Made by a program: the position numbers and the translations under genes. Source: an uncultured archaeon (GTDB lineage: Archaea; Asgardarchaeota; Hermodarchaeia; Hermodarchaeales; Hermodarchaeaceae). Taken from it: a stretch of 64,000 bases of DNA. Shown piece by piece: positions 1 to 64,000 of this stretch. The stretch covers positions 70,701-134,700 of the forward strand of contig CAYFXC010000003.1 in the NCBI GenBank assembly GCA_964347045.1. The letters run 5' to 3'. The notes beneath the pieces are model-generated. The model ran no database searches and was not told where the DNA came from. It worked only from the letters and a program-made list of their open reading frames with translations. Every line of letters begins with the position of its first letter. Position 1 is the stretch's first letter.

Positions 1-599
1 GCGTTACAATCTCCTTTTCAGCCCCGGCACAAATTATTGACACTCAGATTTCACTTCCCTCAAATATTGCACTGCTGGAAACATTGACCATTCCCCTTGG
101 ATCAAAGAAGAAATTCAAGATTCCATTCTCACTGGAACCCCGGTTACCAGGCACCTTTGATGTCGGGCCACTGACAATCCTTTTTCAAATAGATCATCAG
201 CAATTTCAATTTAGATCCAATCTATCCCAATTGAAAATCACTGCTGCCAAACCTCGAATTAACCTGGTCGCAAAACCGGTCATTTCTCCTCATTCTCAAG
301 AGGAATTCGAGCTTTCTCTACGTGTTGAAAACACCAGCCATGGCGATGCCTCTGATTTAGCTATCAATATAAGCCTACCACCTACTCTTCTTCTCAAAAC
401 TGGGACACTAGAAAAACGTATACTCGCTCTTCCTGCCCAACAGCATGTCCAATTCCCCCTATTCCTTATTGCTACCAAAGCAGGCACTCATGAAGGCGTA
501 ATGACGTGTATATTCCAAGGTCCAAGTGGACGAAGCCAAAAAATAGAGAATAAGTTTTCAGTAGAAATTTTACCCCGGGTCCGAAAGGAAAAAGATTAA
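1..599 (+). CDS. 5'-partial protein with tandem beta-sandwich (Ig/CARDB/BatD-like) domains
   Basis: The frame is open from position 3 to the stop at 599. Beta-strand patterns (ELSLRVENTSHGDASDLAINISLP; FLIATKAGTHEG) are typical of Ig-like domains. Confidence 0.55.
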   Translation, partial: VTISFSAPAQIIDTQISLPSNIALLETLTIPLGSKKKFKIPFSLEPRLPGTFDVGPLTILFQIDHQQFQFRSNLSQLKITAAKPRINLVAKPVISPHSQEEFELSLRVENTSHGDASDLAINISLPPTLLLKTGTLEKRILALPAQQHVQFPLFLIATKAGTHEGVMTCIFQGPSGRSQKIENKFSVEILPRVRKEKD

Positions 600-644
600 T
601 GAACTGCCTTAGCCGCTGTCAACTATGAATAGGGGTTAACAACT

Positions 645-1943
645 ATGCGAGCACTTCTTCTAGCAGGCGGTGAAGGCAAACGCATGTGGCCACTTGTTGA
701 TACATGCCCTAAACCACTAATCGATATCGGTGGTAAACCAGTCATAGAGTGGATAATTAAAGATATGCGTGCAGCAGGAATTCGTGACATCGTCGTATCC
801 CTCGGATATCGCGGGGAGCAGATTCGCGATTTTCTAGGACAGGGTCACAAATTCGGTGTAAAAATTGAATATGTAGTTCAGAAAGAACCTCGAAGTGTCA
901 CAGATTCTATTCTTGTCGCGAGAGAAGAATTACAGGGTGAAGATGCATTTTTCATCGTCAACGCGGATATCCTGGGCGAACCTACAATGTTTCGGCGTGC
1001 CCAACGACATTTCAAAGATCTTGGTGCCGAAGTTGTCATCAGCCTCACTTTAACAAACAATCCTCAGTTCTATGGAATTGCAGAAATTAACGAACGTGCT
1101 CGAATCAAACGTTTGGTCGAAAAGCCTCAACCTTCTGAAATCCAAAGTCGCTATGCAGTCGCGGGGATTTACGTGGTTCAGTCTAATATATTCAATTTGC
1201 TCGAAAATACAAAGGATTTGACCACCACCTTTCAACAGCTTATTGATAAGAGGAAAGAGGTCTATGGTTCCGTTTGGGAACGAGATTGGGTGGAAATATC
1301 TTACCCCTGGGATCTCATTCGTGCCAATCGGTTCGTTCTCGATAAAGTGTTAACAGGTAAAGGGTCTTTTATCGCCTCATCTGCTGATGTACAACAGCCC
1401 AGTAGAATCGAAGGTTCCGTTCACATCTCTGAAGGCGTTGTAATTCGTCCCCATTCAACAATACGAGGACCCACCTATATTGGTCCTAACACCTACATTG
1501 GAAATAATGTACTAGTTCGAGAATACACCGCTTTAGGCTCCAATGTCTTAGTGGGGTTTGGTGTTGAAATCAAAGAAAGTCTCATCTTTGATGAAACCAA
1601 AATTGGCCGCTTATGTTTTGTGGGTGACAGTGTAGTGGGACGTAACGTGGATATTGGGGCAGGCGCACAGCTTGTTAATCGTCCGGTTGCTGGAGAATCA
1701 ATTTCATCTGTCATAAAAGGTAAATCAGAAGTTGTACCTCGAGTGAAATACGGCGCGGTGATTGGAGATAATGCCATCCTGAGTCCCAATGTTTCCATAT
1801 ATCCTGGAGTGAAGGTTGGAACTAATTCTATTGTGCTACCTGGCACCATTCTTTCAGGGGATATTCCTGCTGACACAGAAGCAAAAACTACTCACAAAGT
1901 TGCATTTCGTGCTTTAGGTCAAAGAAAAGAGAAAAAGACTTAA
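645..1943 (+). CDS. Bifunctional sugar-1-phosphate nucleotidyltransferase/acetyltransferase (GlmU-like)
   Basis: LLAGGEGKRMWPL..PKPL nucleotidyltransferase motif, VEKP, and C-terminal hexapeptide left-handed beta-helix repeats. Confidence 0.9.
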   Translation: MRALLLAGGEGKRMWPLVDTCPKPLIDIGGKPVIEWIIKDMRAAGIRDIVVSLGYRGEQIRDFLGQGHKFGVKIEYVVQKEPRSVTDSILVAREELQGEDAFFIVNADILGEPTMFRRAQRHFKDLGAEVVISLTLTNNPQFYGIAEINERARIKRLVEKPQPSEIQSRYAVAGIYVVQSNIFNLLENTKDLTTTFQQLIDKRKEVYGSVWERDWVEISYPWDLIRANRFVLDKVLTGKGSFIASSADVQQPSRIEGSVHISEGVVIRPHSTIRGPTYIGPNTYIGNNVLVREYTALGSNVLVGFGVEIKESLIFDETKIGRLCFVGDSVVGRNVDIGAGAQLVNRPVAGESISSVIKGKSEVVPRVKYGAVIGDNAILSPNVSIYPGVKVGTNSIVLPGTILSGDIPADTEAKTTHKVAFRALGQRKEKKT

Positions 1944-1980
1944 AGGCTTTTAGGATGTCCGTCCCAAACGGTGATTCGGA

Positions 1981-2211
1981 GTGGCTGTAGTTCTTGCCTA
2001 TGTCCTTATCTTAGCAAAATCCGGACGCGAATTTGATATAATCGAGAGCCTAAAAGAATTCAAGCAAGTCAAAGAGGCACGAACCACGTTAGGTTCATGG
2101 GACATCATTGCCGCTGTGGAATCTGATTCCATGGAAGATCTCTATGTGCTTGTAGAACGAATACGAGCCCTTAGAAACGTCGAACGTACATCTACCCTCA
2201 TTACGAGATAA
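1981..2211 (+). CDS. Stand-alone Lrp/AsnC ligand-binding (RAM) domain protein
   Basis: 76 aa; AYVLI..., GSWDIIAAVE, VERTSTLI pattern. Confidence 0.85.
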   Translation: MAVVLAYVLILAKSGREFDIIESLKEFKQVKEARTTLGSWDIIAAVESDSMEDLYVLVERIRALRNVERTSTLITR

Positions 2212-2334
2212 TTAAGCCGCCTCCCGTTCTTTATTTCCAACCAGCCCATTTTTATCATCACATTCCTCAGGAACTAATTAACAAAAGAGTGCCTTTTTGG
2301 GGCTTCTTCCTTCCCCCTGACGAGGTAGAATTTC

Positions 2335-3375
2335 ATGACTGATGCATTTCCACCTTCAACAGAAGAATTCGATACAATTGAGGAACGGGCGGGAGATGCG
2401 AAATTCTTCCTAACTCTTGGAAGTGGAACCTTCTTAATCTTAGGCGCTCTCCTACTTCTACCTCATCTCGCCAATTATTTTGGTTTAATTCTCCTTCCTC
2501 CAAATGTAGCCCTTGCTTCGCTCATGGCTGGATTAGGTTATCTCCTTCCCGGATTTGTTCTATTCGCCTGGGGTTTAGGAAAAATCTTTCGTGGAAAGGA
2601 TCTGACTTTTCAGCAAGTTTGGCAAGCCCGAGTGCAAATTGGGGATGTCAAGCGAACCCTTCGCTTCCTCGTCTTTGTTACATTCTTTATCATCCTGCTT
2701 GTAGTTCCCGTGCTCATCGGGCTGTCTATCCTTGACATTATGAATGCCATCATTATGTGGGCACTTACTGTCTTTGGACCATTAGGAATTTATGTCGGAG
2801 TTTTCATTATTAGTATCTTTGGTAATTTCACTGTCATTTTTCCCGTTCCTTACTTGTTTATTATTCTCTTAATTGCCCTCCAACCAGGATTCACACTGTT
2901 AGATGCTCTGCTGCTTGGCATAGTGGCTGGCGCCGGAGCAGCTATTGGAGAAACAGTTGCCTGGCTACTCGGGCGTAGTCAGAGCGGATCCTTGGAAGAA
3001 TCACCTACTGGGCAAAAGATTTTAAAAATCCGTGGACAAATCGAACGCGGCTATGGGGGGCTATTGATCTTCATCTATGCTGCAACACCACTACCTGATG
3101 ACATCCTCCTCATCGCTCTTGGGGCAACGAAATATCCGCTATGGAAAGCTCTCGTTTTTTGTTTCTTCGGAAAAGTTGCACTTGCATTATTAATTACTTT
3201 GGGAGCGCAGTTACCCTTTCTACAACCCATTTTGTTCCAAATTTTTGGAGGAGGTTCAGATCCTCTCATGGATACCCTCTATCTCATTCTCGGTATCGCT
3301 TTGATTGGTCTATTCTTTTTACCATGGGGAACCCTGCTAAGGAAGATTCGTGGCACATCAGAGGAGACGAAATAA
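2335..3375 (+). CDS. DedA/VTT-family membrane protein with extra N-terminal TM segments
   Basis: Multiple TM helices; FPVPY, GAAIGE..AWLLGR and ATPLPDD motifs. Confidence 0.75.
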   Translation: MTDAFPPSTEEFDTIEERAGDAKFFLTLGSGTFLILGALLLLPHLANYFGLILLPPNVALASLMAGLGYLLPGFVLFAWGLGKIFRGKDLTFQQVWQARVQIGDVKRTLRFLVFVTFFIILLVVPVLIGLSILDIMNAIIMWALTVFGPLGIYVGVFIISIFGNFTVIFPVPYLFIILLIALQPGFTLLDALLLGIVAGAGAAIGETVAWLLGRSQSGSLEESPTGQKILKIRGQIERGYGGLLIFIYAATPLPDDILLIALGATKYPLWKALVFCFFGKVALALLITLGAQLPFLQPILFQIFGGGSDPLMDTLYLILGIALIGLFFLPWGTLLRKIRGTSEETK

Positions 3376-4113
3376 ATAGATTCGCTCTAATAAGCCAAAA
3401 ATACGGCCCTTAGCAATGATCTGAATTTTGAAGCCGACATTTTTTGTAAGTGAAATTATCCGTGGCAATAAAGCAGCGGAACTTAGCAGCATCTGGATTT
3501 CACCGTTTTTGGCTAGCACTTGTCGTGCATTGCTAAGAAACTGATCAAATAGCTCGTACTTAGAACCAGCACACCATCCTTTTGCCATCCAGCTTTGAGC
3601 ATCAAACCGGAAATAAGGGGGGTTGAATAAGATGATATCAAATGTTTCGTCCTTTACTGGAGAGAATAAATCACCTAAAAGGACTCTAACTCGGCTCTCA
3701 ATTCCATTTAGTCGCAAAGTAGCTTGGGCACATTGAACCGCTAAGGGACTGATATCCGTTGCTGTCACAGGTTGTGTTATCTGTGCCGCCGCGGCTGCGA
3801 TGGCTCCTGACCCAGTGCCAATTTCAAGCACCCGTCTTCTAGGTTTTAATTTCATGTGTCGAATAAAAAAGGAGGTTGTTTGACCCAAAATCGGGTTGAA
3901 CACTTGGGGGCAAATCTGTACGCGAAGTCCGTTAATCATTGTTACTTTTTCATAATGTACTCGACGATGGAAGAGTTCCAATAACCATGCGATTAGCCTT
4001 GGATATTGTGATTGGGCTAACATGATTAGATATCCTTCTTTTGTTTCATTCACAAGAGCATAATTGTTTAGTTTTCCCCTAAAACAACTAGGAGCTGATA
4101 TGCTACCCCACAA
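3358..4113 (-). CDS. HemK2/PrmC-like class I SAM methyltransferase (true start probably the ATG near 4023)
   Basis: VLEIGTGSG, DIS, GDLFSP and FDIILFNPPY motifs. Confidence 0.85.
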   Translation of the reverse strand: MWGSISAPSCFRGKLNNYALVNETKEGYLIMLAQSQYPRLIAWLLELFHRRVHYEKVTMINGLRVQICPQVFNPILGQTTSFFIRHMKLKPRRRVLEIGTGSGAIAAAAAQITQPVTATDISPLAVQCAQATLRLNGIESRVRVLLGDLFSPVKDETFDIILFNPPYFRFDAQSWMAKGWCAGSKYELFDQFLSNARQVLAKNGEIQMLLSSAALLPRIISLTKNVGFKIQIIAKGRIFGLLERIYLFRLL

Positions 4114-4152
4114 GGTTTTAAACTATTCAATCTAAGGTGACACTGATGCAGA

Positions 4153-4617
4153 ATGGCGCTCGGCGGATTTGACTTCTTAGCAGCTGAAAAAGACACCTCT
4201 AAGAAAATTGAGGAACTTGCGCAAGTTCTTGAAAGGGTGGCAACCATTTTTCTCAACGGCGTTGGCTCACTTGAAAAACAAATAGATGATTTGCGAAATC
4301 GGTTATCTATAATTGAAACACAAGTTGATACAGTTCTTCGTATGGGTGGACCCAAAGGAGCACCAACAGTTACCGCCGCCACCAGTGTAGGAGAACCGCC
4401 TAAAGCCGGACCAACTCCTAGTCCTGGAATGCCGCCTTCACAAGCTAGTCCCGGTTCTTCTCCAGGTCTGGCAGCACCTCCTCAAGCGCCAACATCACCG
4501 ATGGGTGCTGCGGCCTCCGGCGGGCTAGGAATTCGTGCTCAAATGCAAGGTGAACTTCAATCATTTCTTGCTCGACGCCGTGCGGCGCTTGAATCCATGA
4601 TGGAAAATGAAGAATAG
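4153..4617 (+). CDS. Coiled-coil / proline-rich / basic-helix protein; candidate actin regulator
   Basis: N-terminal heptad helix, PP-rich low-complexity linker, C-terminal GGLGIRAQMQGELQSFLARRRAA. Confidence 0.55.
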   Translation: MALGGFDFLAAEKDTSKKIEELAQVLERVATIFLNGVGSLEKQIDDLRNRLSIIETQVDTVLRMGGPKGAPTVTAATSVGEPPKAGPTPSPGMPPSQASPGSSPGLAAPPQAPTSPMGAAASGGLGIRAQMQGELQSFLARRRAALESMMENEE

Positions 4618-4629
4618 CAGCGTCTTGCC

Positions 4630-5268
4630 CTATTCATTTTTAAAGAATTGGCTTAAATCCTGTTGACCTTTCTGTGGTTCGGAATTTAATTTTTCACGAG
4701 TATTAAGCAGGCGTTTTAGTTTTTGCATATCTGCTTCCATCTCTGGGGTTAGATTTTGATTATACAATCCTGCCGCAGGGTGATACATTACAAAATAGGT
4801 GCGTCCTCCGCGTTTGAAGGTTTTTCCATGCATGGTTCCCATTCTTACAGTTGTTTCAAGAATGGTTTCTGTTGGAACTCGACCGACCAACGCAATAACT
4901 CGAGGTTTTATAAAATCTAATTGGCGTAAAAGGAATGGAAAACAGGCTTTTCGTTCATCAGCGAATGGTTGTCGATTTTCTGGAGGACGACACTTTACGA
5001 TGTTTGTGATGAAAACCATCGCTCTCGGGATTCCGGCTTCTTCTAGCAATTTGGTAAGTAATTTTCCTGCCGCTCCAACAAACGGCTCACCTTGAAGATC
5101 CTCTTGTCTTCCTGGTGCCTCGCCGATTATAACTAATTGGGCTTCTTGAGGCCCAACTCCCGGCACTGCTTGTGTCCGGGATTTCGAAAGTATACATTTA
5201 CGACATTCTAATATCTCGTGTCGTAGAAGGATCCATTGGTCTGAACTCATCGTCTCACCACTTACCAA
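4630..5268 (-). CDS. udg: Family 4 uracil-DNA glycosylase with C-terminal PCNA-interacting (PIP) box
   Basis: CRKC, GEAPG, PFVG, KCRPPENR, HPAA; C-terminal QQDLSQFF matches QxxLxxFF. Confidence 0.93.
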   Translation of the reverse strand: MVSGETMSSDQWILLRHEILECRKCILSKSRTQAVPGVGPQEAQLVIIGEAPGRQEDLQGEPFVGAAGKLLTKLLEEAGIPRAMVFITNIVKCRPPENRQPFADERKACFPFLLRQLDFIKPRVIALVGRVPTETILETTVRMGTMHGKTFKRGGRTYFVMYHPAAGLYNQNLTPEMEADMQKLKRLLNTREKLNSEPQKGQQDLSQFFKNE

Positions 5269-5307
5269 GCATCAACAGGGTGGAGAGGGTACATCTTCCT
5301 CTTAATG

Positions 5308-6156
5308 CTATTCGGTTGGGGTTGTTGCACGAACTCGTCGTCGCTTGCGGAATGCATAGAAGAGAACTAAGCCTAGAAAAATCCCTGCAGGTAAAATGAT
5401 GGTTACAATCTTGTTAACCAATGATGTATCAACAGGAATGGTAATGACTTGACTACTGATGAATTCGTCAAAATAATACATTGAAACGTTTGCAGGGAAC
5501 ATACCGAAATCATATACGTGAGTAACATTAGGCATTAGTGGAATTGCTACTGTATTCGATCCAGGTAGAATTTCGACTTCTTGTGAAGAGTTTACAAATT
5601 TTGATCCAAATACTTCAATACGAACTGATTTTATCTCGTTGACGCGATTTTCAATTGAGACCAAAAGGAGTCCTATTTGGTTCTGTGAAAAGACGCTTCC
5701 AGGCACAACATTTGTGATGCTTGCAACAGGAATCACAGTGATCGGGTATTGCTCGTATAAGAACGAGAAATCACCAACACTAATCTCAAAGGTAGCAATG
5801 TGAACTCCCAAAGTAGCGGTCTCATTTACTTTGTACTCAACGACGACAGTCATTGACTCTTCAGGTCCGATTGTGAAGTTCACAAGTTCTATGAGTGGAT
5901 TAATTGGGCTTTGGCTTCGGATTTCGCCTATTTGGTCAGAAAACCGTGCCCACCCATCAAGTGAGATATTTAACAAGTTATGGACGGTTGCTTGTACTTG
6001 CCCACTTGATGCTTGAGGTATTTCATAGGGGACTTGAACATCGGTGATTTGGATATTCGGTTGAGCCGCAACCGGTGTGTAGGCGGGTAAACCCAGAATT
6101 GAGGCGATGAACAACGTTGCAATCAAAAGGGTACAAATGCGAAGTGAGAGTTTCAC
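5308..6156 (-). CDS. Secreted, C-terminally anchored surface protein (Ig-like repeats)
   Basis: N-terminal signal peptide, beta-rich body with several N-x-S/T sequons, C-terminal TM helix followed by RKRRR. Confidence 0.7.
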   Translation of the reverse strand: MKLSLRICTLLIATLFIASILGLPAYTPVAAQPNIQITDVQVPYEIPQASSGQVQATVHNLLNISLDGWARFSDQIGEIRSQSPINPLIELVNFTIGPEESMTVVVEYKVNETATLGVHIATFEISVGDFSFLYEQYPITVIPVASITNVVPGSVFSQNQIGLLLVSIENRVNEIKSVRIEVFGSKFVNSSQEVEILPGSNTVAIPLMPNVTHVYDFGMFPANVSMYYFDEFISSQVITIPVDTSLVNKIVTIILPAGIFLGLVLFYAFRKRRRVRATTPTE

Positions 6157-6305
6157 TAGTTAGCCACCTTGTTGTTTACTGGTCTTGGGGTTCAGAGCCA
6201 ATGTCTAATGTGTCTTTTAAAGTCTTTCTGCCTAGGACGGAACGAAAATCTTCTCCCTCCTTAGACATGCTCGAAGGCAGTTCTCCAAGTAACTAATTCG
6301 GCATG

Positions 6306-6360
6306 TTTAAATAAAGCAGTATTACTGCTTTGCCGGACTATATATAGTCACACGATATAT
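6306..6360 (+). promoter_or_regulatory. Promoter of padR-cdc48 with inverted-repeat operator candidates
   Basis: TTTAAATA at 6306, then AAAGCAGT-att-ACTGCTTT (6313-6331) and the perfect palindrome GACTATATATAGTC (6336-6349). Confidence 0.55.
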
Positions 6361-6375
6361 TCGGAGTAGAGTTGA

Positions 6376-6798
6376 ATGACTGAAGCACCTACCGACAAAA
6401 CAAATGATAAGATTCGAGAATGGTCTCGTGAAATCAATCGTGGCATTCTTGAGTTCTGGGTACTCACCTTATTGCGGCAAGAAAGCCTTTATGGAGCGCG
6501 TATCAGCGCTCTTATCGATGACATGTCGGCAGGGCACATTCAAATGGAACCCGGAACCATCTATCCCTTACTCAATCGTCTTGCAGAAAAAGGGTGGATT
6601 GTTGGCAACACCAAAATCCACAGTGAAGGTCGAGGGCCCTTGCGTCGGTACTATCGGTTAACCAAAGATGGTGATCAATTACTCCAAGCAATGATCGACC
6701 ATTACTTTGATACATGTGAAGCCCTCTTCCAATTAATGGCATCTGAGTTCCAGTCTGTCCGTAAACGCTTATCTTCAATAACGGAGGAAATTGATTAA
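6376..6798 (+). CDS. PadR-family transcriptional regulator
   Basis: RGILEFWVLTLL, YG, GTIYPLLNRL..KGWI, RRYYRLT..G. Confidence 0.92.
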   Translation: MTEAPTDKTNDKIREWSREINRGILEFWVLTLLRQESLYGARISALIDDMSAGHIQMEPGTIYPLLNRLAEKGWIVGNTKIHSEGRGPLRRYYRLTKDGDQLLQAMIDHYFDTCEALFQLMASEFQSVRKRLSSITEEID

Positions 6799-9051
6799 AT
6801 GTCAGCAAAAATTCAACTTCGTGTAGTCTCTCTTCCAAGCGATGAAGCTGGACGTGGAATTGTCCGTGTTGACCCCAAGGTCATGGAACGCCTTGGCGTG
6901 ACGTCGGGGGACATAGTTGAGATTACAGGAAAAAAGAATACTGGTGCTCGCGTTTGGCGTGGTCAATCCATTCATGCGGGTTCAGGAAAAATCTTCATGG
7001 ATGGTCTGGTCCGAAGCAACGCTGGTACTGGGATTGGAGAATTTGTCGAAGTCAAACGAATTGATCCATCACCTGCTAAAGGAGTCGAACTTGCACCTGC
7101 ACAACGAGGTGTTCGAATTGTCGCGGAAGGCGATGCCGTAAAACCGAGCTTAAATCAACGACCAGTTGCTCAAGGTGATATTGTTAGTACTGCGGGATCA
7201 GGCACCATTCGGAGTGGCGATTATTCAGTTTTCGAAGCTATGATGCGTGGTGCAGGAGCACCCTTTGCCCTTGGAGAAATCAAGTTCGTGGTTACTAAAA
7301 CCACTCCTAAAGGCATTGTTAAGATTACCGAAGATACGGTTATTCAGATTCAACCCGAAGCCGTCGATATTACTGTAAAAGCTCCCATTGTCACCTACGA
7401 AGATATTGGAGGGCTTGATGAGGCTATTGACCGCGTTCGCGAGATGATTGAACTTCCTTTGAAACACCCGGTGCTCTTTGATCGATTGGGAATTGATCCA
7501 CCAAAAGGAGTCCTACTATTCGGACCACCTGGTACGGGTAAAACTCTTCTAGCACGTGCTGTAGCCAATGAATCTGATGCAACATTCATTTCCATTAATG
7601 GTCCTGAAATTATGAGTAAATTTTATGGCGAATCTGAAAAACGCCTACGGGAACTATTTGATAAAGCATCTGAACGTGCTCCTAGCATCATCTTCATTGA
7701 TGAAATCGACAGCATTGCTCCTAAACGTGAAGAAGTACAAGGGGAAGTAGAACGTCGTGTTGTAGCCCAGCTCCTTGCACTCATGGATGGTCTTCAAGCC
7801 CGAGGCCGAGTCATCGTCATTGCGGCCACTAACCGCCAAGATGCATTAGATCCAGCGTTACGTCGCCCCGGTCGCTTTGACCGCGAAATTGAAATCCCAG
7901 TACCAACACGCACGGGACGCAAGGAAATTCTTCTTATCCACACACGTGGTATGCCCTTAGCTAAAGATGTGAATCTAGATACACTTGCTGATTCCACACA
8001 TGGAATGGTAGGCGCTGATTTGGCTGCAATTGCCCGTGAAGCGGCAATGAATACGTTGCGCCGGATTCTTCCACGAATCAATTTGGATGAGGATCAACCT
8101 CTTCCATCAGATATTATTGAAAGTCTTGAAGTCACAGGTGAAGATTTTGACGAATCATTACGACGTGCAGAACCTTCTGCTCTTCGCGAAGTGTATCTAG
8201 AAATCCCCAAAGTATCATGGGAGGACGTGGGAGGACTAAAAGAAGTAGAAGATGAATTACGCGAAGCTGTTGAGTGGCCTCTAAAATACCCTGCTAAATT
8301 TGAAAAAGTCGGGGTTCAACCACCTAAAGGAATTCTTCTCGTTGGACCACCTGGTGGTGGAAAGACATTACTAGCAAAGGCTGTTGCCACCGAAAGTGAA
8401 GCCAACTTCATTGCCATCCGAGGACCTGAGATTTTCAGCAAATGGGTGGGAGAATCTGAGAAAGGAATTCGGAAAATCTTTCGCAAAGCACGACAAGTTG
8501 CGCCTAGTATAATCTTCTTTGACGAGCTTGATAGCCTTGCTCCCGCAAGAGGTCAATGGCAAGGAAGCCACGTCTATGAATCCGTTCTTAATCAACTCCT
8601 TGCAGAGATGGATGGAATGGAAGAGCTCAAAAACGTCGTTGTAATTGGTGCCACCAATCGACCTGAAATCATTGATAAGGCACTCCTCCGCCCTGGACGC
8701 TTTGACCGAATCATCATGGTCCCAGCACCAGACATGGAAGCTCGGATAGAAATTCTCAAGGTTCATACACGAAAAATGCCCATCGATGACGATGTAGACC
8801 TTATAAAAATCGCTAAGGAAACCGAAGGCTACTCTGGTGCTGATATCGCAAACCTTATCCGTGAAGCTGGCATGTACGCAATTCGAAACGAAGAAAAACT
8901 GACTACTGTCAATGCCAAGCACTTTGAAGCAGCTAGGGCTAAAATCAAACCCAGCATCACTCCTGAAATGCTCAAAGCCTACAAAGATTACATCGACGTG
9001 ATGTCCACAAAACGTGATGCTATCGACACCACGCCTGGTCCTTATACCTAA
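6799..9051 (+). CDS. cdc48: Cdc48/VAT (p97-family) AAA+ ATPase
   Basis: N-domain plus two AAA modules (GPPGTGKT / IIFIDEID / RRPGRFD; GPPGGGKT / IIFFDELD / RPGRFD). Confidence 0.97.
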
Positions 9052-9062
9052 AAACTTAAACA

Positions 9063-9100
9063 TCCGGCTCTCCCTGAGCCGGAAATCCCTTTCTTTTCAT
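9063..9100 (+). terminator. Hairpin plus pyrimidine tract after cdc48
   Basis: TCCGGCTC-tccct-GAGCCGGA (9063-9083) followed by CCCTTTCTTTTC. Confidence 0.6.
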
Positions 9101-9120
9101 CAAAATGGCGCTTGCCAGCC

Positions 9121-9181
9121 CTATAAAAGGTTTATAAGGGCAATGGCTACGTTATAAACAGTCTTTAAAAAGTTTATAAAG
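9121..9181 (+). promoter_or_regulatory. Cluster of TATA-like boxes upstream of tbp
   Basis: TATAAAA, TTTATAA, TTATAAA, TTTAAAAA and TTTATAAA within 60 bp. Confidence 0.55.
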
Positions 9182-9211
9182 CACACTCCGCCGGTCTGGG
9201 AGGTATTCATC

Positions 9212-9763
9212 TTGCCAAAGAGACCTAAATACAAAATAGAAAATGTAGTTGCAAGCGTCGAAGTCGACGCAAAAATTGATCTCAATCTTCTTGCCCGTAA
9301 ACAGCGGGATGCTGAATATAACCCCGAACAGTTTCCTGGGTTGATGCTCCGTGTGAAAAATCCAAAGGCTACTATTCTCGTCTTTAATAGCGGACGGATG
9401 GTCATCACAGGATTACGACGAGAGAGCGAAGCAGAGAAGGCCGTCGAAAACGTGATTGCCAAGATACGGAAAGCAGGGATCACAGTCTCCGGTAAACCCA
9501 AAATTACTATCCAAAATATCGTCGCTTCAGGTGATTTACACAGCCGCGTGGATCTCGATATGGCACAGATGGCCCTAGAACGCTGTTTGTATGAACCCGA
9601 AGTCTTCCCGGGGCTTATCTACAGAATGAAGACTCCTAAAGCCGTTTTCCTAATCTTTAGTAGTGGAAGGATTGTTTGCGCTGGTACAAACAAAGAGACA
9701 ATCACCCGCAAAGCAATCTATCTTTTAGCAGATCACATGCGTGATCTTGGGCTAATCGAATAA
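9212..9763 (+). CDS. tbp: TATA-box-binding protein
   Basis: Two TBP repeats: IENVVAS..YNPEQFPGL..LVFNSGRMVITG and IQNIVAS..YEPEVFPGL..LIFSSGRIVCAG. Confidence 0.98.
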   Translation: MPKRPKYKIENVVASVEVDAKIDLNLLARKQRDAEYNPEQFPGLMLRVKNPKATILVFNSGRMVITGLRRESEAEKAVENVIAKIRKAGITVSGKPKITIQNIVASGDLHSRVDLDMAQMALERCLYEPEVFPGLIYRMKTPKAVFLIFSSGRIVCAGTNKETITRKAIYLLADHMRDLGLIE

Positions 9764-9796
9764 ATTGGAAGCCACTTTTTGGATCAAAAATATGGG

Positions 9797-10855
9797 TCAT
9801 TCGTAAAGCTGACCAAGGGACTGTACACATTCTACTACTAATTGAACCGTTGATTCCAAATCTGAAAACTGAATCATCGAGTTCGTCGTATGGAAATAAC
9901 GTGTCGGCACAAGCAAAGCCGTTGTTTTACTGCCGGCTTTTGCTATTTCAACGGCTGCGGCATCAGTGCCAAAATGAACGGGCGCACGTAATGCGACCTC
10001 CTGCAATGGTATTCGATGCTTCTCAGCGATTTTAGCAATCCATGTATTCATCGTCTGAGAGGTCACATGATATTGATCCGCTTTCAACAAGGTGGGTCCT
10101 TGACCCAGCTTAACAGGAATCAGACCCGGTTTAATGTCAGGATGATCCTCTGTTGGTGACACATCAAAGGCGATTCCAAAGTCTGGTTCAACCCTGAATG
10201 CCACAGATTTCGCTCCACGAGTTCCCAGTTCTTCTTGAACCGAAGCTACACCCACTACTTGCATTGCCAACTTCTCATTTTGGATTCGGCGAAAGGTTTC
10301 TATCATGGCCACCAGCCCTACCCGATTATCAAAACAGTTACCGAGAAATCGACCATTTGCGAGTTCAATAAAATGTTTCTCTGCTGTAACATACTGCCCA
10401 ATTTCAAATCCCATTGATTGCGCGTCATCAAAACTGTCTGCCCCACAATCAATGAACATTTGATCAAATTCCGGTCGATAACCCTGTTGTAATTCTTTCA
10501 TCGGAATAATGTGTGGGGCGACCAGGCCCACAACACCAGGTTTTTTCCCTTGATTTCCATGGACGATTACCCGTTGCCCAAGAATGTTCCATCGGTGACC
10601 GACAAGTCGAGTAAACCGAAGGTATCCGTTATTGTCAATGTGAGTCAAAAGGAGTGCCCAATCTTCATCTTGATGGGCAATCAGCATCAATGATTTTGCT
10701 TCCCTTCCATGTCGATTTACAATCACATTACCAAGGGCATCAACACGAAGTTCATCAACATAGGGTTCTAACTCTCGAGTGACAATCTGCCGAACTTCAT
10801 TTTCACGACCTGGAGGCGCATCAGCAAGAACTAACTCATGTAACAAATCACGCAT
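9797..10855 (-). CDS. M42 family (TET-type) metalloaminopeptidase
   Basis: DALGNV, AHQDE, DNRVG, VQEELG, GTDA, RYFHT. Confidence 0.9.
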   Translation of the reverse strand: MRDLLHELVLADAPPGRENEVRQIVTRELEPYVDELRVDALGNVIVNRHGREAKSLMLIAHQDEDWALLLTHIDNNGYLRFTRLVGHRWNILGQRVIVHGNQGKKPGVVGLVAPHIIPMKELQQGYRPEFDQMFIDCGADSFDDAQSMGFEIGQYVTAEKHFIELANGRFLGNCFDNRVGLVAMIETFRRIQNEKLAMQVVGVASVQEELGTRGAKSVAFRVEPDFGIAFDVSPTEDHPDIKPGLIPVKLGQGPTLLKADQYHVTSQTMNTWIAKIAEKHRIPLQEVALRAPVHFGTDAAAVEIAKAGSKTTALLVPTRYFHTTNSMIQFSDLESTVQLVVECVQSLGQLYE

Positions 10856-10858
10856 TTC

Positions 10859-11557
10859 TTATCTATCCTTACGATTGAGAATTTCAATTAACCGCGGAGG
10901 AAAATCAGTAATGATCCCATCAACACCGAAATCAATGAACTGATGCATCTCCTCAGGTTCATTTATCACCCACGGATTAACCTTCAACCCCATTCGATGA
11001 GCTATACGAACAAACTGAGCATCAACCAAATGCAACTGAGGATTAATCGCAGAGCAACCCAATCCTTTTGCAACATCGACTGGGTTCTGCAAATCATACT
11101 CATACAAAAGGGCTGTAGCAATTTCATCGTTTAGGTTTCGGATCTTTTTCAATACCGGCTGAATAAAAGAAGAAATCATTATTCGATGAAGCAAATCATA
11201 TTCTTGGATGAGATGTAGAAGTTGTGATTCGATATCGACTATTTTCACATCCAGATTGATTCTTAACTCATCGTATGATCTTACCAACTCAAAGAATTCA
11301 ACCAAGGTAGGAATTCTTTCTGTGTCACTAACTTTCAAACCTTTTAGCTCATCCCAGGTGTGCTCTGCTACCTTACCGACTCCGTTGGAAAGACGTTCCA
11401 ATGAAAAATCATGAATGAGAGCGAGTACCCCATCACTTGAACTACGGACATCACATTCAATACAATCTACTCCCCAAGAAATGGCGGTTTGAAATCCTGT
11501 GAGGGTGTTTTCAAACGGGCCCGTTCCGACTCCTCGATGGGTAATCACCTGAACCAT
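10859..11557 (-). CDS. Glycerophosphodiester phosphodiesterase
   Basis: HRG..ENT, IECDV, HD, IPTL, GVDGIITDFP. Confidence 0.93.
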   Translation of the reverse strand: MVQVITHRGVGTGPFENTLTGFQTAISWGVDCIECDVRSSSDGVLALIHDFSLERLSNGVGKVAEHTWDELKGLKVSDTERIPTLVEFFELVRSYDELRINLDVKIVDIESQLLHLIQEYDLLHRIMISSFIQPVLKKIRNLNDEIATALLYEYDLQNPVDVAKGLGCSAINPQLHLVDAQFVRIAHRMGLKVNPWVINEPEEMHQFIDFGVDGIITDFPPRLIEILNRKDR

Positions 11558-11771
11558 AGGATTACCTCGCGAATAATACGCGCGTTTATTATTTCAAATG
11601 ACTATCAGTTTTAACGCTTATGTGATATTGCTGATATGCAAGATTAAAGGTGCTCCCATTTCAAAGGCCGTCAAATTCAATATAGATTTTTTAGAATATC
11701 GCTGAATGAATATTATTTCGACTGAAAAGTCAAAACTAACGTAATTTCGAATGAAATGGTTGAAAAAACAA

Positions 11772-12167
11772 CTACTCTTCAGTTTTTTCCGCCTGCTCTG
11801 GCTCCTCTGATACTACGAATAAATGCTCATCATTCAAGGTGAAAGCGGCTAATTCAAACTTACCTGTCATGGTTATTGCTTTCTTTGGGCAAACCGCCTC
11901 ACAGGTTCCACACCAAATACAGCGGTCGAAGCGAAATTGGGGCTTCTTTTTGGTTTTAGTCTTCGTGGCTTCAACCATTTCGATGGCTGTTGCAGGGCAG
12001 TCGCGGCTGCAGAGTCCGCAGCCGGTGCATTTTTCGATATCGTGTTCGATTTTACCGCGGAGGCGTTCGGGGCGAACGGCTTCTTGAAAAGGATAGCGAA
12101 TCGTGGCAGTTTTTCGTCTGAGGACGGTGCCAAGAATTTCGCCTTCCATTGCTCCAGGTCGTGGCAT
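11772..12167 (-). CDS. NuoI/MbhN-like 2x[4Fe-4S] subunit of a membrane-bound hydrogenase
   Basis: TIRYPF..RG, CTGCGLCSRDCP, CIWCGTCEAVCP. Confidence 0.9.
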   Translation of the reverse strand: MPRPGAMEGEILGTVLRRKTATIRYPFQEAVRPERLRGKIEHDIEKCTGCGLCSRDCPATAIEMVEATKTKTKKKPQFRFDRCIWCGTCEAVCPKKAITMTGKFELAAFTLNDEHLFVVSEEPEQAEKTEE

Positions 12168-12179
12168 TTTTTTACACTC

Positions 12180-13361
12180 CTAAGGTAAGATGGCGACAAT
12201 CCAGTCCATGATGAATGGCCAGGCTAAAAGGATGCCGACCATGAGGAGGCTGAAGGGAATAACCCATTTCCAGCTATCACGGGCGATTTGGTCAATTCGC
12301 CATCGAGAGAAGAGGGCTTTCATATTGGATAGGATCAAGACAATGGCGGTGGTTTTGACGATGAACCAGAAAGCGTAGTAAATGGCTGCAATTGCAGGAT
12401 TGAGTAATAAGGGCATATTGGTGATAATCCAAGCCATATAATGTCCAGAGTTGATGGTGATCCCATGCACGAAACCACCATTGGCAATGAAGATGAAGAA
12501 GATTTCTGGTCCAAGAGGGCCTCCCAGGAAAACGGCTGTACCCAATGCGGAGGCGAGGAGAACTTCAAAGTTATTGGAGAGTCGGAAGAAGGCAAGTTTC
12601 TTCCCGGAGAATTCGGTTTCCCAACCGCCAACAATTTCAGTTTCAGCAATGGGTGCATCAAAGGGTATGCGTTCGGCTTCTGCTTGTGCAGCGATCAGGA
12701 AGACAATGAAGAGTCCAATGAATGCTGGGTTAAAGATTAGGGGTAACCCAAGGTTTGCTTGGTATACGACGACGCCTGTAAGGCTCAAACTCCCTGCTAC
12801 CATTCCCGCCGCAAACAGTGCGAGGAGTAACGGAATTTCATATGCGAGCATCTGGACGATGCCACGTACTGCTCCAGTAAAGCCAAACCGGTTTGACGAT
12901 GACCAGCCGGCGATAAACAGCATTATGGTGAACATAGTGCTGAAGAAGCCGATCATAAGTAAATCGCCTTCAAAATACATGATGCCCGTTACTGTAAAGA
13001 ATGGCGTCTGAGAAATCGCTATCGGAACTAGCATAAGCACGGAGATGGGAATTGCCAAAGCTAGAATGGGGGTCAGCGTAAAGCCGATTTTATCTGCGGC
13101 TACTGGGGTTACATCCTCTTTAGCCATCAACTTGACAAAATCTGCGAAGGGTTGAAGGATGCCTCGCCAGCCTGTATGTAATGGACCGATGCGGTGGTGT
13201 TGGTCGGCATAGAATTTGCGGTCAATCCATTCAATATAGAAGGCATATCCTGTTAGGAACAGGAACCCAGGAAAGATTATAATCATCAGTAGTGTGACGA
13301 TTGCATTCAATGGTGGGGGTAATAGCACCTGCACATTGCGCACTCTCCAGTGGGTCATCAA
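12180..13361 (-). CDS. NuoH/MbhM-like (complex I subunit 1) membrane subunit
   Basis: DRKF..HRIGP..GILQPFADFVKL.KE, QMLAYEIP, RIPFDAPIAETEIVGG, RWRIDQ. Confidence 0.93.
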   Translation of the reverse strand: MMTHWRVRNVQVLLPPPLNAIVTLLMIIIFPGFLFLTGYAFYIEWIDRKFYADQHHRIGPLHTGWRGILQPFADFVKLMAKEDVTPVAADKIGFTLTPILALAIPISVLMLVPIAISQTPFFTVTGIMYFEGDLLMIGFFSTMFTIMLFIAGWSSSNRFGFTGAVRGIVQMLAYEIPLLLALFAAGMVAGSLSLTGVVVYQANLGLPLIFNPAFIGLFIVFLIAAQAEAERIPFDAPIAETEIVGGWETEFSGKKLAFFRLSNNFEVLLASALGTAVFLGGPLGPEIFFIFIANGGFVHGITINSGHYMAWIITNMPLLLNPAIAAIYYAFWFIVKTTAIVLILSNMKALFSRWRIDQIARDSWKWVIPFSLLMVGILLAWPFIMDWIVAILP

Positions 13362-13384
13362 TATGATTCGCTTCTGCTAAAAAA

Positions 13385-13439
13385 GCCTTTTACTACCACA
13401 AGATTTTGCAGACACACAAGTTATACGATACTTATAACC
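13385..13439 (-). promoter_or_regulatory. Upstream motif of the nuoH-like gene, similar to the one upstream of the hydrogenase large subunit
   Basis: gcctttt..cc..aaga..ca.aca.agttatac..ttata aligns with 23105-23163 and contains the palindrome GTTATA-N7-TATAAC (13420-13438). Confidence 0.5.
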
Positions 13440-13552
13440 AAGAAAATTATAGAATAGTTCAAGCTGTGGTGAAACAATTGCTCGACTTTCTCCAAGCTGG
13501 GCAATGAATGGGTATCCTCTTTGAAAAGCGATAATGGGACGTCGAATAAGAA

Positions 13553-14086
13553 ATGAGTGGTGTTCAAAATTCTCGACTTGAAACGCTTCTCCTCATGGGC
13601 AGTAAAGCCTTCAAAGCTCAGACTTTACCTGTTGAAATTATCACTCGTCTCAACGCGGCCCTGGATCGAAATATGAGAATCATTGTTGGTGAAGCGCCTG
13701 GTGCAAATCATGTCTTCCAAGACTATTTGGCATCACAAAACTACCGCAACGTACTCGTTGGTCATGCACGAAGCATTCGCTACAATGCAGGAAACTGGGA
13801 GACTAAACAATATGGCGACAATGTTCGTGAACGGGAAAAAGGAATGATTTCCGAATGCGATGAAGCCATCATCATCTGGGTCAACAACAGCAGCGTCATC
13901 GCCACCAACCTCGAACGCCTTAAAGAACTCGGCATACCCACCTTTCTCTACGAATATTCTCAATCAACACAAAAAGCCCAAGCAGGTATGCTCGATCCCT
14001 CTCGTACCTATGACCCTAACTACCGCCGGTACAAATACTTCAAACGAAAAAATGCAAGCAACTACGATATGCCCCTAAACGGTTAA
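13553..14086 (+). CDS. Putative SLOG-superfamily (YspA-like) protein
   Basis: LMGSK..., IIVGEAPGAN, RE..MI..CDEAIIIW resembles the SLOG Rossmannoid pattern. Confidence 0.5.
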   Translation: MSGVQNSRLETLLLMGSKAFKAQTLPVEIITRLNAALDRNMRIIVGEAPGANHVFQDYLASQNYRNVLVGHARSIRYNAGNWETKQYGDNVREREKGMISECDEAIIIWVNNSSVIATNLERLKELGIPTFLYEYSQSTQKAQAGMLDPSRTYDPNYRRYKYFKRKNASNYDMPLNG

Positions 14087-14253
14087 TACTGATTTAACTT
14101 TCGAGTATTTTCATGGCTTCGTTTGGTCAAAAACGTCTTTTCATGGTAATGTGAAAGTGTGTTGTTCCATCCCAACCAAAAGTTACTCTTTTTACCGTAA
14201 ATACAGTAAAATTTATATTTAATGGAGTAATTTCGCAAAATGGTGAAAGCCAA

Positions 14254-14952
14254 GTGAAACGTTGGCCTCGAGTAAAAACTGTTGCTATCGCCGCCTTGAT
14301 ATCATTGGCAATTTTTTCTATAACGATTCTCAATTACCCTGAACCGTTGGTCCGTCGATTATCTTGGCTGACTCATCCAGGTGCCTATGCTATCTATACA
14401 CGAGGACGGACCTACGAATTGACCAATGGGTCAATCCGTATGGACGTCATTGACGGCACACCAATTACCACATCTATCCAAGTTTCAACATGGAACGGTT
14501 CACATTGGTGCACTCCAACCATTTTCCATGATCTCCCCATCCATCATTCTACCTCTTTTTGGGTAGCCAATGATCTTCTTGTCGGTGGTAGGCTCAACAA
14601 CCTTATCATTAATCACACTTCGGAAATCCTTGAAATATGGCACGATTATGATGAAGCTGACGAAGGCAACTCCGGACAATACGTTGTAAGTGTCAAATCC
14701 GTCACCCCAGGCCTCAGCCTCTTCGTTGGACGCTTTGCCGTCGAATGCGGATTAGTTACCGGCTGGTACTACCCCGAATTCTACCGCCTATACGAAACCA
14801 ACCTATTCCTCGGCATCTACACCCTCTTTATAGGCTACCCCATCTTCGGAATACTCGTCTTAGCCCCTGTCATCCTCATGATTACCTCAATCCTTCTCAT
14901 CTACGAAGGCTTACGCTACCTCCAACACTTACCACGCAAATCCTTGAAATAA
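14254..14952 (+). CDS. Hypothetical membrane protein
   Basis: N-terminal and C-terminal hydrophobic segments flanking a soluble beta-rich domain. Confidence 0.6.
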   Translation: MKRWPRVKTVAIAALISLAIFSITILNYPEPLVRRLSWLTHPGAYAIYTRGRTYELTNGSIRMDVIDGTPITTSIQVSTWNGSHWCTPTIFHDLPIHHSTSFWVANDLLVGGRLNNLIINHTSEILEIWHDYDEADEGNSGQYVVSVKSVTPGLSLFVGRFAVECGLVTGWYYPEFYRLYETNLFLGIYTLFIGYPIFGILVLAPVILMITSILLIYEGLRYLQHLPRKSLK

Positions 14953-15059
14953 AACTGAATTAAATGAACCATCGATGCTAACTCATCAAAAGAAAATCTA
15001 ATTTTGTAATCACTTGAAAGCGTAGAATCCAAAAACCCTGGAAACCTATAACTTACAGA

Positions 15060-16103
15060 ATGAAATGTCCACTCAAGGATCAAGGACTTGAACGCGGAGC
15101 CTGTCAAACCAGAACCTGTGATGGTCAGTCACAGCCTGCCTGTCAGGTAACCCTTCGAAAAAACAAAAACGGAATGTTCGAACGACTTATACGATCTATG
15201 CATCTCAGTCGACCGGAAGACTACTTTTCCGTATACCAGAGTGGATGCAATCACACGTGTTTGAAATGTCATTCGGCGGAGTTCAGTAAAACAGCAAATG
15301 GCGAATGGATTTCCACACATGAATTAGCCCTCATTTCAAAAGACTATCGTCAAGAAGTAACTGTTTGGGAACCTCGAGAACGGGCAACCATGTGGCACGC
15401 AGGAACCCTTTGTAAGCATTGTGGATCCTGTCGACTCACCGGTCTTCACTCACCCCAATGCCCACAGACACTAGACCCAACGCAAATTACCCGATCTGTC
15501 CAAGGCTATGGTCCTGCACGCAATATCATCGCCTTTACTGGGGGCGACTTAGGTTGTCACCCTGAGTATTACGCTGAAGCAGCCCACGCCATCAAAACCG
15601 CTGCAGGAAACAATATGTGGGTGCTCTTCGAAACTAATGGGTATGCCTTAACACAACCGAATCTACAAATTCTCAAGGACGGTGGTGTCGATGCCTTCTG
15701 GCTCGACATCAAAGCCCACAATCCCAAGATATACAAAAAACTCTGCGGCACCTCCAATAAAACAGTCTTAGACTCCATATCGTTGAGCCATGATGCAGGG
15801 TTTGTGCTTGAAATCCTCACCCTCTACATCCCCGGATGGGTGGAAACCGACCAACACACCGCCATTGCCCAACTCATCGCTGAAACTGACCCCACCATTC
15901 CTACAACACTCCTCGCCTTCTTTCCAACCTACCACCTTTCCCACGAAAAACCTCCTTCTCTTCAAGAAATAGTCCAAAGTGCCCAAGCCATGCAACAACA
16001 AGGCCTAACCAACCTACGTCTAGGCAACATCGGCGTTTTTGTCAAAACCCAGTACGACTACGAATTTCTCACCACAAACTTGACAGACATATCCATCGGG
16101 TGA
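15060..16103 (+). CDS. Radical SAM protein (PFL-activase-like fold) with extra Cys motifs
   Basis: CNHTCLKC, AFTGGD, ETNGY, WLDIKA; extra CKHCGSC. Confidence 0.88.
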   Translation: MKCPLKDQGLERGACQTRTCDGQSQPACQVTLRKNKNGMFERLIRSMHLSRPEDYFSVYQSGCNHTCLKCHSAEFSKTANGEWISTHELALISKDYRQEVTVWEPRERATMWHAGTLCKHCGSCRLTGLHSPQCPQTLDPTQITRSVQGYGPARNIIAFTGGDLGCHPEYYAEAAHAIKTAAGNNMWVLFETNGYALTQPNLQILKDGGVDAFWLDIKAHNPKIYKKLCGTSNKTVLDSISLSHDAGFVLEILTLYIPGWVETDQHTAIAQLIAETDPTIPTTLLAFFPTYHLSHEKPPSLQEIVQSAQAMQQQGLTNLRLGNIGVFVKTQYDYEFLTTNLTDISIG

Positions 16104-16169
16104 AACAAAAAATCTAATCATAGCTATCGGCATACTCGATGTTCACGACCCGATAAGGCCACCAAGCTA

Positions 16170-16276
16170 CTACCGACCCCAAGCTTTTCCTCTTTCAACT
16201 CTTCACGATTCTGCTCCTGAATCCACGTCCATGGCTTCTTCTCCTCCAATCCATAAAAATACCCAAAGATAATTCC
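16170..16276 (-). pseudogene. Decayed duplicate of the 3' end of the hydrogenase large-subunit gene
   Basis: Translates as GIIFGYFYGLEEKKPWTWIQEQNREELK/(frameshift)/GKAWGR*, versus RIILSYPDGKQEEKPWAWFQEKSREERNRIKAWRR* at 21857-21964. Hand count is ~69/108 nt identical with one 1-nt gap. Confidence 0.8.
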
Positions 16277-16397
16277 GTTCAAACTGAACACGTAGCCTAA
16301 TTAGCCATCACCATAAACACCCCCATTTTTCTGCCATAACATTTAACAACTGATGCTAATCTGAAACATCATCATCACAGATTATTAGGGTAAGTCC

Positions 16398-17669
16398 ATG
16401 GTTCACCAAATCTTCAGACGGAATCTCGATAAATGCTGGAATTGTGGGTTTTGTACTGAAACGGTAGATTGTCCGAGTCCCCAAGTATGTATTGGATGCC
16501 AAGCATGCTACTTGGCATGCTATAGAGAAGCTATCGAACCAATTGAACAAACATTGGACAATGAAATTACAATTATGCTGGATGAAAAGCCTGTTACTGT
16601 ACCAAGCCAAGTCACTATTAAAACGGCTCTTGAAACGCTGGGCATCCGATTTTCCCGGTTTCCTGATTCACACGACCTATTTACCCCTTGCCAGACTGGT
16701 GGGTGTTATTCCTGTTTAGTTTCCGTTGATGGTGAAATTCTTCCCTGCTGTCACACACCAGTAAAATCGGGTCAACACATTCGAACAAAGATAGCCGACG
16801 ATTTCGTACCCCGCAGAATTGTTGGATGGTATAGCCCTCACCCAGTTGGCGGGGTTGGAACTCCGTGGAGTGCGAAAAATCTTGGCAGAACCCGGCACTC
16901 ATACATTGAAGTAGCTTGTTTCAGCGCAGGGTGCAACCTTAGATGTAAAACTTGTCAGAACTTTGATACAACCTATAATAGTCGTGCACCAGCCGTCACG
17001 CCCAATGAAGCTGCCGAAATCCTAACGAAACTTCGTCAGAAATCCCATGTCAACCGTCTTGCTATTTCGGGTGGTGAACCGACCCTCAACCGAAAGTGGC
17101 TGATCGAGTTTTTCAAGGAACTCAATCATCTCAACCCAGACCCGAAAGCCCGGTTGCATTTGGACACTAATGCCTCAATTCTGACTCCCGATTACATTGA
17201 TGAACTAATATTGGCAGGTATAACTGACATTGGACCTGATCTGAAAGCCGTTCAGGTTGCTACTTACCAAACAATCACAAATATTTCCGACCCTAATCTA
17301 GCCCAAAAATATCTGGATACATCTTGGGCCGCTGTCAAACATCTGGCCAATCATTATTATCCAAATCAAATCTTCATGGGTGTTGGATTACCTTACAACG
17401 CGGCATTCTTTCCCTCTCAACAACAGAAAGAAACCGAACTTCACCAATGGGGAACCCGACTACATGCCATTGATGATCGAATCCAAGTTTGCATTCTCGA
17501 TTACCGTCCAACCTTCCGACGCCGAGATATCCACCGTCCAACAATTGAAGAAATACGAGCTGTCAAGAAGTTACTCGAAGGAGTAGGACTCCAAACAGTC
17601 ATCGCCCAAACACAACTCGGTCACCTACCTCCCAAACAACCAGCGCCTGATCGTACACTGCCTCGATAG
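16398..17669 (+). CDS. Radical SAM protein with N-terminal 4Fe-4S and 2Fe-2S ferredoxin-like domains
   Basis: CWNCGFC/CIGCQACYLAC, CQTGGCYSC..CC, CNLRCKTC, ISGGEPT, DTNAS. Confidence 0.88.
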   Translation: MVHQIFRRNLDKCWNCGFCTETVDCPSPQVCIGCQACYLACYREAIEPIEQTLDNEITIMLDEKPVTVPSQVTIKTALETLGIRFSRFPDSHDLFTPCQTGGCYSCLVSVDGEILPCCHTPVKSGQHIRTKIADDFVPRRIVGWYSPHPVGGVGTPWSAKNLGRTRHSYIEVACFSAGCNLRCKTCQNFDTTYNSRAPAVTPNEAAEILTKLRQKSHVNRLAISGGEPTLNRKWLIEFFKELNHLNPDPKARLHLDTNASILTPDYIDELILAGITDIGPDLKAVQVATYQTITNISDPNLAQKYLDTSWAAVKHLANHYYPNQIFMGVGLPYNAAFFPSQQQKETELHQWGTRLHAIDDRIQVCILDYRPTFRRRDIHRPTIEEIRAVKKLLEGVGLQTVIAQTQLGHLPPKQPAPDRTLPR

Positions 17670-17782
17670 GGGCGTTCGAACTCACTGATGCATTCTAGCG
17701 AGATGAATGAAATCAGAGGCGCAGATAGACCTCTACCTTTCCAACCATTTAATTAGCTTTTTAGATAAAAGCGAAAAAAGAA

Positions 17783-18184
17783 CTACTCCTCTTTATCAAA
17801 ATTGAGGGAGACCGAATTAATACAATAGCGTAACCCCGTCTTTTCTCTCGGGCCATCATCAAACACATGTCCAAGATGCCCCCCACAATTCTTACATAGG
17901 ACTTCTATTCGTCGCATACCATGCGAAAGATCGAGTTTCTCTTCAATTTTGTCTTTATCCAAGGCCTCATAGAAGCTCGGCCAACCACAACGCGAATCAA
18001 ATTTGGCTTCCGATGAAAAGAGTTCCACACCACACCCCGCACACTTGTAAGTACCCTTCTCTTTATAGTTCCAATACACACCACTAAAAGGTCGTTCTGT
18101 GCCCTTCTCGCGCAATACCCGATACTCTTCTTTTGATAATTTCCTCTTCCACTCTTCTTCGGATAACTCTCTTGCCTTCTTCAT
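17783..18184 (-). CDS. msrB: Peptide-methionine (R)-S-oxide reductase
   Basis: GTERPF, CAGC, CGWPSF, CKNC.GHLGHVF.DGP, RYCINS. Confidence 0.97.
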   Translation of the reverse strand: MKKARELSEEEWKRKLSKEEYRVLREKGTERPFSGVYWNYKEKGTYKCAGCGVELFSSEAKFDSRCGWPSFYEALDKDKIEEKLDLSHGMRRIEVLCKNCGGHLGHVFDDGPREKTGLRYCINSVSLNFDKEE

Positions 18185-18201
18185 TTCAATCTATTATCTA
18201 G

Positions 18202-18591
18202 CAGCGACAAATCACTAATTGCCTTTCGCAATTACTAGCACCAACTGACTCGGAATCCTTCCTCAGCTGGTATGATTCAAGGAGATCCGAACTTGATGAG
18301 TGGTTCTTCGAAAGCCTAGAAAGAATGAAACTAGAAGTAAGCGAATCTGGCTACGGCAATGTGAAACTATCACGACCCTTCGATATTGAATATATACGGC
18401 GATTCTTCCAAGACATGGACGTCTATACAGAAGCCAACCTGGCCAGCATCATCGTGAAAAAGAATAGCAATATCTTCATCTATGCAGAACCAAACGACAG
18501 CCAAAGAATCGCCTTCGGCCCAGTCATGGACTATGAGCTCCTCGTCTTAGTCTTCAAATACATACGACAGGTCATGACCCGCAACGCATAA
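18202..18591 (+). pseudogene. Hypothetical protein, probably 5'-truncated
   Basis: The ATG ORF 18325-18591 continues in frame upstream to 18202 (..SESFLSWYDSRRSELDEWFFESLER) with no start codon, reaching almost to msrB. Confidence 0.4.
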
Positions 18592-18649
18592 AGCCCAAGA
18601 AGATCTAATCCTTCTCTAAGTTCACTTTCAGACATTGGTCAAAGTTCCT

Positions 18650-19615
18650 CTAGGAGAGTTTGGTTTGACGTAGTTTTGTTGAAGGTGTTTCACTCAGTTC
18701 CTCTTCATTCATGAGATTGCTGATAGAAAGGTTGATGTCATCTACCGCGGTGCGATTGAAGGTGACTAGGCCGGCTTCCCAGGATTGTCCTCCGGTTGAT
18801 GTTGGGATGAAATTCATTGATGTGATGAGTGCGATACGTCGATCGATAAGGATAATTTTTGCATGAACCCTGTCATTCTTAATCAAATTTACTCCTGCCT
18901 TCTGGAGCCGGTTATGGCATTTCATTTTTGCAGTCTTATAAACCTCGACTCGGTCAAGTTCTGGTGGACGAGTGATAAGAGTCACGTTTTTACCCTTCTG
19001 GGCTGAAAAACGGATTGTATCACTGAGATCACAATCTTGGACAAAAGGATTTACAACAATAACTTCTGTTTTCGCTAAGTCAATGAGATTTTTAGATAGC
19101 TGATCCAGCTTCGACCCTGTCAGGTAAAAATGCTCTGCGTTCATATCGAATTGAAGTTTTAAAAGATGAATCCACTTCTTGATCCAAGCAATGAGCTCGT
19201 CTTGTTGTTCCTCCTTGAAAATGCCTTGAACAGGTTTCTCAATTTCTTCTTGCGGTTCTTCTTCTAATGGTTGAGTATGTATCTTCAAGAATTGTTGATA
19301 TTCCCTATTAAGCTCAGCGCGAAGTGTGTAGGTCTCATTGGGTTGCTTTGTAATCTCTTTGGCATCAGACAGCTCTTGCAGGACATCATTAAGGGTTTGA
19401 CGTGAGAGGCCTGTAATATCGCGAATTGTTCCCCAGGGAAGCGGACCATATTCCGCAAGAACTCTAATCACCCATCCCTTCCACGTGCCCCAATAGGTTG
19501 GTTTTTCTCCCTCGTGGCTTTTTCCCAGTATGTTTCGCCAGTCCGCAATGATTTTTTCTTTAATCTTCTTCGCGCCTTCAACAATTTGCTTACGTGGACC
19601 CACCATATTCCACAC
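18650..19615 (-). CDS. Winged-helix + phospholipase D (HKD) nuclease-like protein
   Basis: N-terminal HTH (WGTIRDITGLSRQTLNDVLQEL); C-terminal VVNPFV and HAKIILID..TSMN. Confidence 0.75.
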   Translation of the reverse strand: MWNMVGPRKQIVEGAKKIKEKIIADWRNILGKSHEGEKPTYWGTWKGWVIRVLAEYGPLPWGTIRDITGLSRQTLNDVLQELSDAKEITKQPNETYTLRAELNREYQQFLKIHTQPLEEEPQEEIEKPVQGIFKEEQQDELIAWIKKWIHLLKLQFDMNAEHFYLTGSKLDQLSKNLIDLAKTEVIVVNPFVQDCDLSDTIRFSAQKGKNVTLITRPPELDRVEVYKTAKMKCHNRLQKAGVNLIKNDRVHAKIILIDRRIALITSMNFIPTSTGGQSWEAGLVTFNRTAVDDINLSISNLMNEEELSETPSTKLRQTKLS

Positions 19616-19859
19616 ACCTCACATCTAGTACTTTTCTCAACGAAAATACTATAAGAAACTGCTTACAGCCACTTCACACTCTACTGGTAGTTGAAAAATC
19701 ATTAGCTCCTCTCCTTTTTTCGATAAAAGTGTGTTAATGCTCCTCTAATTCTGGAAAACCAGCCGTAACGCATATAAAATAGTCAAAATACGCGCACCAC
19801 TCGCACTCCTCTCATCCGAATTTGGCGTCTTAAATACGCCACTAAGAGGTCACCAGTGG

Positions 19860-21830
19860 ATGACCGATTCCCAAAATCAACCTCAACATGCTCCGCATCC
19901 CCCAACTTCTTTTCTTCCCCGTTCTACACACAGCCCCGAAGCTCAACACCTTCTCAATATCTATGGATTCACCGCTTGGAATACTCTCGAACGCGACCTC
20001 AACCGCCACCCCTATCTTAGACACCGCACTACCTTCCCCCTAGCCTACACACACGCCCTCTGGCACCGTATCCTCACTGCTGCTCGTAATGACGGACACC
20101 TCACCGACACCACCTACAAATCCCTCGAAACTATCACCGGCATCCCCGCTGGACGACTCCGCGACTGGCGTCTCGGCGAAAAAGAACCCCACCTCGAACG
20201 CACTCTCCAAATCCACGAAACCGCCCGACAATACTGGGAACACACCCTCCCCCAAGAAGCCAAACAACACCTCATTGATCCCTCCCTTGTCTACACCACC
20301 TTCCACCCCCTCCTTGACCACACCGAAACACATACTCTCGAAGCCCCTACCACCGGCATCAAAACCCTCTATCACCACAACAAAAACCAACGCCTCATAA
20401 TCGCCGAACTCAAACCCTACCACAAAACCGGACCCCAACAACTCCGCACCATCGCCCACGCAATCATTGAACATCGATCTGAACTCGAACACAAACTCAC
20501 CAAACGGCTAAATCTCCCCAACACCCACGAAGAACTCCGGATCGCCGTCGACCACGGCACCCTCTACCTCTGGCGCAAAACCACCCACCCCGACCACTGG
20601 CTCAACACCTATAGAAACGAACTCCTCTACCTTACACCCAAAATCAAAGAAGACCTCATCAACAAGGCACGACGCCACCTCAACGTCAATACCCAACAAC
20701 TCGGACAACTCCTCGCCCAACTCACCGACCACAAAGGTGAACGAAGCCACACTCCACGAGCCGCACCCTACGAACTCACACACTTCAGTCCCAGTCTCCA
20801 CGGCAACACCCTCCACCTTCTCCTCGACGCAGCCGACCAAACGGTCGATGCAATCAAACCGTATATTACCCAAATCGGACGCATCGCCAACCACGAAAAA
20901 GGTGGAGGTATCCAAAATCCACGTTTCCCCCAAGGCAGAGAACTCGACATATTACGCGCACGTCTTCTTGCTATCGGACTCAGCGATTGTCATATCCACA
21001 AAGACACTCGTGTAATGTCTTATCATGAAAACGATCTAAATCGCATTAGGTATGTGACTAGTTTATTCCGAAGACTAGGGGATTGTACTTACAAACTTGA
21101 ATTCCTCCGGGGAAATCGCACCCGTCTAACCATAACTGCTCCTGTGGGACGGCTTCTCGAATATTGGGGCGTCCCACGCGGCGATAAGCATCTTTACCCT
21201 AATGCTAGATTACCCGAAGTGGTTCGTTTGGGGAAACCCAAAGTGAAGCAAGCCTACCTCGCTGAAGTAATCCCCGAAGATGGATTTTTTGTCAATCGCG
21301 CAGGTGCTTACAAATTTGGGATTAAACGAGCCCAAATTCTCGACGCCGGTTTAAAATCAAAAATTTATGGCTATCCTACAAAAATTACTCCGAAACATAC
21401 AGGTTTGATTAAAAAATATGGAGTAAAGCGAAAACAAGCAATACGGGACAATAGACCACGAAACGAAATAACATTGACAAAAGGGAGGTTAAAAGAATTA
21501 ATCAGAAAAGGAGAAACGCAAAAAGATCAACACATAGCTCAACAATTGGAAGTAATAATCAAGACAAATCCTTCTCAGTTACTTAAAGACGAAAAGGAGC
21601 TGGCAGAAAGCTTAGGGATCAAGATGCAAATGATTTTCAAAGAACTTAAACTCCAAGAATCTGGGCGAGTCTCTACCCTCTGGGAAATCTATACCAAATC
21701 CTCAACAGACACTCTTCAATGGGCAACCCTTGCAGAACCAAGCTCTGGAGAAAAACAGAGTGCAGTGAGAGATTGGATTATCAAATACCAAGGAAAGAAT
21801 TCTATAGATTCTACTAAGGCGGAGCTATAG
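19860..21830 (+). CDS. HTH + LAGLIDADG (DOD) homing-endonuclease-like protein
   Basis: HTH-like YKSLETITGIPAGRLRDWRLG. Two LAGLIDADG-like helices (LLAIGLSDCHI and AYLAEVIPEDGFF), the second preceded by the intein-endonuclease-type K....RLPEVV..G.P.VK linker. No splicing domain. Confidence 0.6.
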   Translation: MTDSQNQPQHAPHPPTSFLPRSTHSPEAQHLLNIYGFTAWNTLERDLNRHPYLRHRTTFPLAYTHALWHRILTAARNDGHLTDTTYKSLETITGIPAGRLRDWRLGEKEPHLERTLQIHETARQYWEHTLPQEAKQHLIDPSLVYTTFHPLLDHTETHTLEAPTTGIKTLYHHNKNQRLIIAELKPYHKTGPQQLRTIAHAIIEHRSELEHKLTKRLNLPNTHEELRIAVDHGTLYLWRKTTHPDHWLNTYRNELLYLTPKIKEDLINKARRHLNVNTQQLGQLLAQLTDHKGERSHTPRAAPYELTHFSPSLHGNTLHLLLDAADQTVDAIKPYITQIGRIANHEKGGGIQNPRFPQGRELDILRARLLAIGLSDCHIHKDTRVMSYHENDLNRIRYVTSLFRRLGDCTYKLEFLRGNRTRLTITAPVGRLLEYWGVPRGDKHLYPNARLPEVVRLGKPKVKQAYLAEVIPEDGFFVNRAGAYKFGIKRAQILDAGLKSKIYGYPTKITPKHTGLIKKYGVKRKQAIRDNRPRNEITLTKGRLKELIRKGETQKDQHIAQQLEVIIKTNPSQLLKDEKELAESLGIKMQMIFKELKLQESGRVSTLWEIYTKSSTDTLQWATLAEPSSGEKQSAVRDWIIKYQGKNSIDSTKAEL

Positions 21831-21856
21831 AAAATGCTGAGAGGCAATCAAGGCAA

Positions 21857-23062
21857 TTAACGGCGCCAAGCTTTGATTCGGTTCCGTTCTTCTCGACTCT
21901 TCTCTTGGAACCATGCCCAGGGCTTCTCTTCTTGCTTCCCATCGGGGTATGAAAGTATAATTCGGTCAGTGCAGGAGAAGCAGGGGTCTATCGAAGCCAG
22001 GGCGATGGGGATGTCGGCGATTTTGCCGCCTTTGAGCATTTCGATGACGCTGGGGATGTTGGCGTAGGTGGGGGCGCGGGCTTTGTGGCGTTCGGGTTTG
22101 TCGGTGCCGTTGCTGACGACGTAGTGGAGGACTTCGCCGCGGGGGGCTTCGAAGGTGCTGAGGGCGTGGCCGGGTGGGATGCGGCGGGGGGTGCGGGTGC
22201 TGATGTCGCCTGTGGGGAGGGTGGTGAGCCAGTGGGTGACGGTGGTGCAGGCGTCGAGGGTTTCGAGCATGCGGACGACGACGCGGCCGGCGACGTCGCA
22301 CATGTCGGAGGTGCGGACTTCCCAGGTGGTGCCGAGGGTTTCTTGGTAGGGGGTGCGGGGTTGGGTGGCGCGGACGTCCCAGTCGATGTTGGAGGCGCGG
22401 GCGGTGGGTCCGGTGGCGCAGAGGGCTTTGCCGACGTCGGTTTTGAGGATGCCGACGCCGATGGCGCGGTCGAGGATCGTTTGTTCGGCTAACACGAGTT
22501 TGATGTAGTGGTTGACGCGGTCTTTGATTTTTTCCAGGCGGTCTACCATGCTGGGGATTTGGCTTTTCTCGATGTCGTGGCGGACGCCGCCGATGATGTT
22601 GTTGGCGTAGTTGACGCGGTTCCCACAGATTTCTTCGATCATGTCCATGCTTAATTCGCGGTCCCGCCAGGAATAATGGAACAGGGTATCCCAGCCGATT
22701 TCGTGGCCGGCTATGCCGAGCCAGAGGATGTGGCTGTGGATGCGGTTGAGCTCGTTCATGATGGCACGAATGTACAAACCCCGTTTGGGAACATCCAAGT
22801 CCAGAATCTCTTCGACGGCTTGAACATATGTTGTGGTGTGGGCTTGAGAGCAAATCCCGCAAATGCGTTCGGCGAGGTAAATGTTTTGGCTAAAACTTCG
22901 ACTTTCAAAGGCTTTTTCGATGCCGCGATGGACATAGCCGATTCGCGCTTCGACGTCGACAACAATTTCTCCGTCGACGGTGATGGTGAAGTTTTCCGGC
23001 TCCTTGAGTGCGGGGTGTTGGGGACCGATGGGGATGGTCATCGTTGTGGGTGGTTTAGCCAT
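21857..23062 (-). CDS. Group 4 (Ech/Mbh-type) [NiFe]-hydrogenase large subunit
   Basis: GPQHP, GYVHRGIEK, L1 motif ERICGIC, EAPRGE, L2 motif DPCFSCTDR, plus a C-terminal extension. Confidence 0.95.
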   Translation of the reverse strand: MAKPPTTMTIPIGPQHPALKEPENFTITVDGEIVVDVEARIGYVHRGIEKAFESRSFSQNIYLAERICGICSQAHTTTYVQAVEEILDLDVPKRGLYIRAIMNELNRIHSHILWLGIAGHEIGWDTLFHYSWRDRELSMDMIEEICGNRVNYANNIIGGVRHDIEKSQIPSMVDRLEKIKDRVNHYIKLVLAEQTILDRAIGVGILKTDVGKALCATGPTARASNIDWDVRATQPRTPYQETLGTTWEVRTSDMCDVAGRVVVRMLETLDACTTVTHWLTTLPTGDISTRTPRRIPPGHALSTFEAPRGEVLHYVVSNGTDKPERHKARAPTYANIPSVIEMLKGGKIADIPIALASIDPCFSCTDRIILSYPDGKQEEKPWAWFQEKSREERNRIKAWRR

Positions 23063-23113
23063 AGTGGGTCAACTACCTGAAAGCTTTCAGTGTAGTCACT
23101 TCATGCCTTTTTC

Positions 23114-23148
23114 TTCCTTAAGAAATTAACCGTCAAACAAAGTTATAC
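23114..23148. repeat. 35-bp direct repeat, copy 1 (hydrogenase upstream region)
   Basis: ttccttaagaaattaaccgtcaaacaaagttatac; 29/35 identical to 24321-24355. Confidence 0.75.
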
Positions 23149-23301
23149 CCGGCTTTATATACCACGGCTGGGCTTTGAAGACCATCAACGAGGCCGAAAT
23201 GATTCCAAACTTTGAGGTTAGATTGCTCTGTAAGAGTGGTTGGATGGGTGTCCCACATTTCTTTGAATCGAGAAAAAGCATGGTATTCAAAATGCAAAAG
23301 A

Positions 23302-24129
23302 TTAGTTGTTTGGTTTTTTAGATAGGCGTGTGTAGCCGTAGATAATGACTAAGGTGATGCTGTAGATGGAGTACAGTATAATGATAGCAAGAAAGTACCA
23401 TTGTAACTGAATGAGACCTAAGATTTCTACGAATAGGGCAAGTGAGAAGTTGAACGAAGCGTGGAAAATAATGGCGCCCAATACGCTGCCATTGGTGTTA
23501 TTTACAATCCATGTGATAATGATGGATATGAACACAATTAATATGATGAAACCTAGAAAATTAAGGAAATCAAATTGTCCCTCCTCAAGTCCAAGTAGCA
23601 GATAAATGGGTAAATGCCAGAATCCCCAGAATACCCCAAGAATGAGGCTTGACCCTAAGGCGTTAAACCGTGATTGCAGGCGTGGTAATGCGAATCCCCG
23701 CCAACCCAGTTCTTCTCCAGTAGCACCAATCACCACACTACCAATTAACCAAAACAAACCAATAATCCCGTCAAAGGGCATATGAGGTCCAGGGATTGGA
23801 TTGCCAAGACCTATGTATAGCCCTATGGTAAGAAGAGCAATCGCGAAAGGAGAAAAAGCTGCAAGATACCAACCAATTCCGATTCTCCATATCCCCATTT
23901 TTCCTACTAATTTCCTGATTCCGTTCCATTCTTTCAGAATTAATAATATCACGATGAATGCGGCAATGCTTGGAGCCCAGGGAGGAAGAAGTTGGAGCAC
24001 AGGAAGTGGTATTACTACCGCAATACCACTTGCCCCAATAAAAAGTACAAAAGTTAGAACAAAGAACCACAAGAGAACAGATCCACTCGAGGATATCCGT
24101 GTTTCAGTGGCGGTCGTTTCAAGTGTCAT
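23302..24129 (-). CDS. CPBP (CAAX/Abi) intramembrane metalloprotease
   Basis: EELGWRG, FWGFWH and HASFN motifs; multi-TM. Confidence 0.92.
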   Translation of the reverse strand: MTLETTATETRISSSGSVLLWFFVLTFVLFIGASGIAVVIPLPVLQLLPPWAPSIAAFIVILLILKEWNGIRKLVGKMGIWRIGIGWYLAAFSPFAIALLTIGLYIGLGNPIPGPHMPFDGIIGLFWLIGSVVIGATGEELGWRGFALPRLQSRFNALGSSLILGVFWGFWHLPIYLLLGLEEGQFDFLNFLGFIILIVFISIIITWIVNNTNGSVLGAIIFHASFNFSLALFVEILGLIQLQWYFLAIIILYSIYSITLVIIYGYTRLSKKPNN

Positions 24130-24320
24130 AATATTTCAAGGCAAAACAATTGAAAGTTATTCAAATACCTTCATAAACCGGCTAGTTCAGAATTTTCTAT
24201 GACAAATCTAACCTTCTTTACAAGTTTTATTACTGTAACCTAGGTGTTGGTCTGAAAAATTTCGAAACGATCTATTGTCTGGCTTTTTGGTACCAAGGTA
24301 ATTTGGATTTGGCCAATGGT

Positions 24321-24355
24321 TTCCCTAAGAAATTAACTGTCAGACTATGATATAC
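24321..24355. repeat. 35-bp direct repeat, copy 2
   Basis: ttccctaagaaattaactgtcagactatgatatac; matches 23114-23148. Confidence 0.75.
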
Positions 24356-24450
24356 TTGATTATTTTTAGGGCGCATTCTGGTCATGAAACCCCTAGAACC
24401 CTTTCTCGTCTTTCTAAAATTTAGATAACGAGTATTTTACTAGTTCATAG

Positions 24451-24486
24451 AAAAAAGATTGACAGGTGCCCCCAAGAGGGGACACC
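24451..24486 (-). terminator. Hairpin plus T-tract after the 24508-24888 gene
   Basis: GGTGcCCCC-aaga-GGGGaCACC (24465-24486), followed on the minus strand by TCTTTTTT. Confidence 0.5.
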
Positions 24487-24507
24487 AATGAAGGAAGTTC
24501 CCTTAAT

Positions 24508-24888
24508 CTACCTAAAAGCGTCTCTGACGAAGAAAAGATAGATGACGATGATGAGCGGGATGGCCACGACGATCAATTGTGAGAAGTCAAGAAAACCAGA
24601 ATTATAGAAACCATAGATGCCAATGATTAGGGCAATAATGTTGTAGAACATTGTGATCATCCAGGCCCACCCTTTCAGACCCCAGAGTCCCCAGAAGAGA
24701 ATAAGACCAATGATTCCCCAGATAATCATGAATGCACCGATTGCCATTAAGATTATCCCAATAATTGGGATGGCTAAGCCAGCCATCAGTGAGAGAGCAC
24801 CAATCGCAAGCATTGCAATTGCGCCAAGTAGTTGTAGAATGGCGATGATAGTTACGCCCGTTGGACGTTCAGCCATTTTTTTCACCAA
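24508..24888 (-). CDS. Small 4-TM archaeal membrane protein (RPxGVTIIA family)
   Basis: RPTGVTIIAIL start, GLWGLKGWAW, IVIYL...VRDAF. Confidence 0.7.
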   Translation of the reverse strand: MVKKMAERPTGVTIIAILQLLGAIAMLAIGALSLMAGLAIPIIGIILMAIGAFMIIWGIIGLILFWGLWGLKGWAWMITMFYNIIALIIGIYGFYNSGFLDFSQLIVVAIPLIIVIYLFFVRDAFR

Positions 24889-25253
24889 TTTAGTTTTGGA
24901 CTATGAATTACCTTACAACAGAAGCTACTTCTGTTATAGAAGTAATTATCCCTCGGTCCTACTATTCTCCTTATAAATTAGGCAGGTCCGTCAAAGGATT
25001 CAAAGAAAAGCTTCTTTTTTTCTTAAACACAAGAGTTTTTCTCACAAATATTTCTCAACGTAGTATTCTGAACACCAACCAATTTGAATTCAACAAGTAA
25101 TACTTGATGCGGATTCAAATGGGGTCCAGAAATCTGAGAAAGACATTTGAGCGATACCTCATTTAATGCGTCTCCCCAGAAGCTTTTGTTAACTCTCAAG
25201 CGTCTTAAATAGGAGATAATCCTAACAGTCTCTAGTCGTGGAGAGTACGAAAT

Positions 25254-27650
25254 ATGCCTGAATTAACACCAAACCAACTTCGCGCCAGATGTAAATCAAA
25301 GGACTTTGAATGCAAAACGAGTGCTGAGCTATCTCTCCTAGAAGGGGTCGTGGGTCAACCACGGGCTCTAAACGCGCTAAAATTTGGTTTAGAGATTCCC
25401 GATAAAGGTTTTAACATTTATGTGGCTGGAAGCCCAGGCACAGGTCGACACACGGCGACGAAACGGTACCTTGAAGAACTTAAGGCTCAACTGCGTGAAG
25501 TCCCTTCAGATTGGTGTTATGTGACCAATTATAAGAATCAGTTCAGACCGAAAGCCTTGGAGTTTCCTGCCGGAATGGGGAAGGTGTTTGTTGCGAAGAT
25601 TGATCAATTTATCGAGGCGGCGCGAACATCGATTCAACGAATGTTGGAAAGCGAAGAATACGCTCAGCAGCGTGAAGAACTTACTCGTTCGTTTGAAACT
25701 CAACGAGATGAATTAACTGAAGAGATGCGTGGAAAAGCTCAAGATGCTGGCTTTATGTTGCAAGGAACACAGACGGGATTGCTGATGGTGCCAGTAATTC
25801 AAGGAAAACCGATTGGACCTGATATGATTCCTAAGTTGAAGCCCGAAGTTCGGAAGGAAATTGAAGCTAAACGGAACGCCCTTGAAACTGAGCTTCGTTC
25901 GGCTTTTCGAAAATTACGCCAGCTCGAACGAGATTTATTTGAACAGCTTCGTCAAATGGAAGAAAAGGCTGTGCGCTTTACACTTGAACCATTAATCAAC
26001 GAAATTGAAGAAGAATTCACTGGCAATGAAAAATCCGTGAGCTGGATTAACGAATTAGCTGATGATATGATTGAAAATTTGAATCAATTCATTGGGCGAC
26101 AACCTCAAGGGATGCCTCCTGAGCTTCTGATGCGCATGCCCTCACCTGAAGATTTTGCCAATCGCTATAAAGTCAATCTAATTGTGGATAACTCAGAAAT
26201 AGAAGGTGCTCCGGTAGTTACTGTAACTAATGCTGCGTATAATCGTCTCTTTGGGTTAATTGAAAAAGAGCCCCGATTTGGTGCGTTGGTAACAGATACT
26301 ACTATGATTCGTGGAGGTTATTTACATCAGGCAAATGGTGGTTATATTGTAATTCCGGTTCGTGAACTTCTAATGGCACCTGCATCATATCAGGCATTGA
26401 AACGGGCTTTACAAAATGATCAGATTGTCATTGAGGAAGCCTCAGAAGCAATGGGGTTTCTTACTGTGAAAACATTACATCCTGAGCCAATACCACTGAA
26501 AATAAAGGTAGTTTTGATTGGTGAGCCACTGTGGTATCAGCAATTGTATCAGTTAGATCCTGATTTTCGTGAATTGTTCAAAGTTAAAGCAGATTTTGAT
26601 ACATCCATGGAACGCAATGAACAAACTGTCAAAATCTATGGAGACTTTGTTTGTACACTCACTGAAAAAGAAAATCTTTTGTCGCTTGATGCTGAAGCGA
26701 TTGCGGAAGTAGTCGATTTCAGTTCAAGACTAGCGGATGATCAAAATAAACTGTCAACCCGTTTTGATATTGTCGCAGACATTATCCGCGAAGCAAACTT
26801 CTATGCAAAGAAATCTGGGAAAAATACAATTGGTTTATCGTATATCAAAAAGACCGTGGATGAACGGTTCTTCCGCTCGAGTTTGTATGCTGAGAAAGTT
26901 CGTGAATATATCAAGAAAGGTGTCATTTTAATAGACACAAAGGGTGAAAAAGTCGGGCAAATCAATGGCTTGTCCGTGCTTTCTCTAGGAGATTTTAGTT
27001 TTGGGCAACCTTCGCGTATCACTGCTACAGTCGCACCGGGGCGGGGACAAGTCATAGATATTGAACGTGAAGCACAACTCAGTGGACCAATCCAAATTAA
27101 AGGGGTGCAAATCCTCACAGGATTTCTTCATGAAGTATTTGGCCAAGACAAACCCTTGAGCCTTTTAGCTCGTATTACCTTCGAACAAAGTTATGGTGGA
27201 GTTGATGGTGACAGTGCAAGTAGCACTGAGTTATATGCCATGCTCTCGGCGTTATCCGATGTTCCGATTCAACAACGATTTGCTGTCACGGGTTCAGTCA
27301 ACCAACATGGACACGTCCAAGCAATCGGTGGAGTAAATCAGAAAATTGAGGGCTATTTTGCTGTTTGTAAGGAAATGGGCTTAACTGGTGACCAAGGAGT
27401 GTTGGTTCCTGAATCAAACGTACAAAATCTCATGTTGAAAGATGAAGTGATTGAGGCTGTACAAGCTGCTAAGTTTCACATCTACTCGGTGAGAACCATC
27501 GAGGAAGGAATTGAATTGCTCACAGGTGTTCCTGCGGGTAAAACGCAAGCAGATGGAGCCTATCCTGAGAATTCGATATTCGGGCGTGTCGATAAACGGT
27601 TACAGGAAATGGCCAATATCATGCGAGAACATAATCGTCCCGCTAACTAA
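25254..27650 (+). CDS. Lon-like (LonC/AAA_32-type) S16 protease
   Basis: GQPRA, degenerate Walker A GSPGTGRH, coiled-coil insert, LHQANGG, Ser-Lys dyad DGDSAS...GGVNQKIEG. Confidence 0.92.
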   Translation: MPELTPNQLRARCKSKDFECKTSAELSLLEGVVGQPRALNALKFGLEIPDKGFNIYVAGSPGTGRHTATKRYLEELKAQLREVPSDWCYVTNYKNQFRPKALEFPAGMGKVFVAKIDQFIEAARTSIQRMLESEEYAQQREELTRSFETQRDELTEEMRGKAQDAGFMLQGTQTGLLMVPVIQGKPIGPDMIPKLKPEVRKEIEAKRNALETELRSAFRKLRQLERDLFEQLRQMEEKAVRFTLEPLINEIEEEFTGNEKSVSWINELADDMIENLNQFIGRQPQGMPPELLMRMPSPEDFANRYKVNLIVDNSEIEGAPVVTVTNAAYNRLFGLIEKEPRFGALVTDTTMIRGGYLHQANGGYIVIPVRELLMAPASYQALKRALQNDQIVIEEASEAMGFLTVKTLHPEPIPLKIKVVLIGEPLWYQQLYQLDPDFRELFKVKADFDTSMERNEQTVKIYGDFVCTLTEKENLLSLDAEAIAEVVDFSSRLADDQNKLSTRFDIVADIIREANFYAKKSGKNTIGLSYIKKTVDERFFRSSLYAEKVREYIKKGVILIDTKGEKVGQINGLSVLSLGDFSFGQPSRITATVAPGRGQVIDIEREAQLSGPIQIKGVQILTGFLHEVFGQDKPLSLLARITFEQSYGGVDGDSASSTELYAMLSALSDVPIQQRFAVTGSVNQHGHVQAIGGVNQKIEGYFAVCKEMGLTGDQGVLVPESNVQNLMLKDEVIEAVQAAKFHIYSVRTIEEGIELLTGVPAGKTQADGAYPENSIFGRVDKRLQEMANIMREHNRPAN

Positions 27651-27709
27651 TCGTCGTATCGCAATTCACTTTTAAGCAACATCCACACAAGCCCTTTTAG
27701 GGAAGCCGG

Positions 27710-30583
27710 ATGTCTTCCAGCGGAGAGACTCAACTTGCACCAAAGACCATTCTCAACCCACACAGTCAGTCAGTCTCCAAAATAGCTCAACAACTGAACA
27801 CCGATTTAAATCATGGACTTATGAGTGGTGAAGCACAAAGACGTTTAGAGTTCTTTGGACCAAATCAGCTCCCCAAGATTCGAGGTTCCTTTTGGCGTGT
27901 ATACCTCGCTCCAATTCTTAATGGTTTAATCCTCATCTATTTGGTTGTAATTGTTATCTTATCTGCCATTGTCATCTTCTTTAACACACCAGGAACCTCC
28001 AATGTAATAATCTGGATCATTATCATCGCCTTTAACGCATTCTTAGCCATTATTCAACAATTTCGGGCGCAGAAGAAATTGGAAGCGCTCCATTCGTTGA
28101 CGACTGATACAACAATGGTTATACGAGAAGGAATAAAGAGTGAAATTCCTGCGCACACGGTTGTTCCTGGCGATATAGTCGTATTAGCACAAGGTGACCG
28201 AATACCTGCAGATGGACGGCTTTTAGAAGCAAATCAACTCACCTCTGTGGAAGCCTCACTAACTGGTGAAAGTGCCCCTGTCACAAAAATTGTTTCACAT
28301 TCCCCCTTAGAATTAGAAACACCACTACATGAACGCTATAATATGGTTTATAGTGGGACATATGTAGCTACAGGTTCAGGTAACTTTGTTGTAACGGGAA
28401 CGGGGGAAGCAACTGAAATTGGGGAAATAAGTCAAGGTTTGGAAACATTAAACACCGGGGATATTCCACTTCGCCGGAAAGTCAACCGCCTAGCAATTTA
28501 CCTTGGAGCCGCTGCCATTTTTCTAGCTGTGTTAGGTTTTGCTTCATACCTAGTCTTCCCCCGACCTATTGATGGTGTCATTCTTACTCCACCTGAAGTT
28601 GCTGTTGAAGCAATAATTAACGCGATGACAGTGATGCCGATTAATATCCCTCTCCTTACCACTATTGTCTTACTCACAGGGGTATTAGCCATGGCCGGTG
28701 TCGGTGTCATTGTTAGTGATCTTTCTGCCGTTGAGAGTTTGGGTCGGGTTAGCATAATCTGTACAGATAAAACCGGTACCCTCACCCGCAGCGAGATGAT
28801 GGTAAGCCTGATCTGGGATTCCTCTCATCTTTTTCAAGTTACCGGCGAAGGCTTTGAACCCAAAGGGGAGATTTTACTTGTTAGTGATCCTAACTCCAAC
28901 CCAAATGTTGTATCCGCGTCATCAATTGAAATTGAAGATTATAACCAACTGGCATTATTAATTCGGGCTGGAGTGCTCAATAATGATGCCCAAATCGTGC
29001 AAGAAGAAGCAACGGAAGGTGGAACATTACAATGGCGGGCTATAGGTGATCCAACTGAGGCGGCTCTCCTCGTCTTACTCAATAAGAGCGGCATTGACGA
29101 AAGTTCCTTACGGGCCGCATACACCTTCAAACAAGATTATCCCTTCGATTCTCGGCTCAAACGAATGACACGGATATTTTCTCATCCAGAAGGTGGATAC
29201 ATTGCCTTCATTAAAGGAGCGACTGATATTTTGCTTTCGCGATGTAAACAAATAGGCGATGATCGGAAAGCTCAGCGGCTCACTAAGAAACAAGCCAAAG
29301 AAATTGAGCGTTATGCCAATAAATTTGCCGCTGGGGGTTATCGCGTTCTTTCCTTTGCCATCCGACGATTTAATCAGTTGCCTAAAGGTCGAGGACAAGC
29401 CCTCAGAAAGAATATCGAGAAGAATCTGACATTTGTGGGGTTTGTATGTATTGTAGATCCACCTCGTGAAGGGGTTCGTGAAGCAGTCGTTGAGGTGTCC
29501 AATGCAGGCGTTAAAACTGTCATGATCACTGGTGATGCTGCAGCGACCGCGGAAACTATTGGCCGACAACTAGCAATCGTTGGAAAAGATGATCTTGTTA
29601 TCGAAGGCAAAGATGCTACTAATGTATCTGATGAAAAATTCGATCGAGTAAGCGTTTTTGCACGAGTTGATCCAGAAGATAAGCAAATTATTGTTGAACG
29701 CTACAAGAAAGCAAAACGTGCTGTCGCTGTTACTGGCGATGGCGTTAACGACGCGCTCGCTTTAAGCATGAGTGATGTTGGAATTGCCATGGGAATCACT
29801 GGTACAGATGTGGCAAAAGAAGCATCAGACATGATCATCGCTGATGATAGCTATAATTCAATCGTGGACGGCGTTCGTCAGGGTCGAGGGCTCTTCAGCA
29901 AGATTCGGGTGATGATCTTTTTCTATATTTGTATTAATGTTGGTGAATCTATTCTTTTCTTTGGAACATTTCTCCTAGGAATCCCCTTCCTTACACCAAC
30001 TCAACACATCTTTTTGACTATCTCTAGCCACACATGGCCTGGTCTTGCTTTAGTGTTTGATCGTACGGCAAAATATATCATGGAGGAAAAGCCCCGTGAC
30101 ACTGAATCCATTATCACAAAACGAATTGGATATTATCTGCTCCTAAATGCGCTACTCATTTTCATTGGTGCAGCAAGTGCATTCTATTTCACCTTTAGTT
30201 CCTTGCTTCTCGGAAGCACCTTTCTTGAGCCATATAGTCCAGAGGCTTTTTACAAAAGCCTTACAATGACTATAGCTGTTCTCCTCTTTGCAGAATCCCT
30301 GATGATTTTAAGCATTCGCCGAATTAACCAATCCTTATGGCGTTCAATTCGCTTTGAAAGCTTTTGGCTTATTTATATCCTGATCGGACTTGTCTTTCTC
30401 ATGTTTGCGGGGTTGATGTATATCCCCGAAGTCAATATCTTCCTAGCATCTCTGGGTATCGATTTTCAATTCATACCATTAGCTCCCATCGACTGGCTTG
30501 TTACGTTCCTTCTTGCATCGCCAGCAATCTTCGGTATGGAAGCTGTAAAATGGGTTTGCCGTAAACGAGGTATCATTTTCTAA
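27710..30583 (+). CDS. Type II (Ca2+-type) P-type ATPase
   Basis: LTGES, DKTGTLT, KGA, DPPR, TGD, GDGVND; multi-TM. Confidence 0.95.
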   Translation: MSSSGETQLAPKTILNPHSQSVSKIAQQLNTDLNHGLMSGEAQRRLEFFGPNQLPKIRGSFWRVYLAPILNGLILIYLVVIVILSAIVIFFNTPGTSNVIIWIIIIAFNAFLAIIQQFRAQKKLEALHSLTTDTTMVIREGIKSEIPAHTVVPGDIVVLAQGDRIPADGRLLEANQLTSVEASLTGESAPVTKIVSHSPLELETPLHERYNMVYSGTYVATGSGNFVVTGTGEATEIGEISQGLETLNTGDIPLRRKVNRLAIYLGAAAIFLAVLGFASYLVFPRPIDGVILTPPEVAVEAIINAMTVMPINIPLLTTIVLLTGVLAMAGVGVIVSDLSAVESLGRVSIICTDKTGTLTRSEMMVSLIWDSSHLFQVTGEGFEPKGEILLVSDPNSNPNVVSASSIEIEDYNQLALLIRAGVLNNDAQIVQEEATEGGTLQWRAIGDPTEAALLVLLNKSGIDESSLRAAYTFKQDYPFDSRLKRMTRIFSHPEGGYIAFIKGATDILLSRCKQIGDDRKAQRLTKKQAKEIERYANKFAAGGYRVLSFAIRRFNQLPKGRGQALRKNIEKNLTFVGFVCIVDPPREGVREAVVEVSNAGVKTVMITGDAAATAETIGRQLAIVGKDDLVIEGKDATNVSDEKFDRVSVFARVDPEDKQIIVERYKKAKRAVAVTGDGVNDALALSMSDVGIAMGITGTDVAKEASDMIIADDSYNSIVDGVRQGRGLFSKIRVMIFFYICINVGESILFFGTFLLGIPFLTPTQHIFLTISSHTWPGLALVFDRTAKYIMEEKPRDTESIITKRIGYYLLLNALLIFIGAASAFYFTFSSLLLGSTFLEPYSPEAFYKSLTMTIAVLLFAESLMILSIRRINQSLWRSIRFESFWLIYILIGLVFLMFAGLMYIPEVNIFLASLGIDFQFIPLAPIDWLVTFLLASPAIFGMEAVKWVCRKRGIIF

Positions 30584-30658
30584 GAATTGATACCCTTAAC
30601 ACAAACTTTTTTTTCTCTCATACTTGTACACCAAGAACAATTTCAAGGTGAACATATT

Positions 30659-31771
30659 ATGGTTGATGAGCGCATTTCTCGGCTAGCTCAACTTACTGTT
30701 GAATATTCTCTCGACGTCAAAAAGGGTGATTTGGTTGGTGTCAGTGCACCCGCATTCGCTGAGCCTCTGGTCGTTGAATTAACCAGAGAAATCATGAAAG
30801 CTGGAGGGCATCCTTTTACTCGTATTTATCTTCCGCGTTCTCAAGAAATCTTCTACAGATATGCCCAAGACCACCAACTCGACTATCTTAACCCACTCCT
30901 TCTTGACATGGTTGATAAGCTTGACAACTACATCGTCATCTTCTCATCTGATAACCGGAAAGCCATGACTAATGTGGATCCAGCTAAACAAGCTCGTGTT
31001 GCCAAAGCGCAAACTGAACTCAATAAAAGATTCACAGCTCGACTTAAACAGGGTTGGTATGCTCTAATCCCTTATCCTTCAGCAAGCCTCGCGCAAGAAG
31101 GCAACATGGGAACTGAAGAATACGAAGATTTTGTTTATAGTGCTTGTCTAGTTGACAAACCCAACCCTGTCAAACTCTGGAAACAAATTAGTAACAAACA
31201 AGCGAAAATTACGGCGTATCTGAATTCAAAAAATATCCTCCGTGTTATAGGCGACGATATCGACTTGACAGCGAAAATCACTGGCCGAAACTGGGTCAAT
31301 GCAGACGGACACATGAATATGCCTGATGGCGAGATTTTTACAACGCCTCTTGAAGACAGTGTTGAGGGAACGATTCGCTTTTCCTATCCTGGTATCTTTA
31401 TGGGTAAGGAAGTTGAAGATATCTCATTAACTTTTAAGAAAGGCGTGGTAGCAAAAGCTACTGCTGAAAAAGGGCAAGATCTCCTTAATCATATTCTTGG
31501 GATTGACGAAGGTGCAAAGCGATTAGGAGAGTTCGCGATCGGAACGAATCCTGGTATAACGAAATTTACAAAAAACATATTGTTTGACGAGAAACTAACG
31601 GGAACCATTCACTGTGCTCTCGGAAACGCATTCGAAGAAAGTGGAGGGAAAAACGAATCAGCGATACACTGGGATATTCTCGCGGATATGTCTAAGGGAG
31701 GAAAAATCTTCGCAGATGATGAACTATTCTATAAGAATGGCAAGTTTTTGATGAAAGTAATTGATCAATGA
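30659..31771 (+). CDS. M29 (AmpS/PepS-type) aminopeptidase
   Basis: NMPDGEIFT, LGEFAIG, LFDEK..GTIH.ALG, SAIHWD; ATG at 30659 preferred. Confidence 0.92.
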   Translation: MVDERISRLAQLTVEYSLDVKKGDLVGVSAPAFAEPLVVELTREIMKAGGHPFTRIYLPRSQEIFYRYAQDHQLDYLNPLLLDMVDKLDNYIVIFSSDNRKAMTNVDPAKQARVAKAQTELNKRFTARLKQGWYALIPYPSASLAQEGNMGTEEYEDFVYSACLVDKPNPVKLWKQISNKQAKITAYLNSKNILRVIGDDIDLTAKITGRNWVNADGHMNMPDGEIFTTPLEDSVEGTIRFSYPGIFMGKEVEDISLTFKKGVVAKATAEKGQDLLNHILGIDEGAKRLGEFAIGTNPGITKFTKNILFDEKLTGTIHCALGNAFEESGGKNESAIHWDILADMSKGGKIFADDELFYKNGKFLMKVIDQ

Positions 31772-31784
31772 TATCCCCTGGCTC

Positions 31785-32015
31785 TCACTTTGTCGGCACA
31801 GACTCCATCTTGAAAATAACTTTGCAGCCTTTCAATGTGGCGTGGACTTGGTTAGCCACTTCAACCATGTCCTGTACAGAACCATTTTCATCCCACTCGA
31901 TAACGAAATCATAGTTGCCAGCGACAGGTTGAAATCCCATACGCATTAATCGTTCTGCAACTTCGCTAGGAGCAGCCCCCTCGCTACTCACATAGATTGT
32001 TAGGTAACTTCTCAT
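31785..32015 (-). CDS. Small conserved-looking archaeal hypothetical protein
   Basis: 76 aa with a GGAGG ribosome-binding site; SSEGA.PSEV..L..MGF.P..G.YDF pattern. Confidence 0.7.
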   Translation of the reverse strand: MRSYLTIYVSSEGAAPSEVAERLMRMGFQPVAGNYDFVIEWDENGSVQDMVEVANQVHATLKGCKVIFKMESVPTK

Positions 32016-32167
32016 GATTTTAAAGCCTCCAAAGTTATGTGAATCCTGTACGTAGGCTTTTTATTCCTACTCAATGCGGCATCATCTTTGAACATAATGT
32101 ATTGTGACGGAAAATCCGAAGGCTATATGTACACAAACCATGGCAAACCTTTGTTTGGGCGACTCTA

Positions 32168-32740
32168 ATGTCACATAAGCCACGTCTTCCCCCCGGTCAA
32201 CGTTGGATCACAGGGTTCCCCGTTCGTAATGTAGAACGGATGCCAGATTCCTTTGACCCGAACACTTGGACTCTGACTGTGGATGGCAAGATTGAAAAAC
32301 CCCACATCTTTTCCTATGAAGAACTCCGTGCATTGCCAGTATCCACTCAAATAAGTGATTTCCATTGCGTTGAAGGGTGGTCGGTGCCTGACAACAAATG
32401 GGAAGGTGTTCTCTTTAAGGAAATTGCTAAACATGTAAAACCCAAACTCTCTGCAAGATTTGTTTTATTTCATGCTGAGCATGAATATTCCTCTGCCATT
32501 GCCCTTGATGTTGCCATGGAAAATGATGTCATCTTAGCCTGGAATCGTAATGATGAACCGCTCCGCATTGAAGATGGCGGGCCTCTCCGTCTTATAGTTC
32601 CAAGATTGTATGCTTGGAAAAGCGTCAAATGGGTTCGTCGCATTGCCTTTCTCGAGGAAGTAGAACTTGGCTTTTGGGAAAAGCGCGGATATCACCAGGA
32701 TGCAGATCCCTGGCTCAACCAGCGATTTGCCGAAAGCTAG
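32168..32740 (+). CDS. Sulfite-oxidase-like molybdopterin oxidoreductase (YuiH/MsrP-like)
   Basis: RLPPGQ, DFHCVEGWS, GGPLRL.VP.LYAWKSVKW, GFWE.RGYH. Confidence 0.92.
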   Translation: MSHKPRLPPGQRWITGFPVRNVERMPDSFDPNTWTLTVDGKIEKPHIFSYEELRALPVSTQISDFHCVEGWSVPDNKWEGVLFKEIAKHVKPKLSARFVLFHAEHEYSSAIALDVAMENDVILAWNRNDEPLRIEDGGPLRLIVPRLYAWKSVKWVRRIAFLEEVELGFWEKRGYHQDADPWLNQRFAES

Positions 32741-32751
32741 GAGGTTTTTTT

Positions 32752-32915
32752 TAAAAAAAGAGGTTAAGGCCCTTGCGGGCCTTAAGGACTGGGACGAAGA
32801 GAAGTTTATCTCTTCATGATCCGTTGCGGATCTGGGAGAGCTCAAACACTTCTTGTGGTGGATTTGAGTATAAGGTTAGGTACTTCAATGGTATGTGTCT
32901 ACATATCACCTACTT
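32752..32915 (-). ncRNA. Candidate structured small RNA (four tandem hairpins)
   Basis: Stems at 32764-32785 (9 bp, GCAA loop on minus), 32794-32817, 32818-32832 and 32841-32868; T7 tract downstream on minus; TTTAAA at 32940. Confidence 0.4.
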
Positions 32916-33046
32916 CTAGGTCTGCATATTATGGGGGCATTTAAAGAAAAAGTCTACAAAGCGGGTTGTTAGTTGCAAAAGCTTTTGATGAGGATTATCT
33001 GTCCAGATGCTAGATGAATTGTTAGGCACCAAGAATTTATGGTCGT

Positions 33047-33763
33047 ATGCTGGTGTTAGTGTTTATGGCTGCGAAAACCGTTCGGAAAGTTTTAGATGAT
33101 TTCTACTGGATTGTTGCACGTGAAGGTATGTTGCCCGATAGCAACATATTCCTGGTTAAACATGGAAACTATTTTGTGCTATTTGATGCGGGCATTCATC
33201 ATTTTTTCAATGACACAGTCGCCGCGATTAACGAATTAGGATTGGAGCTAAAGCAAATGGATCGATTAATACTGACCCATACGCATTTAGATCATTCAGG
33301 GTCAACTCCTGAGTTTAAGGGTCGATTAAAAGATCTTGAAGTTTGGGTATCGGAAGAAGAAGGAGTTCTTCTGGAGCAAGGTGACGACACTATTGTTTTG
33401 GGAAACATGTTAGGGCAACAATTACCACCCATACCTGTGGCGAAAAAGCTCCACGACGGAGATGTCATCGAAGTGGGTCCCTATTCCTTTCAAGTTTTGT
33501 TGACGCCCGGTCATAGTGCGGGAAGTCTGTGTTTCTTCGAACCTAAGCATCAATTGCTGATTTCTGGAGATGTGGTTTTTCGCCATGGATCCTTTGGGCG
33601 TGTTGACTTTCCAACAGGGAATGGTACTGTTTTGAAGCAATCTATTGAACGATTAGCAGCCCTCCCTGTTGAAATGTTACTCCCTGGACATATGGGGATT
33701 GCTTTGAAAGACGGACAGCGAGAAATCAAGTTATCCCTTCAATTTGCCCGACAAGTACTCTAG
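33047..33763 (+). CDS. MBL-fold metallo-hydrolase (glyoxalase II-like)
   Basis: THTHLDH, TPGHS, LISGD, LLPGH. Confidence 0.9.
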   Translation: MLVLVFMAAKTVRKVLDDFYWIVAREGMLPDSNIFLVKHGNYFVLFDAGIHHFFNDTVAAINELGLELKQMDRLILTHTHLDHSGSTPEFKGRLKDLEVWVSEEEGVLLEQGDDTIVLGNMLGQQLPPIPVAKKLHDGDVIEVGPYSFQVLLTPGHSAGSLCFFEPKHQLLISGDVVFRHGSFGRVDFPTGNGTVLKQSIERLAALPVEMLLPGHMGIALKDGQREIKLSLQFARQVL

Positions 33764-33823
33764 CTAAATTCTGATAGAATGAGGCGAGGACTTAAGTGAG
33801 AATGAAAGGTGTAACCGGATAGT

Positions 33824-34621
33824 ATGGTGCTTGAGATAGGAAAAAACCGCAGTCGGATAGTCGCTTACTTAGCAGTATTCATGGCCTTAGTTACAGTTTT
33901 TGATGCCATTCCTATGCTTCCAGGGTTCTACGGTGGCATCTGGGACTCTTGGGTTTTTTTGCTCGCACCAATTATTGGAGCTTTGCTTGGTCCGCTTATT
34001 GGTATGATAGCAGTGGGATTGGGAAGTTTACTTGGTCATATGATTTACTTCCGAGACCCTTTCGAGCTTCTTTTCATGCTGGGTGCAGTTGTAGGAACAG
34101 CTAGTGCTGCGCTCATTTTTCAACGCCGCTGGAAGCCTGTCCTAATCTTTTACACAATACTACTCGGTGGATACTTTCTTTATCCTGTAACCTGGATGCT
34201 TCCTCTCATCGGAATCTGGGACATTCTTCTGGCGTATGTCTTACTCCTGCTTTTTTCGGTGTTAATAAGCAATCAGTGGTGGCCCACAGATCAATGGAAA
34301 GATATTTGGCTCCTGTTAATGTTTGCCACAGTTATTGGGCTCGAAGCAGACATTCTTTTCCGTGTTTTTATTCTCGTTCCAGGACAAACTTATTGGCTTT
34401 TTTATGGATTGACGCTCGACGCTCTCTACTGGATGTGGCTCACCGCAGGAATAATTACGCCTACTAAAGTTGCTCTGGGTACACTATTTACAGTCACTAT
34501 TGGTTATAGTCTTCTTCGTCTTCTTCCACGAACTGAGATTGGTCTGACCGAATATTATGGAACTCTAAAGACAGCTCCTCCTATTCATGAGGAAGAAAAA
34601 ACCAATAATAAACGAACATGA
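33824..34621 (+). CDS. Membrane protein, ECF S-component-like
   Basis: 7-8 TM segments; AYLAVFMAL, APIIGALLGP..G pattern. Confidence 0.6.
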   Translation: MVLEIGKNRSRIVAYLAVFMALVTVFDAIPMLPGFYGGIWDSWVFLLAPIIGALLGPLIGMIAVGLGSLLGHMIYFRDPFELLFMLGAVVGTASAALIFQRRWKPVLIFYTILLGGYFLYPVTWMLPLIGIWDILLAYVLLLLFSVLISNQWWPTDQWKDIWLLLMFATVIGLEADILFRVFILVPGQTYWLFYGLTLDALYWMWLTAGIITPTKVALGTLFTVTIGYSLLRLLPRTEIGLTEYYGTLKTAPPIHEEEKTNNKRT

Positions 34622-34780
34622 AAACATGTTTCATCTCAATCAATCCGTAACGATACATAATAGGATTTCAACGACTATTCTAGCTAATTTCCATGGAACA
34701 TTATTGTCTATCGTGACCCAGAAGGTTTTTACGGGTAGATTCCTAGCCTGAAGGCAGTCTCAGATTTATCGGTATCGAGG

Positions 34781-36397
34781 TTGACGGATATGGCTAAATT
34801 ACCTAAATTAAACACTAAAATTAAATCAGTCACGATTTACCGAAATGGTGCTAAAATCGAGCGGACAGGTGTAATTGAATTAAAACCAGGTATTCATAAA
34901 CTCGAAATTGCTAATCTAACACGCTTTTTAGACAAGGAAAGTGTTCGCGTTTCGGGTCGTGGACACGCCACTATCGTTGGCTTCGACACGGTTGACACAA
35001 CCGTCGAAGTAAGTGGATATTCCAAACTGGATACACTGATCAAGAAGCGAGAAAATTTGCAGAAACAACTTGCTCAAACCCAGAGTGAACTCGAACGTAT
35101 AACTCGGCGTGTGACCTTCTATTCCCAAGTACTTGAAAATTCTGCAGGTGAATTCTCTCGGTGGATTCCTGCAGGAGAAAGTAATGTTGATCAATTAAGC
35201 TCCCTTGAATCCTTGGTGACAACACAACTAGATACACTCTACAAGCATCAATTCAAATTACACGAGGACCGAGAAAAGATTCAAAAAGAAATTTCAATGG
35301 CAACTCGGGAAATCGATAAGTTCCGCAGCGAAGTCAACCAATATGAAGTTTCTAACAGCATTTTGATTAATGTTAAAGCTCATAAACTCGGAAAGTGTGA
35401 ATTCAACATTTCCTATTTTGTGGAAAACGCCTATTGGGAACCAACTTATGATTTTATCCTCTCTGAGGATTCAACGGATGTTACAATGTACACTGTTGTA
35501 CAGAATAATACTCAGGAAGACTGGGATGGTGTGAATCTAACAGTTTCAACTGCTTCAAGGCGTACAGCAAAAATTACTGAACCATCTCCGTACTTTGTGT
35601 CAATCTATACCCCTCCACCGCCACGCCCAAGGAGAACGATGGCAAAGGAAAGAAAACTAGCAGCTCCTGCCGCTACCGGGGCTATTGACGACGAATTAGA
35701 AGCTGAGGAATTAGCAATGATACCGGAGGAACCACTTCCAGAAATGGCTCCACCCCCCGTCACAGCTATGGCTATGGATATTGGCGGAGTATATGTGTTT
35801 GTACTCCCTAATCGAGTAAAGGTAGCTGCAGATGGAGAACCTCATGCATTTCCAACAAGCCATATCCAACTAGAAGCTGACAGGAAATTCTTCTGGAATG
35901 CCGTAGACTTCGCCGAAGCAATTGAAGCAACCACTATCGAAAATGCTGACACTGTTTTACTCCCCGGTCGAGCGCGAATCTACTTCTTGGACGAATATCT
36001 CGGTGAAACCCATCTTAACCTCGTAGCTCCTAATGAGAAAGTCGATGTGGGTATGCGCTTTTCGTATGATCTCAAAGTGGAAAAGAAACTAGTTGCGAAA
36101 AGTACAGAAAAGAAGGGATTACTCAAAGGGAATGTCGCACGAGATTACGCCTATGAACTGACCATTACCAACTACCGGAAGAAAATGAGTACTGTAAAGA
36201 TAATGGATCGCATTCCTCATAGCGATTCAGAAATCATCAAGATAGAAGACCGGAAATACTCTCCTCAACCCTCTAAAGATGAGCTTGGGATTCTCACTTG
36301 GGAAATTGAAATTCCAAAAGAAGGTGAAACAAAAATCATCTATTCCTTCAAAGTGGAGTATCCGCGTGGTGAAACAATCACGCCACCATTACCCTAG
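34781..36397 (+). CDS. DUF4140/DUF4139 (MuiA-like) protein
   Basis: IKSVTIY..GAKIER, SVRV, coiled coil, W.PTYD, QNNTQEDW..V.LT.ST, DRIP.S. Confidence 0.88.
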   Translation: MTDMAKLPKLNTKIKSVTIYRNGAKIERTGVIELKPGIHKLEIANLTRFLDKESVRVSGRGHATIVGFDTVDTTVEVSGYSKLDTLIKKRENLQKQLAQTQSELERITRRVTFYSQVLENSAGEFSRWIPAGESNVDQLSSLESLVTTQLDTLYKHQFKLHEDREKIQKEISMATREIDKFRSEVNQYEVSNSILINVKAHKLGKCEFNISYFVENAYWEPTYDFILSEDSTDVTMYTVVQNNTQEDWDGVNLTVSTASRRTAKITEPSPYFVSIYTPPPPRPRRTMAKERKLAAPAATGAIDDELEAEELAMIPEEPLPEMAPPPVTAMAMDIGGVYVFVLPNRVKVAADGEPHAFPTSHIQLEADRKFFWNAVDFAEAIEATTIENADTVLLPGRARIYFLDEYLGETHLNLVAPNEKVDVGMRFSYDLKVEKKLVAKSTEKKGLLKGNVARDYAYELTITNYRKKMSTVKIMDRIPHSDSEIIKIEDRKYSPQPSKDELGILTWEIEIPKEGETKIIYSFKVEYPRGETITPPLP

Positions 36398-36419
36398 ATG
36401 AATCTCTGTGGTTAATTAA

Positions 36420-37007
36420 ATGTCATATTACGATGAACCGAAGAAGCGTATTATCTCTTCAATGGATTCTCGTCAGACTCTCCATTATGTCCTCAAATCT
36501 TCTCTTCATCATCACGGATGGAAATTAGAAGTGAGGGAGTTGAAAGGGCCACTTCTTTTCAAGGTAATCAGACATCCAATACATCCTTCTTATTACAAGC
36601 TACAATCACTCAACTCACAGAAAATCAATCCGATGAAAATCAAATCCTTATTGTTCGAAGATACTTTTCGGTACGTTCTGTATGATGGAAATAAGGAGCA
36701 AGTATCAATTCTTTCCGACCAAAATTCTCCTGAGGTTTTGTTTCGTAATCACCAACGAAAAACCATTGCCCGATTCTCGCCCCTAAGCTCTGAGGTGGTT
36801 TTATTACGTACTCCAAGAGCAACTGTTGCTCGTCTTCGATTCAAAGAAAAACCAACGCCTTTGAGTTTTAAAGTCGAATGCGAGGCTGAAGTAGGTCTTC
36901 AATGGCTATTCGCTCTCATTCTCTATTCAGTCGCTCATATAGAAAATACAAAACCAACTCCACATCCAGAGAAAACAGAACTGGAAGAGGATGAAAAAAC
37001 TGAGTAA
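36420..37007 (+). CDS. Hypothetical protein, possibly tubby-C/LURP-one/scramblase-like barrel
   Basis: Series of short beta-strands ending in a hydrophobic helix (LQWLFALILYSV). Confidence 0.4.
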   Translation: MSYYDEPKKRIISSMDSRQTLHYVLKSSLHHHGWKLEVRELKGPLLFKVIRHPIHPSYYKLQSLNSQKINPMKIKSLLFEDTFRYVLYDGNKEQVSILSDQNSPEVLFRNHQRKTIARFSPLSSEVVLLRTPRATVARLRFKEKPTPLSFKVECEAEVGLQWLFALILYSVAHIENTKPTPHPEKTELEEDEKTE

Positions 37008-37084
37008 CACATCTGTAACTCCTTAATCTTTTAGAATAAGGAACACCCAACCTCTTCATTGAAGCTAGTATTCAGATAACCTGG

Positions 37085-37870
37085 ATGTGTAAGTTTCATA
37101 TGCAAATCGAAGTATTAGGAAGCTCATCCTTCATTCCCACCCTAAAAGGCAGCTGGTCTAGCTTCTTTGTTAATCTTGGAAAGGGTGATCGAATCCTCAT
37201 TGATGCTGGCACCCGACGCCTTCTCGGTCTACGGAAAGACGTTCTTTCTATAAACCACATCTTCATTACCCATCGTCACCCAGACCATGTCATGTTTCTC
37301 GGTGCATTATTACGTCGCATGAAACGAAACAAACGTAAAAAACCACTAACGATATTCTGCCCTGTTAATGCGTTCTATCATGTAATCGGATACATCCGCT
37401 TCTATAATCCGAAAGGTGTTCCAGATTTTGTTAATTTCGAAACTTTTACGCCTGGGAAACCCGAATATCTCATTTCACTTTCCAAATCCAACACGGAAAT
37501 GTGGGCTGCCGCTGCTTGTCATACAACGATGGCAGCAGGATATGGCATTATTCAAGGAGACACCAAAGTAGTTATTGTACCTGATACTGCTCCAAATTGT
37601 AAACCACTTTTGGCGTTGGCAAAGGGTGCCCGTGCACTATTTCATGATACCACGTTTCCCACTGCTAAATACGGCTTCGCAGTAGCAAAAGGACATTCAA
37701 GTCCAGAAGGTGCTGGCTTGGATGCCGAAAAGGCTAGAGTGCAAACATTAGTGTTAATTCATACTAGTCGCGCGCGTTCTCGTGACGCACATACTCTCTT
37801 TGCAGGTGCTGCGAGATATTTTGGTGGCGAAATTCAAGTAGGTTCAGATACTTCGACATTTACATTTTAA
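37085..37870 (+). CDS. rnz: Ribonuclease Z-like MBL hydrolase
   Basis: VLGS..IPT, LIDAG, THRHPDH, DTAP, HDTTF, GHSS, LVLIHTS. Confidence 0.75.
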   Translation: MCKFHMQIEVLGSSSFIPTLKGSWSSFFVNLGKGDRILIDAGTRRLLGLRKDVLSINHIFITHRHPDHVMFLGALLRRMKRNKRKKPLTIFCPVNAFYHVIGYIRFYNPKGVPDFVNFETFTPGKPEYLISLSKSNTEMWAAAACHTTMAAGYGIIQGDTKVVIVPDTAPNCKPLLALAKGARALFHDTTFPTAKYGFAVAKGHSSPEGAGLDAEKARVQTLVLIHTSRARSRDAHTLFAGAARYFGGEIQVGSDTSTFTF

Positions 37871-38889
37871 TGTACAAAGCAAGAAATGGTTCCTTGATGA
37901 CCTCTTCTCATTCAAAAAGAAAAATCCCGACTGTTGCTTGTTTAGGCGAAGTAATCATTGATTTTATTGCCGAAGAAATTGGAACCCTAGACACAGTCAG
38001 TTCTTTTTCTAAGTATCCAGGAGGCGCTCCTGCCAACGTTGCTGTGGGAGTTGCAAGATTGGGTGTTGCTACTGGATTCATCGGAAAGGTAGGTTTTGAC
38101 GCTTTTGGAGACTATTTAATTTCTATACTTAAACAAAATGGAGTGGACATAAGGGGCATCACTCAAACCAAGGACGCACCGACAGCAGTAGCTTTTGTGA
38201 GTCGTTCTACATCCAAAGACCGTGATTTCCTTTTCTACCGTAATCCGTGTGCTGATCTTCTTTTGAAAAAATCTGAGCTCCCACGGGACTGGTTGACTCA
38301 AATTAAGTATTTGCATATCGGTGGTGTGAGTCTAACCCAAGAACCAAGTCGACAAGCAACCATGTATGCAACAAAAGTTGCTAAACAGAGTGGGGTGAAT
38401 GTTACTTTTGATCCCAATCTAAGAGTAGATCTTTGGTCAAATGGGCTTCCTGAATGTCGTAAAGTGATTCACTCAATCCTTGAAAATACCGATGTCTTTC
38501 TTCCCTCTTATGAAGAATTACTGACGCTCATGGCCACTGATAATTTAAACAAGGCATTACTCCGTGCACACGATATGGGGCCTTCTATAATTGTTGTAAA
38601 AATGGGATCCGATGGGAGTTTAGTCTCAGAGACAAGTCATAAAGGGGAATATCGACAATTTACTCAATCTGCTATTGATGTGAAGGTAGTAGATACAACG
38701 GGAGCAGGTGATGCCTATGATGCGGGTTTCATTGTAGGGCTTGTTCACGAATTATCAATTGAAGAGGCAGTTCTATGGGGGACTGCTGTAGCATCTCTTG
38801 TGATTACAAAAATTGGTGCAATGACAGCTCTTCCAACAAAAACCGAACTAGCCAATTTCCTAGATGGCTTTGAGAGAATTGGTTGCTAG
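37870..38889 (+). CDS. PfkB-family carbohydrate kinase
   Basis: PGGAPANVA, GKVG.D.FG, FDPNLR, DTTGAGD. Confidence 0.93.
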   Translation: MYKARNGSLMTSSHSKRKIPTVACLGEVIIDFIAEEIGTLDTVSSFSKYPGGAPANVAVGVARLGVATGFIGKVGFDAFGDYLISILKQNGVDIRGITQTKDAPTAVAFVSRSTSKDRDFLFYRNPCADLLLKKSELPRDWLTQIKYLHIGGVSLTQEPSRQATMYATKVAKQSGVNVTFDPNLRVDLWSNGLPECRKVIHSILENTDVFLPSYEELLTLMATDNLNKALLRAHDMGPSIIVVKMGSDGSLVSETSHKGEYRQFTQSAIDVKVVDTTGAGDAYDAGFIVGLVHELSIEEAVLWGTAVASLVITKIGAMTALPTKTELANFLDGFERIGC

Positions 38890-39500
38890 GCAACACAATA
38901 TCGAAAAACGACATGACGACCGGCGGTTTCTGAATCACGAATTATCCGAATTACATCGCCAGGTCGGGCGCCAATTGCCTTTGCAGCAGGATCTCCTGCC
39001 TTGATTTTGGGTAATTGCATCCGGTCAATTCCATATTCTTTCTCAATCGCTTCAATTTCTTTTTGAGTAATAATATCGTGCTCTGGAACCAGATCATGTT
39101 GAAAAAGATCGATTGAAAGAAATCGGTGATGTAAAAGTTCAACATCCATTTCTTTGGCTTCACGTCGAGCGGCATAGGTGTATCGTTCTCCGCCAATGAT
39201 GATAGCGTGTGTAAACTCGCCAATATCTCGCGCTTTTATTGTATTTCGTAAAATTTCAACACCAACTGTGGGTGTATCGAGAATAACCCGAACCAATAGA
39301 TTGGCTTTCGATTTCTCGATTGTCTTTTTAGCATGGATATCAATAACCCCTTCTTTTTCTCCTTCAACTCGCTTTGTAATCTTATATCCTCGTCGCTCAA
39401 TAAGTCGCTTAAGGTAATTGAACTGCTTGTCTGTTAACACAAATCTCACCAAAGATTCCGGAGTTTTTCCCACGCTCGCTTCGCGACAGAGGATGAACAA
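38886..39500 (-). CDS. rpo5: RNA polymerase subunit Rpo5/H with an RPB5-like N-terminal domain
   Basis: C-terminal HDLVPEH..LPKI...DP..GARPGDVIRIIRDSETAG..FR.V, preceded by an alpha/beta domain of ~110 aa. Confidence 0.9.
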   Translation of the reverse strand: MFILCREASVGKTPESLVRFVLTDKQFNYLKRLIERRGYKITKRVEGEKEGVIDIHAKKTIEKSKANLLVRVILDTPTVGVEILRNTIKARDIGEFTHAIIIGGERYTYAARREAKEMDVELLHHRFLSIDLFQHDLVPEHDIITQKEIEAIEKEYGIDRMQLPKIKAGDPAAKAIGARPGDVIRIIRDSETAGRHVVFRYCVA

Positions 39501-39536
39501 CTTATAAACATTTGTATCCTCTGGGTTTCTCTTCTC

Positions 39537-40331
39537 CTAATGGACGGGTTTGAGTAAGGATTTCCGGTAATCATGAGGGTCAATCTGTGATGACAATATC
39601 TCGATTTCTCTCTCCGAAGGAGGCGCTGTTACTTCAAACTTATCAGGAATTTTAAACAAAAAACCAGTTTGTTCTTGCACTTGTCTCAGCCCTATACCTG
39701 GATGAATTGATTTTAGAAATATTCTTCTGTCACTCCTATTAAATTGAAAAACGCATAAATTTGTAACAATAACATCTGGCCCTCCGTGTCGGTGTCCCTT
39801 TGCTGCAGAAATCCATCCAGGGCTTGTTATAAATGGGACCTGCTTTACTAGGCTACGCTGGCTATGATTCGTTCGCCATGAAACAATCCGTCGAAAGCTT
39901 CGAATCATAAGTGGGCCACCCGCTCCTCCAGGCAAACGAACTTTTGGTTGTGTCGGGTCTTTGCCAATTATGCTCATGTTCAAATTCCCAAACTGATCAA
40001 TCTGAACACCACTAAGAAAAGCCACATCCATTCGACCGTTGTTCGCTAAATCAAATATCTCAGGGAAAGTAATTGCGTTCTCACAATCATCAAAGAGATG
40101 TGGATCACCAGTGGAAAAGGGTAGAGTATGAGGCTTTGGATTAATAGTTCCAAGAATTGTGAAATACAACAGGTTAGGTGCATGTGTTGCTTTAGCAAGC
40201 AGTGTTGCGAGCATTTGCACTGGGCTTGCCACTCCTGTAAAAACTCGGTCTCCATCTTTTAATTGACGGGCCAATGTTGACAAAATCAGTTCATCAAAGC
40301 TATAATCCCTAGATAATTTTGTCATTTGCAT
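39537..40331 (-). CDS. Family I CoA-transferase beta subunit (GctB/CatJ-like)
   Basis: LAKATHAPNL, FLSGVQIDQFGNLN, RLPGGAG, V.FITSPG. Confidence 0.85.
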   Translation of the reverse strand: MQMTKLSRDYSFDELILSTLARQLKDGDRVFTGVASPVQMLATLLAKATHAPNLLYFTILGTINPKPHTLPFSTGDPHLFDDCENAITFPEIFDLANNGRMDVAFLSGVQIDQFGNLNMSIIGKDPTQPKVRLPGGAGGPLMIRSFRRIVSWRTNHSQRSLVKQVPFITSPGWISAAKGHRHGGPDVIVTNLCVFQFNRSDRRIFLKSIHPGIGLRQVQEQTGFLFKIPDKFEVTAPPSEREIEILSSQIDPHDYRKSLLKPVH

Positions 40332-40334
40332 CCC

Positions 40335-41234
40335 CTAATTCACTGAATTAGCTTGAGGCGTTCTCCAACTAGGAGGTAGCCCCACTTTTTCCAAAAAGGT
40401 TTGATGATCAGAACAGGCATGGATATATTCTTGCAGATACTCATCGAAGCCTTTCTGAGTTTGAGCTTTTTCTTGGTAAAATGAAATATGTGCGGTATCT
40501 GTTTCGTATTTTTTATTGAGTGCGGTGGGTGTAGCACCGTACGGAACTATCGATATTGCATCAACAAGAAAATGAGGAATTGCGATTTGACTCGGTTCAA
40601 ATATTTCCGACTCTATGCCCTCTTCGACTGTGACTAATACTTTATTACATGCTTGGGCTGTGGTTAACGTGAAATTTGTCCATGGTTCAAGCAGGCGCAC
40701 ATTTCCTTTCGAGTCCGCTGAGTGAGCATGGAGCAATAAAACATCGGGACGTAAAGCTGGAACTATGATGATCGTTTCTTTTGGGTCATAGGGGGACTGC
40801 ATCAAAAGATAATCTTTACGAATGGAGAGTAAATCAGATCCCCGAAAATCTGGTAGTGGGATGAATGGAATACCAAATGCTCCTGCGCGTAGAGCCATGC
40901 AGATGGCATAACCCATACTTTCCTTTACACGAATCAATCTATTTTCGACAGCTTCTCGGAAACGGCGCATTGTTGCAAAACCATTTTGGGTCATAAAACC
41001 CAGAAAATAGAATTCGAGTTCTGAAACAGTACCAGCTCCAACGAGCTGATCTATGGCTAAACCATTAGGTGCACTAACAATTCGGAGATCTCGGAGCTCA
41101 GCGCGGATAATCTCATGAACTGCAGCCATAGGTAAGCGGTTGATCAGTAATCCTTCCAAATAGATATGGCTCTTATGAGAGATGTTCTGACGTACTAGCT
41201 GGTGTAGCGACGTGAACTTATGGGATTTAGACAT
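40335..41234 (-). CDS. Family I CoA-transferase alpha subunit (GctA/CatI-like)
   Basis: PMAAVHEIIR, LRAGAFGIPF.P..GSDL, PDV.LLHA..AD.KGN, VTVEE. Confidence 0.85.
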   Translation of the reverse strand: MSKSHKFTSLHQLVRQNISHKSHIYLEGLLINRLPMAAVHEIIRAELRDLRIVSAPNGLAIDQLVGAGTVSELEFYFLGFMTQNGFATMRRFREAVENRLIRVKESMGYAICMALRAGAFGIPFIPLPDFRGSDLLSIRKDYLLMQSPYDPKETIIIVPALRPDVLLLHAHSADSKGNVRLLEPWTNFTLTTAQACNKVLVTVEEGIESEIFEPSQIAIPHFLVDAISIVPYGATPTALNKKYETDTAHISFYQEKAQTQKGFDEYLQEYIHACSDHQTFLEKVGLPPSWRTPQANSVN

Positions 41235-41293
41235 GATTAATCCAACCAGGGCTTTTTTTCAAATGGTCGATTTTTTGGAGATGCGGCGCTTAG

Positions 41294-42331
41294 TTATTTG
41301 GTATTTTCTTTGGGTTCCGTAATGCGGATCCAGCCTTTCCTTATCACCCAAATTAGTGGGATGATAATTGCTGGAACAACAATCAGTAACTGAATTTGCC
41401 AAGTATACACAGGAATCCCGTATGGTAGATAGAATAGGGGCAAGGGCCAAAAGACGTTATACATCCCTAGGATGTTCGCAACAAGGGATGGAACCGCAAC
41501 GGTAACAGTAATTGCAGTCAAGATCACGATTACCCGGTTCAAGCGATTGGCGAGTAATATCGAATGTAATGAGACAAGGTCCGTTAGGTTGCGTGCATTA
41601 ATCTCCAGAGCTTGTTGTTGTCGTTCTAGTTCTGAAATAGTTGTGCTAAGAAGTGCTCTCAACTCATCTGTTAGTTGCAAATTGCGCGGAACGTGTTGAA
41701 GCATCATATCGATGAATTGACGCTGAGAGGTAAGATGTTGGTAAAATTCGTTTTGAAGAGAGCGAATTCGCTGGATTTCTGAAAGTAATGTATTGATGTC
41801 GATATCAGCGTATCTCGATTCCAATTCTTTGGTTGCTTCTACAATTTGATTAATTATTAGTGCGTTTCGCTCTATAATTTCTTGTACAATACGAACAGCA
41901 ACTAAAGATGGATTCACTTGTTGTCCGGAAGTCACAAGGTTTCTAAGGGTTTCTTCAACTTCAACAATGGCATCATCTGGGATTCTCTTGCCAACGGTAG
42001 CAACCATTTTCTCTCCTAATAATATCAGAACTGGTTCTGAATGCTGTATTGGTTCTAGAACTATGGTTGGTACATGAAATGCTGAGTAGTCATAAAATCT
42101 ATGATAACGACCTTTGTGTGATTGTTCTAAAACGCGGGAGAGGCTTTTTGAATCAACTGACAAGAACAAACCTAGTTCACTATACTCCTCTGCGATGGGG
42201 TCTACAGCAGAAAGCCAAATGAAATCAGTTTTCCTCCAGATTTTCTGGAAATCTTCACCTTTTGCTAGTTTATGAAACTCATTGTTTCTGGTATAGTACA
42301 CTTGTAGCATAGTGATCCTAAACCTCCACAA
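41294..42331 (-). CDS. CorA-family divalent cation transporter (atypical GMYN signature)
   Basis: Long stalk helices, NRLNRVIVILT..PSLVANILGMYN, two C-terminal TMs. Confidence 0.75.
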   Translation of the reverse strand: MWRFRITMLQVYYTRNNEFHKLAKGEDFQKIWRKTDFIWLSAVDPIAEEYSELGLFLSVDSKSLSRVLEQSHKGRYHRFYDYSAFHVPTIVLEPIQHSEPVLILLGEKMVATVGKRIPDDAIVEVEETLRNLVTSGQQVNPSLVAVRIVQEIIERNALIINQIVEATKELESRYADIDINTLLSEIQRIRSLQNEFYQHLTSQRQFIDMMLQHVPRNLQLTDELRALLSTTISELERQQQALEINARNLTDLVSLHSILLANRLNRVIVILTAITVTVAVPSLVANILGMYNVFWPLPLFYLPYGIPVYTWQIQLLIVVPAIIIPLIWVIRKGWIRITEPKENTK

Positions 42332-42397
42332 TTTGGCTGGACCAACAATTCATGTATTAGGAGGAGGGGGTATTAAAAGATTGAAAATTAGCACGAC

Positions 42398-43504
42398 CTA
42401 CTTCATTCGACGTGAAAGTGTTATAGTCTCACCCTTTAGTTCTAGAAGTCCTGCCCGGACAAGTTCTTGTACACGTCGTCGGGCTTCGTAAATACCCACA
42501 CCTAGAATCTTACTCATCTCTTCAAGGGTGCGTTGACCAGTTTCACGCACCAATAAGTAAATTCGATATTTAGAATCTTTTTCAAGAGCTTTTTTCAAAT
42601 GGTCCAGCTCAACTTCCAAATCGTTGACTCGCCGCCGTAAAACAGTTGTATCTTGCACGGCTTCTCGTTGTACAATTTCTACAGTTCGAAGTTTAGATGC
42701 CTCTTCTTGAGCGTCTTGAGCCAAATCCTTTTTCACAAGTATGTCTTTTTGCAGAGCAACCAGTTCTACATCGCGTTTTTTAATGACTTCACGTAACTTC
42801 CCAATCTGTTCAGCCATTGCCTCTAGCTGAATTAACAGGTGCTCTTCTCGCTCTTTTGATGTGTTTTCTAAATTTTTGTGATCTTTTTCAAGTTTCAGAA
42901 GCTTCTGTGTAGCCTCTGAAAGTTCCCCTTTTGTTCCTTTGAGCTTTTTCGTCTTATCTTTTTCGCTAATAGTGACCTTGTTCAATTCAGTTTCTAAGTC
43001 AGTTATCTGCTTTTGTAGTTCTGCGTTATCATTATTTGCTTGATCAAGTTGTTGAGTAAGGGAGGCTACCTGTTCATTAAGAACTGCTTTCTTAGTGCTA
43101 GTTTCATCAACTTGATTTAGAAGATCAGCAACCTGCTTAGAAATCTCTTGATTCTCATGTTTTACTTTCCTAAATTCAGCAGTTAACGATGTAATTTCAT
43201 CACGCAATAGAGCTGTTTCATCTTCGATTTCTTCACTTATTGCTTCAACATGTTCTGCTGGCGTTTCGGTGACTTCTTTCTCCGATAAAATTTCTGACGG
43301 GTCGTCAATTAGTTCAGTATTTGGTTCTTCTGTGGGTTCTTCTGTGGGTTCTTCTGTGGGTTCTTCTGTGGGTTCTTCTGTGGGTTCAGAAACGGGCTCA
43401 TCAACAGGTTCGATTGTGTATTCGCTTTTTTGTTCTCCTAGTTTTCGATATCTCCATTTCTTATCAGTTGAATTTGGTGAGTCCTCAGGCAGCTCAAATG
43501 GCAT
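42398..43504 (-). CDS. Acidic-repeat / long coiled-coil / C-terminal winged-helix protein
   Basis: (PTEE)n linker, ~210-aa heptad region, C-terminal TLEEMSKILGVGIYEARRRVQELVRAGLL. Confidence 0.75.
   Translation of the reverse strand: MPFELPEDSPNSTDKKWRYRKLGEQKSEYTIEPVDEPVSEPTEEPTEEPTEEPTEEPTEEPNTELIDDPSEILSEKEVTETPAEHVEAISEEIEDETALLRDEITSLTAEFRKVKHENQEISKQVADLLNQVDETSTKKAVLNEQVASLTQQLDQANNDNAELQKQITDLETELNKVTISEKDKTKKLKGTKGELSEATQKLLKLEKDHKNLENTSKEREEHLLIQLEAMAEQIGKLREVIKKRDVELVALQKDILVKKDLAQDAQEEASKLRTVEIVQREAVQDTTVLRRRVNDLEVELDHLKKALEKDSKYRIYLLVRETGQRTLEEMSKILGVGIYEARRRVQELVRAGLLELKGETITLSRRMK
43323..43387. repeat. 12-bp perfect tandem repeat (GGTTCTTCTGTG) x5.4 encoding PTEE
   Basis: Read directly from the sequence. 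Confidence 0.97.
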
Positions 43505-43618
43505 ACGAATTCCCCTTTTAGTACTAGATTATCAATTCAAATACGCAAAAAACTTTGTGGCGCTCTTATACAAGAGTATAGAATCTCGCGTAACACAAAA
43601 TGTCAAAACTACTTCTTT

Positions 43619-44812
43619 TCAGTTCTCATTTTCGAAACAATAGGTTGTGGTTTGAAATTTGTTGGTAAGCGCATGCACTTCTTTTTTGACTTGTTTACGA
43701 TCGGCTCCCTTAAGGCGTTTGGCGATTAATTGTGCAATAACTGGCATTTGCTCGTTTTTCATACCCCGCCGTGTAATTTCTTGTGACCCTAAGCGCACGC
43801 CTGCATCCGCAATGATATCTGCTGCTTCTAATTGGGCACAGAATTTTTGTCCCTGGGCATAGTTTTCTACTTGCAATAATACTTGATGTGACTTTGTATA
43901 TCCCCAATCTTCTCCAATTACCGGAATGTTCATCTCTACTAACGCTTGAGCTAACCTTTGTGAATTCTCGACAACCTGTTTTGCATAGTTTTTCCCAAAA
44001 GTGAGCAATTCAGCTAATGCAATAGCTAATGCTGCGACTCGATGATGATGGTAGTTATCAACTAGCACAGGATAAGGACGTAATGTCAAATCAATTTGCT
44101 CAGCTAGTTCTGGATCTTTTTTCACTAGTACAATTCCTCCTTGAGGACCAAAAAACGTCTTATGTGTACTCCCTAACATGATCTGTGCTCCTTCTTTGAA
44201 GGGGTTCTGGAACTGTTCACCTGCAATAAGACCAAGAACGTGTGATGCATCGTAAACTAATGTTGTTTCTACTTCTTTGCAAATTCGTGTAAGTTCAGCC
44301 ACGGGATGGGGTTTCAAAAAAAAACTTGCCCCTAAGATTACAAGACGTGGACGTACACGTTCAATTAGCTCAATAGCACGCTTTACGTTCATTGTATACC
44401 GATCTGATAGATATGGAAAATAGTGAACCTCAAGTGGAAAACGTGCTTGTAGGTTCAATGGATATCCGCCGTTATCAAAATGTGAAATAACGATCGGGTC
44501 ATTCGGTTGACACAAACCCATAATCACTGACATCAATGAAAGGTGTCCGGATAGGGGTCGAACATTAGCATATTGGGCGTGAAAAAGTTTCGTTGCGGCT
44601 TTAATTGCTAATTCCTCAACCTTCCTAGAATATTTTTGCCCACCATACCATGGTTCATCCCATGCATATCGGTGTCCAAAATCAGAAGCTAGCATTGCCC
44701 GGACTTGTGGGCTGGTTAAATTTTCTGAGGGAATTAGGTTCAAACAATTCTGTCGCCATTGCTCGTGTTCACGAACGATTGAATGGATTGTTTGAGCAAT
44801 TTCTGCACACAT
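43619..44812 (-). CDS. glyA: Serine hydroxymethyltransferase (archaeal type)
   Basis: LIPSEN, SDFGHRYA, NVRPLSG, YDASHVLGLIAG, STHKTFFGPQGG. Confidence 0.95.
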   Translation of the reverse strand: MCAEIAQTIHSIVREHEQWRQNCLNLIPSENLTSPQVRAMLASDFGHRYAWDEPWYGGQKYSRKVEELAIKAATKLFHAQYANVRPLSGHLSLMSVIMGLCQPNDPIVISHFDNGGYPLNLQARFPLEVHYFPYLSDRYTMNVKRAIELIERVRPRLVILGASFFLKPHPVAELTRICKEVETTLVYDASHVLGLIAGEQFQNPFKEGAQIMLGSTHKTFFGPQGGIVLVKKDPELAEQIDLTLRPYPVLVDNYHHHRVAALAIALAELLTFGKNYAKQVVENSQRLAQALVEMNIPVIGEDWGYTKSHQVLLQVENYAQGQKFCAQLEAADIIADAGVRLGSQEITRRGMKNEQMPVIAQLIAKRLKGADRKQVKKEVHALTNKFQTTTYCFENEN

Positions 44813-44926
44813 AATTACTCTACTCCGATTGAAGTTATTGTTGAATCTGGTTATATACTAATTAGAATGTATGTACTTGAACAAGCTTTTTCAATTGATA
44901 CATCTCAAAGCATTTTCTCATTGTAG

Positions 44927-46216
44927 TTGCAGGCGATGATTTTGACCGATGACGATACTTCCGAAGAGGCGCCTTTGAAGCAACAATCAGTCCGGATTTC
45001 TACTCTTTGGTCGTCTTGGCAAATCGGGGCAAATCTATTGTGGGCTTATACTGGGGCACTTGCAGTTGATTTAGGGGCTACTGGAGTTCAGCAAAGCACT
45101 GTAACTGGTGTTCAGACTCTTGGTAATGCTTCAATGCAATGGGCATGGGGAAGTCTGACCGACCGATTTGGACGACGCCCTTTTCTGTTCCTTGGGCTAC
45201 TCGCTATCGGCATGACTGCTGCTTTGGTTCCTTTCGCTCAAAATGCCTGGCAACTCATTTTGCTCTTATTAGTACCTACTATTATCGGAAGTGCCGCAAT
45301 CCCCGCTTGGAATGGCTTGCTCGGAGATATTACGACCATGCAGGGGCGCGGGCGGTTTGTGGGTATAATAACTGCTATTGGTACAATTGCTTCTGCTCTA
45401 ATTCTAGTAATTGTTGGTTTTGTTGCAGTATCTATTGGATTGATGGGTCTAGCCCAATTTCAAGTCCCCATGTATACAGCTGCCATCTCTATGGTAATTG
45501 CGGTAATTTGTGTCTTGGTTCTAACCGAAACTGTTCGCCCCTCAAAACGGCGAGTATTCGAGATACGTCAATCAATTCAGGGGACCCCTCGCTTTGTTCG
45601 GTTTTTAGGTATTAACACTCTCTTCTTCGCTGCTATGGGAGCGGCTTGGCCGCTCTTTCCGATAATTACCCGAGGCATCCTTCATGTTGATTTGTTTTTC
45701 ATTGCGATTTTCACCGCAATTTTTAGCATTAGCTCAGGAATTGCACAACTGTCAGGAGGTTATTTGACGGATCGTTATGGGCGAAAACCCATTATCATTA
45801 TTAGTCGTACTGTGATTTTTATTGCGCCTCTTAGTCATACTTTGGGTGCGATAACGGGGAACTTTTGGTTTCTATTACCAAGTAATATCACCGGGGGTTT
45901 TCTAACCGGATTATTTATTGTTAGTAGTACTGCATGGTTGCTTGATTCCGCACCAAAGATTCACCGGGGAACGATCGTGGCGCTCTTTAATTTCGCTACT
46001 GGCGTGAGTGCATTTTGCGCGGCAATGGTTTCAGGATTTGTGCTAGATTTCCTCGTGCTGTATGTTCCTTATGAAACAGTAGTAATCCTGATGATGCTTT
46101 CAATTGTGGTGATTCGAATCTTTGCTTCATTTGGCTACTTTGGCATTAACGAAACTCTTGTAAAAATCCCTGTACCAACTTTTCCTCATGTTCCAGAACC
46201 TGAAAAGGTTCCCTAA
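44927..46216 (+). CDS. MFS transporter
   Basis: ~12 TM; GSLTDRFGRRP and GYLTDRYGRKP motif A repeats. Confidence 0.92.
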   Translation: MQAMILTDDDTSEEAPLKQQSVRISTLWSSWQIGANLLWAYTGALAVDLGATGVQQSTVTGVQTLGNASMQWAWGSLTDRFGRRPFLFLGLLAIGMTAALVPFAQNAWQLILLLLVPTIIGSAAIPAWNGLLGDITTMQGRGRFVGIITAIGTIASALILVIVGFVAVSIGLMGLAQFQVPMYTAAISMVIAVICVLVLTETVRPSKRRVFEIRQSIQGTPRFVRFLGINTLFFAAMGAAWPLFPIITRGILHVDLFFIAIFTAIFSISSGIAQLSGGYLTDRYGRKPIIIISRTVIFIAPLSHTLGAITGNFWFLLPSNITGGFLTGLFIVSSTAWLLDSAPKIHRGTIVALFNFATGVSAFCAAMVSGFVLDFLVLYVPYETVVILMMLSIVVIRIFASFGYFGINETLVKIPVPTFPHVPEPEKVP

Positions 46217-47598
46217 GGGTTCGGAAACTGGTGTAGAGCGCGGACTAGCTCTGTATAAAATTTCGCGGTTTGCGGAATTGAATCAAGAAGTACATGCTCG
46301 TTAGAACCATGCACACCATATCCAATGGGACCAAAATCTATGGCTTGAATTGGACGGTCAGTAAAATGGCGCGTATCACTTGCCCCACCCAGTTCAATGG
46401 GTTCGGATTCTAGAGTGAGTTGAGTTGCGATAATCTGAGCCATTTGGACTAATTGAGAATCCTGAGGAGTGTTCATGAAGGCTTTGCCAACTCGTACAGA
46501 CATCTCATATTCGATTTGTGCAAGTTTCTCAGATAGAACTGTGTTCAGAGCCTTTTCAATTGGTTGACTGTCAGACGTCATTGCCCTTCCATCAAAATAA
46601 ATCTCCCATCGATTATTTTGCTCATATAACAAATTAGGGCAAAAGGTGATGCCATAATCACTGGGGTAGGTAGGGAATTGTATCCGAGTTATAGGTAATA
46701 GTGCTTGAAGAAGTTTTGTGAGGTTCTGATCACAAGTGCGAGTGTCTTCTTTTACCGAGTGAGTAGCATCAATTCCCTCAAATTCAAACCAATCTGGTAC
46801 TACATTGCTTTTAACGTAGCTTCCAGCGGTTGAAGAGATATTAATATTTGGGTTTTGAAGGAGAAAACTGGATGCAGCAAGTAGAGCGTGTTTATCAACT
46901 CCAGGCAAAAAATAGGCCGAATGCCGAGTTTGTCGTCCGGCATAATTTGTGGTGAATCGGTGTTTTTCGAATTTTCCATTACAAGGCTCCGGGTTTTGTG
47001 GAACCGAAACAGTGACCGAGACCGTGTTTCGTCGACGGGTGACTATTTGCATTCCAACTCCGTCAGCAGTAATTAGGTAATCAGGAAACAGGTCTTGTTT
47101 TTCTAGTCTAGCTCGGACAATCGGTGCTCCATTAATTCCCCCAATTTCTTCATCGCCTGTAATAACAAAAACTATGGTGCCTTCTATTTTGTGTTGAATT
47201 ATTTCTTCTGCTGAAAGGAGTAGAGCGGTTGTGTTTCCTTTGTCATCAGCGGTTCCACGTCCATATCCCATTCTGTCTCGCACCGTTAGCTCAAAAGGAT
47301 CAGTATCCCATCCTGGACCAATAGGAACTACATCAAAATGAGCTAGCAACAAGGTTACTGGACGACCCCTTCCGTGAATGGCAAGAACTGAAAAAAACCC
47401 GTTTTGTTCAAGAATCTGAGCATCATATCCCATCTCTGCTAGACGCTCATTCAGATATTCAGGGCATTCTCGTGTAGGCCGTATCATATTTCCTGGGTCA
47501 TTGACTGTGGGAAATGCGATAAGATGTTGCAATATATTGATGTAATCCAATCCATATTCACTCCATTTCATCAATGTCGTGCGGTTGTTACGGTGCAT
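46213..47598 (-). CDS. M20 family (ArgE/DapE-like) metallopeptidase
   Basis: AHFDVVP, GRGTADDKG, DEEIGG, GGASD, HGSNE. Confidence 0.92.
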   Translation of the reverse strand: MHRNNRTTLMKWSEYGLDYINILQHLIAFPTVNDPGNMIRPTRECPEYLNERLAEMGYDAQILEQNGFFSVLAIHGRGRPVTLLLAHFDVVPIGPGWDTDPFELTVRDRMGYGRGTADDKGNTTALLLSAEEIIQHKIEGTIVFVITGDEEIGGINGAPIVRARLEKQDLFPDYLITADGVGMQIVTRRRNTVSVTVSVPQNPEPCNGKFEKHRFTTNYAGRQTRHSAYFLPGVDKHALLAASSFLLQNPNINISSTAGSYVKSNVVPDWFEFEGIDATHSVKEDTRTCDQNLTKLLQALLPITRIQFPTYPSDYGITFCPNLLYEQNNRWEIYFDGRAMTSDSQPIEKALNTVLSEKLAQIEYEMSVRVGKAFMNTPQDSQLVQMAQIIATQLTLESEPIELGGASDTRHFTDRPIQAIDFGPIGYGVHGSNEHVLLDSIPQTAKFYTELVRALHQFPNP

Positions 47599-48506
47599 CC
47601 GTTTTTTTCTACTATTAATGTGTGTTCAGCCTGGGCAATAGGGCTTCCATCCTTTAATCCTAATACTGAATAATTATGAATGCATCCCTCTCGTTTAAGC
47701 ACGTTTAGTATTTGGGCTACTTTGTCTGGTTCTACTAGCTCAGCCATCCAACGGGACGCAAAAGGTAATTGACTAAATTTAATTTTCATCTGACTAAAAA
47801 GAGAGCGTAATTTGGGATCCTTTGGATTTCGCACGTGAGTAAATCCAAAAATATGCCCTGGTTCCAAATTATCAACATGAGGATTTTGGCTATAAGTGGC
47901 GAAGGGTTCAATAGCTACAACCATGTTTTCCTTTAACCGAGGCGAGCTTGTACGTTCCGTTGCGTATGTCACCGAAGGAACAGATATTCCAGCATGAAGA
48001 TTAAATTGTTCGATACTATGGCCTGTGAGGTTTTCAATCGGGCGCGTTTTCATCTGTTGCATTGCGGCTGAAATGGCTTTAGATACATTCCAAATGCGGA
48101 TTCCTGCTCGAACGGTGTTAATTGCTGCCTCCAAACCTGCTTCTGCTCCATCAATAAGCTGTTGAAGGCCTTCATCATCACCGACTAAAACAGTTCGAGC
48201 ATTATCTGCAACAAAACCATCTATGTGTACACCCAGATCAATCTTTACGAGAGCAATATCCGGAATTTGCGTAGAATCATCTAAGCTTGGTGTATAATGA
48301 GCCGCATGATGATTTATCGAGATGTTAATAGGAAACGCAGGTTTTCCACCAAGGCTTTGGATTTTAGTTTCTCCTGCTTCAGCAATTGAATATAATGGTT
48401 CACCTGCTTTTACGAGATCACAAGAAAATACTAGTGCTTCCGAAGCGATTTTTCCAGCACGCTGTAATTTTTCGCGTGTTCGTTCAAACATTGCCATATC
48501 ACGCAT
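47571..48506 (-). CDS. map: Type II methionine aminopeptidase
   Basis: AFP.NIS..AAHYTP, KIDLGVHIDGFVADNA, NLTGH, AIEPF, QAEHT. Confidence 0.96.
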   Translation of the reverse strand: MRDMAMFERTREKLQRAGKIASEALVFSCDLVKAGEPLYSIAEAGETKIQSLGGKPAFPINISINHHAAHYTPSLDDSTQIPDIALVKIDLGVHIDGFVADNARTVLVGDDEGLQQLIDGAEAGLEAAINTVRAGIRIWNVSKAISAAMQQMKTRPIENLTGHSIEQFNLHAGISVPSVTYATERTSSPRLKENMVVAIEPFATYSQNPHVDNLEPGHIFGFTHVRNPKDPKLRSLFSQMKIKFSQLPFASRWMAELVEPDKVAQILNVLKREGCIHNYSVLGLKDGSPIAQAEHTLIVEKNGCTVTTARH

Positions 48507-48637
48507 ATCAAATCGTTTCCGTTAAGTGGATTTGTCTAATTTCACGTGAAATTAAGACAAAATTTGTCGTTGACTTTAATTTAGGTATTACTCCTAGTTT
48601 AGCTAAAGGTCAAAAAGAGTTAAGAATAGACTTTCCA

Positions 48638-51382
48638 ATGGTTAAGAAAGGTGGATGTAAGCCACTTACCTCGGGGGCTCCGAATGTGACTACATTAGCA
48701 GAGCTTCGCAAGTACTACTCCATGCTAAAAGATATTAGTGCAAAATGTCGGACAATTATGGGTGGTCTCCCTTCTGAAATTAAAACCTCATTGGAAGATG
48801 TGGGACGGGAACTTGTAAGCCTAGAAGGTTTTGATAGGGATGCAAAAACGAGTTGGTCCCTAAGTCCGAAAAAACGTCGTCTTATAAAGCAAATTGATCA
48901 AGGGCTGCCAAAAATCGATGAAGATCTCTCTCGTTCACTTCGACTTCACATTGAGCTGTTGAAGACTTACATGACTGAGCTTGAAGAGCTAAAAGCAACA
49001 ATAATGACTTTTGATATTAAACTAGGACGTGATCTCAACAATCTCACCTTTCCTTCGACACAAGGGGGACATTCAGTTGTTTTGCCGGTTCTTTCACGAT
49101 TTGTAGCTAATTTTGAAGGTCTTTCTAAACAATTACGTGACGCTCTACTAAAGCAAACGAATGATATGCTTGAACAAAATCGGGCGTTGATTAAAACCTA
49201 CGATCGGTTTGTTGGTATTGACACGAGTGATGTTTCAATTAGTGCCGAGCGGGAAACTGTTGATGTGAGTACTATCCCGGAGCTTTTTGAAATTCGCAAG
49301 ACACTACGCCAAGAGCATGAATATCTCACAAGTCGACGTGGCGAAGTTGTTGATACATTACGAGCGAAACTGCAAGCTAGTATTGAATCCTCCGTATCCC
49401 TCTTAGAGACTGCTCGTAGTTTGAGTCTCAAAGTTCCTATGGCTATTTCTACATCACTTGAAGCGCTGAAAAAACAACTCAAAGGTGAGACTAATCTCAC
49501 CACACTTCTCGGGTTGGTTCAACAATATGATGGGCAAGTGTTAAAAGCCTCAAGTGAAGTCAGAAGCCAAATACTTGAATTTGGTCATAATCTTAACCGC
49601 ATTCTTGCTAGCGCTAATATCGCTAGTGAAGCCACTTTTCTTCCTCCTTTACCTCCTGAAGTTCCCAAAGATGCGGATTTAGCTGCGCTAGTTGCAAGCT
49701 ATGAACGCCTACAAGCATACCATACCAATGTTGAAACAGCTATCCGTGCTGAGATCATGCGTATAGTAGATGATTTGACTCGTGCTGTAAAACGGAATGT
49801 GCTTCCAAACACTGCGGAACTAGATAAATTCGTGAAAAATGAATCGAAAAAGGTAAAGAAAGGAGATCTGAAAGTTCTTGTCAAGGTATACTCCGAGGTT
49901 GCGGCTCAAATAATTGATGAACATGGAAAATTACTAGCTGAAATTAGAACTCAAGAAGCTTTACTAACTCGAATCTCAGAAACCGCTAGTACAATTCTTG
50001 ATAAAACCACAATGGGTGCAGCTCCTGCTCCTGTTCGAACCACAGACATTAGCTTCCCTGAGTTGGTTGAGGCGTATGCAAGACTACGAAAGCATGTTGA
50101 GAATCGGATCGATCTGTTCCGAAAAGCTTGGGAACGTGAACTCAACGCGCTTCTTGCTGAAATCCAAGTGATAAAACCAACCTATCGGGAATCTTTCAAA
50201 ACCATGGAAGAATTTTTGGAAAGTGCTATTGCACATATCCGCGCTAGTACTAGTTTCGAGGAAATTGAAGAAGTCGCCCGTGAGGCTCAAGGAGATGCTC
50301 TATATAAAGCGCAAGACGCCATTGAAAATCTCAAATATCGCCTAGATCTCAAACTGCGATTGGCGGTTTCAAAACTTTTAGGTATGGGGTTAACTATTCC
50401 TTCGGAAGTCCAGTCAGCCATTCAAGAACTGACAACGGTGGTCCCCGCTAGTGAAACCTATGAAGAAGCGATTCGTAAGGCCCATCACATTGTTGAACTT
50501 TTCGAAAAACGAATTGTGGGATACTTCAACCAGACTCTTAATGAACAAATCAAAGCCTTCTCAGAGTTAACAAGCGTGTCTGCTTCCTTGGGCATCAAAA
50601 CAGACTCTTATGTCAAAGAATCAATGAAACTGCAGGACAAATTACCCGCAAATATTGAGGAACTCCCTGACCGGTTCGACGAACTTCGTGAATTACTTAC
50701 CGACCCTAAGTTGCTTAAGGATATCCGTTCGAAAGCCAACGAAGTCTGGCGAAATCTCAATTCAGTTACTGATCTTCTTGAACGTCATGGACAAGCCGAG
50801 ATTGTAGCTAAACTAAAGGATCTGCTCGCTCGTGTTCCCGACGCCTTAGAAGCTGAACAAGTAAACACTGTTCTTGAAATTTGTATGGCTCTCATTGAAG
50901 CGCAAAATAGTGTACTTGATATTCTTCGCAACATGGAGCAAAAGACTGGACAAGCATACGAGCAGTTATTAGAAAATACTACCGAATACTACTCAACGAT
51001 TAAAAGAGTATACGCGGCACGACCGCTTGAATTTAGCAAAATCATATTTCCGTTAGATACTTTGCAGAATTTGCGTGGAAAATTAGAAACCGTTAATTCT
51101 CTACCCGAATCTATTGATATATTCACAACCATCCGCAGTTTAGAACAGCAATGGTTAGAAAAAATCAAAGAGCTTGATGAATGGCACAAGGCGCTCCGCG
51201 TTTTCCTCGCTGACTTTAATCCAGCGGCGCCTAAAGCTGAACGTAATCGTCAACTCAACGAAATCGAAAAAAGAATTCGCGAAACCTATACGCGCGAGGA
51301 TACTGCAAACTACCTCACTTGGGCTGCCAGAGAACTTGCAGCTGTCATGATCGAACAAAAAACAAAAGCAAAGAAAAAATAG
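48638..51382 (+). CDS. Large all-alpha / coiled-coil protein (~900 aa)
   Basis: Continuous amphipathic helices, no TM, no NTPase motif. The ORF-track start at 48386 overlaps map, so ATG 48638 or GTG 48686 is preferred. Confidence 0.75.
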   Translation: MVKKGGCKPLTSGAPNVTTLAELRKYYSMLKDISAKCRTIMGGLPSEIKTSLEDVGRELVSLEGFDRDAKTSWSLSPKKRRLIKQIDQGLPKIDEDLSRSLRLHIELLKTYMTELEELKATIMTFDIKLGRDLNNLTFPSTQGGHSVVLPVLSRFVANFEGLSKQLRDALLKQTNDMLEQNRALIKTYDRFVGIDTSDVSISAERETVDVSTIPELFEIRKTLRQEHEYLTSRRGEVVDTLRAKLQASIESSVSLLETARSLSLKVPMAISTSLEALKKQLKGETNLTTLLGLVQQYDGQVLKASSEVRSQILEFGHNLNRILASANIASEATFLPPLPPEVPKDADLAALVASYERLQAYHTNVETAIRAEIMRIVDDLTRAVKRNVLPNTAELDKFVKNESKKVKKGDLKVLVKVYSEVAAQIIDEHGKLLAEIRTQEALLTRISETASTILDKTTMGAAPAPVRTTDISFPELVEAYARLRKHVENRIDLFRKAWERELNALLAEIQVIKPTYRESFKTMEEFLESAIAHIRASTSFEEIEEVAREAQGDALYKAQDAIENLKYRLDLKLRLAVSKLLGMGLTIPSEVQSAIQELTTVVPASETYEEAIRKAHHIVELFEKRIVGYFNQTLNEQIKAFSELTSVSASLGIKTDSYVKESMKLQDKLPANIEELPDRFDELRELLTDPKLLKDIRSKANEVWRNLNSVTDLLERHGQAEIVAKLKDLLARVPDALEAEQVNTVLEICMALIEAQNSVLDILRNMEQKTGQAYEQLLENTTEYYSTIKRVYAARPLEFSKIIFPLDTLQNLRGKLETVNSLPESIDIFTTIRSLEQQWLEKIKELDEWHKALRVFLADFNPAAPKAERNRQLNEIEKRIRETYTREDTANYLTWAARELAAVMIEQKTKAKKK

Positions 51383-51394
51383 GGTTGGATTAAC

Positions 51395-52744
51395 ATGGAA
51401 GCAACTGATGAAGGACCGCGAGTCGCGGAAGTATTTGCCATCGGAATTGGAGAATGCGGAAGCAACCTCGTTGGGGCCTACCTCAAGCAAGCGCGTGAAC
51501 GCATGCTACCACCACGTATCCGCGGATACTTGTGCATGAATACTGATCGATCCGACATAACGAAGCTCCGTCAAAAATATGACATTCCCAAAGAAAACAC
51601 TCTCCTTTATGGCGCATCAGATATTGGTTGTGGCGGGAATTTTACTGATGGTTATAATTACGTTCATGACTTTAAAGATGTCATCATGGGTCAGTTGACG
51701 CAACTGGGGTTTGAGGGAGTCTCTGGGTTTGTCATATTTACGTCATCGGGCGGTGGAACTGGCTGTGGAGGCGCCCCCGCTTTAATTGAGATATTAAAGG
51801 AAAGATTTCAAGAGGAAGAAGGCCGTCGCATTTTCGTCTACGTCTTTACCGTACTTCCTTTCAAGGATCAAACCTCTGAAGCTCTCAACACTATGTGGTC
51901 GCTCTCCAAACTTCTGCGTGGGCAATTAGAAGATCGCGGAGCTGATCTTGTTTGTCTCCTTAGTAACCGCGCTATGCTTCGACGTATTCTGGCTTGGCGA
52001 GAAGGCGAAGTAGCTGATTTCTTACAAAAGCAGTTACAAATTGATGTGGCTAAAGTTACCGATGTTGAAGGAATGGTTCCTTCAACTGTCGATGGTGCCG
52101 ATGATGTGTCCAAGGCACAAGAATCAGCTTTTGTGGAACTCGTGAATCCTCTTGCGCTTAGGTTTGTTGAGCACATGCTAAGTCCTGGCGTCGTTGAGCC
52201 GGGTAAAGAAGTTTTTCCGACAACGGACATCGCAGACTACGCAAGGAAACTGGATCCTATTGTGGTGCCCTGTCTATATACTGATGTAAGTCTAATTCCC
52301 TCTGCTGGAAACATTCCGACGCAACTAAAAACAATGGTCAAATATGCCGTTGAACATTGTAGCTTTGCCGAAATCGGTTCAGAGCCAGGGGCTTCATCGA
52401 CATATTATACCTTCTCAGGAACTCGTGAATATGCACGAGCTGAATACGATCCACATATTAAACAGGCGCTTCGCCCTTATATTGCAAAGGGCGCAGCGAT
52501 TACACCCTGTTTTGTGTCCTATGATGAGGACACCCATCCATCTGATTTACTTCTTCTTTTGGGACTTCCTCAGATTCCTGAAATTGAGGATTTGGTAAAT
52601 TCAGCTACTGAACTTGTGGATCTTCATGCAGGTCCCTCGCCACTTCGAAGAGGTTGGTTTAAGAAATCTAAGGGTGTCGGTGAAGAAGTTCTTCGTGCAT
52701 CCATCCGTGATGTTGCTGAATTATTCAATCTCGAAATGAAGTAA
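51395..52744 (+). CDS. Divergent tubulin/FtsZ-superfamily GTPase with tubulin-like features
   Basis: GIGECGSNL, MNTD, GCGGNFTDGY, GFVIFTSSGGGTGCG, LLSNRAM, T7-like TTDIADY, and C-terminal helices. Confidence 0.9.
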   Translation: MEATDEGPRVAEVFAIGIGECGSNLVGAYLKQARERMLPPRIRGYLCMNTDRSDITKLRQKYDIPKENTLLYGASDIGCGGNFTDGYNYVHDFKDVIMGQLTQLGFEGVSGFVIFTSSGGGTGCGGAPALIEILKERFQEEEGRRIFVYVFTVLPFKDQTSEALNTMWSLSKLLRGQLEDRGADLVCLLSNRAMLRRILAWREGEVADFLQKQLQIDVAKVTDVEGMVPSTVDGADDVSKAQESAFVELVNPLALRFVEHMLSPGVVEPGKEVFPTTDIADYARKLDPIVVPCLYTDVSLIPSAGNIPTQLKTMVKYAVEHCSFAEIGSEPGASSTYYTFSGTREYARAEYDPHIKQALRPYIAKGAAITPCFVSYDEDTHPSDLLLLLGLPQIPEIEDLVNSATELVDLHAGPSPLRRGWFKKSKGVGEEVLRASIRDVAELFNLEMK

Positions 52745-52771
52745 ATTAAGCATTAGTGGAGAAGAAGAAGG

Positions 52772-53782
52772 TTGATAACAGCAGAAGAATTGCTGGAACG
52801 CATCCTCATTCTCACCACAGTCAACTCCACTCTTATTCATGCTCTTATTACCATAGAAGCCGAAGGAGATCTTAATCCTAAACAAATCAACCAGCTTGCT
52901 AGAGGAGTCCGGGCGGTTCGAGAATCGGTTGAGCAAGCACTAGTCGACTCAAAAAATAACAATATTTCTTCAGGTTCGTCCTTTGTGGATGACACCATCA
53001 AAGTTATTCTCACTCATCTTGAACGCATTGAAGCAGCCTTGGACTCATATGCGAAATCGCGAAAGAGAAAAATCTCAAAAGTGGAAGTAAAAGAACCCAT
53101 TATTGCTACCCAACAACTAGTTGCTGAAGCTAGCGAGGATCTTGCGGGACTTACTAGTAAGCCATTTCAACGTCGACTTTCTGTTTTTGATCCGGATAAG
53201 CTTCTTCCACCTATTCAGCAGTTATTGGATAAGTATTCCAGCAGGAGTCACCTTCTTTTACCCAATTATTGGTTCGAATCATGTCGGGAGCTATTCCGAT
53301 ACAGTGAACCACGTGAGGTGATCAAAGAAGTTACGCGTATAGCAAGTCAAATTTTCTACTCTCTTACACGCCGATTTCTTGCTGAAGCACCCTGTGCAGG
53401 TCTGCTTCAAGAACTTTCACGAAAAGGTTCACTAGGCAACGAATTAAACAGCCGTGAACGGAATAAAATCGCGGGAACTAGTAGTGAGTTCTATGATCAG
53501 CTTGCTAAAGCTCTAAAAGAAAATTCAGTAAAATCGAGTATTTCAGATGCTAAACGGAGTCTTCGCTCCTTTGATTGGGGTCCGGCTGACGTAGAGAAAC
53601 GGGTAGTTGGTGTAATTCATCGCAGTGCACGAGAACTTGTGGACCAAGCTGCAGATGGTAAGACTCTTTCAGTCCTAGAACGAATTATCCACGCTGAGCT
53701 TAGTCGCTACATCTCTGCGTTAGCTACGAATCTCCATAACTTACCGCGATTAAACAAATTGTTAACCGATATGAAGGTCTAA
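52772..53782 (+). CDS. Hypothetical alpha-helical protein, co-oriented with the tubulin-like gene
   Basis: 336-aa ORF 27 bp downstream with a purine-rich RBS; helical pattern. Confidence 0.7.
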   Translation: MITAEELLERILILTTVNSTLIHALITIEAEGDLNPKQINQLARGVRAVRESVEQALVDSKNNNISSGSSFVDDTIKVILTHLERIEAALDSYAKSRKRKISKVEVKEPIIATQQLVAEASEDLAGLTSKPFQRRLSVFDPDKLLPPIQQLLDKYSSRSHLLLPNYWFESCRELFRYSEPREVIKEVTRIASQIFYSLTRRFLAEAPCAGLLQELSRKGSLGNELNSRERNKIAGTSSEFYDQLAKALKENSVKSSISDAKRSLRSFDWGPADVEKRVVGVIHRSARELVDQAADGKTLSVLERIIHAELSRYISALATNLHNLPRLNKLLTDMKV

Positions 53783-54390
53783 GTTGGGTATAGTCGCTTC
53801 TTTAATTGTGCGTTCCCTGTTTCAACGTCATAATCAATCAAATCTGCTCGAGAAAGGTCGCCCAATGCTTTTCTGATTGCAGTAGCTTCATGTCCGGCTG
53901 TTTTTGTAATCTCGTCGCGGGTCATCTTTTTCTTCTTTCCATGCAAAAGGAACAATGTCTTCGCATGGGGTTGAGCATAAAAGACGTCTTCAAGTAACGC
54001 AATGTATAGGGCTAACAATTCCTGAACCGGGATTGATGTTTCTTGTTCAGCTACCAGCTCTTTGTAGGTGTCAGACATCTTCTCTAATTGTGTCTTAATG
54101 GCGTTAAGTTCTGATTCTAAAGCTCGGTTCTTGACCATCAAATCAGTTGATTTATCCGCTGATTCCTTCAGTTCATTGATTGTTCTTTCCAATCTGTCAA
54201 TGGTCGCATTCTTGTTTTGAAGGTCACTGGTTAATTCCTCTATGCGTGCTTCTGCGGTTTTATTCCGTTCACGTTGCTCTACAAGCTCTTGGTTCATGTC
54301 ATTGACAATTTTTTGAACTTTTTTTACAGTCTTTGTGGCTTCAGCAGGATAATCCTTTTCGGGTGGTTTCTCAGTTGCCATTCTATTCAC
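53779..54390 (-). CDS. Coiled-coil + C-terminal winged-helix protein
   Basis: Heptads over ~aa 20-115; MTRDEITKTAGHEATAIRKALGDLSRADLIDYD. Confidence 0.75.
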   Translation of the reverse strand: MNRMATEKPPEKDYPAEATKTVKKVQKIVNDMNQELVEQRERNKTAEARIEELTSDLQNKNATIDRLERTINELKESADKSTDLMVKNRALESELNAIKTQLEKMSDTYKELVAEQETSIPVQELLALYIALLEDVFYAQPHAKTLFLLHGKKKKMTRDEITKTAGHEATAIRKALGDLSRADLIDYDVETGNAQLKKRLYPT

Positions 54391-54448
54391 CTTCTATTGT
54401 CACTTTACATTGCTTAGGGTTTCTTGTATTTATGGCTAGAGTTTTCAT

Positions 54449-55480
54449 CTACTTAGTGTTTTTTTGTTTGCGAGTTGCAATACGGTTGAGTTGAGGTGGT
54501 GGCGGAGGTGCTACAATTGATTCTTGGGTAAAATCGAAAATAGTTATCACGTCATTTTCAAACGTTGCCTTCAGTTGTTGTGTAGAATCCACAGTTCCCA
54601 ATGAGGTGGCTGTTAATTTATGTTCTTTAAAGATGGATATGACCGATTTAACATTATCCGGAATAGTCGTGACGATAAACCCTGTCGAGATGTACATTTT
54701 CAACCAAGTAGTTAAATCAAGATTCTTTGGAACAGGTATAGCCGCAAAATCGATGGTTGCGCCCTTTTGCGCATACTCCAACATTAGAAGGCTTGTCCCA
54801 ATAATGCCTCCGTTGCTCAAATCCTTTGATGCGGTAAGAAGACATCGTTCTGCAAGAACTCGCATTGCTTCATATCGTTTGAGAACATCCTTCGACTTCT
54901 TAAGGGCGGTAGTGTCCCATCCAAACTCATAATTCGGAGAAACACGTCCTTCTAAATCGACTGCTAGAATGAGCTGATCACCTGGCTGAGCTCCACCCGC
55001 ACTGATATAGGCTTCTCTGGGAACTGTTCCACAAATTGATGCACTTACTCCATTAATCGGGGCATTGGGTGTCGTATGTCCTCGGACTACTTCAACTTTG
55101 AACTTTTGCCCCGCGTCACAGATTCCTTCCATAAACTTCACACCTGCTTCCATTTCAGTGAATGCGACGTTAACCATAGCCACAATTGGGCGTCCACCCG
55201 CTGCATAGATATCATTCACATTAACAAGGATAGCAGCATACCCGGCAACATACGGCTTAGACTCCGCTAGTTCTGGGATGACTGCATCTGTTGAAAGCAA
55301 AATAAGATTATCTCCACCCAGGTCAATGGCTGCGGAGTCCTCTCCAATTGAAGAGAGAACATGTGGGCATTTGAACCCTTCATTTCGAAGAATTGTTACC
55401 AGTTGACCAATTGGTTGTTTACGGCGTAATCCCCAATAGTCTTTTACATCAGAAACGATAGTAGACAACTTTTCAGGCAT
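54449..55480 (-). CDS. AIR synthase (PurM)-related protein (methanogenesis marker 2/Sll0787-like)
   Basis: GEDSAAI, LVNVNDIYAAGGRP, GHT, SKDLSNGGIIG. Confidence 0.85.
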   Translation of the reverse strand: MPEKLSTIVSDVKDYWGLRRKQPIGQLVTILRNEGFKCPHVLSSIGEDSAAIDLGGDNLILLSTDAVIPELAESKPYVAGYAAILVNVNDIYAAGGRPIVAMVNVAFTEMEAGVKFMEGICDAGQKFKVEVVRGHTTPNAPINGVSASICGTVPREAYISAGGAQPGDQLILAVDLEGRVSPNYEFGWDTTALKKSKDVLKRYEAMRVLAERCLLTASKDLSNGGIIGTSLLMLEYAQKGATIDFAAIPVPKNLDLTTWLKMYISTGFIVTTIPDNVKSVISIFKEHKLTATSLGTVDSTQQLKATFENDVITIFDFTQESIVAPPPPPQLNRIATRKQKNTK

Positions 55481-55586
55481 CTAAATGCAGGCTCCTCAAA
55501 TAGAATCGAGTATGTAGGTTTCGATAAAACTTGTGGTTACAACGCATTATAGAACGAAAAAAGCTATGAAATCATGTGAATTGAAT

Positions 55587-56978
55587 TTAACCAGTTATTG
55601 AAACTCCATCAATGAGCAGGCTTGGGGTTGATACAAATAATGAAGTAATTTCAATATCACTCCCGATTTCACGCAACTGCTCTAATCCTGTATAGAAGTT
55701 GCCTGCAATCGACACAGGTTCAAGAGGATGCTTCTTTTCTCCGTTTTCTATTAGAAACACCGAATTTGCCACTGCTGAAAATTCGCCCGTTGCAACGGTA
55801 CTATGAAAGATTCCAATTGGAATATCCATTATTAGCAATCCTTTCCCGTCAATTGAAGCAATGAGGTCTTCCTGAGATTTCTTCCCTTGTCTGACTTCAA
55901 GATTCTTTCCAAATATTGTGGGGGCATGTTCATAGGGTAAACGGGACCCAAATGGTCCTCCTGAACGAGCACTATTACCTGTTGATCCGGTTCCTGCAAT
56001 CCGCCCATAGTATGAATCAAAAAGGAAGCCTCTCAAAACACCTTTCTCGATAATGGTGGTTTTTCCTTGCGGATGACCCTCCGCATCAATTGCCTCAGTC
56101 GAGATTCCCAGAGGATCTTGCCCATCATCAACGAGTGTTAAACTAGAATGTGCGATTTTTTCTCCAAGCTTATTACTTAATGGGGACACGCCTTCAACAA
56201 CTGCTTGTCCCTTGGCGGATTGTTGAAGACTTGCTAAAATGTAGCTTGCTGCCGCCCAAGGTACCCATAAAGTAGGCAATTTAGTGGTTTGATTCAATCT
56301 CTTTGTTCCTAGCATGCTTATGGCTTTGTCAGCTGCTTTTTGTCCAATACCAGTAACATCGAGTGCCTTCTCTCGAGTGATTAATTCCTCTGAAGCTGTT
56401 CTTCGTTCCTCTCCCTCAATCGCCATAGCGTAAGCACTACAGGCGTTATGTGCTGAGGTTGATGCCTGCTGCAGACCTAGCGAATTGCCAATGGCAAAAC
56501 CACCCCACGTTCTTAGACATTCAACTGCTGCTAGTATACGACCATTTGCTTTGGTCACGTCTCCAATTAATTGGAGAGACGATTTTACCAAATCCTCTGT
56601 TGTTATCTCAAGAATCTCATTGGAAAATTTACCTTCTTTTCCAGGAGGTTTTGGTTCGCAAAATCCCTTGAAGCGTGTGTCTTTTTCTGAAGTTGCCTTC
56701 AAACTTGCTAAAGCGTCTTTTATGCTTCTTTTTATCTGGTTGGCTGCTATTCCACTCGAAGAAGAAAAACTAACACGTTGGTCTTTTGACATTCGTACGG
56801 CATTTCCTGCTACAATTCCATCGGTTGCTTCTACAATCCCCTGTTTAATTTCCACATTCGACTCACTTCGGTAATACAAGAACAATTCAAAGTCTGCAGT
56901 CTTATCCAAAGATTGCGCAAATTTAAGACCCGAATCCACTTCCGCCAGTAATGTATCCTTTATTTTCTCATATTCCAT
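55587..56978 (-). CDS. pmbA: TldE/PmbA family protein
   Basis: DAEG.P...IEKGVL..FL.D.Y, STGNSAR, TGEFS, IAGN; no HExxxH. Confidence 0.88.
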   Translation of the reverse strand: MEYEKIKDTLLAEVDSGLKFAQSLDKTADFELFLYYRSESNVEIKQGIVEATDGIVAGNAVRMSKDQRVSFSSSSGIAANQIKRSIKDALASLKATSEKDTRFKGFCEPKPPGKEGKFSNEILEITTEDLVKSSLQLIGDVTKANGRILAAVECLRTWGGFAIGNSLGLQQASTSAHNACSAYAMAIEGEERRTASEELITREKALDVTGIGQKAADKAISMLGTKRLNQTTKLPTLWVPWAAASYILASLQQSAKGQAVVEGVSPLSNKLGEKIAHSSLTLVDDGQDPLGISTEAIDAEGHPQGKTTIIEKGVLRGFLFDSYYGRIAGTGSTGNSARSGGPFGSRLPYEHAPTIFGKNLEVRQGKKSQEDLIASIDGKGLLIMDIPIGIFHSTVATGEFSAVANSVFLIENGEKKHPLEPVSIAGNFYTGLEQLREIGSDIEITSLFVSTPSLLIDGVSITG

Positions 56979-56998
56979 CAGAGTTCATCTCCGTTCTT

Positions 56999-58435
56999 CT
57001 AGGCTTTTCCTCCGAACGTCACATCTCGAATGAGGAGTTTCGGTCCTCCAAGACCCGTAGGTAATGGGCGTTGCCCGCTCTTTCCGCAACCTCCAAAATA
57101 TGTCCCCCACAAATTAATATCTCGTGTAGCTCCCTCTACACGTTGAAGTAATTGTAGAATATTCCCTGAAAGTGATACCTCTCGGATTGGATGTTGGATT
57201 TTACCATTTTCTACCCAATATCCTCTATTTGCTTTGAAAAGGAAACTGCCATCTCCTTCCACTTGTCCACCCATCGTTTGTATTGCATAGATACCGGTTC
57301 CCAATTGCTCAAGTGCTTCCTCTTCTGTAAGATCGCCAGGTGTGAAGAACGTGTTTGTCATACGTGGGATAGGCATGAACCCAAAGTGAACCGCACGACA
57401 ATTTCCAGTAGGTTTTTGTTCTAATTTCTGTGCAGTCCCTCTGCTATGAAGAAAATGCTTGAGAACGCCTTTTTCAAGAATTGTTGTCATATCGGCTGGA
57501 GTGCCTTGATCATCAAAGGGAAGCCAAAGCCCTCCTATTTTATTAATATCAGGAATTCCCCCATCAATAATAGTGGCATGTTTAGTTCCAAGTCTTTTTC
57601 CAATTTTTCCTGCTAATGGCGAGACTCCGATTGTAACGAAATCACCTTCGCTGAGGTGGCCAAAACTTTCATGAGCTAGCACGCCGGTTAAGGCATTATC
57701 AATAAGTGTTGAAAATTTTCCCGCGGGGCATGCCTTTGCTTTGAGTTGCTCTGAAGCAAGTTCGCCTGCTGTTTTCCCAATCTCTTCTGGTGTAGTCTCT
57801 TTTTGAGTATAAACTTCTAGACCAAAACTTCCTGCTTTTCGCTCCGATGCAAATACGAGTTCGCCAGAACTGGTTTTTGATATAACACGACAGGTTAAAT
57901 CGATTACAAGAAATTCCCAATCGATATTTGTTTCTTCACTATTGGTAAAGATTTTTTGACCATATAATTCGCCATAGGCTCCTGTAATATTTTCAATATT
58001 TTTTCCGTGATCAGAAGCGTTCTCCACCATTCGGTTGATGAGGTTCATTTTAAATTCTTGGGATTCTGTTTTTGGGTGGATTTTCACAGAGCGTGTATCT
58101 GTCGGTTTACTTTTCACCCTTGATCTTCTTTCAAAATTTAGCTTTAGAGACGCTGCTGTTGAAGCGGCTTTTGCCATTTTAAAGGCACGATTAACTGTTT
58201 CTTCAATATCATTAACAACTTCACTAGCTGTAAAGGAATAACCCGCTGTTCCACCAAAATAACAAGTAACTCCAATCCCTGTACGGAATTTTGAAAGGAT
58301 ATCCTTCCAGGTGTCATCTTTTTTTGTCTTGATTCGCCTTAATGTATGGAGGGTAAAATCATCAAAACGGGCTTCAACAAAATCTGCTCCAAGTCTCTCG
58401 CCCAATGAGACTGCATCTTGAAGTTTATCTAGCAT
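56999..58435 (-). CDS. tldD: TldD metalloprotease
   Basis: GVLAHESFGHLSEGD, FDDQG, PRMTNT, GCGKSGQ. Confidence 0.92.
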   Translation of the reverse strand: MLDKLQDAVSLGERLGADFVEARFDDFTLHTLRRIKTKKDDTWKDILSKFRTGIGVTCYFGGTAGYSFTASEVVNDIEETVNRAFKMAKAASTAASLKLNFERRSRVKSKPTDTRSVKIHPKTESQEFKMNLINRMVENASDHGKNIENITGAYGELYGQKIFTNSEETNIDWEFLVIDLTCRVISKTSSGELVFASERKAGSFGLEVYTQKETTPEEIGKTAGELASEQLKAKACPAGKFSTLIDNALTGVLAHESFGHLSEGDFVTIGVSPLAGKIGKRLGTKHATIIDGGIPDINKIGGLWLPFDDQGTPADMTTILEKGVLKHFLHSRGTAQKLEQKPTGNCRAVHFGFMPIPRMTNTFFTPGDLTEEEALEQLGTGIYAIQTMGGQVEGDGSFLFKANRGYWVENGKIQHPIREVSLSGNILQLLQRVEGATRDINLWGTYFGGCGKSGQRPLPTGLGGPKLLIRDVTFGGKA

Positions 58436-58548
58436 ACATTTTCAACCTCAACATCTAATATTAGCTCAGGAGTAGCAGATTTATACTATATAAGCCGTCC
58501 TCAGCAACCGAGTTTAGATTTCTTTCAAAAACGTAGAGGTGACTGTGT

Positions 58549-59490
58549 TTGGAATTTGGTGTACAAATAGAGCCGCAGTTTGGATATTCCTTTGATGACA
58601 TTATTTCAGTAGCTGATGTTGCATTGAAAAATGGTTTTTCGACAATTTGGTTTTCTGATCATTTCATGCTTGACAAGGATTCAGTCGATCGGGTATTACT
58701 TGATCCTTGGTTAATAATGACTGCACTTACTCAACACAACGCGAAGGTGCGAGTTGGCAGCATGGTATTCTGTCAAAGTTACAGGAATCCTGCGCTTACA
58801 GCAAAAATGGCTGCATCTCTTGATGTTTTATCAAATGGACGCTTGGATTTTGGAATTGGGGCTGGTTGGAAAGAAATCGAATACCATGCTTATGGTTATC
58901 CTTTTCCTTCTGCCAAAACACGGATTAAACAACTTGAAGATGCTGTTCAGATTATCCGTGGTATATGGCAGAATGAACGGTTTACTTTCAGGGGGAACTA
59001 TTATCAAGTTGAAGACATTATTTCGGTTCCTAAACCAATTCAAAACCCAATGCCTATCTGGATTGGAGCCCAACAGGGTAAAGAAATGATGCTTCGGGTA
59101 ACCGCTAAATATGGAGATGGAATTAACATCGCATGGATGACCACACCAGATGATTTAGATCAACGCTTCCAACTATTAACAAAATTTACGAAAAAATATG
59201 GTCGTGAAAGTAGTAATATCATGAAATCAGTTGGATTATGGACTAGGCACTTTGATTCCCTAGACGCAATGGAAGCTGCCCTCATTGAGAGTGCGAAATC
59301 AAGAAATGTTCCTCTCAAAGATTATCGAACGCGAGTTTCTCAAGCTTTATGGGGGACACCAGATCATATGATTACACGTCTTCGCGAATTTGAACAAATC
59401 GGGGTCTCTCATGTTGTTCTCATGTTTCCTCATGGGGAAGAAATCAACCATATCAAATCTTTAGGAAAATCCGTTCTTCCAAAGTTGTAA
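58549..59490 (+). CDS. Luciferase-like (LLM), probably F420-dependent oxidoreductase
   Basis: WFSDHF, YRNPAL.AKMAASLDVLS.GR..FGIGAGW...E, PKPIQ. Confidence 0.9.
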   Translation: MEFGVQIEPQFGYSFDDIISVADVALKNGFSTIWFSDHFMLDKDSVDRVLLDPWLIMTALTQHNAKVRVGSMVFCQSYRNPALTAKMAASLDVLSNGRLDFGIGAGWKEIEYHAYGYPFPSAKTRIKQLEDAVQIIRGIWQNERFTFRGNYYQVEDIISVPKPIQNPMPIWIGAQQGKEMMLRVTAKYGDGINIAWMTTPDDLDQRFQLLTKFTKKYGRESSNIMKSVGLWTRHFDSLDAMEAALIESAKSRNVPLKDYRTRVSQALWGTPDHMITRLREFEQIGVSHVVLMFPHGEEINHIKSLGKSVLPKL

Positions 59491-59668
59491 CAAAGATTTT
59501 GTATGTTCACGTTATCATTGCATGATTCTCCGCTCGCGCAATCTGATCAATTACTATTCATTCTGCAGATACCGGAAACTTCTAATGAAGAATCTTGTAC
59601 ATGCCACTCACTTAACACTCGAAACAGTAATGTCGATTCCATTCCCGGCATAAATCCGTTCCTGCTGG

Positions 59669-60418
59669 TTGGCCACGGTGTCAAGATTGACTCATAAATC
59701 CATCGTAGTCAAATGTGATAATGTTTTCAAGACGTATGAGGATGGAGAACTTAGAGTCGAAGTACTAAAAGGCCTCGATTTTTCTGTAAACACAGGTGAA
59801 TTTGTCGCTATCGTAGGGGCTAGTGGAAGTGGAAAAACAACACTCATAAATCTTATCGCACTTTTAGACTCAGCCACAGCGGGTGAAATTAGCATTGATG
59901 GGCAATCCGTAAATGGTTTGGACGATAAAGCCCTATCATACCTTCGTCGTGATAAAATTGGGATAGTATTTCAGGGTTTCTACCTTTTGGAAATTATGAA
60001 CGCGCGAGAAAACGTTGAAGTTCCAATGGTATTTGCAGACATATCTAAGGAGGAACGTATTACCCGGGCACTCGATCTTCTTGATTTAGTAGGAATGCGA
60101 GATTTTGCGGAACAATATCCGACTGAGATGTCAGGTGGGCAAATGCAACGAATAGCATTTGCAAGGGCCATAGCAAATGACCCCGTTTTGCTACTTGCTG
60201 ACGAACCGACAGGTAACTTAGATACTGCAACGGGAATTGAAATCATCCGATTGTTTCAGGAATTAGCTCATAATTATCGAAAAGCTGTTGTGGTAGCCAC
60301 TCATGATCCTGAGGTTGCCAGCTCAGCCGATAGAATTCTAGTACTCCGTCATGGAAGACTCCACACAGATACATCTATGTATGGACGTGATAGCGATTCC
60401 GAGGAGGAGCAGTCGTGA
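59669..60418 (+). CDS. ABC transporter ATP-binding protein (LolD/MacB type)
   Basis: GASGSGKTT, MSGGQMQR, LADEPTGNLD, ATHD. Confidence 0.95.
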   Translation: MATVSRLTHKSIVVKCDNVFKTYEDGELRVEVLKGLDFSVNTGEFVAIVGASGSGKTTLINLIALLDSATAGEISIDGQSVNGLDDKALSYLRRDKIGIVFQGFYLLEIMNARENVEVPMVFADISKEERITRALDLLDLVGMRDFAEQYPTEMSGGQMQRIAFARAIANDPVLLLADEPTGNLDTATGIEIIRLFQELAHNYRKAVVVATHDPEVASSADRILVLRHGRLHTDTSMYGRDSDSEEEQS

Positions 60419-63324
60419 GCAAAGATCCTACTCCTCCTATAATTGCACCAAAGGCTCATGGGAGCCGCCTATATGTAGCCAATTATGTTGGAACCAGCCT
60501 TCGTAAAAACAAAACCCGTTTCTTCAGTTTGCTCATCGGTATAATGATTGGAGTTGCATTAGTTGCTTCTGTTTTTGTATGGACTGATACCGACTCTCAG
60601 GTTGCAGCGGTTGACTACTTTGAATCCAATCTTTACCAATACTATGTTCAACAAGTATACGAATCTCCCGTTGATACCCAGCTCATCTTTGATGTAAAAA
60701 ATTGGTTTTCTGGACAAATAGAGTATCAGGCATCAGATATCATATATCATTCAGTGGGGTTCCTCAACGGAACCAATTGGAATTCATCAACTACCTATCT
60801 CCCATATCCATATTCTCAGGGGATAAAAGACTTTCAAACCTTCTTTGTTGATAACCCTTTTCTTGAGAGGGTCGCGCCCCAGTTCGAATTTAATGGGGCT
60901 TTCGAATTATCTACTGGTGAGTGTCTAATAAGCACAAAAGTAATTGAAGACGCTGAAGCACTTTTCAATCAAACAATTTCTATTGGTAGCTATATTAATC
61001 TCAATATAGCTTCGGTTTATAATGAACCAACTACACTTGGTGATTTACAACTTTTTAACAGTTTTAATCTCCTTGTAGTAGGTATCTACAACATCACCTA
61101 TAGTGACACAATTCTGTACTCGTCTGCCAGAGCGGCTATTCGGTCGAATTTTCCGGGATCACCTCAAACCAATGTTTTTGGTTGGAATGATAGCGTTATT
61201 ATGCACTATAACCAACTAGATTCGATTCAGCGAGATACACTTACAGCAAATTCCCTTTTTCCGAAACTTCTTGTTCAGCTAAATCCAATAGAAGTTTCCG
61301 CCGCTGGATTAGAGGATGTCTCAACTGTTATTCTTGAATTAAAATCTAATTTAGAATTTCAGTTTGCACAAAGAATTATCGTAGAAGGAGAGCACCAAGT
61401 TTTACTCCTTGAACAATATATTGCAGCCAGTCAGTCTCGGCGAACAATGGCTGTCATTACTTTACCGATTATCCTGCTCTCGGTAATTCTGACAATTTTT
61501 GCCACCAACATATTTCTTAGCGGACGACGATCTGAAGTTGCGATTCTACGAGCCAGAGGGGCTAGTTTCCGTCAACTCTATGCTGCTTTCATTTTAGAAT
61601 TCCTGATTGTTGCAATAACTGCGCTCTGTTTGGGAATGGTTCTCAGCATTTTCATAGGTTCCTTAATTCCCGCTTCGGTTGGTTTCCTACAATTTAATCC
61701 CATCATATTCTATCAATTTCTTTCTAATGCCAGACTTGAACCACTGATATGGGTAATTGCCTTTATTGCGTGTCTTCTACCTTCATTGATTTTTACAATG
61801 GTGTATGTACGCAACTTTCTACGAACTGAAATATACAAGGCTATAGTGGGCACTGCTCCACGTGCAGAAGCGGATCCTAGTATCACGATAATCTATGCCA
61901 TTGCCGTTTTTTCATTACTCGGGTTTCTCATTGTCGCGGTTCTACTACTTCCCGTTACTCCATTAATTGCCGTTTTCCTTTTTGGTTATGCTGTTGCAGT
62001 ATGGGCGCTTTTCAGTGATGTCGGTTCTCGTATAGTTCGTCAAATCATTGCAGGATTAACGCGTGGTTTTCAACCAATGTTTGGAGAGAAAGCCTTTATT
62101 TTTGAAAAAAGTATGCGAACTCGGCGAGAACGAATTGTACCACTCCTCCTGATACTGACTTTAACATTCTCCATTACTGTCTTTGCTGTAGTTGAAGCGC
62201 AAACAGTTCAAGATAACGTCTTCACACAAGTTGGCTATTTCATGGGTGCTGATTTACGGGTTGAAAGTAATTCAATTCATCACAATTATACGAATGAAAT
62301 CTTATCTATTCCTGGGGTTGTATCTGCTACTGCACTAATTTCCACAACAAGCACAATTGGCCCCATTTCTCTAACGATTATCGGAGTCGATGTGGATTCC
62401 TATACTAATACCGGCAATTGGGATCTTTCAAGTATGATAGGGGAAGATCCCATCGCAACCCTCCAAAAACTTCGTAACAACTCAAATGGAATTATCCTAC
62501 CTCGAACGGTTGCAGAACGACTTCGAAGAGTTGTGGGTAACAGACTAGTTATTTCCGTTCATCAACAGGGAGGTGGAATAATGGGAGATGTTTCATTCCT
62601 CATTGTAGGGTTGGGTCGTAGTGCTCCTGGGTTGGGTTATTTTGATCCGGATGACCCCATCCGACCACCAGATCCCACTGATGGTTTTCATTTTCAAGCT
62701 CCACAAGTCTTTGCCCTAGTTAACAGGAATCTCCTAATTAATCAGAATATGACGAACACACGACTTATGTTAGCTAGGCTTTCTGAAAATGCTGATATCA
62801 TAGAAATTCAGCATCAAATAAACAACCTTAATTTCTCATCAGCGATTTATTCGCCAAAAACCTATTCGATAGAGGAAGCCTATCCTGAAGGCTATCTTTT
62901 CAATAGGGGCGTAGTAAGTCTTCTATCAATTGGATTCATAGCCTGTGTGATTATTAGTATGATCGCGCTTATTCTTTTTGTGGGAATAATCGTCACGGAA
63001 CGTACAACTGAGTATGCAATCATGCGGGCTGTTGGCAGCACTCAGCGACAAATAAGTGCTATCGTTATTGGTGAATTTGTTGGGCTAATAGTCACCTCCT
63101 TTCTTGTGGCATTATTACTTGGCTTTTTCTTCTCTTGGCTTCTAATGATCATCTTACTCCGTCTCTTTCCCTTTCCCTACGTAATTCCCTTCCAACTTGG
63201 AGTTCCTCTGCTGTTACTGCTTGCAGTGCTAGCAATCGTAGTTATTGGAATAAGCATTGGAACCTATATTCCCGCCCGTCGAGCGGGGCGAACTAATGTT
63301 GGTAAAGCTCTTCGAAATCTCTAA
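60415..63324 (+). CDS. FtsX-like ABC permease (duplicated)
   Basis: Two FtsX modules (RRSEVAILRARGAS; ERTTEYAIMRAVGS) and large extracellular domains. Confidence 0.9.
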   Translation: MSKDPTPPIIAPKAHGSRLYVANYVGTSLRKNKTRFFSLLIGIMIGVALVASVFVWTDTDSQVAAVDYFESNLYQYYVQQVYESPVDTQLIFDVKNWFSGQIEYQASDIIYHSVGFLNGTNWNSSTTYLPYPYSQGIKDFQTFFVDNPFLERVAPQFEFNGAFELSTGECLISTKVIEDAEALFNQTISIGSYINLNIASVYNEPTTLGDLQLFNSFNLLVVGIYNITYSDTILYSSARAAIRSNFPGSPQTNVFGWNDSVIMHYNQLDSIQRDTLTANSLFPKLLVQLNPIEVSAAGLEDVSTVILELKSNLEFQFAQRIIVEGEHQVLLLEQYIAASQSRRTMAVITLPIILLSVILTIFATNIFLSGRRSEVAILRARGASFRQLYAAFILEFLIVAITALCLGMVLSIFIGSLIPASVGFLQFNPIIFYQFLSNARLEPLIWVIAFIACLLPSLIFTMVYVRNFLRTEIYKAIVGTAPRAEADPSITIIYAIAVFSLLGFLIVAVLLLPVTPLIAVFLFGYAVAVWALFSDVGSRIVRQIIAGLTRGFQPMFGEKAFIFEKSMRTRRERIVPLLLILTLTFSITVFAVVEAQTVQDNVFTQVGYFMGADLRVESNSIHHNYTNEILSIPGVVSATALISTTSTIGPISLTIIGVDVDSYTNTGNWDLSSMIGEDPIATLQKLRNNSNGIILPRTVAERLRRVVGNRLVISVHQQGGGIMGDVSFLIVGLGRSAPGLGYFDPDDPIRPPDPTDGFHFQAPQVFALVNRNLLINQNMTNTRLMLARLSENADIIEIQHQINNLNFSSAIYSPKTYSIEEAYPEGYLFNRGVVSLLSIGFIACVIISMIALILFVGIIVTERTTEYAIMRAVGSTQRQISAIVIGEFVGLIVTSFLVALLLGFFFSWLLMIILLRLFPFPYVIPFQLGVPLLLLLAVLAIVVIGISIGTYIPARRAGRTNVGKALRNL

Positions 63325-63345
63325 ACAGACAGGTGAAAAAAAATC

Positions 63346-64000
63346 ATGGCTACACGCAATAACCTCATCAGCGGTTTGGTCAAAGAAGAAGAATTCGCTG
63401 AGGTTCCAGAAAATCTAGTCTTGATGGCTAATGACGTCTATAAGATCTATCAAACTGGCGAATTTGAAACAGTCGCTTTACGTGGTGTATCTTTCCAAAT
63501 TTTTCAAGGTGAAATTGTGGCAGTTGTTGGGCCTTCAGGGAGTGGAAAAACTACACTCGTTAATCTTCTAGGTGGGACACTTCGTCCCAGTGCAGGTCAA
63601 GTTTATTGGTCAAATATCAAACAGGATATCGCTAAACTCGATCAACGAATTATAACCAATGCCCGTCGAGGGTTTATTGGCTTCGTTTTTCAAGTTGATA
63701 ATCTACTTCACCACTTGTCAGCTAGACAAAATGTGGAACTTAGTGCCCGTATCGCAGGACTTCCCAAAACTTGGAGGCAAGAACGCTCAACAGAACTTTT
63801 AGAAGCTGTGGGATTAAAAAATCGAATGAATCATGTTCCGGCAAAACTATCCGGAGGGGAACGTCAGCGTGTAGCTATCGCCAGTGCTCTTATGAATAAT
63901 CCCGCTCTTGTTCTCGCTGATGAACCGACTGGTGATCTTGACCTCATCAACGCTGAAGAAATTCTTGATCTCTTTAAAAAACTCAATGAACAGTATGGAA
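63346..64000 (+). CDS. Second ABC ATP-binding protein (3'-partial)
   Basis: ATG at 63346; GPSGSGKTT, LSGGERQR, LADEPTGDLD; runs off the window. Confidence 0.92.
   Translation, partial: MATRNNLISGLVKEEEFAEVPENLVLMANDVYKIYQTGEFETVALRGVSFQIFQGEIVAVVGPSGSGKTTLVNLLGGTLRPSAGQVYWSNIKQDIAKLDQRIITNARRGFIGFVFQVDNLLHHLSARQNVELSARIAGLPKTWRQERSTELLEAVGLKNRMNHVPAKLSGGERQRVAIASALMNNPALVLADEPTGDLDLINAEEILDLFKKLNEQYG

Follow-up and report, generated by a model that had tools for sequence, protein, structure and literature searches.

The open reading frame at 4153–4617 on the plus strand of the window (the whole 64,000-nucleotide stretch of archaeal DNA that was analysed) encodes a genuine, expressed small protein of 154 residues that belongs to an undescribed pan-Asgard family and has the build of a eukaryotic actin-assembly factor in miniature. 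We regard the family members as small adaptors peculiar to the Asgard archaea, and our favoured, if tentative, reading is that of an oligomeric tether whose end helices would bind a strongly conserved partner, for which actin is the leading candidate. Asgard archaea regulate actin with profilins and gelsolins, and filament polymerases (formins, Ena/VASP) are known from eukaryotes only (PMC13716822). As it is pan-Asgard, abundant and single-copy, and combines an oligomeric coil, a proline-rich arm and a basic helix, the family is an obvious candidate for the missing Asgard polymerase. Binding of the 154-residue protein to actin would bear directly on the origin of the eukaryotic actin machinery, while an end helix that anchors proteins, Arf/Rag-like GTPases included, to membranes or to another hub would amount to a new targeting signal, portable between proteins, in the archaea most closely related to eukaryotes.

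A conserved three-part protein of Asgard archaea

The gene (4153–4617, stop codon included) runs from an ATG start to a TAG stop, as given by the ORF list and its translation, and all orthologues share its start methionine as well as its length. It stands alone on the plus strand at its locus, between two minus-strand genes that encode a methyltransferase on the left (3358–4113) and a family-4 uracil-DNA glycosylase on the right (4630–5268). Direct reading of the sequence reveals a TATA-like A/T-rich stretch at 4116–4127 (+), 26–37 nt 5′ of the ATG, that is a putative archaeal promoter; a scan for bacterial-type promoters and terminators at the gene found none, as expected for an archaeon. An antisense frame of 104 residues at 4068–4382 (−) overlaps the gene and is the glycine-rich mirror frame of its proline-rich stretch, but unlike the frame at 4153–4617 it is without homologue support. 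Gene callers could choose the wrong strand in genes with glycine-rich mirror frames of this kind. Further into the window, as read from the translations, a PadR-type regulator gene (6376–6798, +) ends one base before a CDC48/p97-type double-AAA ATPase gene (6799–9051, +), a spacing that suggests an operon, and a TATA-box-binding protein gene follows at 9212–9763.

A word-indexed search returned 65 homologues of 136–165 residues with 47–84% identity to the 154-residue protein, all of them named solely ‘hypothetical protein’ of Promethearchaeota or Thorarchaeota. An exhaustive single-sequence search among 1.84 billion representatives gave only nine matches, three of which are distant proteins of the same layout, and a profile that included these three relatives matched proteins of Odin-, Hod- and Hermodarchaeota. 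By six-frame profile search of the phylum, the family is present in 258 of 400 genomes, mostly as a single copy, in 64 of the 90 high-quality genomes and in 69 of the 85 genera. Judged from the names among the matches, and with a genome search that covered the phylum's own genomes, the family appears to be restricted to Asgard archaea. The 65 homologues, the 258 genomes and the near-invariance of the helices while the linker varies demonstrate that the frame is not a chance ORF. Neither Pfam nor NCBIfam holds a model of the family, matches in the latter lying nowhere near any cut-off, and our literature search found no paper on the family, nor on CCDC53/WASHC3 together with Asgard or archaea.

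Gene neighbourhoods differ between Thor-, Odin-, Hermod- and Loki-type lineages, and actin genes were not seen beside family members in these loci. Only two neighbours recur, an NTP-transferase gene and one with an AIRS domain, and both are probably left over from an old gene order. In the window, an NTP-transferase/hexapeptide-type gene of 432 codons, as read from its translation, is located at 645–1943, 2 kb upstream of the gene described here; in an Odin-type locus (L006:1176–5194) a gene of this type accompanies an ESCRT cluster (Snf7, Vps4, ESCRT-II) 3–7 kb upstream of the family member, and its upstream position in both is possibly a remnant of the old order too. Odin-type genomes also carry a second, divergent family copy of 173 residues (L071:294–812, +) in which the coil, a proline/lysine-rich arm and the end helix are kept.

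An AF2 model built with a 74-sequence alignment predicts a helix at residues 6–64 (pLDDT 82–96), disorder at residues 68–121 (pLDDT ∼40, below 50) and a second helix at residues 125–153 (pLDDT ∼90), whereas the pTM of 0.30 leaves the mutual placement of the two helices undefined. The three stretches quoted in an earlier, sequence-only reading of this DNA are all found in the translation, namely a helix at residues 26–58, a Pro/Gly/Ser/Ala-rich linker at 65–124 and the end helix at 122–145. The order that it proposed, coil, proline-rich linker and end helix, is conserved phylum-wide, whereas the acidic tail and long proline runs are not family-wide.

The N-terminal helix (residues 6–64; 4168–4344, +) is a heptad coiled coil and the presumed oligomerisation module, as indicated by the AF2 model, by PDB profile matches and by an insertion of exactly seven residues, i.e. 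one heptad, in some orthologues. In our own reading of the sequence the heptads are regular, with one break at FLNG (residues 33–36; 4249–4260, +), a near-invariant stretch, earlier likened to BRK1/CCDC53, in which N35 is kept in at least 90% of the 74 sequences. Close to the start of the protein is an acidic/aromatic motif, GFDFL (residues 5–9; 4165–4179, +), that takes the form EEFF, EDF or DEF in other lineages of the family-wide N-terminal alignment. PDB matches of the family profile are trimeric coiled coils only (GCN4-pII fusions, adhesin stalks and reovirus sigma-1; E 1.5e-6 to 1e-4), which makes an oligomer likely and a trimer plausible. The Pro/Ser/Ala/Gly-rich arm that follows (residues 65–124; 4345–4524, +) is disordered, as judged from its low pLDDT and from a sequence that varies among close relatives. 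Its proline fraction is 0.23 and its longest proline run 2; runs of at least four prolines occur mainly in Loki-type members and are confined to some lineages, the Loki-type orthologues having two to four PPPPPG-like tracts in the arm.

The amphipathic, basic end helix (residues 125–153; 4525–4611, +) is predicted by AF2 and is the segment most conserved across the phylum, where it approximates to S-L-R-x-x-L-x-x-E-L-K-x-L-F-x-K-R-R. Its core, ELQSFLARRR (E134 to R143; 4552–4581, +), follows the family-wide pattern EL-K-x-L-F-x-K/R-x-R. Five residues are invariant in the 74 sequences (L40, E55, E134, L135 and R143), and the Glu and Leu of the core are invariant also in a 19-lineage alignment. 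With E134, L135 and R143 among the invariant residues the end helix is the best-conserved part of the protein, the coil being much less conserved across the phylum; the LARRR helix singled out in the sequence-only reading is thus indeed conserved among orthologues. An acidic tail with a net charge of −4 (residues 147–154; 4591–4614, +) is present in this clade and some others only; in many lineages the protein ends directly behind the basic cluster, so that the tail does not characterise the family as a whole.

Likeness of the end helix to actin-binding motifs

Residues 259–278 of human VASP constitute an F-actin-binding motif, and the sequence printed for it (PMC10340426) agrees with the one cited in the sequence-only reading. 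The end helix can be laid on this motif without a gap, the two having in common the hydrophobic spacing, one Glu and LARRR. In our own alignments, the lineage represented by L065 shares 11 of 20 positions with the motif, and 12 of 13 core positions of the Loki-type end helix are identical or conservatively substituted. When the 15-residue VASP core was compared with 709,000 ORF positions of the genome (ungapped, BLOSUM62), the end helix was the best match (34 versus 33 for the next), and with an HMM of the family C-terminus the 20-residue motif reached 9.0 bits (E 0.14), a score that none of 2,624 ORFs attained. An HMM of the helix only gave 1.6 bits and rank 222, and as one profile yields 9.0 bits and another 1.6, the statistics are not robust. 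What stands of the proposed VASP likeness is therefore a visible, family-wide resemblance of motifs, but not its statistical backing. The likeness would appear real at the motif level and is compatible with convergence and with deep homology alike. The Pfam models WH1, WH2 and VASP_tetra found no match on 15 members or on isolated C-terminal pieces, and neither Pfam nor NCBIfam gave a match on the end helix.

In overall design the protein resembles Ena/VASP, both combining a coil for oligomerisation with a region rich in proline and with a short amphipathic helix that ends in an Arg/Lys run, and the Loki-type orthologues also share proline tracts (PPPPPG repeats) with Ena/VASP. Unlike Ena/VASP, the 154-residue protein is without EVH1, a WH2-like G-actin site or a VASP_tetra match, its proline runs do not exceed two residues, and its coil is N-terminal with ordinary heptads, whereas the Ena/VASP coil is a C-terminal right-handed tetramer. 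An archaeal counterpart in layout is arcadin-2 of Pyrobaculum calidifontis (PDB 5LY3), a regulator of crenactin in which a core is followed by an unstructured linker of non-conserved sequence and by a small C-terminal helix that is conserved and on its own binds the hydrophobic groove of crenactin, an archaeal actin (PMC5173319). The two proteins are alike in this succession of core, linker and C-terminal helix, and are likened by layout and not by sequence. The arcadin-2 gene lies beside that of crenactin in the arcade cluster and arcadin-2 binding depends on a Trp, whereas the gene in the window is without an actin neighbour and its product has no Trp.

Proteins of the WASP family have a central (C) amphipathic helix with a basic pair, an acidic tail after it and a proline-rich region before it. 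The end helix with its basic pair, the acidic tail of this clade and the preceding proline-rich region recall this arrangement. A WASP-family VCA, however, comprises a WH2 domain and a conserved Trp in its acidic tail, whereas the 154-residue protein gives no WH2 match and contains no Trp at all, many lineages of the family are without the acidic tail, and the genome is without an ARPC4 match. That an actin polymerase can be built from a trimeric coil, tracts rich in proline and short helices that bind actin is established by Burkholderia BimA. BimA is a trimeric autotransporter mimicking Ena/VASP, and its coil and proline tracts resemble the family layout, although the family has neither a WH2 motif nor an autotransporter domain. 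The NCBIfam model for BimA (NF040983, cut-off 600) weakly matched P0069 at residues 66–117 (E 0.004, 16.1 bits) and P0071 at residues 50–122 (E 0.023, 13.6 bits), mainly on the proline-rich arm and, for P0071, with some of the coil included, and these matches are most likely a composition effect. The end helix also bears a likeness to the C-terminal peptide of FtsZ (FLRR-type), which we take to comprise four residues only.

The same helix is found on other proteins. A profile of the last 36 residues gives one strong match per genome, which is the family member, and nothing else in the protein's own genome or in Lokiarchaeum ossiferum. In two Loki-type genomes (G146 and G160) it also matches the C-termini of Arf/Rag-like GTPases of 414–475 residues (L067:397–1638:+, L068:299–1723:+ and L069:328–1740:−; Pfam Arf and Gtr1_RagA, E ∼1e-21). 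These GTPases end in a helix of the ELKD-L/I-F-x-K-K type, which is preceded by a lysine-rich stretch and a proline-rich linker in L068 and L069, and by a coiled coil and a short proline-containing stretch in L067. Its presence on unrelated proteins identifies the end helix as a portable module, and as such it would fit a docking peptide for a common partner and, equally, a GTPase-type C-terminal membrane anchor.

Asgard actin as a candidate partner, and alternatives

In the tether that we tentatively favour, the coil would form a homo-oligomer, probably a trimer, that presents several end helices on flexible arms per particle. Each end helix would be a docking peptide for a very conserved partner, and several together would act through avidity. 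A specific, very conserved protein partner is argued for by the retention of E134, L135 and R143 in sequences that otherwise drop to ∼25% identity, and actin in particular by the VASP motif likeness, the Loki-type polyproline, the arcadin-2 precedent and the apparent restriction to Asgard archaea. On Asgard actin, the candidate partner, the end helix could run lengthwise on the filament, as the VASP F-actin-binding motif does, or, alternatively, occupy the hydrophobic groove in the manner of the arcadin-2 or WH2 helices; in either pose the oligomer would tether, bundle or feed filaments. The PPPPPG tracts of Loki-type orthologues could recruit profilin-actin. The 154-residue protein is without such a tract, so that any effect here would come from the end helix alone. 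Against actin are the limitation of runs of four or more prolines to some lineages, with none in the 154-residue protein, and the report that Loki and Odin profilins do not bind polyproline (PMC8410842).

The layout and conservation of the family, its mostly single copy and its spread over 69 of 85 genera agree with the actin reading, as does the genomic setting. Actin, on which the earlier proposal of an archaeal elongation or nucleation-promoting factor depends, is present in this 89%-complete genome at 447 bits, together with further actin-family genes, two 2-domain gelsolins and a profilin-like protein that scores 24.2 bits, just below the cut-off. The main actin gene is on contig C30, apart from a tandem pair of divergent actin-family genes on contig C8 (L003 and L004; 63633–64625 and 64783–65775, both −) with 112 and 115 bits to Pfam Actin. 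Actin is also very conserved across the phylum, with 71–83% identity among the same genomes. On the other side, homology to any actin-binding family is without statistical support, and the neighbourhoods differ and have no actin genes beside family members.

Protein-level data come from a 2025/2026 study of L. ossiferum that combined a whole-cell proteome with Lokiactin co-immunoprecipitation (PMC13716822). It reports 3,061 expressed proteins, with most profilins and gelsolins in the top 500, and an enrichment of profilin, gelsolins and an Arf GTPase with Lokiactin (PMC13716822). In a closed Loki-type genome (G137), taken to be that of L. ossiferum since its two 2-domain gelsolins interpolate onto the published locus tags, the family member is encoded at 2,628,799–2,629,257 (152 residues, 16.14 kDa), and its L. 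ossiferum locus tag was derived by interpolation between the positions of the two 2-domain gelsolins and from the molecular weight of its neighbour, the ORF just upstream having a computed mass of 24.03 kDa as compared with 24.01 kDa for GNAMCCOK_02218. The L. ossiferum orthologue is thus, by inference, GNAMCCOK_02219. This protein has a mean log2 intensity of 18.47, at about rank 380–460 of the abundance-sorted proteome, and such expression is in keeping with the actin reading. It is absent among the co-immunoprecipitation entries listed, which extend from a log2 ratio of 10.0 down to −1.06. With the tag assigned in this way, the orthologue is abundant yet not enriched with Lokiactin under those conditions, a result that counts against actin and in favour of a membrane or another hub, although weak or salt-sensitive binding would escape the co-immunoprecipitation. 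The gene directly upstream of Loki-type members, on the same strand, encodes a 205–206-residue Elf1-like zinc-ribbon protein with an acidic tail (L045:18037–18654:+; L010:7240–7857:+); its inferred tag, GNAMCCOK_02218, is modestly enriched with Lokiactin (log2 1.36, adjusted p 0.034), and the gene in the window has no neighbour of this kind.

That the protein is instead a membrane tether is possible but doubtful. The end helix would then be an amphipathic, basic targeting sequence like the C-terminal helices of MinD and FtsA, and the coil a membrane-held scaffold on flexible arms. Consistent with this, one hydrophobic face is followed by a basic cluster at the extreme C-terminus, with a flexible linker before it, and the Arf/Rag-like GTPases of G146 and G160 bear the motif at the end at which the small GTPases of eukaryotes are anchored to membranes; the position of the end helix after a polybasic stretch on these GTPases also fits an anchor and is a point against actin. 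Targeting helices, however, usually keep their amphipathicity and not their sequence, whereas the end helix has kept Glu-Leu and one Arg unchanged throughout the phylum, and lipid-binding helices do not usually hold an acidic residue constant.

An adaptor for another conserved protein hub is conceivable though rather unlikely. The hub, for instance a GTPase effector, a filament of the tubulin/FtsZ type or an ESCRT/Vps4 MIT-type module, would recruit both the 154-residue protein and the tailed GTPases. In its favour are the portability of the end helix, which occurs on unrelated N-terminal domains, and the location of the Odin-type gene ∼4 kb from the ESCRT cluster, with unrelated genes between them. 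No conserved neighbour points to a particular hub, however, and there is no positive evidence for any specific partner. The MIM1 pattern of ESCRT-III C-termini is (D/E)xxLxxRLxxL(K/R). A MIM1 reading of the end helix was rejected on the 19-lineage alignment, where the invariant Glu stands in place of the key Arg and Phe in place of the final basic residue, and this mismatch speaks against the hub reading.

Docking may also be dispensed with altogether if the end helix packs on the N-terminal coil, within or between chains, to give a structural or regulatory bundle. Both helices are confidently predicted and conserved, and the 60-residue arm is long enough for such packing. We nevertheless consider it improbable, as the pTM of 0.30 means that the helices are not confidently placed relative to each other, the GTPases with the same end helix lack this coil, and the conservation of the end helix is far above that of the coil across the phylum.

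Much the same low probability is given to the strongest form of the actin reading, in which the family is an archaeal forerunner of eukaryotic actin-assembly modules that brings together on Lokiactin a BRK1/CCDC53-type coil, a profilin-recruiting arm and a helix of the VASP F-actin-binding or WASP-C type. Were this so, Asgard archaea would own an undescribed actin polymerase or tether predating eukaryogenesis.

Comparison of the coil with BRK1 and CCDC53

Kinship of the N-terminal helix with BRK1/CCDC53, as the sequence-only reading had proposed, is not established by profile comparisons, and membership of the 154-residue protein in these families is probably absent. Pfam CCDC53 (PF10152) gave no match at E≤10 on the protein or on any frame of its genome, the one sub-threshold Pfam match of the protein being to the baculovirus P10 coiled coil. 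Across 15 diverse members CCDC53 is the best-scoring Pfam family, and full-length Odin-type members, and these only, match it at E 3.7e-5 and 24.6 bits, which is exactly the gathering cut-off. This match spans both the coil and the proline-rich linker; with residues 1–72 alone it is gone and generic coiled-coil noise is left. As it depends on the low-complexity linker, the match was ruled out as proof of homology, and the CCDC53 model gives noise matches in 6 of 14 control genomes.

For profile–profile comparison, a WASHC3 set of 80 real sequences was fetched with a 78-residue bait (100% identical matches); all are mammalian, and the test is thus one without eukaryotic diversity. With hhalign, the family or its N-terminal part aligned to this mammalian-only WASHC3 set with a probability of 37–42% (P 2.6–3.5e-4) over 28–29 columns, pairing the FLN...LE...L..R...IET pattern of the family with WASHC3 with one gap, and to BRK1, for which a provisional query sequence was used, with a probability of 19–23%. 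The WASHC3 scores of 27.7–30.8 exceed those of all 326 random ORFs of the genome (maximum 22.2), which makes the match unusual for a single pair. The pair was, however, picked after the resemblance had been seen, and with thousands of coiled-coil families possible a P of ∼3e-4 is not significant. Coiled coils are notorious for chance profile matches. In a search with the N-terminal HMM, BRK1 (again as a provisional sequence) and WASHC3 draw level with the top scorer among 2,624 background ORFs. In the PDB, the 154-residue protein and an Odin member retrieved generic coiled coils only, as did the family profile, whose matches are trimeric and include neither BRK1 nor WASHC3. The 89%-complete genome contains nothing that matches WASH WAHD1 (PF11945), strumpellin (PF10266) or ARPC4 (PF05856) at E≤1.

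A true homologue of BRK1/HSPC300 and CCDC53/WASHC3, i.e. a trimer-forming core subunit of an archaeal WAVE/WASH forerunner, is therefore highly improbable: the single-pair WASHC3 score, the BRK1 and WASHC3 scores level with the best background ORFs and the top rank of CCDC53 for full-length Odin-type members speak for it, and the choice of the pair by its likeness, the dependence on the linker, the noisy CCDC53 model, the generic PDB matches and the unmatched WASH and Arp2/3 models speak against it. The protein differs from BRK1 and CCDC53 in that the similarity is below significance, partner subunits are not detected and the C-terminal parts of the family and WASHC3 do not align in hhalign. 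What it has in common with BRK1/HSPC300 and CCDC53/WASHC3 is its small size and a long N-terminal helix in which FLN is followed by heptads that end in IET or IEA, and with CCDC53 also a coil that runs on into a low-complexity linker.

Follow-up and report, generated by a model that had tools for sequence, protein, structure and literature searches.

The 3' end of the [NiFe] hydrogenase gene mbhL is present twice in the window (the whole 64,000-nucleotide stretch of Asgard archaeal DNA analyzed here), once in the intact gene and once as a decaying copy that lies 5.7 kb downstream in the same orientation. Relics of this kind recur in related genomes, and genes similar to the endonuclease-like gene g656, which abuts mbhL, are found at the ends of other conserved genes, some of which are also partially duplicated. 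We consider it probable that these loci represent an archaeal analog of the yeast WHO ("weird HO") elements, in which an endonuclease would cut sensitive alleles of its host gene and repair would install both a new tail and the endonuclease gene.

The mbhL Gene and Its Displaced Tail

The host (target) gene mbhL (21857-23062, minus strand) encodes a 401-aa protein that matches the Pfam families Complex1_49kDa (1.5e-56) and NiFeSe_Hases (2e-18) and carries both Ni-binding cysteine pairs, the N-terminal RICGICSQAH and the C-terminal DPCFSCTDR (residues 359-367; codons at 21962-21988, minus strand). Judging from Pfam and the sequence, the combination of a NuoD-like family with RxCGxCxxxH and DPCxxCxxR motifs fits the large subunit of a group-4 membrane-bound [NiFe] hydrogenase; no small-subunit gene adjoins mbhL. 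Orthologs were found in 13 of the 14 members of the genus, at 81-87% identity. The duplicated part, as delimited by tail alignments, consists of Arg367, 34 further codons, and the stop codon (21857-21964, minus strand), that is, the C-terminal extension; a gene for a HycI-type maturation protease is present elsewhere in the genome. The operon partners mbhM (12180-13361, minus strand; NuoH-like, Pfam NADHdh 3.7e-75) and mbhN (11772-12167, minus strand; 2x4Fe-4S, Pfam Fer4 families) now lie 8.5 kb away from mbhL; they follow it at 2.4-6.9 kb in the related genomes G002, G003, and G006.

The relic of the last ~36 codons occupies 16170-16277 (minus strand). A reading made from the sequence alone (hereafter the sequence-only reading) had described it as a frameshifted tail copy of ~64% identity by hand count, and our analysis confirms that it is real: relic and intact tail are identical at 71 of 109 aligned columns (65%; z = 9.2, 2000 shuffles), and the relic is the best local match to the mbhL tail anywhere in the window. 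When both strands of the 64-kb window were searched with a DNA profile built solely from the intact mbhL tails of ten other genomes, the relic was recovered at 16171-16277 (minus strand) with E = 1.4e-12, which, together with the shuffles, rules out chance similarity; the next match had E about 10, no further relic being detected between the window cassettes at E < 1. The relic spans profile nt 59-167, has the orientation of mbhL, and ends with its own stop codon. One of its frames reads GIIFGYFYGLEEKKPWTWIQEQNREE, the counterpart in the intact tail being RIILSYPDGKQEEKPWAWFQEKSREE, and the term "frameshifted" is correct because a 1-nt deletion puts the terminal KAWGR plus stop (KAWRR plus stop in the intact gene) into another frame. 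The longest stretch of uninterrupted identity between the two copies does not exceed about 9 nt. Similarity had been proposed to start at the Arg codon of DPCFSCTDR; this holds in the window (profile nt 59-60) but not as a rule, the 5' limits of relics in relatives ranging from profile nt 33 to 107.

Tail Relics in Related Genomes

Ten related genomes have at least 0.9 kb of DNA downstream of mbhL, and 21 mbhL-tail relics were identified there in eight of them, including one other genus, in which the relic is similar to the tail type found there. All 21 are in gene orientation and all 21 reach the stop codon, with premature stops and frameshifts present. Up to four relics follow one another in series, with unrelated genes in between, and these passenger genes differ. 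Full-length relics begin at profile nt 33-59, inside or just after the Ni-motif codons, and none reaches upstream of these codons. Their flanks are shuffled among genomes, the arrangements being X-relic-flavodoxin in G003, cl17-relic-flavodoxin in G008 and G013, and X-relic-TPR-nitrilase in G008. Immediately upstream of the beginning of g656, G003, G011, G012, and G013 have short relics with a common start (TGG followed by GCNTGGTT); a short relic of the same type occurs in G014, yet g656 was not found there.

The 5' limits of these short relics in all five genomes (profile nt 70-107) coincide with a hypervariable segment of the tail, residues 370-380 (21923-21955, minus strand), which ranks first or second in variability among the 10-aa windows of MbhL (0.40 vs. 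a mean of 0.126 in ten orthologs). Such variability is as expected of a contested target site, and this segment may be the region that the endonuclease recognizes or cleaves. The mbhL locus also provides an allele pair, because g656 is present in G006 and absent at the same spot in G002, the two differing by a clean 4.0-kb indel; a short repeat resembling a target-site duplication at the G006 insertion was too weak to call. Six-frame profile searches revealed no endonuclease genes or pseudogenes in the cassettes between full-length relics, and at the 13 mbhL loci at most one endonuclease copy each and no fragments. Inspection of the alignment by eye showed no systematic tail difference between g656-bearing and g656-lacking genomes, G008 (without g656) and G013 (with g656) being identical across the Ni-motif codons compared in this way. 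In the window, no relic lies directly beside g656, and in G006 and genus g79 the endonuclease gene sits in the spacer with no visible duplication. The slot upstream of mbhL is likewise variable between genomes.

Composition of the 5.7-kb Interval

The sequence-only reading had taken 16170-21964 for a single cargo-carrying element with a radical SAM gene, msrB, and a wHTH-PLD gene, a view that comparison with the relatives did not support. Besides g656 and one old relic, the interval now holds four other genes: a radical SAM passenger gene with 2Fe-2S and 4Fe-4S domains (16398-17669, plus strand; 423 aa), unique to the window genome among those compared; msrB (17783-18184, minus strand; Pfam SelR 1.7e-54); an 88-aa ORF without a family match in Pfam or NCBIfam (18325-18591, plus strand); and a second passenger gene, encoding a 321-aa wHTH protein of the nuclease-like PLD family (18650-19615, minus strand; PLDc_2 7.4e-14), which has weak, below-cutoff similarity to DrmC, DpdK, and NucT, and forms a singleton cluster, being found only in the window genome among those compared. 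In G002, G003, G006, G008, G011, and G013, msrB copies of 82-88% identity occupy the stretch that separates mbhL from mbhM or from downstream genes, and this identity is similar to that of the flanking core genes. By sequence comparison, all relatives have msrB as a resident between mbhL and mbhM, and it is not demonstrable cargo. In addition, the endonuclease module is separable in relatives, as in the G006/G002 indel, and the order in G011 is g656, short relic, msrB, relic. The interval is thus better read as a mosaic from several events than as one element. Beyond the relic, the remainder of the gap up to mbhM is occupied by three genes unique to the window genome (13553-16103, plus strand; 177 aa, 232 aa, and a radical-SAM activase-like protein of 347 aa). 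The absence of an integrase or transposase, remarked upon earlier, was upheld by Pfam and NCBIfam searches, in which no ORF between 13553 and 23062 matched such a family.

A Highly Divergent Presumed Homing Endonuclease

The gene g656 (19860-21830, plus strand; 656 aa), single-copy in the window genome, is convergent with mbhL and ends 26 bp from its stop codon. It had been called HTH-LAGLIDADG-like, and structure prediction, Foldseek, and conserved residues bear this out, identifying a free-standing protein with HTH and double-LAGLIDADG parts that is presumably a homing endonuclease. In the AF2 model (pLDDT 86, pTM 0.78), the C-terminal half (about 355-650) contains the canonical alpha-beta-beta-alpha-beta-beta-alpha arrangement twice (residues 359-435 and 460-550). 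Foldseek matched it to I-Tsp061I, I-DmoI (TM 0.64), PI-SceI, the TliVMA intein endonuclease, and WhiA, with a probability of 1.0 for I-Tsp061I, I-DmoI, PI-SceI, and intein endonuclease domains. The LAGLIDADG helices carry the motifs LIAIALSD(G/C)HI and YLAEVIPEDG(Y/F)F, and in homologs of 25-60% identity the residues at catalytic positions, assigned by motif position at the helix ends and not by residue-level superposition, are fully conserved (D376, D/E474, and K/R443, each 59/59). On the strength of the model, we are confident that g656 adopts a double-LAGLIDADG fold, and it would presumably cleave DNA.

The curated LAGLIDADG models (Pfam LAGLIDADG_1/2/3 and Hom_end) did not match g656, nor did any Pfam or NCBIfam family at E ≤ 0.01 or any PDB entry at the sequence level, which makes this lineage highly divergent and uncatalogued. 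The N-terminal half (1-345) is helical, with HTH character; Foldseek found no significant PDB match and no recombinase fold for it, and the protein atlas yielded only low-score leads. Neither a zinc-finger nor a Hint (intein) family was detected in g656 with Pfam.

Family Members at Other Host Genes

The suggestion that homologs of g656 might also lie beside duplicated gene ends proved fruitful. Homologs sit convergently at the ends of genes for a second hydrogenase, AdoHcyase, OTCase, cysteine desulfurase, Lsm, and S19, and at the uvrB 5' end, and they cluster by target gene. At least ten host genes are used, once at the 5' end, in a survey of Asgard genomes that scored only three members per genome. 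A systematic test found a duplicated gene end beside 9 of 45 family loci versus 0 of 33 controls, the duplicated piece measuring about 60-180 nt across loci. The group-3-type hydrogenase has one to three relics, which likewise start in the codons of its Ni-motif CLSCAVH; the OTCase locus has a 34-aa tail copy (94% identity), the cysteine desulfurase locus a 60-aa copy (53%), and the uvrB 5' end a 93-aa copy (76%). In the window genome, the contig ends 215 bp past the stop codon of the group-3 hydrogenase gene. Some g656 paralogs carry additional HTH domains and share operons with HerA-like ATPases, pointing to other roles for them.

Alleles of AdoHcyase with and without the HEG occur inside one genus. 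Relative to the empty allele of G389, the filled allele of G390 contains a 2.66-kb insert in which the g656 homolog is accompanied solely by a 105-nt repeat, a copy of the final 35 codons of AdoHcyase, and the downstream DNA is collinear with G389 over more than 800 nt. G390 carries two identical 105-nt repeats, each with the stop codon as its end; given this identity, resistance cannot lie inside them. Synonymous differences between G389 and G390 are found beside the repeat boundary and, like the hypervariable mbhL tail segment, give no more than an indirect hint of allele-specific sensitivity. No homology was detected among the element ends of different AdoHcyase-type copies. Presence/absence polymorphism at a fixed site in the host-gene border is thus found at both mbhL (G002/G006) and AdoHcyase (G389/G390), and these are the empty-site alleles that the sequence-only reading led one to expect.

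Probable Tail-Swap Homing and Alternative Scenarios

What was observed of the relics, including how they are oriented and where they end, together with the repeated location of family members at gene ends that are duplicated and the empty and filled alleles, supports the geometry first proposed from the window, that of an element entering the 3' end of a gene and supplying a replacement tail. In the scenario that we favor as probable, the 107-nt stretch would be the old mbhL 3' end, which moved downstream as a homing-type element gave the gene a new tail. The driver would be free-standing endonuclease genes of one LAGLIDADG family, whose two-domain products have an HTH-rich N-terminal half, with every lineage settled immediately after a single conserved host gene in convergent orientation. 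By analogy with WHO elements, the enzyme would cut sensitive host alleles in the tail-coding region, at mbhL near codons 368-381, immediately 3' of the Ni-motif, and the break would be repaired from a donor chromosome, with the gene body as left arm and the stranded old-tail fragment beyond the endonuclease gene as right arm. The recipient would gain a new, resistant tail, the endonuclease gene, and everything between the arms, and its former tail would persist further downstream as a relic; for mbhL, we infer cleavage site, allele resistance, and repair route from this analogy. Repeated events and relic-relic recombination would build and shuffle arrays of passenger genes separated by relics, and could also delete the endonuclease gene again. 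Several findings weigh against this scenario: the missing Pfam LAGLIDADG match of g656, the paralogs beside HerA-like ATPases, the identity of the two G390 repeats, the cassettes devoid of endonuclease genes, the similarity of tails from genomes with and without g656, the missing relic next to g656 in the window, and the spacer copies without a duplication in G006 and genus g79.

Several features can also be read as traces of Campbell-type or site-specific integration, in which circular cassettes bearing a 100-130-nt gene-end copy would enter the chromosomal tail by a single crossover, either in an integron- or island-like manner with a recombinase acting in trans, or through the host's own homologous recombination, with the endonuclease acting as no more than a stimulus. 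Each integration is predicted to yield a complete tail and a 5'-truncated one. The identical G390 repeats flank a 2.5-kb insert and end at the stop codon like attL and attR, most cassettes lack an endonuclease gene, and both flanks of relics are shuffled among genomes as recombination sites would be. Moreover, a perfect duplication keeps both junctions of the empty allele, and simple target disruption therefore cannot protect the filled one. Nevertheless, Pfam and NCBIfam searches of the window interval and of roughly 40 cassette and neighbor ORFs yielded no integrase, transposase, or other recombinase family, the G390 insert codes for a LAGLIDADG protein only, the varying 5' limits of relics (profile nt 33-107) leave no conserved core, and the N-terminal half of g656 lacks a recombinase fold. 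Relics have no consensus secondary structure either, the alifold energy of their alignment being 0 and no better than that of shuffled columns, so that they are not attC-like. Neither hallmark of an integron, an IntI-type tyrosine recombinase beside the insertion site or folded attC sites, was found, nor do the loci resemble an integrase-borne island: there is no integrase, the window tails are 65% identical, and exact repeats are limited to G390, where the sole gene inside is the LAGLIDADG gene. All in all, we regard integration of this type as unlikely.

That WhiA is among the fold matches raises the question of whether g656 could be a domesticated, WhiA-like LAGLIDADG protein that binds DNA and regulates or assists other systems, lying in a recombination-prone spacer where relics would have arisen by ordinary illegitimate recombination, independently of its activity. 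Its single copy and the lack of an adjacent relic in the window, the paralogs in HerA-like ATPase operons with many HTH domains, and the variable slot upstream of mbhL would all agree with this. Such a role would leave unexplained the acids and lysine invariant at catalytic positions in 59 of 59 homologs, which WhiA is not known to retain, the polymorphism exactly at gene ends, the target-specific clades, the excess of duplicated ends at family loci (9/45 vs. 0/33), and the uniform orientation and stop-codon end of 21 relics out of 21, and we judge it quite improbable. The genome also contains several large-subunit paralogs and pseudogenes, from which one might suspect that the relic is the last remnant of a tandemly duplicated, otherwise deleted second hydrogenase operon. 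We rejected this origin as highly implausible, because relics stop at the Ni-motif codons, occur up to four in series with unrelated genes between them, and show the same pattern at unrelated genes.

Comparison with Known Systems

In Torulaspora and Lachancea yeasts, WHO elements reside at FBA1, which encodes aldolase, and their mechanism has been studied there experimentally (Coughlan et al. 2020, eLife, PMC7282813; Osborne et al. 2026, bioRxiv 10.64898/2026.08.13.744650). Common to both systems is a LAGLIDADG endonuclease, presumed in the case of g656, that is fused to a separate DNA-binding module and whose gene comes immediately after a conserved host gene. In both, the element does not splice out but apparently exchanges the 3' end of its host, and old 3' fragments, some with frameshifts or stops, pile up downstream. 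Both also have members at other genes with duplicated 3' ends (WHO10 in yeasts), fast-diverging endonucleases, and a variable target segment. A replacement 3' end with displaced fragments downstream of the endonuclease gene, which characterizes WHO loci, was found at mbhL, the second hydrogenase, OTCase, cysteine desulfurase, and AdoHcyase. The likeness is that of a work-alike in layout and not of membership, the g656 system being archaeal and WHO eukaryotic. The extra half of g656 is N-terminal and HTH-rich, whereas WHO proteins, homologous to HO/VDE, carry a C-terminal zinc finger plus an intein-derived (Hint-like) region; the duplicated piece is about 60-180 nt, against about 400 bp; and each mbhL locus has at most one endonuclease gene and no pseudogene clusters, whereas WHO forms clusters. 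Unlike WHO, the Asgard arrays hold intact, unrelated passenger genes, and the family uses at least ten host genes, once at the 5' end.

In fungal mitochondria, C-terminal duplications of cob and atp6 have LAGLIDADG or GIY-YIG ORFs between gene and copy (PMC6279837). They share with the g656 loci a free-standing endonuclease ORF between a conserved gene and a partial C-terminal copy, but are organellar, lack cargo arrays, and involve endonucleases of Pfam-recognizable families. The Allomyces atp6 hybrid gene is reported to be another case in which a mobile endonuclease ORF brought a replacement C-terminus (Paquin et al. 1994). In T4-like and other phages, the free-standing seg and mob genes promote "intronless homing," and nuclease genes lie at recombination boundaries (PMC2988022, PMC10055350). 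In these phages, the endonuclease gene similarly sits in the spacer beside a conserved gene that is presumably cut, flanking DNA is co-converted, and target polymorphism protects; by contrast, the enzymes are mostly GIY-YIG or HNH, and no replacement gene end or stacked relics are known from them. In Ca. Heimdallarchaeum, the mobile element HeimM2 carries both cargo and a gene resembling those of homing endonucleases, for which co-option in site-specific integration has been proposed (Wu et al. 2022, PMC8813620). Compared by description, it resembles the present loci in being an Asgard element with these two components, but it is inserted between a 16S rRNA and a tRNA gene, with no duplicated gene end reported. 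Integrons and integrase islands at tRNA genes or gene 3' ends likewise show a cassette array, a repeated site, one fixed functional site, and stacked partial 3' copies, whereas the mbhL arrays lack a tyrosine recombinase, a folded attC-like site, and a constant crossover core.

Implications

Tail replacement by homing elements has been shown experimentally only in a few yeasts, and in fungal mitochondria the evidence is descriptive. The yeast tail-replacing elements gave rise to the HO mating-type endonuclease, and Asgard archaea are the archaeal lineage closest to eukaryotes. The same logic probably extends to Asgard archaea, with an unrelated DNA-binding half, at least ten host genes, and intact passengers between relics, which suggests that the tail-swap strategy is either general and ancient or easily re-invented. 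A wider proposal, which we advance tentatively as possible and short of probable, is that a large, uncatalogued Asgard family of HTH-LAGLIDADG "tail-swap" elements constitutes a third kind of homing beside introns and inteins, independent of WHO/HO, and builds integron-like arrays that would capture intact passenger genes and exchange them between species without an integrase, via repeated break repair at conserved gene ends. With the tail-swap strategy, Asgard archaea would have integrase-free gene flow into "safe harbors" behind essential genes. The family also offers candidates for natural meganucleases, and the duplicated gene ends indicate what their targets probably are. Such elements would also be the reason why the hydrogenase operons in these genomes look broken, and why many contigs end exactly at such genes.

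The mbhL Tail Copy and the Interval It Bounds

The group-4 [NiFe] hydrogenase large-subunit gene mbhL (21857–23062, minus strand) encodes a protein of 401 aa in which both Ni-binding motifs are present and whose translated C-terminus consists of DPCFSCTDR followed by 34 codons. By alignment and DNA profile, we located a displaced copy of this tail (hereafter a relic) at 16170–16277, on the same minus strand. This segment is identical to the last 108 nt of mbhL at 71 of 109 aligned columns (z = 9.2 against shuffles) and is the top match to the tail in the whole window; a DNA profile for which other genomes alone supplied the intact tails also retrieves it from the entire window, at E = 1.4e-12. 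The relic retains a recognizable tail peptide in one frame, a 1-nt deletion shifts its last codons, and a stop codon still stands at its end. The frameshifted, same-orientation copy described in the sequence-only reading is thus confirmed, as is, from the coordinates, the position of g656 (19860–21830, plus strand), a 656-aa HTH and double-LAGLIDADG gene and presumed homing endonuclease, whose 3' end lies 26 bp from the intact mbhL stop.

The usual operon partners of mbhL, mbhM (12180–13361, minus) and mbhN (11772–12167, minus), are now 8.5 kb away from it. Starting from mbhL, the gene order is g656, a wHTH-PLD protein, an 88-aa ORF, msrB, a radical-SAM protein, the relic, and three further genes. 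Family searches matched no gene of the mbhL–mbhM gap to an integrase or transposase family, which bears out the earlier claim that neither is present. The proposal that 16170–21964 forms a single cargo-carrying element found no clear support, because msrB is resident at the mbhL locus in all relatives, with an identity at core-gene level, and because no relic directly adjoins g656 here. Among the genomes compared, the PLD, radical-SAM, and remaining gap genes occur in this one only. We take the interval to be what several events left behind rather than demonstrably one element, the old relic at 16170 (65% identity) to mark an earlier gene end, and g656 to be the present or most recent putative endonuclease of the locus.

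The wHTH-PLD protein (18650–19615, minus) shows weak, below-cutoff similarity to the defense-associated PLD nucleases DrmC, DpdK, and NucT, and may be a defense-type passenger. The slot between LonB and mbhL (23063–25253) likewise varies within the genus: an Rce1-like protease occupies it in this genome, G001, and G008, a radical-SAM gene takes its place in G004 and G013, and G006 has a catalase fragment there (with a gene of the same cluster in G014); in G002 and G003 the slot is empty. In this genome, an Asgard MAG of 2.58 Mb in 83 contigs, the parts of the Mbh-type module are dispersed: mbhL has no adjoining small subunit or mbhK, the four NuoB-like small-subunit genes are on other contigs (C4, C5, C15, and C52), and a HycI-type protease gene is found at C1:240266.

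The mbhL Locus in Related Genomes

Orthologs of mbhL with 81–87% identity were present in 13 of 14 genus members. We retrieved and oriented 13 loci, and relic counts rest on the 10 genomes in which 0.9 kb or more of downstream sequence was available. In eight of these, the profile search identified 21 extra tail copies (one each in this genome, G014, and G017; three each in G003 and G008; four each in G011, G012, and G013); G017 belongs to a different genus, and its relic resembles that genus's own tail type. All 21 are in gene orientation and extend to the stop codon, and many contain stops or frameshifts. "Full" relics start at nt 33–59 of the profile of intact tails, within or just past the Ni-motif codons, and "short" ones at nt 70–107, with a common break point between TGG and GCNTGGTT. 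In G003, G011, and G012, short relics immediately precede the g656 start codon; in G013 four ORFs separate the two, and in G014 a short relic is present and g656 was not found. The genes between relics encode a flavodoxin, a 453-aa protein, a proteasome-alpha-like protein, an F420-type oxidoreductase, a peptidase, and a TPR-nitrilase protein, with no recombinase among those of the relatives' arrays. Because the flanking genes of a given relic change from genome to genome, relics behave as recombination points.

Empty-site alleles, which the sequence-only reading proposed to look for in related genomes, were also found. In G002, msrB directly follows mbhL, with neither relic nor g656, and its close relative G006 carries a clean 4.0-kb insert, made of g656 and three ORFs, in the mbhL–msrB spacer.

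A Recent Insertion at the AdoHcyase Gene

A second empty/filled pair occurs at the S-adenosylhomocysteine hydrolase (AdoHcyase) gene. In G390, this gene is followed by a g656 homolog and then by a second copy of its last 105 nt, the two copies being identical up to the stop codon, and in G389, of the same genus, the site is empty, with collinearity between the two genomes extending over more than 800 nt downstream. The G390 insert codes for the LAGLIDADG protein alone, which must therefore be the mobility function if the element is autonomous. Homing elements are classically protected by the splitting of their recognition site upon insertion; a perfect duplication keeps both junctions of the empty allele, and such protection therefore cannot apply. 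Synonymous changes located exactly at the boundary of the repeat distinguish G389 from G390. In another genus, the AdoHcyase-type lineage lies about 45 nt past the stop, behind a terminator-like hairpin, with no visible duplication.

AdoHcyase genes of locus L046 (G372:C4) and of at least 12 further genomes of family f6 align only to residue ~350–352 of 418. At ~7230–7270 (oriented) of L046, an insert of ~35 nt with an inverted repeat (AGAGCA..TGCTCT) and a stop codon splits the codons for GHPS and VMDLSF, and may be a small intron-like insert, perhaps of BHB type, or a conserved frameshift.

The g656 Protein and Its Family

Only 22 database homologs of g656 were found, without family annotation, under the source names Hodarchaeota, Promethearchaeota, Hermodarchaeia, and Thorarchaeota. 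The AlphaFold model computed from the homolog alignment is confident (pLDDT 86). Structural matches to its C-terminal half include LAGLIDADG endonucleases of archaea and inteins as well as WhiA, and D376 and D474 terminate the two motif helices. Across 60 homologs (25–60% identity), position 376 is D in 59/59 and position 474 is D or E in 59/59, K/R443 being invariant too. The N-terminal 345 residues adopt a confident fold with no significant structural match, notably to no recombinase.

In a phylum-wide survey scoring only three family members per genome, the g656 profile matched 63 of 400 genomes, nearly all within two families; members are often multicopy and very often at contig ends. We retrieved 59 further loci, all from MAGs and many cut by contig ends, and in 40 of them a convergent gene ends within 200 nt of the homolog's 3' end. 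The identified neighbors are conserved housekeeping genes: a group-3-type [NiFe] hydrogenase large subunit, AdoHcyase (at least six loci), ornithine/aspartate carbamoyltransferase (OTCase), cysteine desulfurase, Lsm, ScpB, ribosomal protein S19, MTHFR, and a ChsH2-like protein. Homologs cluster by neighbor gene (six mbhL, four AdoHcyase, three Lsm). The group-3-type hydrogenase has one to three relics, starting in the Ni-motif codons (CLSCAVH) and ending at the stop; OTCase has a 34-aa tail copy (94% identity) beginning directly after HCLPAHR, and cysteine desulfurase one of 60 aa (53% identity). For uvrB it is the 5' end that is duplicated (93 aa, 76% identity), a copy of the first ~100 codons flanking the family member in L037 (G004:C119; 6438–6788 and 11059–13071), so that gene starts seem to be usable in the same way. 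When all loci were tested uniformly, the 450 nt next to the homolog's 3' end recurred beyond its 5' end at 9 of 45 loci versus 0 of 33 for a control segment 2 kb further off; some g656 homologs thus do adjoin duplicated gene ends, a point that the sequence-only reading proposed to check.

Some homologs reach 1240–1470 aa with many extra HTH domains (L038, L042, L048, L049, L055) and lie in an operon with a HerA-like ATPase of ~1020 aa, a context different from the rest of the family. Contig ends often fall no more than a few hundred bases from family genes or at the host-gene stop, as in G390:C69, which stops at the end of AdoHcyase; contig C15 of this genome ends 215 bp past the group-3 hydrogenase stop (L106, G000:C15:45000–48225). 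Repeated gene ends probably break assemblies.

Proposed Mechanism and Alternatives

The WHO ("weird HO") elements of yeasts combine the gene for a LAGLIDADG endonuclease with an alternative 3' portion of the aldolase gene FBA1; they cut sensitive FBA1 alleles and home by using the stranded FBA1 3' fragment past the endonuclease gene as second homology arm, after which allelic differences make FBA1 resistant and old fragments remain (PMC7282813; bioRxiv 10.64898/2026.08.13.744650). This scheme fits every structural feature seen at the archaeal loci, and from this fit we infer cleavage by g656-type proteins. WHO elements and fungal mitochondrial ORFs are known examples of the same kind of element, and HeimM2 is the closest Asgard report; we found no description of such elements in the literature on Asgard LAGLIDADG and free-standing archaeal LAGLIDADG genes. 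New here are the archaeal setting, the HTH half, the many host genes, the intact passenger genes, and one 5'-end duplication.

Campbell-type integration of circular cassettes would account for the identical repeats and for cassettes without an endonuclease gene, but no recombinase, fixed core, or folded site was found, and we consider it unlikely. Still less probable is that g656 is a WhiA-like regulator that has been domesticated and resides in a spacer prone to recombination: WhiA is among its structural matches, but the invariant acidic residues, the presence/absence polymorphism, and the target-specific clades contradict this role. The idea that the relic is the remnant of a decayed second operon retains hardly any credence, being ruled out by the comparative data, as is chance similarity of the relic to the tail.

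MbhL residues 370–380, among the protein's two most variable windows, coincide with the short-relic break points beside g656; this variability and the synonymous boundary changes between G389 and G390 weakly support an arms race at the putative cut site. Were the intact tail to recombine with a relic, the endonuclease gene would be lost, which would explain the array without g656 in G008 and the short relic without g656 in G014.

Follow-up and report, generated by a model that had tools for sequence, protein, structure and literature searches.

Mirror-image strand skew around a LAGLIDADG endonuclease core at an Asgard archaeal hydrogenase locus, a possible footprint of repeated break repair

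Two mirror-image tracts of extreme strand skew flank an unskewed centre in the 64,000-nucleotide stretch of archaeal DNA analyzed here (hereafter, the window), and we lean toward reading them as the positional footprint of repeated endonuclease-started recombinational repair at a homing element that replaces the tail of its host gene. The left arm (19990-20900, + strand) is C/A-rich and spans codons ~50-340 of a free-standing endonuclease gene. The right arm (21967-22650) is G/T-rich on the + strand and covers codons ~134-365 of a hydrogenase gene encoded on the - strand, stopping at its DPCFSCTDR nickel-site motif. The centre (20950-21965) comprises the LAGLIDADG core, a 26-bp spacer, and a 36-codon hydrogenase tail.

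The G+T fraction of the + strand is 0.272 in the left arm (z -6.4; A.31, C.42, G.13, T.14), an ordinary 0.452 in the centre (z -1.4), and 0.677 at 21970-22620 on the right (z +4.6; G.44, T.24, A.12, C.20). Among same-length windows across the whole genome, none of 12,548 was as extreme as the left tract, which is thus the most extreme in the genome, and 15 of 12,660 were as extreme as the right tract. GC content is 0.55 in the left arm and 0.64 in the right, against a genome value of 0.43. Four-fold sites in the left arm are C.74, A.14, G.02, and T.10, those in the right arm reach C.91 in the hydrogenase sense (that is, G.91 on the + strand), and those in the centre match the genome average. 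G+T makes up ~10% of third positions in the left arm; in the hydrogenase sense, third positions of the right arm are 80-90% C, with T at 0% over ~200 hydrogenase codons. Since G+T is only 25-35% at codon positions 1 and 2 of the left arm, its amino-acid composition is shifted as well. The right boundary falls at hydrogenase codons ~355-366 (window ~21967-22000), at the start of the 36-codon tail. Arms at skewed sites measure ~0.3-1 kb, and those here are roughly 0.7-0.9 kb each. Each of the two arms in the window is C/A-rich when read along the coding strand of the gene it covers.

The endonuclease gene, P0001 (19860..21830, + strand, 656 aa), was recognized by fold match, comparing an AlphaFold model (pLDDT 73) by Foldseek. 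Residues 1 to ~350 are helical and HTH-like, and residues ~360-600 form the LAGLIDADG core. The model matches I-Tsp061I (E 1e-5), PI-SceI, the TliVMA intein endonuclease, and I-DmoI (TM by target ~0.6); all 30 of its 30 best matches have the LAGLIDADG fold, being homing endonucleases and WhiA regulators, and the order of secondary structures across residues 360-612 fits a LAGLIDADG double fold. D376 and E473, which follow two LAGLIDADG-like helices, are invariant in all eight family members and are predicted from the model, without superposition, to be the conserved acidic residues at the helix ends. Sequence searches were less informative: Pfam gave no match to P0001 itself and only a weak LAGLIDADG_3 match in three of the eight family members (E 0.048 or weaker), and a PDB sequence-profile search with P0001 returned nothing relevant, only chance homeobox matches. 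The model supports a LAGLIDADG-fold protein, with its activity and cleavage site inferred in the absence of enzyme data. Neither tblastn nor the family HMM found a second copy of the endonuclease in the source genome (G000), hhalign showed no relation between the endonuclease family and the ORF adjoining actin, and no intein-like Hint or zinc-finger parts were detected in the element.

The neighbouring gene, P0002 (21857..23062, - strand, 401 aa), encodes the large subunit of a group-4 [NiFe]-hydrogenase (Pfam Complex1_49kDa, 1.5e-56; NiFeSe_Hases, 2e-18) and is inferred to be the target of the endonuclease. Its live C-terminal tail (codons 366-401; 21857..21966, - strand) is unskewed and conserved in all orthologues. 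A decayed, cast-off copy of this tail lies at 16199..16273 on the - strand (tblastn E 7e-4, 56% identity over 25 aa), within a C-rich non-coding patch at 16104-16397 (89 C, 33 G); on the minus strand, 22 differences from the live tail run from A/C to G/T and five in the reverse direction. This copy adjoins an older left-arm patch (15700..16350, + strand) with a GC skew of -0.42 to -0.47, and the skew scan showed weaker C/A-rich patches at the right-hand ends of cassettes (13800-14086, 14700-14952, 17480-17669, and 18325-18591). Cast-off hydrogenase tails also occur in two of the related genomes, with two in G008 and one in G014. In a third relative, G002, msrB directly follows the hydrogenase gene after a gap of ~110 bp, with neither an endonuclease gene nor a tail remnant between them; G002 thus carries a natural element-free allele.

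An earlier note, made from the sequence alone, had described paired mirror tracts with an unskewed middle, a right boundary coinciding with the edge of the duplicated tail (21964), and a remnant at 16170-16276 shifted in the same way, all of which held. Its further claim that the bias changes amino acids even in the hydrogenase was only weakly borne out. Replacements there number 26 toward A/C and 17 toward G/T, which is not significant, and the first two codon positions have a G+T of.445, versus.501 in outgroups; the shift is modest and no more than suggestive. Amino-acid divergence in the hydrogenase arm relative to a control region is 1.8x within the genus versus 1.1x among outgroups. Even where there is no skew, in the control region, congeners agree at ~0.5 of third positions, and because synonymous sites are saturated between the available species, parsimony could not polarize the substitutions.

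The hydrogenase tract recurs in 12 independently assembled relatives. Its inner end always lies at the DPCFSCTDR codons and its outer edge is variable, and it is missing from the orthologous hydrogenases of five other Asgard families. In six congeners an orthologue of the endonuclease gene faces the hydrogenase gene convergently, ORFs corresponding to only the N-terminal or only the C-terminal part occur in relatives, and the entire endonuclease gene is skewed in the sister genus. The weakest tract among the relatives is that of G002, which has no endonuclease gene. Runs X3, X8, and X9 yielded just short fragments related to the hydrogenase arm.

The same mark is found elsewhere in the genome. 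A strict two-arm scan, which set domains running from C/A to G/T against those of opposite sign, returned three of the former (the hydrogenase locus, the actin locus, and the PolD intein) and none of the latter, with the hydrogenase-locus tract being the strongest of very few in the genome. Overall, the genome has at least four two-armed sites, two of which lie inside genes (DP2 and MCM). Silent sites of the PolD subunit gene DP2 are C/A-rich before the LAGLIDADG endonuclease domain of its intein (C3 up to 80%, G3 and T3 ~0) and G/T-rich after it (four-fold sites G.88, C.00). DP2 alleles without the intein in the same family as the source genome flip at the empty site, and the flip is absent from DP2 in four other families. 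MCM flips at its P-loop, where the intein site is empty in this genome and congeners carry inteins at exactly that point. The intein-bearing MCM of G029, from an unrelated Asgard family, flips too, and intein-free MCM outgroups do not. The N-terminal part of the DP2 intein is itself skewed in both G000 and G008, and a PolB intein (contig C14) and a free-standing LAGLIDADG gene (contig C1) show weak skew. Weaker two-arm signals, which stay at candidate level, came up at SecY and at a small GTPase gene, among other places. Two candidates from the scan for flips within genes were set aside: one on contig C7 was a spurious ORF spanning an N run, and a weak case of opposite sign in a phosphoglucomutase gene was dismissed on inspection.

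These sites show that the skew tracks position rather than coding strand. Flips inside the DP2 and MCM reading frames exclude a coding-strand or codon-usage cause, non-coding spacers and the cast-off hydrogenase tail carry skew of the same sign as the arms, and ribosomal-protein genes have ordinary codons (third-position G+T.42-.50, C3.15-.27). Actin and another hydrogenase are C3-rich. The inference in the earlier note of a local, bidirectional, strand-asymmetric mutational process at the element is thus supported, with the chemistry of the bias inferred and not shown. The genome-wide skew check was favorable, such tracts being few and of one sign in the strict scan, with all strong sites agreeing in sign; the source genome holds no paralogous endonuclease, and the analogous endonuclease and intein sites show the mirror pattern; and same-family hydrogenase orthologues carry the tract at the same codon, with saturation preventing the polarization of substitutions. 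One version of the mutational idea, invoking damage to resected 3' tails, is excluded by the sign of the skew.

In the mechanism that we propose, the putative LAGLIDADG enzyme (19860-21830) would cut hydrogenase alleles at or near the DPCFSCTDR codons. The break would be repaired by copying an element-bearing allele, which would bring in a new tail together with the endonuclease core and displace the old tail; the anatomy of this replacement is shown and the process inferred. Flanking the copied core, re-synthesis would be confined to the 5'-resected strand on each side and would run 5' to 3' outward from the centre. The re-made strand would gain G, plus T at pyrimidine-only sites, and over many rounds the template would become nearly all C and A, with the core, both of whose strands would be new, staying unskewed. 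One possible source of the bias is a polymerase, acting in gap filling or at D-loops, that inserts too much G and T; another is that the displaced strand is damaged while nascent. Deamination by itself does not account for a G fraction of ~0.9 at four-fold sites. The same process would mark the intein sites of this lineage, both occupied and empty.

Several observations count against this model. Because the endonuclease ORF itself contains the left arm, the simple model requires recipients that already have the N-terminal half, that is, swapping of a core-plus-tail module. The N-only and C-only ORFs of relatives possibly support such swapping, as a hint only. The whole-gene skew in the sister genus and the skewed N-terminal part of the DP2 intein in G000 and G008 also sit poorly with the model, as do the weakly skewed PolB intein and contig C1 LAGLIDADG gene. 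Finally, reaching saturation would take either a great number of events or a step with a very high error rate.

A bolder reading can also be put forward, although we consider it tentative and would not bet on it. Here, endonuclease breaks would be repaired by strongly G-inserting, one-strand gap filling in Hermod-type archaea and in one or more further Asgard families, through a polymerase or pathway that would amount to a hypermutating repair route, lineage-restricted and so far undescribed. If this were true, each homing site, occupied or empty, would self-record the position of the break and the polarity of repair synthesis, and sequence alone would suffice to locate homing sites past and present and to delimit each element's mobile core.

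Among rival explanations, a local recombination-dependent start of replication overlaps mechanistically with the repair model, and we regard it as unlikely. Breaks would seed short bidirectional replication, with the arms representing concentrated leading-strand G/T skew, and the sign does match leading strands leaving an origin (G/T-rich 5' to 3' outward). However, the arms are merely ~0.3-1 kb long and far more strongly skewed than any replichore, several lie within essential genes, and no Orc1/Cdc6 was noted among the ORFs inspected at 11.7-27.7 kb of the window, where no dedicated search was made. On arm length and site number, a chromosomal origin does not fit: it would show a replichore-scale switch at one or a few places per genome, next to Orc1/Cdc6 and origin repeats, whereas the arms are at most ~1 kb long and occur at four or more sites, two of them intragenic.

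Similarly doubtful is the possibility that biased heteroduplex correction, or co-conversion of donor flanks that were already skewed, produced the arms without new local mutation. The tract is fixed at the insertion point with an outer boundary that varies among species, as co-conversion tracts do, and GC is elevated in both arms. However, GC-biased mismatch correction is strand-symmetric and cannot take G to ~0 on one strand, and co-conversion moves skew without creating it. Furthermore, the species resemble one another less, not more, in the amino-acid sequence of the arm, giving no sign of recent homogenization.

Selection on the arms is very unlikely. Unfoldable, A/C-only 3' tails might load recombinase better and so help the element, and after resection both retained 3' tails would indeed be the C/A-rich strands. 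The invading tails are those of the recipient, however, so the element would gain nothing, and the dead tail and spacers are skewed also, with empty sites retaining the mark.

A gene-oriented cause, in which high-expression codon bias or foreign codon usage makes the mirror a by-product of two convergent genes, draws on the C/A-richness of both window arms in gene sense and on the C3-rich actin and second hydrogenase but is all but excluded, being refuted by the flips within single reading frames of DP2 and MCM and at odds with ordinary ribosomal-protein codons, bias that is patchy inside genes, and skewed non-coding DNA. An assembly or sequencing artefact or a chimeric contig, conceivable in a metagenome-assembled draft of 83 contigs, is likewise virtually ruled out by the recurrence of the tract, at identical codon positions, in 12 genomes assembled separately, by intact reading frames, and by Logan contigs of the source sample that tile the region with no differences at an even depth of 7-9, bridging all three boundaries.

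Should the repair reading hold, the skew would be a sequence-only marker of the cut sites of selfish endonucleases, including sites that are currently empty, and homing would be loading essential host genes (hydrogenase, actin, MCM, and PolD) with large directional mutation. The arms would also serve as a naturally occurring record of how long the tracts of recombinational repair are, and of their strand polarity, in uncultured Asgard archaea, which are the closest prokaryotic relatives of eukaryotes. A warning for annotation would follow as well: the skew makes long, stop-free shadow ORFs, inflates apparent codon-bias and horizontal-transfer signals, and yields convergent third-position identity between orthologues.

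Among known systems, strand-asymmetric mutagenesis has been described flanking the programmed double-strand breaks of human meiotic hotspots (Hinch et al. 2023, PMC7615360). The archaeal site shares with these hotspots a mirror asymmetry about a fixed break, an asymmetry-free centre, and kilobase-scale flanks, and the human effect is attributed to resection and gap-filling synthesis, as we propose here. The sign is opposite, however: C and A are mutated on the retained single strand in humans, whereas the archaeal retained strand, assigned on the assumption of 5' to 3' resection from a central break, is C/A-rich. In addition, the archaeal skew saturates silent sites over evolutionary time, whereas in humans de novo mutations show no more than a small excess. 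Mutagenesis associated with HO breaks and break-induced replication in yeast is a comparable break-linked phenomenon.

The exon flanks of mobile introns evolve abnormally, with raised diversity for which mutagenic repair or co-conversion has been proposed (Repar and Warnecke 2017, PMC5378118). Both these flanks and intron or intein co-conversion tracts share with the archaeal arms a gradient away from the endonuclease insertion site. Mobile-intron studies, however, concern raised diversity rather than directional, strand-flipped composition; the word "skew" is absent from that paper, whose sole mention of asymmetry is of resection at the T4 td intron. Archaeal intein homing uses the same canonical sites (MCM P-loop and DP2), which some congeners fill and others leave empty. 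We found no description of mirror skew at homing sites, or of mirror codon skew of exteins, in the literature searched.

The closest anatomical parallel is with the LAGLIDADG-type WHO elements at FBA1 in Torulaspora and Lachancea yeasts, which replace the 3' end of the host gene at each integration (Coughlan et al. 2020, PMC7282813). The abstract and the repeated-homing section of that study make no mention of strand skew in the flanks, and, unlike WHO, the present element has an archaeal host and no detected intein-like Hint or zinc-finger parts. As with WHO, a free-standing LAGLIDADG-type gene sits beside a conserved host gene with old 3' ends left as fragments, and the WHO-like features found here comprise an endonuclease gene directly downstream, a live replacement 3' end, cast-off tails, and an element-free allele.

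The hydrogenase locus holds the strongest two-armed strand skew in the source genome (G000; draft, 2.58 Mb, 43% GC), whose actin (Pfam Actin, 1.8e-134) is consistent with an Asgard archaeon. Two convergent genes meet there at 21830/21857 of the window (G000:C3:70701–134700): P0001, a 656-aa open reading frame on the plus strand (19860–21830), and P0002, a group-4 [NiFe]-hydrogenase large subunit on the minus strand (21857–23062; Complex1_49kDa, 1.5e-56). Plus-strand G+T is 0.272 in the left arm (19990–20900; z −6.4, with no genome window as extreme), 0.452 in the centre (20950–21965; z −1.4), and 0.677 in the right arm (21970–22620; z +4.6, with 15/12,660 windows as extreme). The mirror tracts and unskewed centre described in the earlier note therefore held, as did the placing of the right-hand boundary at the edge of a duplicated tail, which lies at the DPCFSCTDR codons beginning the 36-codon hydrogenase C-terminus. 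Also upheld was a same-direction shift in the cast-off tail, a decayed second copy (16199–16273, minus strand) that differs from the live tail by 22 A/C-to-G/T changes and 5 in reverse on the minus strand, the same sign as the left arm. As a check for artefact, Logan contigs of the source sample tile the region at even depth with 0 differences, bridging all three boundaries.

Third codon positions approach saturation, with C at 80–90% and T at 0% over hydrogenase codons ~150–365. Four-fold sites carry C.74 and G.02 in the left arm, match the genome average in the centre, and reach C.91 in the hydrogenase sense, equivalent to G.91 on the plus strand, in the right arm. Because the skew removes stop codons, shadow ORFs of 135–298 aa run across both arms, out of frame with the real genes or antisense to them (20040–20933, minus strand; 21966–22862; 22085–22492), a pitfall for gene callers. 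That the bias changes amino acids even in the hydrogenase was borne out only in part. The effect is clear in the N-half of the endonuclease, which is unconstrained: the first two codon positions there contain only 25–35% G+T. It is small in the hydrogenase, where the evidence is suggestive without reaching significance: G+T at these positions is.445 versus.501 in outgroups, 26 replacements are toward A/C codons versus 17 toward G/T, and the ratio of amino-acid divergence in the arm to that in the N-terminal control region is 1.8 within the genus (1.1 in outgroups, whose saturation weakens the comparison).

Paired tracts are few genome-wide. A strict search of G000 for two-armed domains found three, all C/A-rich then G/T-rich (the hydrogenase locus, an actin locus on contig C30, and the PolD intein), and none of opposite sign, while a scan for flips within genes found PolD and MCM versus one weak opposite-sign case. 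The PolD large-subunit (DP2) gene (C1:27294–32384) carries a LAGLIDADG intein; its synonymous positions favour C and A through the N-extein flank and into the beginning of the intein (C3 reaching 80%, with G3 and T3 ~0), are neutral in the intein endonuclease domain, and favour G and T in the C-extein flank (four-fold G.88, C.00). The MCM gene of G000 has no intein and flips at its P-loop codons, the intein site in most congeners, with a second congener intein site ~80 codons later. PolD alleles without an intein in the same family likewise flip at the empty site; this was not seen in four other Asgard families. The intein-bearing MCM of G029, from an unrelated Asgard family, also flips, and MCM genes of intein-free outgroups do not. 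To the skew centres represented by intein sites, whether occupied or empty, the hydrogenase locus likely adds a third kind, the tail-replacing element. Across the LAGLIDADG intein of PolB (C14:52007–55909, codons ~481–1010), the flip is weak, so the footprint varies in strength among intein sites. Intein-free DP2 proteins of G000's family (L089–L091; G012, G017, and G018) read RRN-A-DGD at the empty site; in those of the four other Asgard families where this motif could be placed (L092–L096), it is RRN-C-DGD, and in G000 the residue following the intein is Cys. Splicing requires this +1 Cys, the loss of which could conceivably bar the intein from the site.

The hydrogenase tract is present in 12/12 same-family orthologues, each assembled separately, and absent from orthologues in five other Asgard families. 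Its end codon is constant and its 5' edge variable, ranging from the whole gene in one sister-genus genome to only ~75 codons in G002, the only genome with msrB directly after the hydrogenase gene and one lacking both endonuclease gene and cast-off tail. Given the hydrogenase, PolD, and MCM distributions among relatives, the mark probably tracks the local activity of an endonuclease or intein, and not the gene or the taxon alone.

Other skewed loci were observed in G000. At the second-strongest two-armed domain, the actin locus (L001, C30:2903–10700), C reaches 92% of third positions over actin codons 40–200, and beyond the gene the plus strand is G/T-rich for several kb, a stretch containing minus-strand cassettes; no relation to P0001 was detectable in the adjoining 377-aa ORF. 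A second [NiFe]-hydrogenase (L002, small and large subunit genes, C15:45654–48007) is C3-rich to near its 3' end, 218 bp before the contig ends, and may be another endonuclease-associated target with its partner arm unassembled. A free-standing 220-aa LAGLIDADG gene (L048, C1:236427–237086; Pfam 7e-10) centres a weak C/A-then-G/T domain.

A local, strand-asymmetric mutational process centred on the element, as previously inferred, is supported; its mechanism remains an inference. All sites, read 5' to 3' on either strand, are C/A-rich first and G/T-rich second. After a central break resected 5' to 3', the retained 3' tails would be the C/A-rich strands and the strands re-made outward the G/T-rich ones, with gap-filling or D-loop synthesis over-inserting G and T. 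Alternatively, the bias may arise from damage to the nascent displaced strand. Under the break-and-copy model, the unskewed centre would be the stretch in which both strands are newly copied, i.e., the part missing from the recipient. At the hydrogenase locus, that missing part would comprise the endonuclease core and the tail, with recipients already having the N-half, which is the model's weakest link; N-only and C-only ORFs in relatives offer a tentative hint of such module exchange. Transitions alone would be expected to give a G/T mix at four-fold sites. Weak arms show one (MCM right arm, G.32 and T.43); strong arms reach G ~.9, so the new strand must be biased still further toward G. Plain deamination does not account for this added bias and was rejected as the whole cause. 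The signal appears to point to the copying step, the chemistry of which has not been shown.

GC-biased heteroduplex correction is an improbable source of the skew, being strand-symmetric and unable to strip G from one strand. Still weaker is the proposal that the skew is codon usage and its mirror image a by-product of convergent genes: read along its own gene, each arm in the window is indeed C/A-rich, but this reading is excluded because PolD flips within one reading frame across its intein, MCM flips without one from C/A to G/T, ribosomal-protein genes show nothing unusual at third positions (G+T.42–.50, C.15–.27), and non-coding spacers in the left domain favour C over G (89:33 and 65:35). 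The skew is positional.

P0001 is likely a LAGLIDADG endonuclease, as predicted by modelling, with cleavage activity inferred. Sequence methods are almost blind to this nature, and a structure predicted from eight members of the family (pLDDT 73) had LAGLIDADG-fold proteins as its best 30/30 matches, including I-Tsp061I (E 1e-5), PI-SceI, I-DmoI (TM by target ~0.6), and WhiA regulators. D376 and E473, the acidic residues after each LAGLIDADG-like helix, are invariant in the family, which was found only in G000's archaeal family (31 genomes searched), a single genome having as many as 11 copies or fragments. Six congeners have an orthologue convergent to the hydrogenase gene. The N-half is skewed in all members and the entire gene in the sister genus. 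ORFs of the N-half alone (G006:C42, 426 aa; G016:C256, 344 aa) and C-half alone (G011:C46, 383 aa; G016:C236, 342 aa) place the join near aa 313–382, the site of the skew boundary. A mangrove-sediment contig (run X9) joins 21293, inside the endonuclease core, to 21966, the first hydrogenase-arm base, skipping 672 bases, and might represent a relative with another core-plus-tail module.

The locus runs from live tail through endonuclease gene and cargo genes to cast-off tail; further cast-off tails occur in G008 (two) and G014 (one). Third positions are C/A-rich (67–91%) at the right-hand ends of successive plus-strand cassettes (13800–14086, 14700–14952, 15700–16103, 17480–17669, and 18325–18591), minus-strand msrB is mildly C/A-rich on the plus strand (57–67%), and an older C-rich patch (15700–16350) adjoins the cast-off tail. 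This patch and the cassette ends possibly represent left arms of earlier integrations. The hydrogenase module itself is split, its NuoH-like and ferredoxin-like subunit genes (11772–13361) lying 8.5 kb from the large-subunit gene (21857–23062) across an island of SLOG-like, membrane-protein, two radical-SAM, msrB, PLD-like, and endonuclease cassettes; in G002, the gap is only ~2.4 kb.

The literature searched yielded no description of mirror-image skew around homing or intein sites, the nearest work being on raised diversity beside mobile introns (PMC5378118). At human meiotic hotspots, mutation on the retained single strand affects C and A (PMC7615360). The G000 footprint has the opposite sign, which rules out damage to resected tails as its cause. 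In anatomy, the order of live tail, endonuclease, cargo, and cast-off tail resembles that of the yeast WHO elements, which replace the 3' end of FBA1 upon each integration (PMC7282813).

Follow-up and report, generated by a model that had tools for sequence, protein, structure and literature searches.

The window (the whole 64,000-nucleotide stretch of DNA analysed) carries a trio of co-oriented genes on the forward strand at 48638-53782, with intergenic gaps of 12 nt and then 27 nt. The first gene (48638..51382, +) encodes a large partner protein of 914 aa counted from its ATG, as read from the open reading frame and its translation; a longer TTG-initiated reading frame from 48386 would run into the divergent M24 peptidase gene. 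The second gene (51395..52744, +) encodes a tubulin-superfamily GTPase of 449 aa with a PF00091 domain, and the third (52772..53782, +), which starts with TTG, encodes a small partner of 336 aa that was characterized with an AF2 model and a complex prediction. On the reverse strand, a convergent gene for a 203-aa protein with a coiled coil and a C-terminal wHTH-like region (P0004, 53779..54390, −) meets the end of the trio, and the two stop codons share the 4 bp 'ctaa' at 53779-53782. The divergent intergenic region upstream of the trio (48507..48637, +), read by eye, is a putative operon promoter with a candidate TATA-like element, TTTAATTTA, at 48575-48583, about 55 nt 5ʹ of the large-gene ATG. 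The flanking genes encode M24 and M20 peptidases, an MFS transporter, SHMT, an AIR-synthase-related protein and TldD/PmbA, and the GC content is even along the stretch. No ftsZ-type neighbour, sepF or other division gene, and no integrase or mobile-element gene, was present in the flanks. The open reading frames thus reproduced the layout given in a first-pass annotation of this DNA (three co-oriented genes with 12- and 27-bp gaps and a 4-bp convergent overlap), and the peptidase, transporter and metabolic genes around them agreed with its remark that the usual ftsZ neighbours are missing.

The same annotation had called the middle gene a tubulin-superfamily GTPase, and the PF00091 Tubulin match of 67.3 bits (cut-off 33) over residues 12-195 confirmed this. 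The T1 motif GIGECGSN (residues 17-24) and the T4 motif GGGTGCGG (residues 119-126) were invariant in 15 members of the family, with T4 reading GGGTGCG, a Cys in place of the Ser/Thr of the GGGTG(S/T)G signature. The T7 loop was located at PTTD278-IA-D281, which hhalign aligned on the DxxD of CetZ-like proteins, and both acidic residues, D278 and D281, were invariant among 15 diverse members. A 'VNPLAL' segment considered as a degenerate T7 loop was ruled out, as the profile alignment placed it in H7 and T7 at TTDxxD. Judged from its PF00091 match and its T1, T4 and T7 motifs, the protein is a member of the tubulin/FtsZ superfamily.

The closest PDB sequences were the CetZ entries 4b46, 3zid and 4b45 (E 1.6e-11 to 1e-6), whose matches, at E about 1e-11 for the best, cover the N-domain only, while hhalign against CetZ-like proteins extended over residues 11-443, the full length, with a probability of 100 and E 5e-46. 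Pfam detected no C-terminal domain of the FtsZ_C/Tubulin_C type. Beyond the family there was a large gap in the scores, the next full-length matches lying at E 1e-28 and those after them, at E >1e-9, covering the N-domain only. Gamma-tubulin, AtubA and BtubA matched at E about 1e-5 over roughly residues 55-200, and the Tubulin_2/TubZ model (PF13809) scored 15.3 bits, under its cut-off of 27. A bona fide tubulin (alpha/beta/gamma, AtubA/B, OdinTubulin or BtubA/B) was rejected, as there is no close whole-length kinship and the T7 loop has the DxxD of FtsZ and CetZ; the same genome also encodes a bona fide FtsZ separately. CetZs are archaeal tubulin-like cell-shape proteins, and they are the nearest solved relatives of the GTPase, with the T7 DxxD and the C-terminal strand-helix both falling within the full-length profile alignment. 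The trio GTPase differs from them in its GECG T1, its GGGTGCG T4, a variable, family-specific insertion of about 40 aa between H6 and H7 and an extra conserved C-terminal segment. The family was long-branched in a tree with CetZ-like rows as outgroup, a design that does not bear on membership of the CetZ clade as delimited by the CetZs of Thermococcales (sensu Duggin 2015; Brown & Duggin 2023). Profile and motif comparisons indicate that the GTPase belongs to an isolated CetZ-like family with intact motifs.

The names 'Asg.Tub' and 'CetZ-related Asgard clade' (Santana-Molina et al. 2023, PMC9871819; preprint 10.64898/2026.02.15.705738) have been given to a CetZ-like group that occurs only in Asgard archaea and whose position between CetZ and the tubulins is unstable. 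The group was placed outside canonical CetZ, was called scarce, and has 'unknown genes' with coiled-coil regions as neighbours (PMC9871819; preprint 10.64898/2026.02.15.705738). The gene contexts of CetZ are described as unrelated (PMC9871819). Equated by description, the trio GTPase clade is probably the Asg.Tub noted in 2023. Those papers define no three-gene operon, partner families or interaction, and in contrast to the scarcity they report, the GTPase occurred here in 124 of 400 Asgard genomes, about a third of those sampled and with the Heimdall/Hod group included, in a patchy distribution and mostly as one copy per genome. The trio GTPase is also restricted to Asgard archaea and accompanied by two partner genes, and the literature found describes nothing of the kind for CetZ; a published description of the trio itself was likewise not found there.

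Synteny across Asgard genomes, which the first-pass annotation had named as a check on its proposal, held throughout. Among the informative related loci, 73 of 73 had the large gene upstream of the GTPase gene and 77 of 77 had the small gene downstream of it, with median gaps of 15 nt (large-GTPase) and 19 nt (GTPase-small). The loci came from MAGs labelled Hermod-, Thor-, Borr-, Sif-, Heimdall-, Hod-, Baldr- and Asgardarchaeia, and the partner proteins were homologous from locus to locus. The linkage persisted across classes where the GTPase was strongly conserved (44-64% identity) and the two partners, both completely uncharacterized, were 18-30% identical. The branches of the GTPase tree follow the lineage labels of the MAGs, and the genes around the trio vary by lineage while being housekeeping in kind. 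This arrangement is far beyond chance, and the trio is a conserved module. Since the same two helical proteins always flank the GTPase, a filament system that has not been described before is the probable identity of the trio. An exception for the small partner is a second GTPase paralogue in the Heimdall group, which has the large gene adjoining and not the small one. Arf/Ras small GTPase genes, which lie near two of the loci (L002 and L004), were considered as further associates and rejected, as tblastn found them in 4 of 91 sequences.

The large partner had been described as an all-helical protein of about 900 aa without an ATPase motif, and this was borne out by its 914 residues and its AF2 model, which is all-alpha with 31 helices (pLDDT 85.7, pTM 0.38). 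The model depicts serial helical bundles in an elongated, soluble protein; neither partner has a Walker A or other NTPase motif, and no trio protein has a TM segment. The family is Asgard-only and ranges from 870 to 1185 aa. No Pfam or NCBIfam family was matched by the large partner, and the scan of its alignment members found no recurrent Pfam. For the spectrin-repeat and GCP folds, suggested earlier as comparisons for the partner models, Foldseek and VIA gave only generic helical-bundle matches, none of them significant. With the whole 914-residue model, the best named Foldseek row was PRC1 (4l3i; E 0.05, TM 0.10) and GCP followed at E 0.23, while VIA returned generic three-helix bundles at Z ≤8.9, under the helical-protein background; EzrA was absent among the structural matches listed. 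The large partner is thus alike to the PRC1/MAP65 spectrin-fold rod, EzrA and GCP in shape alone, as an elongated array of helical bundles. Sequence repeats within it are unproven, because hhalign between its segments gave probabilities of at most 30%. Its family profile found compositional helical matches only among PDB sequences, and the Atlas feature search returned its own Thor-labelled cluster only.

The small partner begins with an N-terminal three-helix bundle (residues 1-101), which a disordered linker (102-128) connects to a conserved helical C-terminal domain (130-336). Its AF2 model is all-helical with a pLDDT of 83.8, rising above 90 in the C-terminal domain. Searches with the model by Foldseek against the PDB, VIA wide and the ESM Atlas by shape gave nothing specific, with generic shape matches (Z ≤9.8) to the N-terminal three-helix bundle only; the Atlas feature search with the C-terminal domain gave no usable match, the family profile found compositional helical matches only among PDB sequences, and the Pfam scan across alignment members found no recurrent family. 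No homology was found between the small and the large partner, and neither of them has a recognizable fold or family.

A complex prediction, also among the checks suggested at the outset, paired the small partner with the GTPase at an ipSAE of 0.64 (0.60, 0.67 and 0.64 in the separate runs) against 0.00 for the best control, on a scale whose calibration mark was reached by 58 of 80 solved complexes versus 2 of 110 mismatched pairs, the present run differing from the calibration set in its custom alignments and ligand. The predicted contacts agreed by at least 97% across runs, with a partner pLDDT of at least 79. On the GTPase, the predicted interface occupies the H2/S3/H3 face, as assigned by motif alignment, and touches residues 73-76 at the beginning of the T3 loop; the listed interface excludes the T7 side and the nucleotide-facing surface. 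The 17 interface residues of the small partner include five of its 12 invariant columns (A206, P207, G270, R277 and K335), an enrichment with a hypergeometric p of about 1e-4 (1e-3 when only the C-terminal domain is counted). The GTPase side had no such enrichment, with 3 invariant residues among 24 at the interface versus 25% overall. The model speaks for the small partner binding the GTPase on this H2/S3/H3 face through its C-terminal domain.

The convergent gene P0004 had been put forward as a possible DNA adaptor, as in TubZRC-type segregation. Its product gave coiled-coil noise matches and, at residues 137-191, weak matches to the wHTH of TrmB, TFIIE-alpha and Lrs14. The family is near-universal and single-copy, in 320 of 400 Asgard genomes, trio-less families included (f20, 112/135; f12, 12/12). 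Only the Hermod-like loci L005-L015 have it beside the trio; its members in Thor and Heimdall genomes are on other contigs or megabases away. No tandem repeats and no iteron array were found in 47500-55500, where a direct-repeat scan gave scattered short families of 2-3 copies and no array. P0004 is therefore an unrelated phylum-wide neighbour outside the module, and the idea of a TubZRC-like DNA adaptor is unsupported because the gene is phylum-wide and adjoins the trio only in Hermod-like genomes. The operons of BtubA/B-BtubC and TubZ-TubR-tubC likewise combine a tubulin-like polymer with dedicated accessory proteins; unlike them, the trio has partners without TPR or wHTH, has no centromere repeats, and sits on the chromosome, in Asgard archaea only. 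What stood of the proposed dedicated tubulin-like system is that the GTPase has partners of its own, as the synteny, the homology of the partners and the predicted binding indicate, whereas the DNA adaptor did not stand and the specific fold analogies gained no support; that a partner is a scaffold or nucleator would be a further conjecture.

DNA segregation of the TubZRC type, with P0004 linking DNA to the filament, would fit the wHTH-like C-terminus of P0004 and its 4-bp overlap with the operon end in Hermod-like loci, but this reading is very improbable and largely refuted by the distribution of P0004; the missing repeats, the sub-threshold TubZ score, the chromosomal position among housekeeping neighbours and a GTPase tree that follows lineage labels also speak against it. 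The uniform GC and the lineage-wise tree, together with mostly single copies, make carriage of the trio by a mobile element, a virus or a defence island hardly credible, and this is the least probable of the readings. The patchiness of the trio within Asgard would suit such cargo, and phages and plasmids are known to carry tubulin-like genes such as PhuZ and TubZ, but the trio proteins matched no family in PADLOC or PHROG and no integrase or mobile-element gene flanks them.

A stoichiometric, non-filamentous complex, in which the small partner occupies the H2/S3/T3/H3 face and blocks lateral or longitudinal contacts of the GTPase, and the GTPase acts as a nucleotide switch on a large helical platform, is unlikely. 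The predicted interface reaches the start of T3, the gamma-phosphate-sensing loop, and the GTPase family is long-branched and isolated from polymerizing relatives, with its own insertion and C-terminal extension. The T7 acidic residues of FtsZ and tubulin, however, act only in trans, across the longitudinal contact, and here both are invariant, while the listed interface leaves the T7 side and the nucleotide-facing surface free. Slightly less likely again is a division-ring component or alternative FtsZ, in which the GTPase stands in for FtsZ2 or works beside it and the partners serve as EzrA/ZapA-like organizers. It would agree with the superfamily of the GTPase, with the large partner as a helical-bundle rod, which EzrA is as well, and with the single FtsZ match in trio-bearing Hermod-like (f1) and Heimdall-group (f10) genomes. 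Yet the trio co-occurs with two FtsZ matches in the Thor-like f31 and in families f2, f4, f5 and f28, and the trio is missing from families f3, f7, f9, f16, f17 and f24, which have a single FtsZ match; replacement of FtsZ2 was rejected, as the distribution of the trio and the FtsZ copy number do not complement each other. There is also no sepF or other division gene nearby and no TM anchor in the large partner.

We favour, with confidence a little better than even, the reading that the three genes are co-transcribed and form a cytoskeletal module specific to Asgard archaea, carried on the chromosome and inherited vertically. From its intact motifs, the GTPase most likely binds GTP and polymerizes head-to-tail, and the T7 loop of the next subunit would trigger GTP hydrolysis. 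In the predicted complex, the small partner docks through its C-terminal domain on a lateral face of the GTPase that H2, S3, H3 and the beginning of T3 make up. The N-terminal three-helix bundle of the small partner, on a flexible linker, may be free to attach elsewhere. Shape and linkage suggest that the small partner would be an adaptor or regulator, and that the large partner may scaffold, bundle or anchor the polymer. By analogy with CetZ, the likely role would be in cell shape or internal organization and not in DNA segregation. A more ambitious version, which we regard as possible but doubtful, is that of an ancient Asgard cytoskeleton in which a CetZ-like polymer, a dedicated adaptor and a giant helical rod form a composite lattice or bundle. 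If true, it would be an independently evolved counterpart of tubulin with its MAP/scaffold systems, older than the split of the Heimdall group from Thor, Hermod and Baldr, and each partner would represent a new fold or family among tubulin-binding proteins.

The trio represents a third tubulin-superfamily system in Asgard archaea, in addition to FtsZ and to the AtubA/B or Odin tubulins, and offers a testable prokaryotic case in which a putative tubulin-like polymer has binding proteins of its own and a specific predicted interface. Separately, a distant tubulin-like gene, P0128 (28-33% identical), was observed without a large gene upstream, and a 262-aa gene downstream of it resembles the small family weakly (probability 16%).

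Three genes on the forward strand of the window make up the trio, a large protein gene (48638-51382, an open reading frame of 914 aa counted from its ATG), a GTPase gene (51395-52744, 449 aa, with a match to PF00091) and a small protein gene (52772-53782, 336 aa, with a TTG start). The gaps between them are 12 nt and 27 nt, and a purine-rich stretch lies ahead of each start codon. On the reverse strand, the convergent P0004 gene (53779-54390), an open reading frame of 203 aa for a coiled-coil protein with a weak wHTH signal, overlaps the small protein gene by 4 nt, with the sequence 'ctaa' common to both stop codons. The open reading frames, the PF00091 match and the all-helical models of the partners showed that the first-pass annotation had described this locus accurately, including the trio layout, the GTPase, the helical partners and the convergent gene. 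The genes around the trio are housekeeping genes, encoding an M24 peptidase, an M20 peptidase, an MFS transporter, SHMT, an AIR-synthase-related protein, TldD/PmbA and an ABC/FtsX pair. Inside the two convergent genes, at 53453-53472 and 54254-54273, sits an inverted repeat of 20 nt (19/20 complementary), which encodes RERNK(I/T)A in both the small protein and P0004, with nearly the same 20 nt in both mRNAs; its chance expectation in 8 kb was roughly estimated at ~0.004. A second pair, of 19 nt, lies inside the large gene (49517-49535 and 50480-50498).

The GTPase scored 67.3 bits against PF00091 (cut-off 33). By sequence, its nearest solved structures were those of CetZ, 4b46 (E 1.6e-11 with the family profile) and then 3zid and 4b45, followed by gamma-tubulin, AtubA, BtubA and OdinTubulin at E ~1e-5, and the matches to solved CetZ/tubulin structures were limited to the N-terminal domain. 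In a profile-profile alignment, CetZ-like proteins matched the whole length of the GTPase (residues 11-443, probability 100, E 5e-46). This alignment placed the T7 loop at PTTD278-x-x-D281, with both aspartates invariant, and ruled out the alternative candidate 'VNPLAL', which corresponds to helix H7. The T1 loop GIGECGSN and the T4 loop GGGTGCGG are also invariant in the family, while a variable, acidic insertion of ~40 residues separates H6 from H7. Beyond the CetZ-like terminal helix, the C-terminus continues in a conserved segment, WF-x-RSKG... As judged from these alignments, the protein is a tubulin-superfamily member with intact catalytic motifs. The T7 acidic residue of FtsZ and tubulin acts across the longitudinal contact. 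Because the T7 acidic residues are conserved, we infer that the GTPase is probably polymerising and self-activating. When 1.84 billion representative proteins were searched exhaustively for relatives, only two full-length 50%-identity clusters came up, then one 33%-identical protein, and beyond it nothing better than E 1e-9; in sequence terms, the family is isolated.

For the large and small proteins, no Pfam or NCBIfam family, Walker A motif or transmembrane segment was detected. Both were predicted to be all-helical, with pLDDT values of 85.7 and 83.8, respectively. The large protein was modelled as a run of long helices and hairpins with a pTM of 0.38, which fits an elongated multi-bundle protein, and the sequence evidence for internal repeats in it was weak; its conserved stretches include residues ~560-600 and ~840-900. 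The small protein begins with a three-helix bundle (residues 1-101), continues with a disordered linker (102-128) that varies in length and is often acidic in relatives, and ends with a well-predicted helical domain (130-336, pLDDT > 90) carrying the family motifs YS..H.LLP.FW, LL.EAPGARLLQ, F.WG...LEKR and a terminal MKP. Relatives of the partners were sought using Foldseek against the PDB, VIA (48,161 chains), shape and feature queries of the ESM Atlas, family profiles run against PDB sequences and family-wide Pfam scans, and none of these yielded a recognisable relative, only generic helical-bundle matches. The Foldseek comparison of the partner models proposed earlier thus gave no specific fold, as the rows for PRC1 (E 0.05) and GCP (E 0.23) were not significant. 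In word-filtered searches with both partner profiles, the matches bore no name or the name 'hypothetical protein', apart from a single 'DNA-binding ferritin-like protein', and the organism label, where given, was Asgard.

Homologues of the GTPase, with identities of 44-97%, were found in MAGs labelled Hermod-, Thor-, Borr-, Sif-, Heimdall-, Hod-, Baldr- and Asgardarchaeia. Three distant loci showed the order large, GTPase, small among their called genes, with flanking proteins homologous by BLASTP. The linkage across Asgard genomes that the first-pass annotation had proposed to check was confirmed in a survey of 84 loci, in which a large-protein homologue lay directly upstream of the GTPase on the same strand at 73/73 loci with enough upstream DNA and a small-protein homologue lay downstream at 77/77 informative loci, with median intergenic distances of 15 and 19 nt. 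Even the most divergent GTPase (44% identical, Baldrarchaeota label) had the full trio, with hhalign probabilities of 99.5-100 for both partners. Between classes, the partners were 18-30% identical, compared to 50-64% for the GTPase, so by sequence both evolve much faster than the GTPase. These comparisons show a conserved three-gene module whose partners are both homologous across the phylum. The GTPase was found in 124/400 Asgard genomes scanned; it occurred in almost every member of families f1 (14/18), f10 (20/22) and f28 (5/5) and of three more families including the Thor-like f31 (75/89 together), and was absent from f20 (0/135), f7 (0/31) and f12 (0/12).

We then predicted the complex of the GTPase and the small protein, each with an alignment of its own family, in the presence of GTP and alongside three controls. 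The ipSAE was 0.64 (0.60, 0.67 and 0.64 in individual runs), compared to 0.00 for the best of the three controls; the mark used was reached in calibration by 58/80 solved complexes and 2/110 mismatched pairs, counts that apply only approximately here, since the prediction took our own alignments and included a ligand. The runs shared at least 97% of contacts, with a partner pLDDT of at least 79. On the small protein, the interface comprised residues 206-207, 269-287 and the C-terminal 332-336, and held 5/12 of its invariant columns (p ~1e-4), and the C-terminal domain is accordingly predicted to dock on the GTPase. On the GTPase, it comprised residues 52-59, 65-76 and 93-104. With the motifs aligned to the topology of FtsZ/CetZ, these stretches would fall on H2, the H2-S3 loop together with S3, the beginning of T3 and the C-terminal half of H3, probably the lateral face beside the gamma-phosphate-sensing T3 loop. 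This side was not enriched in invariant residues (3/24); its variation may track that of the partner from lineage to lineage, in a manner inseparable from common descent. The model supports binding of the small protein to the GTPase.

On sequence and model grounds, we class the trio as a putative tubulin-superfamily polymer with dedicated accessory proteins. The GTPase would polymerise in a GTP-dependent manner, the small protein would serve as an adaptor or regulator whose free N-terminal bundle sits on a tether, and the large rod would scaffold, bundle or anchor the polymer; the system may function in cell shape or organisation, as CetZ does. A GTPase complex that forms no filaments is a less likely rival, as the conserved T7 aspartates argue for the polymer. 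Gene content outside the trio varies from lineage to lineage. Another rival, that the trio is mobile-element cargo, is very unlikely in view of the GTPase tree, in which grouping follows the MAG lineage labels with one duplication within the Heimdall/Hod group. A division role is also a rival. The window's genome (88.9% complete) encodes one bona fide FtsZ elsewhere, and across families the number of FtsZ matches (one or two) was not complementary to the presence of the trio, so a simple 'FtsZ2 replacement' was not supported. Its genus is represented by one high-quality genome, in which a single FtsZ match was also seen; Thor-like genomes and the largest Asgard family had two matches.

The first-pass annotation had interpreted the locus as a dedicated filament system with a scaffold or nucleator and perhaps a TubZRC-type DNA adaptor. 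The dedicated partner system is supported by the conserved trio and the predicted docking, while the fold analogies are unproven and the DNA adaptor was not supported. P0004 is a neighbour of the trio solely at the Hermod-like loci L005-L015; its family is single copy in 320/400 Asgard genomes (82/90 high-quality ones), occurs in families wholly without the trio (f20 112/135, f12 12/12, f7 24/31) and, in Thor and Heimdall genomes, is encoded on other contigs or megabases from the trio. Considering that P0004 is independent of the trio, that no iteron or tandem array was found around the operon and that the TubZ Pfam family scored below its cut-off for the GTPase, TubZRC-like DNA segregation was not supported. 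The P0004 family, near-universal in Asgard at about 170-250 aa and with no name found, may be a conserved regulator or structural protein.

An Asgard group named 'Asg.Tub', CetZ-like and of unstable phylogenetic position, has been described with neighbouring unknown genes containing coiled-coil regions (Santana-Molina et al. 2023, PMC9871819). From this description, it is probably the GTPase family of the trio. Full-text literature searches found no account of the trio as a conserved unit, of its partner families or of an interaction, and database names of homologues, where present, were 'hypothetical protein' apart from one Heimdall-labelled GTPase named 'Tubulin-like protein CetZ'. As far as sequences and models indicate, the trio holds genuine interest for the cell biology of Asgard archaea.

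A second GTPase copy in two genomes of one Heimdall-group genus (L089, G067:C1:2890000-2906000; L090, G072:C10:6000-22000), ~53% identical to the first, kept the large-protein gene upstream and had no small-protein gene downstream, its position being taken by a convergent 740-aa gene. In an Asgardarchaeia MAG (L004, 8001-9323), the GTPase gene was called as 389 aa plus 42 aa, and the short piece matched the C-terminus, indicating an in-frame stop or frameshift. GTPase identities of several MAGs labelled Odin-, Thor- or Hermodarchaeota (L009, L023 and L010, JBHLQC010000006.1) fitted another label, the Odinarchaeota-labelled L010 being 95% identical to the Hermod-like window, and taxon labels in those records are therefore unreliable. 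On a Logan SRR7811641 contig (L088, 7001-9149), a more remote tubulin-like protein (28-33% identical) is encoded beside SMC/ScpA and pyrimidine-synthesis genes, with no large gene upstream and an overlapping downstream gene of 262 aa that matches the small family over the F.W motif only (probability 16%); this locus may represent a sister system.
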